A stretch of 64,000 bases of DNA, taken from assembly GCF_053078305.1 (NCBI RefSeq), contig NZ_CP166879.1; one strand, written 5' to 3'. Below the pieces are notes generated by a model. The model made no database searches and was not told where the DNA came from. It saw only the letters and a list, made by a program, of their open reading frames with translations. A program made the position numbers and the translations under genes. This document shows, in pieces, positions 1 to 64,000 of this stretch. The number at the start of each line of letters is the position of its first letter. Position 1 is the stretch's first letter.

Positions 1-21489: not shown

Positions 21490-22487
21490 TGGAGCGTAAA
21501 GGGATTATCGCCGCAGGCAATATGTTGGTTGACCACGTCCATCAGATTATCCAGTGGCCAGAGCGCGGCTGGCTGGCGGAGATCACCCACAGCGAACGCT
21601 CCACCGGCGGTGCGCCGCTTAACGTCCTGCTGACGCTGGCGAAAATGCGCACCGGGCTGCCGTTACAGGCGGTTGGGCTAATCGGTCAGGACAGCGACGG
21701 CGATTACATCATGGCGATGCTTGAGCAATATCACGTCAATCGTCAGCATGTGCAGCGCACTACCTTTGCCCCGACGTCGATGTCGCAGGTGATGACAGAC
21801 CCAAGCGGGCAGCGGACGTTTTTCCATTCGCCGGGTGCAAACAGACTTTTGGATCTTCCGGCGTTCGATCAGCTCGATAACACCATGAAGATTTTCCATC
21901 TCGGCTATTTACTGTTGCTCGACAGCCTGGATATGCCGGACGATGTTTACGGCACCCGTAGCGCACGCCTGCTGGCGCAAATGCGTGATACTGGCTTTGA
22001 AACCTCACTCGACCTGGTCTCCCGTAAGGGCGATCCGCGTTATCAGCCGCTGGTGCTGCCCGCGTTGCGCCATCTGGATTATCTGGTAATTAACGAACTG
22101 GAGGCCGGGGAGTTTAGCGGGCTGGAAATTCGGTTACCCAACGGCGAACCGCATATCGCGCATATTGCTGCCGCCGCGCGTGAACTGTTAGATGCGGGCG
22201 TGCGCCAGCGGGTGGTGATCCACTGCCCGGAAGGGGCGTGGGGAGAGACCCCAGAACAGGGCGGCGTGTGGATCCCTTCGCAAAAGTTAGAACAACGGGA
22301 AATTATCGGCAGCGTCGGCGCGGGCGATGCATTTTGTGCCGGATTTTTATATGGCTGCCATGAACGCTGGACGCTTACCGAGAGCATCAAACTGGCACAC
22401 GCCTGCGCGCGGGCAAGCCTGTTATGCGCCAATGCCATCGACGGGGCGAAAACGCTGGAAGAGCTGCAAACAGAAATGTCGGATTAA
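21486..22487 (+). CDS. PfkB-family carbohydrate kinase
   Basis: 333 aa; GG dipeptide (STGGAP) and C-terminal PfkB signature GSVGAGDAFCAGF; start overlaps aldolase stop (ATGA). Confidence 0.8.
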   Translation: MMERKGIIAAGNMLVDHVHQIIQWPERGWLAEITHSERSTGGAPLNVLLTLAKMRTGLPLQAVGLIGQDSDGDYIMAMLEQYHVNRQHVQRTTFAPTSMSQVMTDPSGQRTFFHSPGANRLLDLPAFDQLDNTMKIFHLGYLLLLDSLDMPDDVYGTRSARLLAQMRDTGFETSLDLVSRKGDPRYQPLVLPALRHLDYLVINELEAGEFSGLEIRLPNGEPHIAHIAAAARELLDAGVRQRVVIHCPEGAWGETPEQGGVWIPSQKLEQREIIGSVGAGDAFCAGFLYGCHERWTLTESIKLAHACARASLLCANAIDGAKTLEELQTEMSD

Positions 22488-23191
22488 TGCACGTCGGCAG
22501 CGAAGACATACCCCAGACCGCGCAGAGTTTTAATCAACATCGGCTGATGCGGGTTGAGTTCGATTTTGCGTCGTAAGCGCATGATTAATACGTCGATGGT
22601 GCGATCAAACACCTCCACGCTGTCGCTGTGGGTGAACGCCAGCAACTGCTCGCGGCTCAATACCCGACGCGCGTTTTGCGCCAGAGCCAGTAACAAGCCA
22701 TATTCGCCCTGAGTTAACTCGACATGTTGCTGAAGCGGATTGTGCAACTGGCAGCGCATGGTATCGAGATACCAGCCATTGAATGACAGCCCGGCGCTTT
22801 TCTCGTCATTAACCGCCAGCGCACCAACCCGTCGCAACACCGCTTTCAGTCGTGCGACCACCACCCGCGGGGTGAACGGTTTGCAGATGTAATCATCCGC
22901 GCCCATTTCCAGCCCGACCACCACATCAGACTCACTGCCCATGCCGGTCAACATCACCACCGGCAATGTCGGACGCAGTTTCTGGATTTGCTGCAATACC
23001 CTCAGGCCGTTGGTATCGGGTAGCATCATATCCAGCACCACCAGCGCAATGTCAGGATCGCCCTCAATACGCAATATGGCCTCCTGTCCGGTATGGCAGA
23101 CTGAAACCGTAAAGACATGTTCACTTAACACGTCCTGCAACAGTGCGCAGATAGCCGTGTCATCATCCACCACCAGCACGACGGGTTTCAT
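22484..23191 (-). CDS. OmpR/PhoB-family response regulator (REC plus winged-helix DNA-binding domain)
   Basis: ATG at 23189-23191 with GGAG 9 nt upstream (alternative ATGs at 23204-23209); VLVVDDD, LDMMLPD, C-terminal LRGLGYVF winged helix. Confidence 0.85.
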   Translation of the reverse strand: MKPVVLVVDDDTAICALLQDVLSEHVFTVSVCHTGQEAILRIEGDPDIALVVLDMMLPDTNGLRVLQQIQKLRPTLPVVMLTGMGSESDVVVGLEMGADDYICKPFTPRVVVARLKAVLRRVGALAVNDEKSAGLSFNGWYLDTMRCQLHNPLQQHVELTQGEYGLLLALAQNARRVLSREQLLAFTHSDSVEVFDRTIDVLIMRLRRKIELNPHQPMLIKTLRGLGYVFAADVH

Positions 23192-23481
23192 GGTTACACT
23201 CCGCATCATTCATCTGATTAATCATTGTGCGTACTTCTTGTCGAAGTGAAAGCTGAAAGTAATATAAATAATAAAAATATAAGTCAGGTCACATTATTGA
23301 TGATAGTAATAAATATGCCGTACTTTTCCCTCTTCAGCACAAATGCCTAATAAAATGGATCGTTCCGCTCACACTTCCACTTATTAAAGTCGCAATTTCC
23401 CAATTATGATAACGCCAGCTTTAAATGACGTATTTTGCATGGATTACATATTTACGACATAAATGATAAATGGAGATTTAT

Positions 23482-25467
23482 ATGAATAACTCTCGGTTAT
23501 TCCGTTTGAGCAGGATTGTTATTGCGTTAACCGCCGTCAGCGGCATGATGGTAAATACCGCTAACGCGAAAGAGGAAGCGAAAGCCGCCACTCAATATAC
23601 CCAACAGGTTAATCAGAATTACGCCAAATCATTACCGTTTAGCGATCGTCAGGATTTTGACGATGCCCAGCGTGGATTTATCGCCCCGCTGCTGGATGAA
23701 GGTATTCTGCGTGATGCGAACGGTAAAGTTTACTACCGCGCAGACGATTACAAATTTGATATTAATGCCGCTGCGCCGGAAACCGTAAACCCCAGCCTGT
23801 GGCGTCAGTCGCAGATCAACGGCATATCTGGCCTGTTCAAAGTCACCGATAAAATGTATCAGGTGCGCGGCCAGGATATCTCTAACATTACGTTCGTTGA
23901 GGGCGAGAAAGGCATTATTGTCATCGACCCGCTGGTGACGCCGCCTGCCGCAAAAGCCGCACTTGACCTTTACTTCCAGCATCGTCCGCAAAAACCGATT
24001 GTTGCCGTTATCTACACTCACAGCCACACCGACCACTATGGTGGCGTGAAAGGCATTATCTCTGAAGCCGATGTTAAATCCGGCAAAGTTCAGGTGATTG
24101 CCCCTGCTGGCTTTATGGACGAAGCCATCAGCGAAAACGTGCTGGCGGGTAACATCATGAGCCGCCGTGCGCTCTACTCTTACGGTCTGTTACTGCCGCA
24201 CAACGCGCAAGGCAACGTGGGTAATGGCCTTGGCGTGACGCTGGCAACGGGCGACCCGAGCATTATTGCACCGACTAAAACTATCGTCAGAACTGGCGAG
24301 AAGATGATTATCGACGGCCTGGAGTTTGACTTCCTGATGACCCCAGGCAGCGAAGCCCCAGCCGAAATGCACTTCTATATTCCGGCCCTGAAAGCCCTGT
24401 GTACCGCCGAGAACGCCACGCATACCCTGCACAACTTCTACACTCTGCGCGGCGCGAAAACCCGCGATACCAGCAAGTGGACAGAGTACCTGAACGAAAC
24501 GCTGGATATGTGGGGTAACGACGCGGAAGTACTGTTTATGCCGCACACCTGGCCGGTCTGGGGCAATAAGCATATCAATGATTATATTGGTAAATATCGC
24601 GATACCATCAAGTATATTCACGATCAAACCCTGCATCTGGCGAACCAGGGCTACACCATGAATGAAATCGGCGACATGATTAAGCTGCCGCCTGCGCTTG
24701 CCAATAACTGGGCCAGCCGCGGTTATTACGGTTCTGTCAGCCACAACGCCCGCGCGGTGTATAACTTCTATCTTGGCTATTACGACGGTAACCCGGCTAA
24801 CCTGCATCCGTATGGTCAGGTAGAGATGGGCAAACGTTACGTGAAAGCGCTGGGCGGTTCTGCCCGTGTCATCAACCTGGCGCAAGAAGCGAACAAGCAA
24901 GGTGATTACCGCTGGTCGGCAGAACTGCTGAAACAGGTGATTGCCGCCAACCCGGGTGACCAGGTCGCGAAGAATCTGCAAGCGAATAACTTTGAACAGC
25001 TGGGCTATCAGGCCGAGTCCGCCACATGGCGCGGTTTCTACCTGACCGGCGCGAAAGAGCTGCGCGAAGGGGTGCATAAGTTCAGCCACGGCACCACCGG
25101 TTCCCCGGACACCATTCGCGGAATGTCGGTCGAAATGCTGTTCGACTTTATGTCCGTTCGCCTCGATAGCGAAAAAGCCGCGGGTAAAAATATCAGCCTG
25201 AACTTCAATATGAGCAACGGCGATAACCTCAACCTGACGCTGAACGATAGCGTGCTTAACTACCGTAAAACGCTGCAATCCCAAGCTGACGCCTCTTTCT
25301 ACATCAGTCGTGAAGATCTGCACGCCGTGCTGACCGGACAAGCCAAAATGGCGGATCTGGTAAAAGCGAAGAAAGCCAAAATTATTGGCAATGGTGCGAA
25401 ACTGGAAGAAATTATTGCCTGTCTGGATAATTTCGATTTGTGGGTAAATATCGTAACCCCAAATTAA
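23482..25467 (+). CDS. yjcS: Alkyl/aryl sulfatase YjcS (metallo-beta-lactamase fold, secreted)
   Basis: ATG at 23482 with GGAG upstream; signal peptide; HSHTDHYGG metal motif; about 661 aa. Confidence 0.85.
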
Positions 25468-25476
25468 TGCCACTCA

Positions 25477-25506
25477 CTTTTGGGGGCGCTTAAGCCCCCA
25501 AAAGCA
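25477..25506. terminator. Candidate intrinsic terminator after yjcS
   Basis: Hairpin tttgggggcgcttaagcccccaaa followed by an A/T-rich tract. Confidence 0.45.
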
Positions 25507-25675
25507 TTTACTTTAAAAATATATGCAGCCAATTAATAAATAAAACATATAAGTTATGAATGCGGTGGCTGAATAAAGCTATTTTTATTCATCAAGAAAA
25601 TAGCCATACTGACGCCTTCAATGGATAGTGATATTCACTACAGATATTGTTCGCAGCAGACAGGATGTATTTAAT

Positions 25676-25951
25676 ATGCCAACAGTTCTCTCTCGCATGG
25701 CGATGCAACTCAAAAAAACAGCCTGGATAATTCCCGTCTTCATGGTTTCGGGATGTTCATTATCTCCGGCAATCCCGGTGATCGGCGCTTATTATCCCAG
25801 CTGGTTTTTCTGCGCCATTGCCAGCCTTATTTTGACGCTCATCACGAGGCGAATTATTCAGCGGACAAATATCAATCTGGCATTTGTCGGAATTATTTAT
25901 ACCGCCCTTTTTGCTCTCTACGCCATGCTGTTCTGGCTGGCATTTTTCTAA
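25676..25951 (+). CDS. ytcA: Small lipoprotein YtcA
   Basis: ATG at 25676 (MPTVLSRMAM); lipobox VSGC; about 91 aa; immediately upstream of mdtN. Confidence 0.7.
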   Translation: MPTVLSRMAMQLKKTAWIIPVFMVSGCSLSPAIPVIGAYYPSWFFCAIASLILTLITRRIIQRTNINLAFVGIIYTALFALYAMLFWLAFF

Positions 25952-25969
25952 TCTATTTGAGACGCGCTC

Positions 25970-27001
25970 ATGGAAAGTACGCCGAAAAAAGCTCCTCGCA
26001 GTAAATTCCCTGCTCTGTTAGTGGTTGCGTTGGCGCTGGTTGCCCTTGTTTTCGTTATCTGGCGCGTAGACAGTGCGCCATCAACTAATGACGCTTACGC
26101 GTCAGCAGATACCATTGATGTGGTGCCGGAAGTCAGCGGCCGCATTGTAGAACTGGCGGTCACCGACAACCAGGCGGTGAAACAGGGAGATTTGCTGTTC
26201 CGCATCGACCCGCGCCCGTACGAAGCCAATCTGGCGAAAGCTGAAGCCTCCCTCGCGGCACTGGATAAGCAAATTATGCTCACCCAGCGTAGCGTTGACG
26301 CGCAACAGTTTGGTGCCGACTCGGTTAATGCCACGGTAGAAAAAGCCCGTGCTGCCGCGAAACAGGCCAGCGATACATTACGTCGCACCGAGCCGCTGCT
26401 GAAAGAAGGTTTTGTTTCTGCAGAAGATGTTGACCGCGCAAGAACGGCGCAGCGCGCGGCAGAAGCCGATCTTAATGCCGTATTGTTACAGGCACAGTCA
26501 GCCGCCAGCGCCGTCAGCGGCGTCGATGCACTGGTGGCGCAACGTGCGGCGGTCGAAGCGGATATTGCCCTGACCAAACTGCATCTGGAAATGGCGACCG
26601 TTCGCGCGCCGTTTGATGGCCGGGTCATTTCCCTCAAAACCTCCGTCGGGCAATTTGCTTCTGCCATGCGCCCTATTTTTACCCTAATCGACACTCGTCA
26701 CTGGTACGTTATCGCTAACTTCCGCGAAACCGATCTGAAAAATATTCGCTCAGGTACACCCGCAACGATTCGCCTGATGAGTGACAGCGGCAAAACCTTC
26801 GAGGGTAAAGTGGATTCGATTGGCTACGGCGTGCTACCGGATGACGGCGGCCTGGTGCTGGGCGGCCTGCCGAAAGTGTCACGGTCTATTAACTGGGTCC
26901 GCGTTGCACAGCGTTTTCCGGTCAAAATCATGGTCGATAAACCTGACCCGGAAATGTTCCGCATCGGCGCTTCGGCAGTCGCTAATCTTGAGCCGCAATA
27001 A
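25970..27001 (+). CDS. mdtN: Efflux membrane fusion protein MdtN (HlyD family)
   Basis: 343 aa; N-terminal TM anchor, coiled-coil region; operon with mdtO and mdtP. Confidence 0.9.
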   Translation: MESTPKKAPRSKFPALLVVALALVALVFVIWRVDSAPSTNDAYASADTIDVVPEVSGRIVELAVTDNQAVKQGDLLFRIDPRPYEANLAKAEASLAALDKQIMLTQRSVDAQQFGADSVNATVEKARAAAKQASDTLRRTEPLLKEGFVSAEDVDRARTAQRAAEADLNAVLLQAQSAASAVSGVDALVAQRAAVEADIALTKLHLEMATVRAPFDGRVISLKTSVGQFASAMRPIFTLIDTRHWYVIANFRETDLKNIRSGTPATIRLMSDSGKTFEGKVDSIGYGVLPDDGGLVLGGLPKVSRSINWVRVAQRFPVKIMVDKPDPEMFRIGASAVANLEPQ

Positions 27002-29052
27002 TGAGCGCGCTCAACTCCCTGCCATTACCGGTGGTCAGGCTGCTGGCGTTCTTTCATGAAGAGTTAAGCGAGCGGCGACCAGGCCGCGTGCCGCAGACCG
27101 TGCAACTCTGGGTAGGCTGCCTGCTGGTGATTCTGATCTCGATGACTTTTGAGATCCCTTTTGTGGCATTATCGCTGGCAGTGCTGTTTTACGGTATTCA
27201 GTCGAACGCGTTTTACACCAAATTTGTCGCGATCTTGTTTGTGGTTGCCACGGTGCTGGAGATCGGCAGCCTGTTTTTGATCTACAAATGGTCATACGGC
27301 GAACCGTTGATCCGATTGATCATCGCCGGACCGATCCTGATGGGCTGCATGTTTTTGATGCGCACCCATCGCTTGGGGCTGGTCTTTTTCGCCGTCGCCA
27401 TTGTCGCTATTTACGGGCAAACCTTCCCCGCCATGCTCGACTATCCAGAAGTGGTCGTGCGCTTAACGCTGTGGTGTATCGTTGTTGGCCTCTATCCAAC
27501 CTTGCTGATGACGTTAATCGGCGTGCTGTGGTTTCCCAGTCGTGCCATTTCGCAAATGCATCAGGCGCTTAATGATCGGCTTGATGATGCCATTAGCCAC
27601 CTGACGGACAGCCTCGCACCGCTACCCGAAACGCGGATTGAAAGAGAGGCGCTGGCGCTGCAAAAACTCAATGTCTTTTGCCTCGCGGACGATGCCAACT
27701 GGCGAACTCAAAGCGCATGGTGGCAAAGCTGCGTGGCAACGGTAACCTACATTTACTCGACGCTGAATCGCTACGATCCCACCTCTTTTGCTGATTCTCA
27801 GGCAATTATTGAACTCCGACAAAAATTAGCTTCAGAAATCAACAAGCTGCAGCATGCCATTACCGAAGGTCAGTGCTGGCAAAGCGACTGGCAGATCAGT
27901 GAAAGTGAAGCGATGGCGGCACGGGAATGTAACCTGGAGAATATCTGCCAGACGCTGTTACAACTGGGTCAGATGGACCCGAATACGCCGCCAACGCCCG
28001 CCGCCAAACCGCCATCAATGGTCGCCGATGCTTTTACCAATCCAGACTATATGCGCTACGCGGTAAAAACGCTGCTCGCCTGTTTGATCTGTTACACCTT
28101 CTACAGCGGCGTGGACTGGGAAGGCATTCATACCTGTATGCTGACCTGCGTGATCGTCGCTAATCCAAATGTCGGTTCGTCGTACCAGAAGATGGTGCTG
28201 CGTTTTGGCGGGGCCTTTTGCGGCGCGATTCTGGCGCTGTTATTCACGCTACTGGTCATGCCCTGGCTGGACAATATTGTCGAATTGCTGTTTGTGCTGG
28301 CACCGATTTTCCTGTTGGGCGCATGGATTGCCACCAGCTCTGAACGCTCTTCTTATATCGGCACACAGATGGTGGTCACCTTCGCGCTCGCCACGCTCGA
28401 AAACGTTTTTGGTCCGGTGTACGACCTGGTGGAAATTCGCGATCGCGCCCTGGGTATCATCATTGGTACCGTGGTGTCCGCGGTGATTTACACCTTTGTC
28501 TGGCCTGAAAGTGAAGCGCGCACGCTGCCGCAAAAACTGGCCGGTGCGCTGGGTATGTTAAGTAAAGTAATGCGGATCCCACGCCAGCAGGAAGTCACGG
28601 CTCTGCGCACTTATCTGCAAATTCGTATAGGTCTGCATGCGGCGTTTAATGCCTGTGAAGAGATGTGCCAACGCGTGGCGCTGGAGCGTCAACTGGACAG
28701 CGAAGAACGCGCCTTACTGATTGAACGTTCGCAAACGGTTATTCGTCAGGGCCGCGATCTTCTTCACGCCTGGGATGCCACCTGGAACTCGGCGCAGGCG
28801 CTGGATAACGCACTACAGCCGGACAGAGCAGGTCAGTTTGCCGACGCCCTGGAAAAATACGCTGCCGGTCTGGCAACCGCACTCAGCCGTTCTCCTCAAA
28901 TAACGCTTGAAGAGACACCCGCCTCGCAGGCCATCCTGCCCACCTTATTAAAACAGGAGCAACACGTCTGCCAGCTTTTCACCCGCTTGCCAGACTGGAC
29001 AGCCCCGGCATTAACGCCCGCCACGGAACAGGCACAAGGAGCCACGCAATGA
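27001..29052 (+). CDS. mdtO: Efflux inner-membrane component MdtO (FUSC/aromatic acid exporter-like)
   Basis: 683 aa; multiple TM segments; start overlaps mdtN stop. Confidence 0.9.
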   Translation: MSALNSLPLPVVRLLAFFHEELSERRPGRVPQTVQLWVGCLLVILISMTFEIPFVALSLAVLFYGIQSNAFYTKFVAILFVVATVLEIGSLFLIYKWSYGEPLIRLIIAGPILMGCMFLMRTHRLGLVFFAVAIVAIYGQTFPAMLDYPEVVVRLTLWCIVVGLYPTLLMTLIGVLWFPSRAISQMHQALNDRLDDAISHLTDSLAPLPETRIEREALALQKLNVFCLADDANWRTQSAWWQSCVATVTYIYSTLNRYDPTSFADSQAIIELRQKLASEINKLQHAITEGQCWQSDWQISESEAMAARECNLENICQTLLQLGQMDPNTPPTPAAKPPSMVADAFTNPDYMRYAVKTLLACLICYTFYSGVDWEGIHTCMLTCVIVANPNVGSSYQKMVLRFGGAFCGAILALLFTLLVMPWLDNIVELLFVLAPIFLLGAWIATSSERSSYIGTQMVVTFALATLENVFGPVYDLVEIRDRALGIIIGTVVSAVIYTFVWPESEARTLPQKLAGALGMLSKVMRIPRQQEVTALRTYLQIRIGLHAAFNACEEMCQRVALERQLDSEERALLIERSQTVIRQGRDLLHAWDATWNSAQALDNALQPDRAGQFADALEKYAAGLATALSRSPQITLEETPASQAILPTLLKQEQHVCQLFTRLPDWTAPALTPATEQAQGATQ

Positions 29053-30515
29053 TCAATCGTCAACTTTCACGTCTGCTGTTGTGCAGCATTCTCGGCAGCA
29101 CGACGCTGATTTCCGGCTGTGCCCTGGTACGCAAGGATTCTGCGCCTCATCAACAGCTCAAACCGGAACAAATCAAACTGGCCGATGATATTCATCTTGC
29201 CAGCTCCGGCTGGCCGCAGGCGCAGTGGTGGAAACAACTCAATGACCCGCAGTTGGATGCCCTGATCCAACGGACGCTAAGTGGTTCACACACCCTCGCC
29301 GAAGCGAAACTGCGGGAAGAAAAAGCGCAATCGCAGGCCGATTTGTTAGATGCCGGTTCACAGTTGCAGGTGGCAGCGTTAGGGATGCTTAACCGCCAAC
29401 GTGTCTCGGCGAACGGCTTTTTAAGCCCTTATGCGATGGATGCGCCAGCACTGGGTATGGACGGGCCGTACTATACGGAAGCCACAGTAGGTTTGTTTGC
29501 CGGACTGGATCTTGATTTGTGGGGTGTGCATCGCTCAGCGGTTGCCGCCGCCATTGGCGCGCATAATGCCGCGCTGGCAGAAACCGCAGCAGTAGAGCTA
29601 TCGCTGACCACGGGCGTAGCGCAGCTTTATTACAGTATGCAGGCCAGCTATCAGATGCTCGATCTGTTAGAACAAACTCGCGATGTGATTGATTACGCGG
29701 TAAAAGCGCACCAGAGTAAAGTGGCACACGGTCTGGAAGCGCAAGTGCCTTTCCACGGCGCGCGGGCACAGATTCTGGCGGTCGATAAACAAATTGCTGC
29801 CGTCAAAGGGCAAATCACCGAAACGCGAGAATCTCTGCGTGCATTGATTGGCGCGGGAGCCAGCGATATGCCGGAGATCAAACCGGTGGCATTACCGCAA
29901 GTCCAGACTGGCATTCCGGCGACACTCTCTTATGAGTTGCTCGCCAGACGCCCGGATCTGCAAGCCATGCGCTGGTATGTTCAGGCGTCATTAGATCAGG
30001 TGGATTCCGCGCGGGCGTTGTTCTACCCGAGCTTTGATATCAAAGCGTTTTTCGGCCTTGATGCCATCCACCTGGATACCTTATTCAAAAAAACCAGTCG
30101 CCAGTTCAACTTCATCCCGGGTCTGAAATTGCCGCTGTTTGACGGTGGACGGTTGAATGCCAATCTCGAAGGTACGCGCGCCGCCAGCAACATGATGATT
30201 GAACGTTACAACCAGTCAGTACTGAACGCGGTGCGTGACGTTGCCGTCAACGGCACGCGTCTGCAAACGCTCAACGACGAGCGAGAAATGCAGGCTGAAC
30301 GCGTGGAAGCAACGCGCTTCACCCAGCGCGCAGCCGAGGCCGCCTATCAACGCGGCTTAACCAGCCGCTTACAGGCTACCGAAGCCCGGTTGCCAGTGCT
30401 TGCCGAAGAGATGTCATTACTGATGCTGGACAGCCGCCGGGTGATCCAAAGCATTCAGTTGATGAAATCGCTGGGCGGCGGGTATCAGGCGGCTCCCGTC
30501 GTCGAGAAAAAATAA
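29049..30515 (+). CDS. mdtP: Outer membrane efflux factor MdtP (TolC/OprM family lipoprotein)
   Basis: 488 aa; lipobox LISGC; start overlaps mdtO stop. Confidence 0.9.
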   Translation: MINRQLSRLLLCSILGSTTLISGCALVRKDSAPHQQLKPEQIKLADDIHLASSGWPQAQWWKQLNDPQLDALIQRTLSGSHTLAEAKLREEKAQSQADLLDAGSQLQVAALGMLNRQRVSANGFLSPYAMDAPALGMDGPYYTEATVGLFAGLDLDLWGVHRSAVAAAIGAHNAALAETAAVELSLTTGVAQLYYSMQASYQMLDLLEQTRDVIDYAVKAHQSKVAHGLEAQVPFHGARAQILAVDKQIAAVKGQITETRESLRALIGAGASDMPEIKPVALPQVQTGIPATLSYELLARRPDLQAMRWYVQASLDQVDSARALFYPSFDIKAFFGLDAIHLDTLFKKTSRQFNFIPGLKLPLFDGGRLNANLEGTRAASNMMIERYNQSVLNAVRDVAVNGTRLQTLNDEREMQAERVEATRFTQRAAEAAYQRGLTSRLQATEARLPVLAEEMSLLMLDSRRVIQSIQLMKSLGGGYQAAPVVEKK

Positions 30516-30537
30516 AATGTCTGCCGCGTGATGGCTG

Positions 30538-30600
30538 TCACGCGGTATTTCGTTTCGTCACGTCAAAACTGACGACAGCCTGTTTTTCGTCAGAGTTTTG
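30538..30600 (+). promoter_or_regulatory. Candidate FhlA upstream activating sequence for fdhF
   Basis: Repeated TCGTCACG / TGACGACA elements about 110-170 bp upstream of the fdhF ATG; overlaps a hairpin that may also terminate mdtP. Confidence 0.4.
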
Positions 30601-30644
30601 AATAAATAGTGCCCGTAATATCAGGGAATGACCCCAAATAAAAT

Positions 30645-30662
30645 GTGGCATAAAAGATGCAT
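30645..30662 (+). promoter_or_regulatory. Sigma54 (-24/-12) promoter of fdhF
   Basis: TGGCATAAAAGATGCA, with the GG and GC dinucleotides separated by 10 nt, about 50 bp upstream of the fdhF ATG. Confidence 0.6.
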
Positions 30663-30712
30663 ACTGTAGTCGAGAGCGCGTATGCGTGATTTGATTAACT
30701 GGAGCGAGACCG

Positions 30713-64000: not shown

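What the first reader, a model, noticed from the sequence alone, without database searches (positions are those of the whole stretch)
22482..22490. Convergent kinase and response-regulator genes with overlapping stop codons
The PfkB kinase stop (TAA, 22485-22487) and the response-regulator stop (complement of TTA, 22484-22486) overlap on opposite strands. Transcripts from the catabolic operon and from the regulator gene must therefore overlap at their 3' ends with no space for a terminator, which could couple regulator expression inversely to operon transcription.
Basis: seen in the sequence. Interest (0 to 1): 0.3.

Follow-up and report, generated by a model that had tools for sequence, protein, structure and literature searches.

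The report
Ordinary four-base tail-to-tail gene overlap
The last gene of a known E. coli mannose/lyxose-utilisation operon and the gene for that operon's own regulator really do end on a shared TTAA, but this is the commonest and smallest possible kind of tail-to-tail overlap, it is not conserved in related bacteria, and published data show the two genes being switched on together rather than inversely.

Summary
The PfkB kinase gene (21486-22487, +) and the response-regulator gene (22484-23191, -) share the tetramer TTAA at 22484-22487, and RefSeq annotates the same 4-nt overlap.

The locus is already characterised. It is island OI-167 of E. coli O157:H7. The kinase is LmuK, the last gene of the lmuXYZIAK mannose/lyxose operon. 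The regulator is LmvR (also named RbfR, Z5684), which activates that operon.

Four bases is the smallest tail-to-tail overlap the stop codons allow, and it is the known modal class. In 73 related loci from other Enterobacteriaceae the convergent arrangement is kept but the spacing varies:
- -22 to +184 nt in most loci
- REP elements filling some of the longer spacers
- extra genes inserted in others
- exactly -4 in 13 loci, in about six different sequence contexts

I found no intrinsic terminator, unusual RNA fold or Rfam family at the junction. Both transcripts therefore probably run into the opposite gene and end there, most likely by Rho (inferred).

The proposed inverse coupling is not supported. 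Mannose and lyxose induce lmvR and the operon together, and LmvR autoregulates. Those assays were not strand-specific, so a damping effect is not excluded. Low interest.

The parts
22484..22487 (.). Shared tetramer TTAA. It holds the stop of lmuK (TAA 22485-22487, + strand) and the stop of lmvR/rbfR (complement of TTA 22484-22486).
   Evidence: PGAP annotation
21486..22487 (+). lmuK (EDL933_5429): PfkB-family sugar kinase with published fructokinase activity, last gene of the operon. Its start overlaps the lmuA stop by 4 nt (ATGA).
   Evidence: Pfam PfkB E=1e-35; 99.7% aa identity to EDL933; PMC10128022
22484..23191 (-). lmvR = rbfR (Z5684 / EDL933_5428): OmpR/TorR-type response regulator, 235 aa from the PGAP start. 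It activates the lmu operon and LEE.
   Evidence: Pfam; 100% aa identity to the EDL933 protein WP_000805929.1; PMC10128022, PMC9860305
16425..17945 (+). lmuX: ABC transporter ATP-binding protein, first gene of the operon.
   Evidence: induced 695-fold by LmvR overexpression
17942..18916 (+). lmuY: ABC transporter permease.
18935..19876 (+). lmuZ: periplasmic sugar-binding protein.
19931..20614 (+). lmuI (Z5688): D-lyxose/D-mannose isomerase.
   Evidence: Pfam Lyx_isomer E=3e-92; PDB 3KMH/3MPB E=4e-160 over the full length
20629..21489 (+). lmuA: class II ketose-bisphosphate aldolase.
   Evidence: Pfam F_bP_aldolase E=1e-91
14050..16311 (-). lmvK = rbfS (Z5692 / EDL933_5436): hybrid sensor histidine kinase, transcribed divergently from the operon.
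   Evidence: Pfam HAMP, HisKA, HATPase_c, Response_reg
16338..16352 (+). LmvR binding site ATATGA-N3-ATATGA in the lmuX promoter.
   Evidence: Only exact match in the window; published DNase I footprint at -41 to -62 (PMC10128022); TATGACAAATATGAAC is conserved (>=80% consensus) across 59 distinct promoter sequences from other genera
23192..23481 (.). AT-rich intergenic region between lmvR and yjcS, holding the lmvR promoter. Expression from it is RpoS-dependent and autoregulated according to the literature.
   Evidence: PMC2907692; PMC10128022
22768..22967 (+). C-rich, G-poor stretch (C/G 1.5-2.8) in the operon-strand RNA, 280-480 nt past the lmuK stop. It is a candidate Rho-loading region (inferred only).
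   Evidence: consistent with yjcS not being among the genes induced when the operon is induced
22163..22363 (-). C>G stretch (C/G 1.35-1.67) in the lmvR-strand RNA, 120-320 nt past the lmvR stop. It is a candidate Rho-loading region (inferred only).

Best explanation
This is an ordinary, minimal (4-nt, TTAA) tail-to-tail overlap. It joins lmuK, the last gene of the LmvR-activated lmuXYZIAK mannose/lyxose operon of island OI-167, to lmvR (= rbfR), the gene for that operon's activator.

The overlap is best explained as a by-product of compaction. The complement of a TAA/TAG stop followed by A or G is itself a stop in one frame of the other strand. A converging ORF in that frame therefore ends exactly 4 nt into its neighbour.

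The E. coli junction is a lineage-specific short form. LmvR ends FAADVH*, whereas relatives end FAADVxHxxKAA*.

No terminator lies at the junction. RNA polymerases from each side therefore most likely continue a few hundred nucleotides into the opposite gene and are stopped there, probably by Rho acting on untranslated C-rich RNA (inferred, not shown).

Net expression of both units is set by their LmvR-dependent promoters, so they rise together. Any convergent interference is at most a secondary damping.
For: - Geometry and gene identity.
- Known class: CTAA/TTAA/CTAG/TTAG are the tetramers behind the 4-bp mode of convergent overlaps, and 58 convergent overlaps were counted in E. coli (PMC2174442).
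- Comparative data from 73 species-level loci with both genes convergent. Spacing was -22 (3 loci), -19 (2), -13 (2), -4 (13), 0 to 5 (14), 6-30 (9), 31-200 (14) and >200 (16).
- The -4 state occurs with about six unrelated kinase C-terminal tails and with TTAA, TTAG or CTAG.
- The alignment shows the E. coli junction to be about 24 nt shorter than the zero-gap Citrobacter junction.
- Longer spacers are REP/BIME elements or inserted genes.
- No terminator-like site near the junction, and counts equal to shuffles. My own hairpin/U-tract scan found none within about 450 nt on either strand.
- Folding z-scores were +0.5, +0.8, -0.7 and +0.6. No Rfam match at E<=1.
- Published regulation: LmvR footprints on ATATGA-N3-ATATGA upstream of lmuX; the operon is cotranscribed; lmvR and the operon are co-induced by mannose and lyxose; LmvR autoregulates (PMC10128022).
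- yjcS, which is co-directional and downstream of the operon beyond lmvR, is not among the 88 differentially expressed genes when the operon is induced 20- to 695-fold. Read-through therefore ends before yjcS.
Against: - 43 of 73 related loci leave 30 nt or less between the two genes. In two loci with three extra operon genes, the new last gene again ends 2 nt from the regulator's stop. Persistent terminator-less abutment could mean that convergent read-through is tolerated for a reason.
- No transcript 3' ends have been mapped, so Rho-dependent termination inside the neighbouring gene is inference from composition only.
- The co-induction data come from assays that are not demonstrably strand-specific.
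Confidence: 0.75

Rival explanations
1. Convergent excludon or negative feedback. When LmvR~P switches the operon on, polymerases reading through the terminator-less lmuK end run antisense across lmvR. They lower LmvR synthesis by polymerase collision and/or RNase III cleavage of the RNA duplex. This limits the response, and with it LEE activation.
For: - No terminator at the junction or nearby.
- The operon is induced up to 695-fold at lmuX and 20-fold at lmuK, so antisense traffic into lmvR could be heavy.
- Convergent excludons are common in E. coli K-12: 165 were reported, and they favour short intergenic distances (PMC12288877).
- Tight abutment of the regulator gene with the operon's last gene recurs across genera.
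Against: - lmvR signal rises, not falls, with operon induction on mannose and lyxose, and LmvR autoregulates through its own promoter.
- Spacing is not conserved. REP/BIME elements or whole genes separate the pair in many species.
- No strand-specific data exist for this locus.
Confidence: 0.2
2. Efficient cryptic termination right at the junction. Candidates are ribosome release-coupled Rho action, polymerase collision, or a non-canonical hairpin embedded in the first approximately 100 nt of the neighbouring coding sequence. Transcripts would then overlap by only a few tens of nucleotides and the arrangement would have no consequence at all.
For: - An imperfect ~20-bp hairpin can be drawn at about 22517-22573 on the + strand RNA.
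- About 20% of E. coli genes in convergent overlaps have predicted terminators inside the neighbour.
- yjcS is not induced with the operon.
Against: - That hairpin has no U-tract, and the region folds no better than shuffles (z = -0.68).
- Neither the consensus scan nor my own scan found a terminator-like site within about 450 nt downstream of either stop.
Confidence: 0.1
3. Annotation or sequence artefact: one of the two stops is miscalled, or results from a sequencing error, and the genes do not truly overlap.
For: None found.
Against: - All 410 matching genomes (of 5426 complete E. coli genomes) cover the query, 399 at >=99% identity.
- All six Escherichia loci inspected keep the TTAA junction, including the 96.2% and 92.9% lineages.
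- Both proteins end just after the end of their Pfam domains.
- PGAP calls the same ends.
Confidence: 0.01

Closest known systems
4-bp convergent (tail-to-tail) gene overlaps using CTAA/TTAA/CTAG/TTAG (Lillo & Krakauer 2007, PMC2174442)
   Same: Same geometry: two opposite-strand stop codons packed into one tetramer, here TTAA. This is the modal length of convergent overlaps in prokaryotes, and 58 convergent overlaps of all lengths were counted in E. coli K-12.
   Different: Nothing structural. This instance lies in an accessory island (OI-167) absent from K-12, so it is not in the K-12 counts.
Convergent excludons / 3'-overlapping transcript pairs in E. coli (ExcludonFinder, PMC12288877: 165 convergent excludons in MG1655)
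   Same: Convergent genes with a very short (here negative) intergenic distance, whose transcripts must overlap.
   Different: The defining behaviour, mutually exclusive expression, is not seen here, because published data show co-induction. 146 of the 165 K-12 cases have predicted terminators embedded in the neighbour's transcription unit, and none is predicted here.
LmvK/LmvR with lmuXYZIAK (Yang et al. 2023, PMC10128022), the same system as RbfS/RbfR (Liu et al. 2022, PMC9860305), island OI-167 of E. coli O157:H7
   Same: It is this locus. The regulator protein is 100% identical, gene order and insertion site (yjdP to yjcS) are the same, and the LmvR operator ATATGA-N3-ATATGA is present.
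   Different: Neither paper's held text mentions the overlap, antisense transcription or termination (checked by term search only in Yang 2023). The window comes from a non-O157 E. coli lineage: 100% identity to strains 88-3493, LD93-1, XJ6-3 and CUWW06, against 99.8% to O157:H7.
soxS / pdeC (yjcC) junction in the same window
   Same: Convergent pair with almost no spacer (stops 2 nt apart, 53132-53139), showing how ordinary such packing is in E. coli.
   Different: No shared nucleotides, and the two genes are unrelated in function.

Membership tests
4-nt convergent gene overlap (shared-stop tetramer class) | Two genuine protein-coding genes on opposite strands, converging | tested here: met
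   Pfam domains on both. Orthologues of both found convergent in 73 of the 78 other-species loci analysed. Published functions in PMC10128022.
4-nt convergent gene overlap (shared-stop tetramer class) | Both stop codons contained in one tetramer of the set TTAA/TTAG/CTAA/CTAG | tested here: met
   TTAA at 22484-22487.
Convergent excludon | Transcripts of the two genes overlap at their 3' ends | not testable with these tools
   Complete mRNAs must share at least 4 nt by geometry. The real extent needs 3' end mapping. No intrinsic terminator is predicted nearby.
Convergent excludon | Reciprocal (mutually exclusive) expression of the two genes | tested here: inconclusive
   Literature points the other way. 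lmvR and lmuKAIZYX are both induced by mannose and lyxose, and LmvR is autoregulated. However, the qPCR and RNA-seq were not shown to be strand-specific.
Convergent excludon | Terminator of one gene embedded in the transcription unit of the other | tested here: not met
   No terminator-like hairpin with a U-tract within about 450 nt downstream of either stop. Folding z-scores near zero.
Bidirectional intrinsic terminator between convergent genes | GC-rich hairpin flanked by an A-tract and a U-tract between or across the two stops | tested here: not met
   There is no intergenic DNA. The junction +/-60 nt folds no better than shuffles (z = +0.52 and +0.76). No Rfam hit.
LmvK/LmvR (RbfS/RbfR) - lmu island OI-167 | Response regulator identical or near-identical to EDL933_5428 / Z5684 | tested here: met
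   100% aa identity over 241 residues to the EDL933 locus. Same RefSeq protein WP_000805929.1 in XH990 and EDL933.
LmvK/LmvR (RbfS/RbfR) - lmu island OI-167 | Gene order HK | X Y Z I A K | RR, inserted between yjdP and yjcS | tested here: met
   described in PMC10128022.
LmvK/LmvR (RbfS/RbfR) - lmu island OI-167 | LmvR operator ATATGA-N3-ATATGA upstream of lmuX | tested here: met
   Exact match at 16338-16352, the only one in 64 kb. Conserved across genera.
LmvK/LmvR (RbfS/RbfR) - lmu island OI-167 | LmuI is the crystallised D-lyxose isomerase Z5688 | tested here: met
   PDB 3KMH/3MPB, E=4e-160, residues 1-227. That 3KMH is Z5688 rests on my own knowledge of van Staalduinen et al. 2010.

The most novel reading that the evidence does not exclude
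The terminator-less tail-to-tail junction could act as a built-in brake. Strong LmvR-dependent induction of lmuXYZIAK would send polymerases antisense through lmvR, capping LmvR synthesis. In O157:H7 this would also cap LEE/T3SS activation, linking flux through a sugar operon to virulence-regulator dosage. A corollary is that part of the published 'induction' of lmvR/z5684 by mannose, lyxose or riboflavin could be antisense read-through detected by non-strand-specific assays.
Probability: 0.12. Interest if true: 0.4.

Novelty: new member of a known kind. Interest (0 to 1): 0.12.

Why it matters
It matters little. The genes, their regulation and their role in EHEC virulence are already published, and the overlap is of the commonest type.

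The one practical point concerns expression measurements of lmvR/rbfR. This is a virulence regulator studied under two names with two proposed signals, and it abuts a terminator-less operon that can be induced by hundreds of fold. Its expression should therefore be measured strand-specifically. If convergent read-through did damp LmvR, it would be a modest addition to the list of excludon-type circuits, in a medically relevant regulator.

Tried and rejected
- **Terminators at the junction.** The consensus scan, my own hairpin/U-tract scan, folding with shuffles and Rfam at E<=1 found nothing.
- **Published RbfR footprint on ler** (TCTCACATAATTTATATCATT) compared with the conserved lmuX promoter element TCTGACATTTTGCATTTAC. 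The match is 13/21, but 51 sites in the window score >=13. The IUPAC pattern hit was built from both sequences and is circular. Rejected as evidence.
- **ATATGC-GCG-ATATGC direct repeat inside lmuK** (22151-22165, - strand). Six matches with <=2 mismatches against 2.8 expected, and 11 of 100 shuffles did as well. The repeat encodes the peptide HIAHIA. Treated as chance.
- **Per-gene strand-specific counts for Z5684-Z5692.** None are in the held supplements of PMC4048457, and no supplements are held for PMC9860305.
- **Literature search for Z5685-Z5687, ECs5066/5067 and rbfR** added nothing.
- **Annotation-artefact explanation.** Rejected.
- **Tor-box similarity.** The reverse complement of ATATGAACGG matches CTGTTCATAT at 9/10 (PMC9239176). 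It is noted only as a resemblance. The real operator is the published ATATGA-N3-ATATGA.
- **Coordinate transfer.** Mapping XH990 coordinates to the window for soxS/pdeC was off by 454 nt, so the window carries an indel relative to XH990. Corrected by direct ORF listing.

Full report
**1. Observation**

The + strand reads ...tcg gat TAA tgc acg... at 22479-22493. The ORF 21486-22487 (+, 333 aa) ends ...LQTEMSD* with TAA at 22485-22487. The ORF on the - strand ends ...GYVFAADVH* with its stop as the complement of TTA at 22484-22486. The genes share the palindromic tetramer TTAA (22484-22487), and the stop codons share two bases.

Both are real genes.
- The first is a PfkB kinase (Pfam E=1e-35).
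- The second is an OmpR-type response regulator (Response_reg plus Trans_reg_C). Its DNA-binding domain profile is matched to its last position, five residues before the stop.

RefSeq/PGAP annotates the same 4-nt overlap in XH990 and in two EDL933 assemblies. PGAP starts the regulator at window 23191 (MKPVV, GGAG 7 nt upstream), not at 23209.

**2. What the locus is**

The window is E. coli. The region between yjdP and yjcS carries eight genes:
- a divergent hybrid histidine kinase (14050-16311, -)
- an ABC ATPase, permease and binding protein
- a D-lyxose/D-mannose isomerase
- a class II aldolase
- the PfkB kinase
- the convergent regulator

The isomerase matches PDB 3KMH/3MPB at E=4e-160 over its full length.

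The regulator is 100% identical in amino acids to the EDL933 protein WP_000805929.1, locus EDL933_RS26880 / EDL933_5428.

This island is OI-167, and two groups have characterised it.
- Liu et al. 2022 (PMC9860305) call the pair RbfS/RbfR (Z5692/Z5684). They report riboflavin sensing and direct activation of ler.
- Yang et al. 2023 (PMC10128022) call them LmvK/LmvR and name the six genes between them lmuXYZIAK.

Yang et al. report the following:
- The six genes are cotranscribed.
- LmvR footprints on ATATGA-N3-ATATGA at -41 to -62 of the lmuX promoter.
- Mannose and lyxose induce the operon through LmvK/LmvR.
- LmvR autoregulates.

The operator is at 16338-16352 and is the only exact match in the window. 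I found independently that TATGACAAATATGAAC is conserved (>=80% consensus) across 59 distinct promoter sequences from other genera.

**3. Is the overlap special?**

No, for four reasons.

First, overlaps of 1-3 nt are impossible given the stop codon set. No suffix of TAA/TAG/TGA equals a prefix of TTA/CTA/TCA. Four is therefore the minimum, and only TTAA, TTAG, CTAA and CTAG allow it. This follows from the sequences directly.

Second, those tetramers are the published cause of the 4-bp mode in convergent overlaps, and E. coli K-12 has 58 convergent overlaps (PMC2174442).

Third, the eight convergent pairs in this window have spacings of -4, 2, 34, 98, 143, 153, 223 and 302 nt. The 2-nt case is soxS/pdeC at 53132-53139.

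Fourth, a scan of one genome per species returned 79 loci encoding close relatives of the kinase, in Citrobacter, Enterobacter, Kosakonia, Buttiauxella, Phytobacter, Leclercia, Lelliottia, Atlantibacter, Tolumonas and others. In 73 of them the regulator lies convergent downstream. The spacing is labile:

| Spacing (nt) | Loci |
|---|---|
| -22 | 3 |
| -19 | 2 |
| -13 | 2 |
| -4 | 13 |
| 0 to 5 | 14 |
| 6 to 30 | 9 |
| 31 to 200 | 14 |
| >200 | 16 |

The thirteen 4-nt overlaps occur with about six unrelated kinase C-terminal tails and with TTAA, TTAG or CTAG, which indicates repeated origin.

The mechanism is visible in the sequences. The regulators mostly end ...KAA*, so the + strand reads TTA(A/G)GC. 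That gives a TAA or TAG in one frame, which stops the incoming kinase ORF exactly there. The kinase tail is otherwise unconserved after ...GAKTL.EL.

The E. coli regulator ends FAADVH*, five to six residues shorter than the usual FAADVxHxxKAA*. The E. coli junction is about 24 nt shorter than the zero-gap Citrobacter junction. It is therefore a lineage-specific compaction, shared with Escherichia sp. E1V33.

Longer spacers in Citrobacter and Enterobacter are REP/BIME elements. Other loci have inserted genes, and in two loci the new last gene again ends 2 nt from the regulator's stop.

All 410 matching genomes (of 5426 complete E. coli genomes) cover the query, 399 of them at >=99% identity. 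All six Escherichia loci inspected keep the TTAA junction, including the 96.2% and 92.9% lineages.

**4. Termination**

- The consensus scan finds no terminator-like site downstream of either stop, and counts equal the shuffle expectation.
- My own scan for hairpins of dG <= -9 with at least 5 U in the following 9 nt finds none within about 450 nt downstream of either stop. The only hit is a weak one at 22935.
- Four folds around the junction have z-scores of +0.52, +0.76, -0.68 and +0.63.
- Rfam gives nothing at E<=1.

Composition offers C-rich, G-poor stretches. On the operon strand they lie at 22768-22967 (C/G 1.5-2.8). On the lmvR strand they lie at 22163-22363 (C/G 1.35-1.67).

My inference is that both transcripts run a few hundred nucleotides into the opposite gene and are ended by Rho once translation has stopped. 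This is not shown by any experiment.

One indirect check fits. When LmvR is overexpressed, fold changes are lmuX 695, lmuY 408, lmuZ 24, lmuI 26, lmuA 26 and lmuK 20. Yet yjcS, which lies on the operon's strand just beyond lmvR, is not among the 88 differentially expressed genes. Read-through therefore dies before yjcS.

**5.

The idea is the convergent excludon. That class is known: 165 convergent excludons are reported in E. coli K-12, and they favour short intergenic distances (PMC12288877). The necessary condition, overlapping transcripts, is very likely met here.

The defining behaviour, inverse expression, is not seen.
- Mannose and lyxose markedly stimulate both lmvR and the operon.
- LmvR binds and regulates its own promoter, shown by EMSA and a lacZ fusion.
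- Riboflavin raises z5684 9.1-fold.
- Basal z5684 expression depends on RpoS, being 15-fold lower in an rpoS mutant (PMC2907692).
- The operon is nearly silent in LB: Z5688 had 2 reads (PMC4048457).

Both units are thus driven by the same activator and rise together.

Caveats remain. The qPCR used a general cDNA kit and the RNA-seq kit's strandedness is not stated. Antisense read-through from the induced operon could inflate 'lmvR' signal, and a damping interference cannot be excluded. Yang et al. do not mention antisense RNA, terminators or convergence.

The published data do show an inverse relation at the other end of the operon. lmvK, which is divergent from lmuX and has the LmvR operator 27 nt from its start codon, falls to 0.26-fold on LmvR overexpression.

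**6. Verdict**

This is an ordinary 4-nt tail-to-tail overlap in an already characterised island. It is a previously undiscussed instance of a well-known kind. Confidence that it has no dedicated regulatory role is about 0.75. An excludon-like damping remains possible at about 0.1-0.2. Interest is 0.12.

Noticed in passing
window 14050-23191 (whole island); loci L001-L083: Both papers describe the island as essentially restricted to EHEC O157:H7, O145 and O55:H7. Here 410 of 5426 complete E. coli genomes carry it. These include strains not labelled as those serotypes: XH990 (human urine), APEC37 and other chicken isolates, otter and horse isolates, and O169:H41. The window itself is 100% identical to such strains and 99.8% identical to O157:H7. 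Syntenic homologues exist in about 75 other Enterobacteriaceae species.
   Followed up: partly
window 14050-16311 and 22484-23191: The same two-component system has been published under two names with two different signals: RbfS/RbfR sensing riboflavin (PMC9860305) and LmvK/LmvR responding to mannose and lyxose (PMC10128022). The RbfR ler footprint and the LmvR lmuX operator are different sequences.
   Followed up: partly
window 16312-16424 (lmvK-lmuX intergenic region); supplement Table S3 of PMC10128022: lmvK is one of only two genes down-regulated (0.26-fold) when LmvR is overexpressed. The LmvR operator (16338-16352) lies 27 nt from the lmvK start codon. Inverse coupling to operon induction therefore exists for the divergent sensor gene, not for the convergent regulator gene.
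   Followed up: partly
window 18917-18934 (lmuY-lmuZ junction); Table S3 of PMC10128022: There is a sharp step in fold-induction along the operon: lmuX 695x and lmuY 408x, against lmuZ 24x, lmuI 26x, lmuA 26x and lmuK 20x. This suggests either attenuation after lmuY or an internal constitutive promoter raising the baseline of the distal genes. A consensus scan of 18400-19300 found no promoter-like site and only one terminator-like site, inside lmuY at 18592-18616, at chance level.
   Followed up: partly
L003 8441-9588 (strain R32_14_1F) and L004 1588-2588 (strain MB53): In the two most divergent E. coli lineages carrying the island, lmuK is a pseudogene. One has a frameshift and the other an aldolase-kinase internal deletion. 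lmvR stays intact and the TTAA junction is retained. This fits the published finding that lmuK and lmuA are dispensable for growth on lyxose.
   Followed up: no
EDL933 NZ_CP008957.1 5208479-5209126 (= lmvR CDS; window 22484-23191): The ChIP-seq 'peak' assigned to lmvR spans almost exactly the lmvR coding sequence, with a pile-up about 40 times that of the lmuX peak (45586 vs 1031). This looks like reads from the plasmid-borne lmvR-2Flag copy rather than a promoter site. The authors did confirm autoregulation separately by EMSA and lacZ.
   Followed up: no
window 14050-16311 (-): The hybrid kinase has HAMP, HisKA, HATPase_c and a C-terminal receiver domain, but no HPt domain by Pfam. This is unlike TorS, to which it is compared, so a canonical His-Asp-His-Asp relay to LmvR would need an HPt supplied elsewhere. 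Liu et al. report direct phosphotransfer in vitro.
   Followed up: no
window 53132-53139: soxS (stop TAG 53132-53134, +) and pdeC (stop as complement of TTA 53137-53139, -) converge with only 2 nt between their stops. This is a second terminator-less tail-to-tail junction in the same window.
   Followed up: partly
L005, L006, L016, L037 spacers; L008 and L014 junctions (about 7000-7160 in each locus): In Citrobacter and some Enterobacter, the kinase-regulator spacer is built of REP/BIME elements (for example GCCTGATGCGCTACGCTTATCAGGCCTAC and TGTAGGCCGGATAAGGCGTTTACGCCGCATCCGGCA). In L008 and L014, REP-like sequence (GCCGGATAAG...TTTACGCCGCC) fills the short junction and, in L008, also supplies the kinase's last codons and stop.
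   Followed up: partly
window, somewhere between about 27000 and 52000: The window carries about 454 nt more than strain XH990 between the island and soxR. Coordinates transferred from XH990 were off by 454 nt. The indel was not located.
   Followed up: no

Follow-up and report, generated by a model that had tools for sequence, protein, structure and literature searches.

The lmvR–yjcS spacer beside the OI167 mannose–lyxose cluster of Escherichia coli: probably a composite control region that holds the cassette breakpoint within it

Introduction

Where does a gene cassette end and the common chromosome begin, when the two meet in a short spacer between divergent genes? The question is raised by the 290 bp that separate a response-regulator gene from yjcS in a stretch of 64,000 nucleotides of contig NZ_CP166879.1 (RefSeq assembly GCF_053078305.1), referred to below as the window. 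A first-pass annotation of this DNA had taken the entire spacer for the right-hand junction of a strain-specific island with the conserved backbone, and had proposed that the island replaced the K-12 genes through homologous exchange in the flanking genes.

The neighbouring cluster is already known: it is the published OI167 cluster lmvK-lmuXYZIAK-lmvR, and the spacer is an ordinary promoter region at a known island edge. The identification follows from the gene order, which fits annotated carriers and EDL933, and from the presence of an exact LmvR operator. In an annotated carrier, the phn operon is followed by yjdP, a hybrid histidine kinase, a three-gene sugar ABC transporter, a D-lyxose/D-mannose isomerase, a ketose-bisphosphate aldolase, a PfkB kinase, the response regulator and yjcS-ytcA-mdtNOP-fdhF. 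At the equivalent site, from yjdP to yjcS, K-12 has rpiB-alsRBACEK.

Yang et al. (mBio 2023; PMC10128022) call OI167 of O157:H7 EDL933 a horizontally acquired island. They report that LmvK/LmvR activate lmu and the LEE upon mannose, and their account of lmvR itself describes it as induced by mannose or lyxose and as autoregulated (PMC10128022). Here we divide the spacer into zones according to their homologs in other genomes, place the published LmvR data on these zones and weigh several histories of the junction.

Results

Genes and composition of the spacer

The lmvR–yjcS spacer occupies positions 23192-23481, exactly 290 bp between two divergent start codons, just as the first-pass annotation had it. 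On its left, lmvR (22484..23191, minus strand, stop codon included) encodes an OmpR/PhoB-type response regulator of 235 aa with the Pfam domains Response_reg and Trans_reg_C; the window's LmvR is identical to that of EDL933, of the WP_000805929 type (PMC10128022). Its ORF begins with the ATG at 23191 (MKPVVLVVDDD...), a start used by annotators and by the primers of Yang et al. and preferred here to that of a longer ORF from 23209, which is listed mechanically. On the right, yjcS (23482..25467, plus strand, stop codon included), coding for an alkyl sulfatase of 661 aa, begins with the ATG at 23482, preceded by a GGAG ribosome-binding site. Two small ORFs inside the spacer, of 20 and 41 codons, were dismissed as being without support.

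The spacer is AT-rich, as had been noted, with 33.1% G+C against 53.6% for the window. Such a composition is typical of promoter-bearing intergenic DNA and no outlier: 3.1% of all 290-bp segments equal or exceed it in AT-richness, and five other places in the window are AT-richer.

The absence of any repeat or mobile-element scar, also remarked on at first pass, was borne out. The spacer itself has no inverted repeat, and its two direct repeats are short, weak and not beyond chance. The longest word common to the left and right junction zones has 7 nt, under the shuffle mean of 7.5; no tRNA gene was found in 12000-26000, and none of the annotated genes of the cluster codes for an integrase or transposase. 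An Rfam scan of 22900-23800 gave no match at E<=1, and RNA folds of the two strands of the spacer are no stabler than those of shuffled sequences (z-scores +1.52 and -0.54). The left-hand counterpart of the spacer, between lmvK and yjdP (13982..14046), is homologous to the same spacer in Citrobacter.

Elsewhere in the window, tandem palindromic arrays of the REP/BIME type lie at 1675-2160 and 33645-34362, with periods of 100 and 114 bp and 4.8 and 6.3 copies, respectively. BIME copy number is strain-variable, and both arrays are away from the cluster junctions. In a single carrier, E. coli F9792 (locus L102, 9279-10487), an ISVsa5 element (IS10-like) interrupts the spacer, 6 bp ahead of the lmvR start. 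It is accompanied by a 9-bp duplication of CACTCCGCA, whose equivalent in the window is 23197-23205, and probably cuts lmvR off from its promoter.

Three states of the yjdP–yjcS locus

Locus states were counted with junction-specific queries in 5,426 complete E. coli genomes. The als type, as in K-12, is found in 3,358 of them, a remnant type in 1,568 and the lmv type of the window in 410 (7.6%); the remaining genomes include IS-mediated deletions. The remnant type keeps, between yjdP and yjcS, two pieces of rpiB, a hairpin homologous to the terminator of alsK and ~75 further bp; it has evidently arisen from an als-type locus by deletion. Carriers of the lmv type include many non-EHEC strains, obtained from humans, poultry, pigs, frogs and water.

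Two further observations concern the surroundings of the site. In E. coli MSB1_9D (locus L086, 8000-9033), IS903B links yjdN to a position 33 bp ahead of yjcS. Lost in between are phn, yjdP and the entire variable cassette, and both yjcS and mdtN are pseudogenes. The yjcS gene has very deep alleles in E. coli, independently of the upstream cassette: 1,633 genomes match the yjcS part of query 22400-24400 at 80-90%, such alleles are seen at loci L085 (AF10) and L084 (OkiPb01689), and that of AF10 shows up to 75 differences per 250 bp.

Sequence zones within the spacer

We searched the spacer and its flanks against the same 5,426 genomes, resolved its zones by pairwise and multiple alignments and judged homology against shuffled sequences. 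The entire 290 bp occur in 410 genomes. In K-12-type genomes the match is limited to query 129-290 (window 23320-23481; 162/290 bp, 56%), at 98% identity; in remnant-type genomes query 70-290 is matched at ~91%. A 'distant' blastn search with the left half of the spacer returned only the 410 carriers, the low-complexity filter and the short length having hidden diverged homologs that pairwise alignment then revealed.

The yjcS-proximal part, zone C (23321..23481, plus strand), is the core yjcS upstream region and is 98-99% identical in all three locus types. It can also be aligned with E. fergusonii, which is of the als type, and with Salmonella, in which phnP, a 340-bp spacer and yjcS follow one another. 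Among the blocks conserved in this alignment are GCACAAATGCCTAA, CTCACACTT and TATGATAAC, as well as the region of ribosome binding. All Escherichia sequences compared are invariant over the final 82 bp (23400-23481), even that of a lineage with 6-10% divergence in its flanking genes. On this comparative footing, zone C appears to be the ancestral yjcS control region.

Next to it lies zone V (23259..23320), with only 22.6% G+C. The als, remnant and lmv types all have a homolog of it (0/1000 shuffles reach the score), 20-30% diverged from one type to another but near-identical within each type, as seen in K-12 vs AF10, TUM1881 vs OkiPb01689 and the window vs EDL933. In the alignments it is strictly linked to the type of cassette. 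Against the diverged lmv carrier Escherichia sp. MOD1-EC5495, zone V has 83.9% identity, zone C 94.4% and the spacer elsewhere 91-94%. Of all parts of the spacer, zone V evolves fastest, and this speaks for weak constraint there.

Further left, an 11-bp insertion relative to the remnant type (23247..23257) appears in pairwise and multiple alignments alike. It is followed by zone I (23214..23246), 33 bp that are ~75% similar to the remnant-type DNA just left of the AT-rich block. Its local alignment with the remnant type scores 13, a value reached by 4/1000 shuffles, and is collinear with those of the other zones; in K-12 it has no homolog (score 5, reached by 948/1000 shuffles). The remaining 22 bp, the lmvR leader (23192..23213, minus strand), contain the Shine-Dalgarno GGAG as read from the sequence (CTCC at 23199-23202 on the plus strand). 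In the K-12 and remnant alignments, this leader is the sole part of the spacer without a homolog in E. coli that do not carry the cluster.

Because K-12 matches only a part of the spacer, at 98%, and the rest is diverged or unique to the lmv type, the cassette breakpoint lies inside the spacer and not at its ends. The high-identity backbone resumes at 23321, and the cluster-unique DNA is restricted to 23192-23213. The right-hand junction proposed at first pass therefore survives in part: the limit of the segment absent from K-12 does fall within the spacer, but the spacer as a whole is no border. As for the same spacer beside alsK and yjcS in K-12, which would have moved the breakpoint elsewhere, K-12 holds those 162 bp next to yjcS and ~60 bp more as a diverged homolog; the rest is absent.

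Promoters, operators and binding data

Promoter activity for lmvR has been published for the P5428-lacZ fusion (PMC10128022). Mapped onto the window, the published primers (Table S2, PMC10128022) place this fusion at 23150-23654, with the whole spacer included, and the 'lmvR promoter' EMSA probe of Yang et al. 2023 at 23346-23562 (PMC10128022). The earlier supposition that the spacer contains both promoters is thus upheld for lmvR as far as the reported fusion goes, in that a fragment spanning the spacer is active; for yjcS, a promoter in the spacer is a plausible prediction.

The EMSA probe consists of core DNA entirely, namely of a part of zone C and the first 81 bp of yjcS. It sits 155-371 bp upstream of the lmvR start, and zone V is outside it. 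What has been reported as LmvR binding at "its own promoter" concerns a fragment of core DNA from upstream of yjcS.

A strict scan for sigma-70 promoters on both strands of the spacer found no match of at least 9/12, and a relaxed scan gave only weak candidates, among them TTATTA-18-TATGAT towards yjcS and CTGACT-15-TATATT towards lmvR. The former would provide yjcS with a candidate -10 element, TATGAT, at 23405..23410 (plus strand), 18 bp from a weak -35 element, TTATTA, at 23381-23386. The sequence corresponding to this -10 candidate is TATGAT in Salmonella and TATTAT in E. fergusonii. The promoter, 5' UTR and ribosome-binding site of yjcS most likely lie in zone C. For sigma-54, nothing in the spacer matches the consensus with three mismatches or fewer. 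A terminator-like hairpin within yjcS, picked up on the minus strand by a terminator scan, was put down to chance as its probable cause.

The published LmvR operator is ATATGA-N3-ATATGA, in the lmvK-lmuX spacer (PMC10128022). It is present there in the window as ATATGACAAATATGA (16338..16352, plus strand), upstream of lmuX, and this exact copy is the sole zero-mismatch match in the 64 kb. The lmvR–yjcS spacer has four LmvR-like pairs of half-sites, at 23260-74, 23262-76, 23268-82 and 23452-66; with 3 mismatches each, they are inseparable from the AT-rich background. Only the pair at 23452-66 falls within the published EMSA probe.

The ChIP-seq peak assigned to lmvR in the same study (EDL933 5208479-5209126; PMC10128022) corresponds to ~22504-23151 of the window. 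The Flag-tagged expression plasmid carried the lmvR coding sequence (5208439-5209146) as well, and the peak, with a pileup of 38,000-45,000 reads (~40x that of the lmuX peak), falls wholly within this sequence. It is likely a plasmid copy-number artefact rather than a sign of autoregulatory binding. Since the peak is confined to the plasmid-borne coding sequence, it is uninformative on the spacer, and we rejected it as evidence of binding there. Among the genes changed by lmvR overexpression in Table S3 of that paper (PMC10128022), yjcS is absent.

Synteny and age of the arrangement

Orthologs of LmvR with 73-80% amino acid identity occur in Citrobacter, Pseudescherichia, Cedecea, Phytobacter, Leclercia and others. 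In Citrobacter the gene order is nrf-gltP-yjcO-fdhF-lmvR-lmuKAIZYX-lmvK-yjdP-phnP, that is, the chromosomal site of E. coli minus yjcS-ytcA-mdtNOP; a Pseudescherichia-like genome has a similar arrangement, between yjdP and fdhF. Nucleotide identity between E. coli and Citrobacter is 74-89% for the lmv genes and 72-89% for flanking core genes. Motifs conserved upstream of lmvR orthologs in 17 other genomes were considered as LmvR sites and rejected: they represent the fdhF control region.

Closer to the window, lmvR adjoins yjcS in Escherichia sp. MOD1-EC5495 (LmvR 93% identical at the amino acid level) and in an assembly labelled E. coli (95%). In both, the spacer is exactly 290 bp long and aligns with that of the window without a gap. 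Between MOD1-EC5495 and the window, identity is 91.4% in the spacer, 89-94% in the lmv genes and 90-94% in mdtNOP, yjcS and yjdP. Because cluster, spacer and flanks are about equally diverged in this genome, the lmvR-yjcS junction appears to be an old feature of Escherichia and no recent scar. Two peculiarities of MOD1-EC5495 (locus L108, 10705-12708) may be recorded here: it is without the aldolase and lyxose isomerase genes (lmuA and lmuI), and it has an extra ORF of 237 codons between lmvK and yjdP.

The idea of a strain-specific island has to be given up, given that the cluster is the known OI167, is carried by 410 of the 5,426 genomes and is syntenic in Citrobacter and other genera, as well as being present in divergent Escherichia. 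The direction implied by a 'replacement relative to K-12' is likewise doubtful; by its looks, the lmv arrangement is no younger than that of als. Representative genomes of named Escherichia species other than E. coli yielded no close LmvR match, so strictly vertical descent would need several losses.

Exchange between E. coli backgrounds

The spacer of the window is 100% identical to that of a strain labelled O157:H7. An assignment of the window to O157:H7 was nevertheless rejected after comparison with EDL933, from which the window differs by ~0.4% over 15657-24156, by 3-5% on the phn side and by 2-5% beyond ~24300.

A similar picture emerges from four carriers, EDL933, XH990, F9792 and TR01. 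Across 15501-23500 the window mostly shows 0-8 differences per 500 bp from each of them, the exceptions being 12 in one F9792 bin and 33 in TR01 at 20001-20500, against 10-30 differences per 500 bp in the flanks. On the right, divergence sets in at ~23500 for F9792, ~24500 for EDL933 and ~26000 for XH990. The core of the cluster, together with the spacer, is mostly <=0.5% diverged among carriers; the flanks are 1.5-6% diverged. Since the core is near-identical and flank divergence starts at variable points in or after yjcS, the alignments support a spread of cluster and spacer between E. coli backgrounds that would have proceeded by homologous recombination in the flanks. The exchange in flanking genes suggested at first pass thus fits the spread of the locus among E. 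coli, but leaves unexplained how lmvR came to adjoin the yjcS upstream region in the first place.

Two segments of the window stand apart. At 14501-15500, in lmvK, it is ~5.5% diverged from all four carriers, compared with mostly <=0.5% in the rest of the cluster; this lmvK allele has the look of a mosaic, with a second deep lmv haplotype such as that of locus L110 as a conceivable source. At 26001-26500, in mdtN, the window is ~5% diverged from all four, with 20 differences per 250 bp against K-12.

Discussion

Altogether, we propose that the 290 bp form a composite, bidirectional lmvR/yjcS control region beside OI167, within an old haplotype whose cassettes have been exchanged through their flanks; we put the probability of this reading at about 0.85. 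The strain carries the lmv/lmu mannose-lyxose cluster in place of the allose operon. Of the spacer, the yjcS-proximal 161 bp would be core DNA common to K-12, the next ~107 bp (zones V and I) a cassette-linked, strongly diverged version of the ancestral far-upstream region of yjcS, and only the lmvR leader, the final 22 bp including the Shine-Dalgarno sequence, would be peculiar to the cluster. We would expect lmvR to be transcribed leftwards from a promoter somewhere in the 23150-23654 region of the lacZ fusion of Yang et al., and yjcS, presumably, rightwards. The series yjdP, lmv cluster, 290-bp spacer and yjcS would represent an old Escherichia haplotype, not the scar of a fresh insertion. 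Homologous recombination in the flanks would carry the three states, als, remnant and lmv, from lineage to lineage, with right-hand crossovers in zone C or in yjcS.

A bolder version of this proposal can be formulated, which we regard as rather doubtful. According to it, the lmvR promoter was built from resident yjcS regulatory DNA, joined 22 bp from the lmvR start and autoregulated there, the published LmvR-binding fragment being core DNA that K-12 has too; in other genera, lmvR shares its upstream DNA with fdhF. The yjdP–yjcS interval would then be an ancient three-state polymorphism (allose, mannose/lyxose, none) and not an acquired island, and LmvR could act on yjcS.

Other histories of the junction deserve consideration. 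The one closest to the first-pass annotation makes the whole spacer the island-derived border of a recent, strain-specific als replacement through flanking homologous exchange. The left 128 bp indeed have no megablast match in K-12-type genomes, a mobile-element scar is absent and flank exchange is seen among carriers; yet K-12 has 56% of the spacer at 98% identity, homologs of zone V exist in the K-12 and remnant types, the cluster is a published O-island present in 7.6% of complete E. coli genomes, and the same spacer recurs in a lineage 6-10% diverged, all of which makes such a recent event very unlikely. We attach next to no credence to a classical integrative island, arriving on a mobile element and leaving the spacer as a degraded attachment site. 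Its G+C content (56.3% for the cluster, above the 53.6% of the window) and the description by Yang et al. of the cluster as horizontally acquired would suit that scenario, but there is no tRNA, no annotated integrase or transposase and no direct or inverted repeat linking the junctions, and the site is syntenic in Citrobacter and others, with a divergence equal to that of flanking core genes.

A recent introgression is the most serious of the competing histories, and a possible one, although we hold it to be somewhat less probable than not. An lmv haplotype that took in the 5' end of yjdP as well as zones I and V would have entered E. coli proper from a cryptic Escherichia clade and then spread, instead of being kept there by vertical descent. 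Carriers of different backgrounds do have a nearly identical core, identity in a second haplotype (L110) is 92-95% for the lmv genes but 96-98.6% for the flanks, the lmvK segment of the window differs from every other carrier compared, and the named Escherichia representatives are without a close LmvR match. On the other side, the equal divergence of cluster, spacer and flanks in MOD1-EC5495 speaks for an ancestral arrangement, in that lineage at least. Introgression is compatible with the anatomy and function of the spacer as we propose them, and differs on history only. A separate alternative concerns zone V, which might be a functional, cassette-specific element co-evolving with the cassette, for example an H-NS nucleation site or an array of LmvR operators, in place of AT-rich DNA that diverges neutrally. 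Its very low G+C content (22.6%), its strict linkage to cassette type and the location of three of the four 3-mismatch LmvR-like matches, at 23260-23282, would fit such a role. We consider it unlikely nonetheless: zone V is the least conserved part of the spacer towards MOD1-EC5495 (83.9% vs 91-94%) and is outside the published EMSA probe, and motif matches of this kind are expected in AT-rich DNA.

In favouring a composite control region within an old haplotype, we are aware that the finding matters little beyond bookkeeping and that its refinements, although useful, are ordinary. The refined breakpoints and the core origin of the EMSA fragment could guide promoter mapping. More broadly, OI167 proves to be an old syntenic enterobacterial locus, found in ~8% of complete E. 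coli genomes, and not an EHEC-specific acquisition, which calls for caution in using lmvK and lmvR as EHEC markers.

The system most similar to that of the window is OI167 of EDL933, which has the same genes in the same order from yjdP to yjcS, a core ~99.6% identical and a spacer differing by at most a few bases. It is set apart by the flanks, 1.5-6% diverged, and by the one segment of the window's lmvK that is ~5.5% off all carriers compared. Yang et al. present the cluster as associated with EHEC; in our comparisons its carriers extend to varied non-EHEC strains, to further genera and to a cryptic lineage of Escherichia.

In the alsK-yjcS spacer of K-12, the yjcS-proximal 161-162 bp are 98% identical to the window, and the adjoining AT-rich block is homologous. 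The distal part is occupied by the alsK terminator hairpin with its TGGCAC, and the two genes are co-directional, unlike the divergent pair of the window. Binding of RpoN/NtrC to this K-12 spacer has been reported in vitro by gSELEX (PMC8743547); the reported site has no counterpart sequence in the spacer of the window. The hairpin, GTTGGCACAG...CTGTGCCAAC (K-12, locus L002, 11895-11932), contains TGGCACAGTAGCGCA, which is sigma-54-like with a spacing one base short and is absent from the window. Located in this als-specific hairpin, it may account for the gSELEX report (PMC8743547).

Citrobacter and its relatives offer a parallel of another kind: their fdhF-lmvR spacer, too, measures ~290 bp, separates divergent genes and precedes the orthologous regulator, and its chromosomal site is the same. 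It has no similarity to the spacer of the window (score 10, reached by 247/500 shuffles). Its fdhF-proximal 160 bp are homologous to the fdhF upstream region of E. coli (score 106, 0/500 shuffles), and its lmvR-proximal 128 bp have no homolog in the window's spacer. E. coli, unlike Citrobacter, has yjcS-ytcA-mdtNOP between lmvR and fdhF.

Finally, alternative cassettes at a fixed site can be swapped via conserved flanks, as with the O-antigen clusters between galF and gnd. Like these clusters, the yjdP–yjcS locus has mutually exclusive cassettes without mobility genes, homologous recombination in the flanks and variable endpoints; unlike them, it has three states, consists of sugar-utilisation genes and includes one state that is a deletion remnant.

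Follow-up and report, generated by a model that had tools for sequence, protein, structure and literature searches.

The stretch of DNA analyzed here, 64,000 nucleotides long and referred to as the window, belongs to an Escherichia coli chromosome: a 401-bp query around the site of interest matches 5,419 of 5,426 complete E. coli genomes and is 100% identical to several strains (e.g., E2865, an O103:H2 isolate). In the matching E. coli genomes, the genes on either side carry the annotations mdtP and fdhF. The mdtP open reading frame occupies 29049-30515 on the plus strand and ends with a TAA stop codon at 30513-30515; it is followed by a spacer of 197 bp (30516-30712) and by the ATG of fdhF at 30713. 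The fdhF coding sequence extends from 30713 to 32860 on the plus strand as two open reading frames in one frame (30713-31132 and 31181-32860), with an in-frame TGA for selenocysteine at 31133-31135. A match to the Rfam family SECIS_2 at 31125-31179 (87.1 bits, E = 3e-19) spans this TGA and is the expected selenocysteine insertion element, whereas Rfam revealed no known RNA family in the mdtP–fdhF intergenic region.

We compared the spacer with that of E. coli K-12 MG1655 (NC_000913.3, minus strand, 4299367-4299563) and found 196 of 197 bases to be identical. The comparison with the K-12 fdhF promoter and UAS, named as a check in an earlier reading of this DNA from its letters alone (the sequence-only reading), therefore leaves a single difference, at 30637, which is A in the window and C in K-12. 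This position falls outside every element described below; it lies in a spacer of low conservation, 9 bases before TGGC. E. albertii, E. whittamii and other Escherichia also have A there, and the K-12 C therefore looks derived. The same position touches an exact 11-nt direct repeat, AAATAAAATGT, present at 30510-30520 and 30636-30646, 126 bp apart, with one copy lying across the mdtP stop codon and the other abutting the -24 element, where it is shortened in K-12 by the change at 30637; the repeat is probably due to chance in AT-rich DNA.

The sigma-54 promoter and the fdhF leader

A -24/-12 element of the sigma-54 type, TGGCATAAAAGATGCA, is located at 30646-30661 on the plus strand, with GG at 30647-30648, GC at 30659-30660 and exactly 10 bases between them. 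It begins 67 nt before the fdhF ATG and is in the correct orientation. The sequence-only reading had recognized a GG-N10-GC promoter at 30645-30662, an interval one base longer on each side than the 16-mer that we find. Using a weight matrix built on 186 sigma-54 promoters (PMC7658346, Table 2), TGGCATAAAAGATGCA scored 13.7 out of 21.2 and ranked third in the 128 kb scanned. Two intragenic sites on the minus strand outscored it, at 3045-3060 and 28958-28973 (15.4 and 15.1 versus 13.7), the latter lying antisense inside mdtO; PMC4591121 lists no ChIP-seq peak for mdtO or the other gene names looked up. The pattern TGGCAYN6TGCW occurs once in the 64-kb window versus 1.07 matches expected, such that the motif alone is not above chance; this failure to discriminate is a property of the search and gives no ground to exclude the site. 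A simple consensus scan of 30300-30900 detected 0 sigma-70-like promoters.

Published data bear directly on this element. In K-12, GTGGCATAAAAGATGCA upstream of fdhF is the sigma-54 ChIP-seq peak OS41, which lies 41-fold above threshold, is flagged as experimentally confirmed in EcoCyc and has a predicted start 19 bp downstream of the motif centre, 41 nt before fdhF (PMC4591121); the promoter 17-mer of the window is identical to the OS41 motif. Binding of the RpoN holoenzyme to the mdtP–fdhF spacer was also observed in vitro by genomic SELEX (PMC8743547). In Salmonella, the corresponding fdhF sequence is TGGCATAAAACATGCA, with a ChIP-chip signal, 29-fold RpoN-dependent expression and FhlA as the assigned activator (PMC3844500), and in Proteus mirabilis the activity of the fdhF promoter is induced by formate and reduced in fhlA and rpoN mutants (PMC7658346). 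FhlA, activated by formate, is described as binding upstream of both fdhF and hyc (PMC11291172). The claim of the sequence-only reading that fdhF has a sigma-54 promoter with an FhlA enhancer is thus borne out by the identity with K-12, by the published ChIP-seq and SELEX data and by the Salmonella and Proteus orthologues. As a side observation, the same SELEX study reports a peak for the RpoN holoenzyme with NtrC in the K-12 yjcS-alsK spacer (4,304,842 in U00096.2; PMC8743547), which, by offset from the K-12 coordinates, is expected at approximately 23,000-23,500 of the window.

Placing the start 19 bp downstream of the motif centre, after PMC4591121, predicts transcription from 30672 on the plus strand with a leader of 41 nt (30672-30712) carrying a Shine-Dalgarno sequence, GGAG, at 30701-30704. 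The 3' half of this leader is highly conserved in an alignment of 73 non-Escherichia upstream regions. The arms of an imperfect inverted repeat, at 30652-30664 and 30680-30692 (core GCATAC ... GTATGC), bracket both the -12 element and the predicted start; the transcript would contain the second arm alone, which is moderately conserved.

Enhancer repeats, their conservation and the adjacent hairpin

Upstream of the promoter lie three copies of T(T/G)TCGTCA, starting at 30553, 30570 (opposite strand) and 30585. Copy 1, TTTCGTCA at 30553-30560 on the plus strand, is part of the most conserved enhancer block (30553-30576); copy 2, identified by repeat analysis, is TGTCGTCA at 30570-30577 on the minus strand (TGACGACA on the plus strand); and copy 3, again TTTCGTCA, lies at 30585-30592 on the plus strand and together with TTTTG at 30596-30600 forms an imperfect dyad with 30563-30575. 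TCGTCA at 30555-30560 and TGACGA at 30570-30575 constitute a perfect 6-bp inverted repeat, which extends to TTTCGTCA and TGACGACA with one mismatch, and CTGACGA at 30569-30575 is complementary to TCGTCAG at 30587-30593. The inverted repeats that the sequence-only reading had placed within 30538-30600 are therefore all present, the TCGTCA/TGACGA and CTGACGA/TCGTCAG pairs as well as the third copy. Between copies 1 and 2, the palindrome CGTCAAAACTGACG (CGTCA-N4-TGACG; 30561-30574, no strand assigned) is the best local match to the published FhlA weight matrix. A distal GTCACG element at 30537-30542 on the plus strand, repeated at 30557-30562, lies inside the 3' arm of the terminator-like hairpin described below. 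The pattern TKTCGWCA has 12 matches in the 64 kb versus 8.9 expected, and 3 of these 12 fall within 40 bp at the enhancer; the repeat cluster is far from chance. The enhancer as a whole (30537-30601) occupies -135 to -71 when counted from 30672, the predicted start, and the centre of its core lies at about -105; this agrees with the earlier proposal that the repeats lie at the distance of an enhancer-binding protein, the usual range for sigma-54 activators being 70-150 bp upstream (PMC3844500).

The half-sites contacted by FhlA presumably lie within 30537-30601, and the distal GTCACG at 30537-30542 is a candidate contact. In 1989, Birkmann and Bock reportedly located the UAS of fdhF some 110 bp upstream, emphasizing a GTCACG core, which would fit the copies at 30537 and 30557. 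The FhlA weight matrix of PMC7658346 gives 30561-30574 a score of 8.1 out of 17.7, which is only rank 111 in the window; the matrix is weak and we rejected it as a site identifier on its own. A contiguous 16-mer consensus, CATTTCGTACGAAATG, is attributed to Leonhartsberger 2000 in PMC4987338; it has at least 7 mismatches both here and in the bona fide hyc-hyp region and is unusable as written, its original form probably including a spacer. Between the enhancer and the promoter, a conserved block, CCCGTAATATCAGG, occupies 30612-30625 (about -60 to -47; no strand assigned). The core consensus for IHF is WATCAANNNNTTR; a candidate IHF site in this interval, TATCAGGGAATGA, was discarded, having two mismatches to the consensus and a TTR part that, by eye, is not conserved across species. 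The NarL heptamer is TACYYMT, and none was seen by eye in 30500-30720.

We collected 80 Enterobacteriaceae fdhF loci, ranging from Escherichia to Arsenophonus, using the first 139 residues of FdhF as the query. TGGCA-N7-TGC is present 51-84 nt before the ATG in 76 of them; among the remaining four, one locus has a TGGTA variant and three are without the promoter. Identity to the window, scored after aligning 73 non-Escherichia upstream regions with MAFFT, is 0.91 for the sigma-54 16-mer (30646-30661), 0.81 for enhancer block 1 (30553-30576), 0.78 for enhancer block 2 (30585-30601), 0.70 for the block between enhancer and promoter (30612-30625; 0.36 in the neighboring spacer) and 0.65 for GTCACG (30537-30542; 0.26-0.31 in its flanks). 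By comparison, three spacers (30543-30552, 30602-30611 and 30516-30536) have identities of 0.26-0.36 and the 3' end of mdtP (30498-30515) has 0.24. The most divergent E. coli record retains every element, with its differences confined to the spacers. One record (CACSKA010000007.1), labeled Chryseobacterium sp. 18061, carries an fdhF of the Enterobacteriaceae type (96% identical across 139 aa), preceded by the same promoter and enhancer, and is probably mislabeled or contaminated.

Spacing is more constrained than sequence. Relative to the T of TGGCA, 62 of 78 loci have the start of the enhancer core at exactly -91, 4 at -92 and 8 at -82 or -83; in the same 78 loci the leader length varies from 25 to 58 nt while the distance between enhancer and promoter is near-constant. 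Likewise, 69 of 78 loci have TGWCGA (copy 2) at -76 or -77 relative to TGGCA, 61 of 78 have copy 3 at -61 or -62, and GTCAY lies at -106 to -110 in approximately two thirds of the loci, whether a hairpin is present or absent. Such fixed spacing would be the expected outcome if an upstream activator had to sit on a particular face of the helix. The -82/-83 class apparently accompanies a promoter variant, TGGCATAAAACCTGCA, for example in Pluralibacter-like genomes.

A terminator scan identified a hairpin at 30522-30547 on the plus strand, beginning 7 nt past the mdtP stop codon, with arms CCGCGTGA (30524-30531) and TCACGCGG (30538-30545), 11 pairs and a 4-nt loop. Its predicted RNA fold is strong (-18.1 kcal/mol, z = -4.8, with 0 of 200 shuffles as stable) and it is followed by a broken U-tract, TTTCGTTTCG, at 30548-30557. 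Judging from these features, the hairpin most likely terminates mdtP transcription. Folded as RNA, the TCGTCA/TGACGA and CTGACGA/TCGTCAG repeats form only weak structures, of -7.9 and -8.3 kcal/mol (z about -1.8), and with a distinct strong hairpin just upstream we rejected the UAS repeats as the mdtP terminator. It had been suggested from the sequence that the hairpin-capable enhancer repeats double as this terminator; that suggestion fails insofar as the hairpin is a separate, adjacent structure overlapping only the first 10 bases of 30538-30600, but it retains some truth in that the 3' arm of the hairpin carries the conserved GTCAC.

A strong hairpin around GTCAC or GTCAT recurs where an mdtP-like open reading frame ends about 130 nt before the promoter, in lineages that include Escherichia, a Kluyvera, Superficieibacter and Pseudocitrobacter. 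In some lineages the stem shows compensating changes, such as CCGCATGA/TCATGCGG in one of the aligned loci (L025), and in others GTCAC is retained without a hairpin. The constraint on GTCAC looks protein-related, with the terminator apparently fitted around it, because GTCAC is kept elsewhere in the absence of a hairpin, while hairpin-bearing lineages build their stem around GTCAC or GTCAT.

Control of fdhF and its alternatives

The promoter, enhancer repeats and leader exist in the window, match K-12 and are conserved in both sequence and spacing. We consider it almost certain that they form the native control region of fdhF, which encodes formate dehydrogenase H, a component of formate hydrogenlyase. 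By analogy with published studies of the identical DNA in K-12 and of orthologues, the promoter would be occupied by sigma-54 and its activity would require FhlA, RpoN and formate. In the proposed mechanism, sigma-54 RNA polymerase would form a closed complex on TGGCATAAAAGATGCA (30646-30661), unable to initiate by itself. Formate-sensing FhlA would occupy a composite enhancer at approximately 30537-30601 (about -135 to -71 from the predicted start), composed of GTCA/TGAC-type half-sites, namely the three T(T/G)TCGTCA copies, the inner CGTCA-N4-TGACG palindrome and the distal GTCAC. The intervening DNA would then loop, allowing FhlA to contact sigma-54 and to open the promoter by ATP hydrolysis. 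The closed complex and the looping and ATP-dependent steps are proposed because of the published K-12 work on identical DNA and of established knowledge of enhancer-binding proteins. When formate accumulates anaerobically, fdhF would be transcribed from about 30672 with the 41-nt leader and its GGAG at 30701-30704. The separate hairpin upstream (30522-30547), whose 3' arm overlaps the distal GTCAC, most likely ends mdtP transcription.

Several other explanations have to be weighed against this one. The repeats at 30538-30600 might mainly act as RNA hairpins that terminate mdtNOP, and not as protein sites, their place before fdhF being incidental; the region does adjoin the end of mdtP, it is rich in inverted repeats, and a 91-nt segment folds better than its shuffles (z = -2.9). 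This is, however, highly improbable, as the strong hairpin is a separate structure at 30522-30547 and the TCGTCA/TGACGA repeats fold weakly. The repeats are also conserved in genera that lack the end of a co-directional gene close by, and their distance from the -24 element is fixed, for which a terminator would have no reason. The identity of the activator leaves somewhat more room. The hyf control region is under HyfR as well as FhlA, and the half-site class found at fdhF also occurs there, which would be compatible with a different or additional sigma-54 activator, such as the FhlA paralogue HyfR, using the enhancer instead of FhlA alone. We regard this as unlikely, given that FhlA is the activator assigned to fdhF in the literature on E. 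coli, Salmonella and Proteus (PMC11291172, PMC3844500, PMC7658346) and that our analysis gave no sign of a second activator.

The possibility that the GG-N10-GC element is a chance match or a silent sigma-54 site, with fdhF transcribed from another promoter, draws on the expectation of roughly one such match in every 64 kb, and is extremely improbable. The motif is conserved in the right orientation at 76 of 80 loci, it is occupied in a ChIP-seq experiment and listed as an experimentally confirmed promoter (PMC4591121), its orthologues depend on RpoN (PMC3844500, PMC7658346), and the consensus scan of 30300-30900 offered 0 sigma-70-like promoters to replace it. The strongest argument against chance is the conservation of sequence together with spacing across genera.

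A more specific extension of the sigma-54/FhlA reading supposes a physical coupling between the mdtP terminator and the enhancer of fdhF, with GTCAC at 30537-30541 serving both as an FhlA-related contact and as part of the 3' arm of the stem. In that case, FhlA occupancy and read-through from mdtNOP could influence each other, and the conserved block at 30612-30625 could have a role in binding or bending. Two observations favor the idea: lineages with a co-directional upstream gene built their stem around the same GTCAC, and the distance between enhancer and promoter falls into two classes only, about -91 and about -82. It is a tentative proposal, and we consider it rather doubtful.

Significance and comparison with other sigma-54 enhancer systems

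The sigma-54 promoter and FhlA enhancer of fdhF are a known, textbook control region, studied since the late 1980s, and their recognition here carries little weight as a discovery. What the alignments appear to contribute are small additions, i.e., the near-invariant spacing between enhancer and promoter, the conserved block at 30612-30625 and the terminator stem overlapping the conserved GTCAC. The case also serves as a calibration, in that the raw sequence was enough for a reader without tools to recognize both the sigma-54 promoter and the enhancer correctly. With regard to method, promoter motif matches alone are non-significant, and it is context, cross-species conservation and published data that carry the case. 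The fdhF promoter and enhancer furthermore provide formate-responsive parts for biosensors, PfdhF with FhlA being in use as a formate biosensor (PMC6540204).

The closest known system is the FhlA- and sigma-54-dependent promoter and UAS of K-12 fdhF (Birkmann and Bock 1989), which is the same DNA with every element identical and only 30637 different. The K-12 hyc-hyp, hydN and hyf control regions resemble fdhF in having clusters of GTCA/GTCG/TGAC/CGAC half-sites upstream of sigma-54 promoters. YGWC-N5-TGWCR, the class to which the fdhF palindrome belongs, occurs exactly once in each of the three regions, which serve the other four operons under FhlA control in K-12 and where 0.1 matches are expected in 811 nt; this shared 14-mer class represents consistency and not independent proof, since the pattern derives from a matrix built on these same sites. 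The three regions differ from fdhF in the number and arrangement of their half-sites, and the hyc-hyp enhancer serves two divergent promoters. Unlike this comparison set, the fdhF region has no good IHF-like site as judged by eye against the consensus. Beyond the FhlA regulon, NorR at norVW and NtrC at glnAp2 show the same architecture, with multiple sites approximately 70-150 bp upstream of a -24/-12 promoter and action via looping and ATP hydrolysis (PMC3844500, PMC2831303). In contrast to the fdhF sites, NorR recognizes GT-N7-AC, and the signals are nitric oxide for NorR and nitrogen status for NtrC, as opposed to formate at fdhF.
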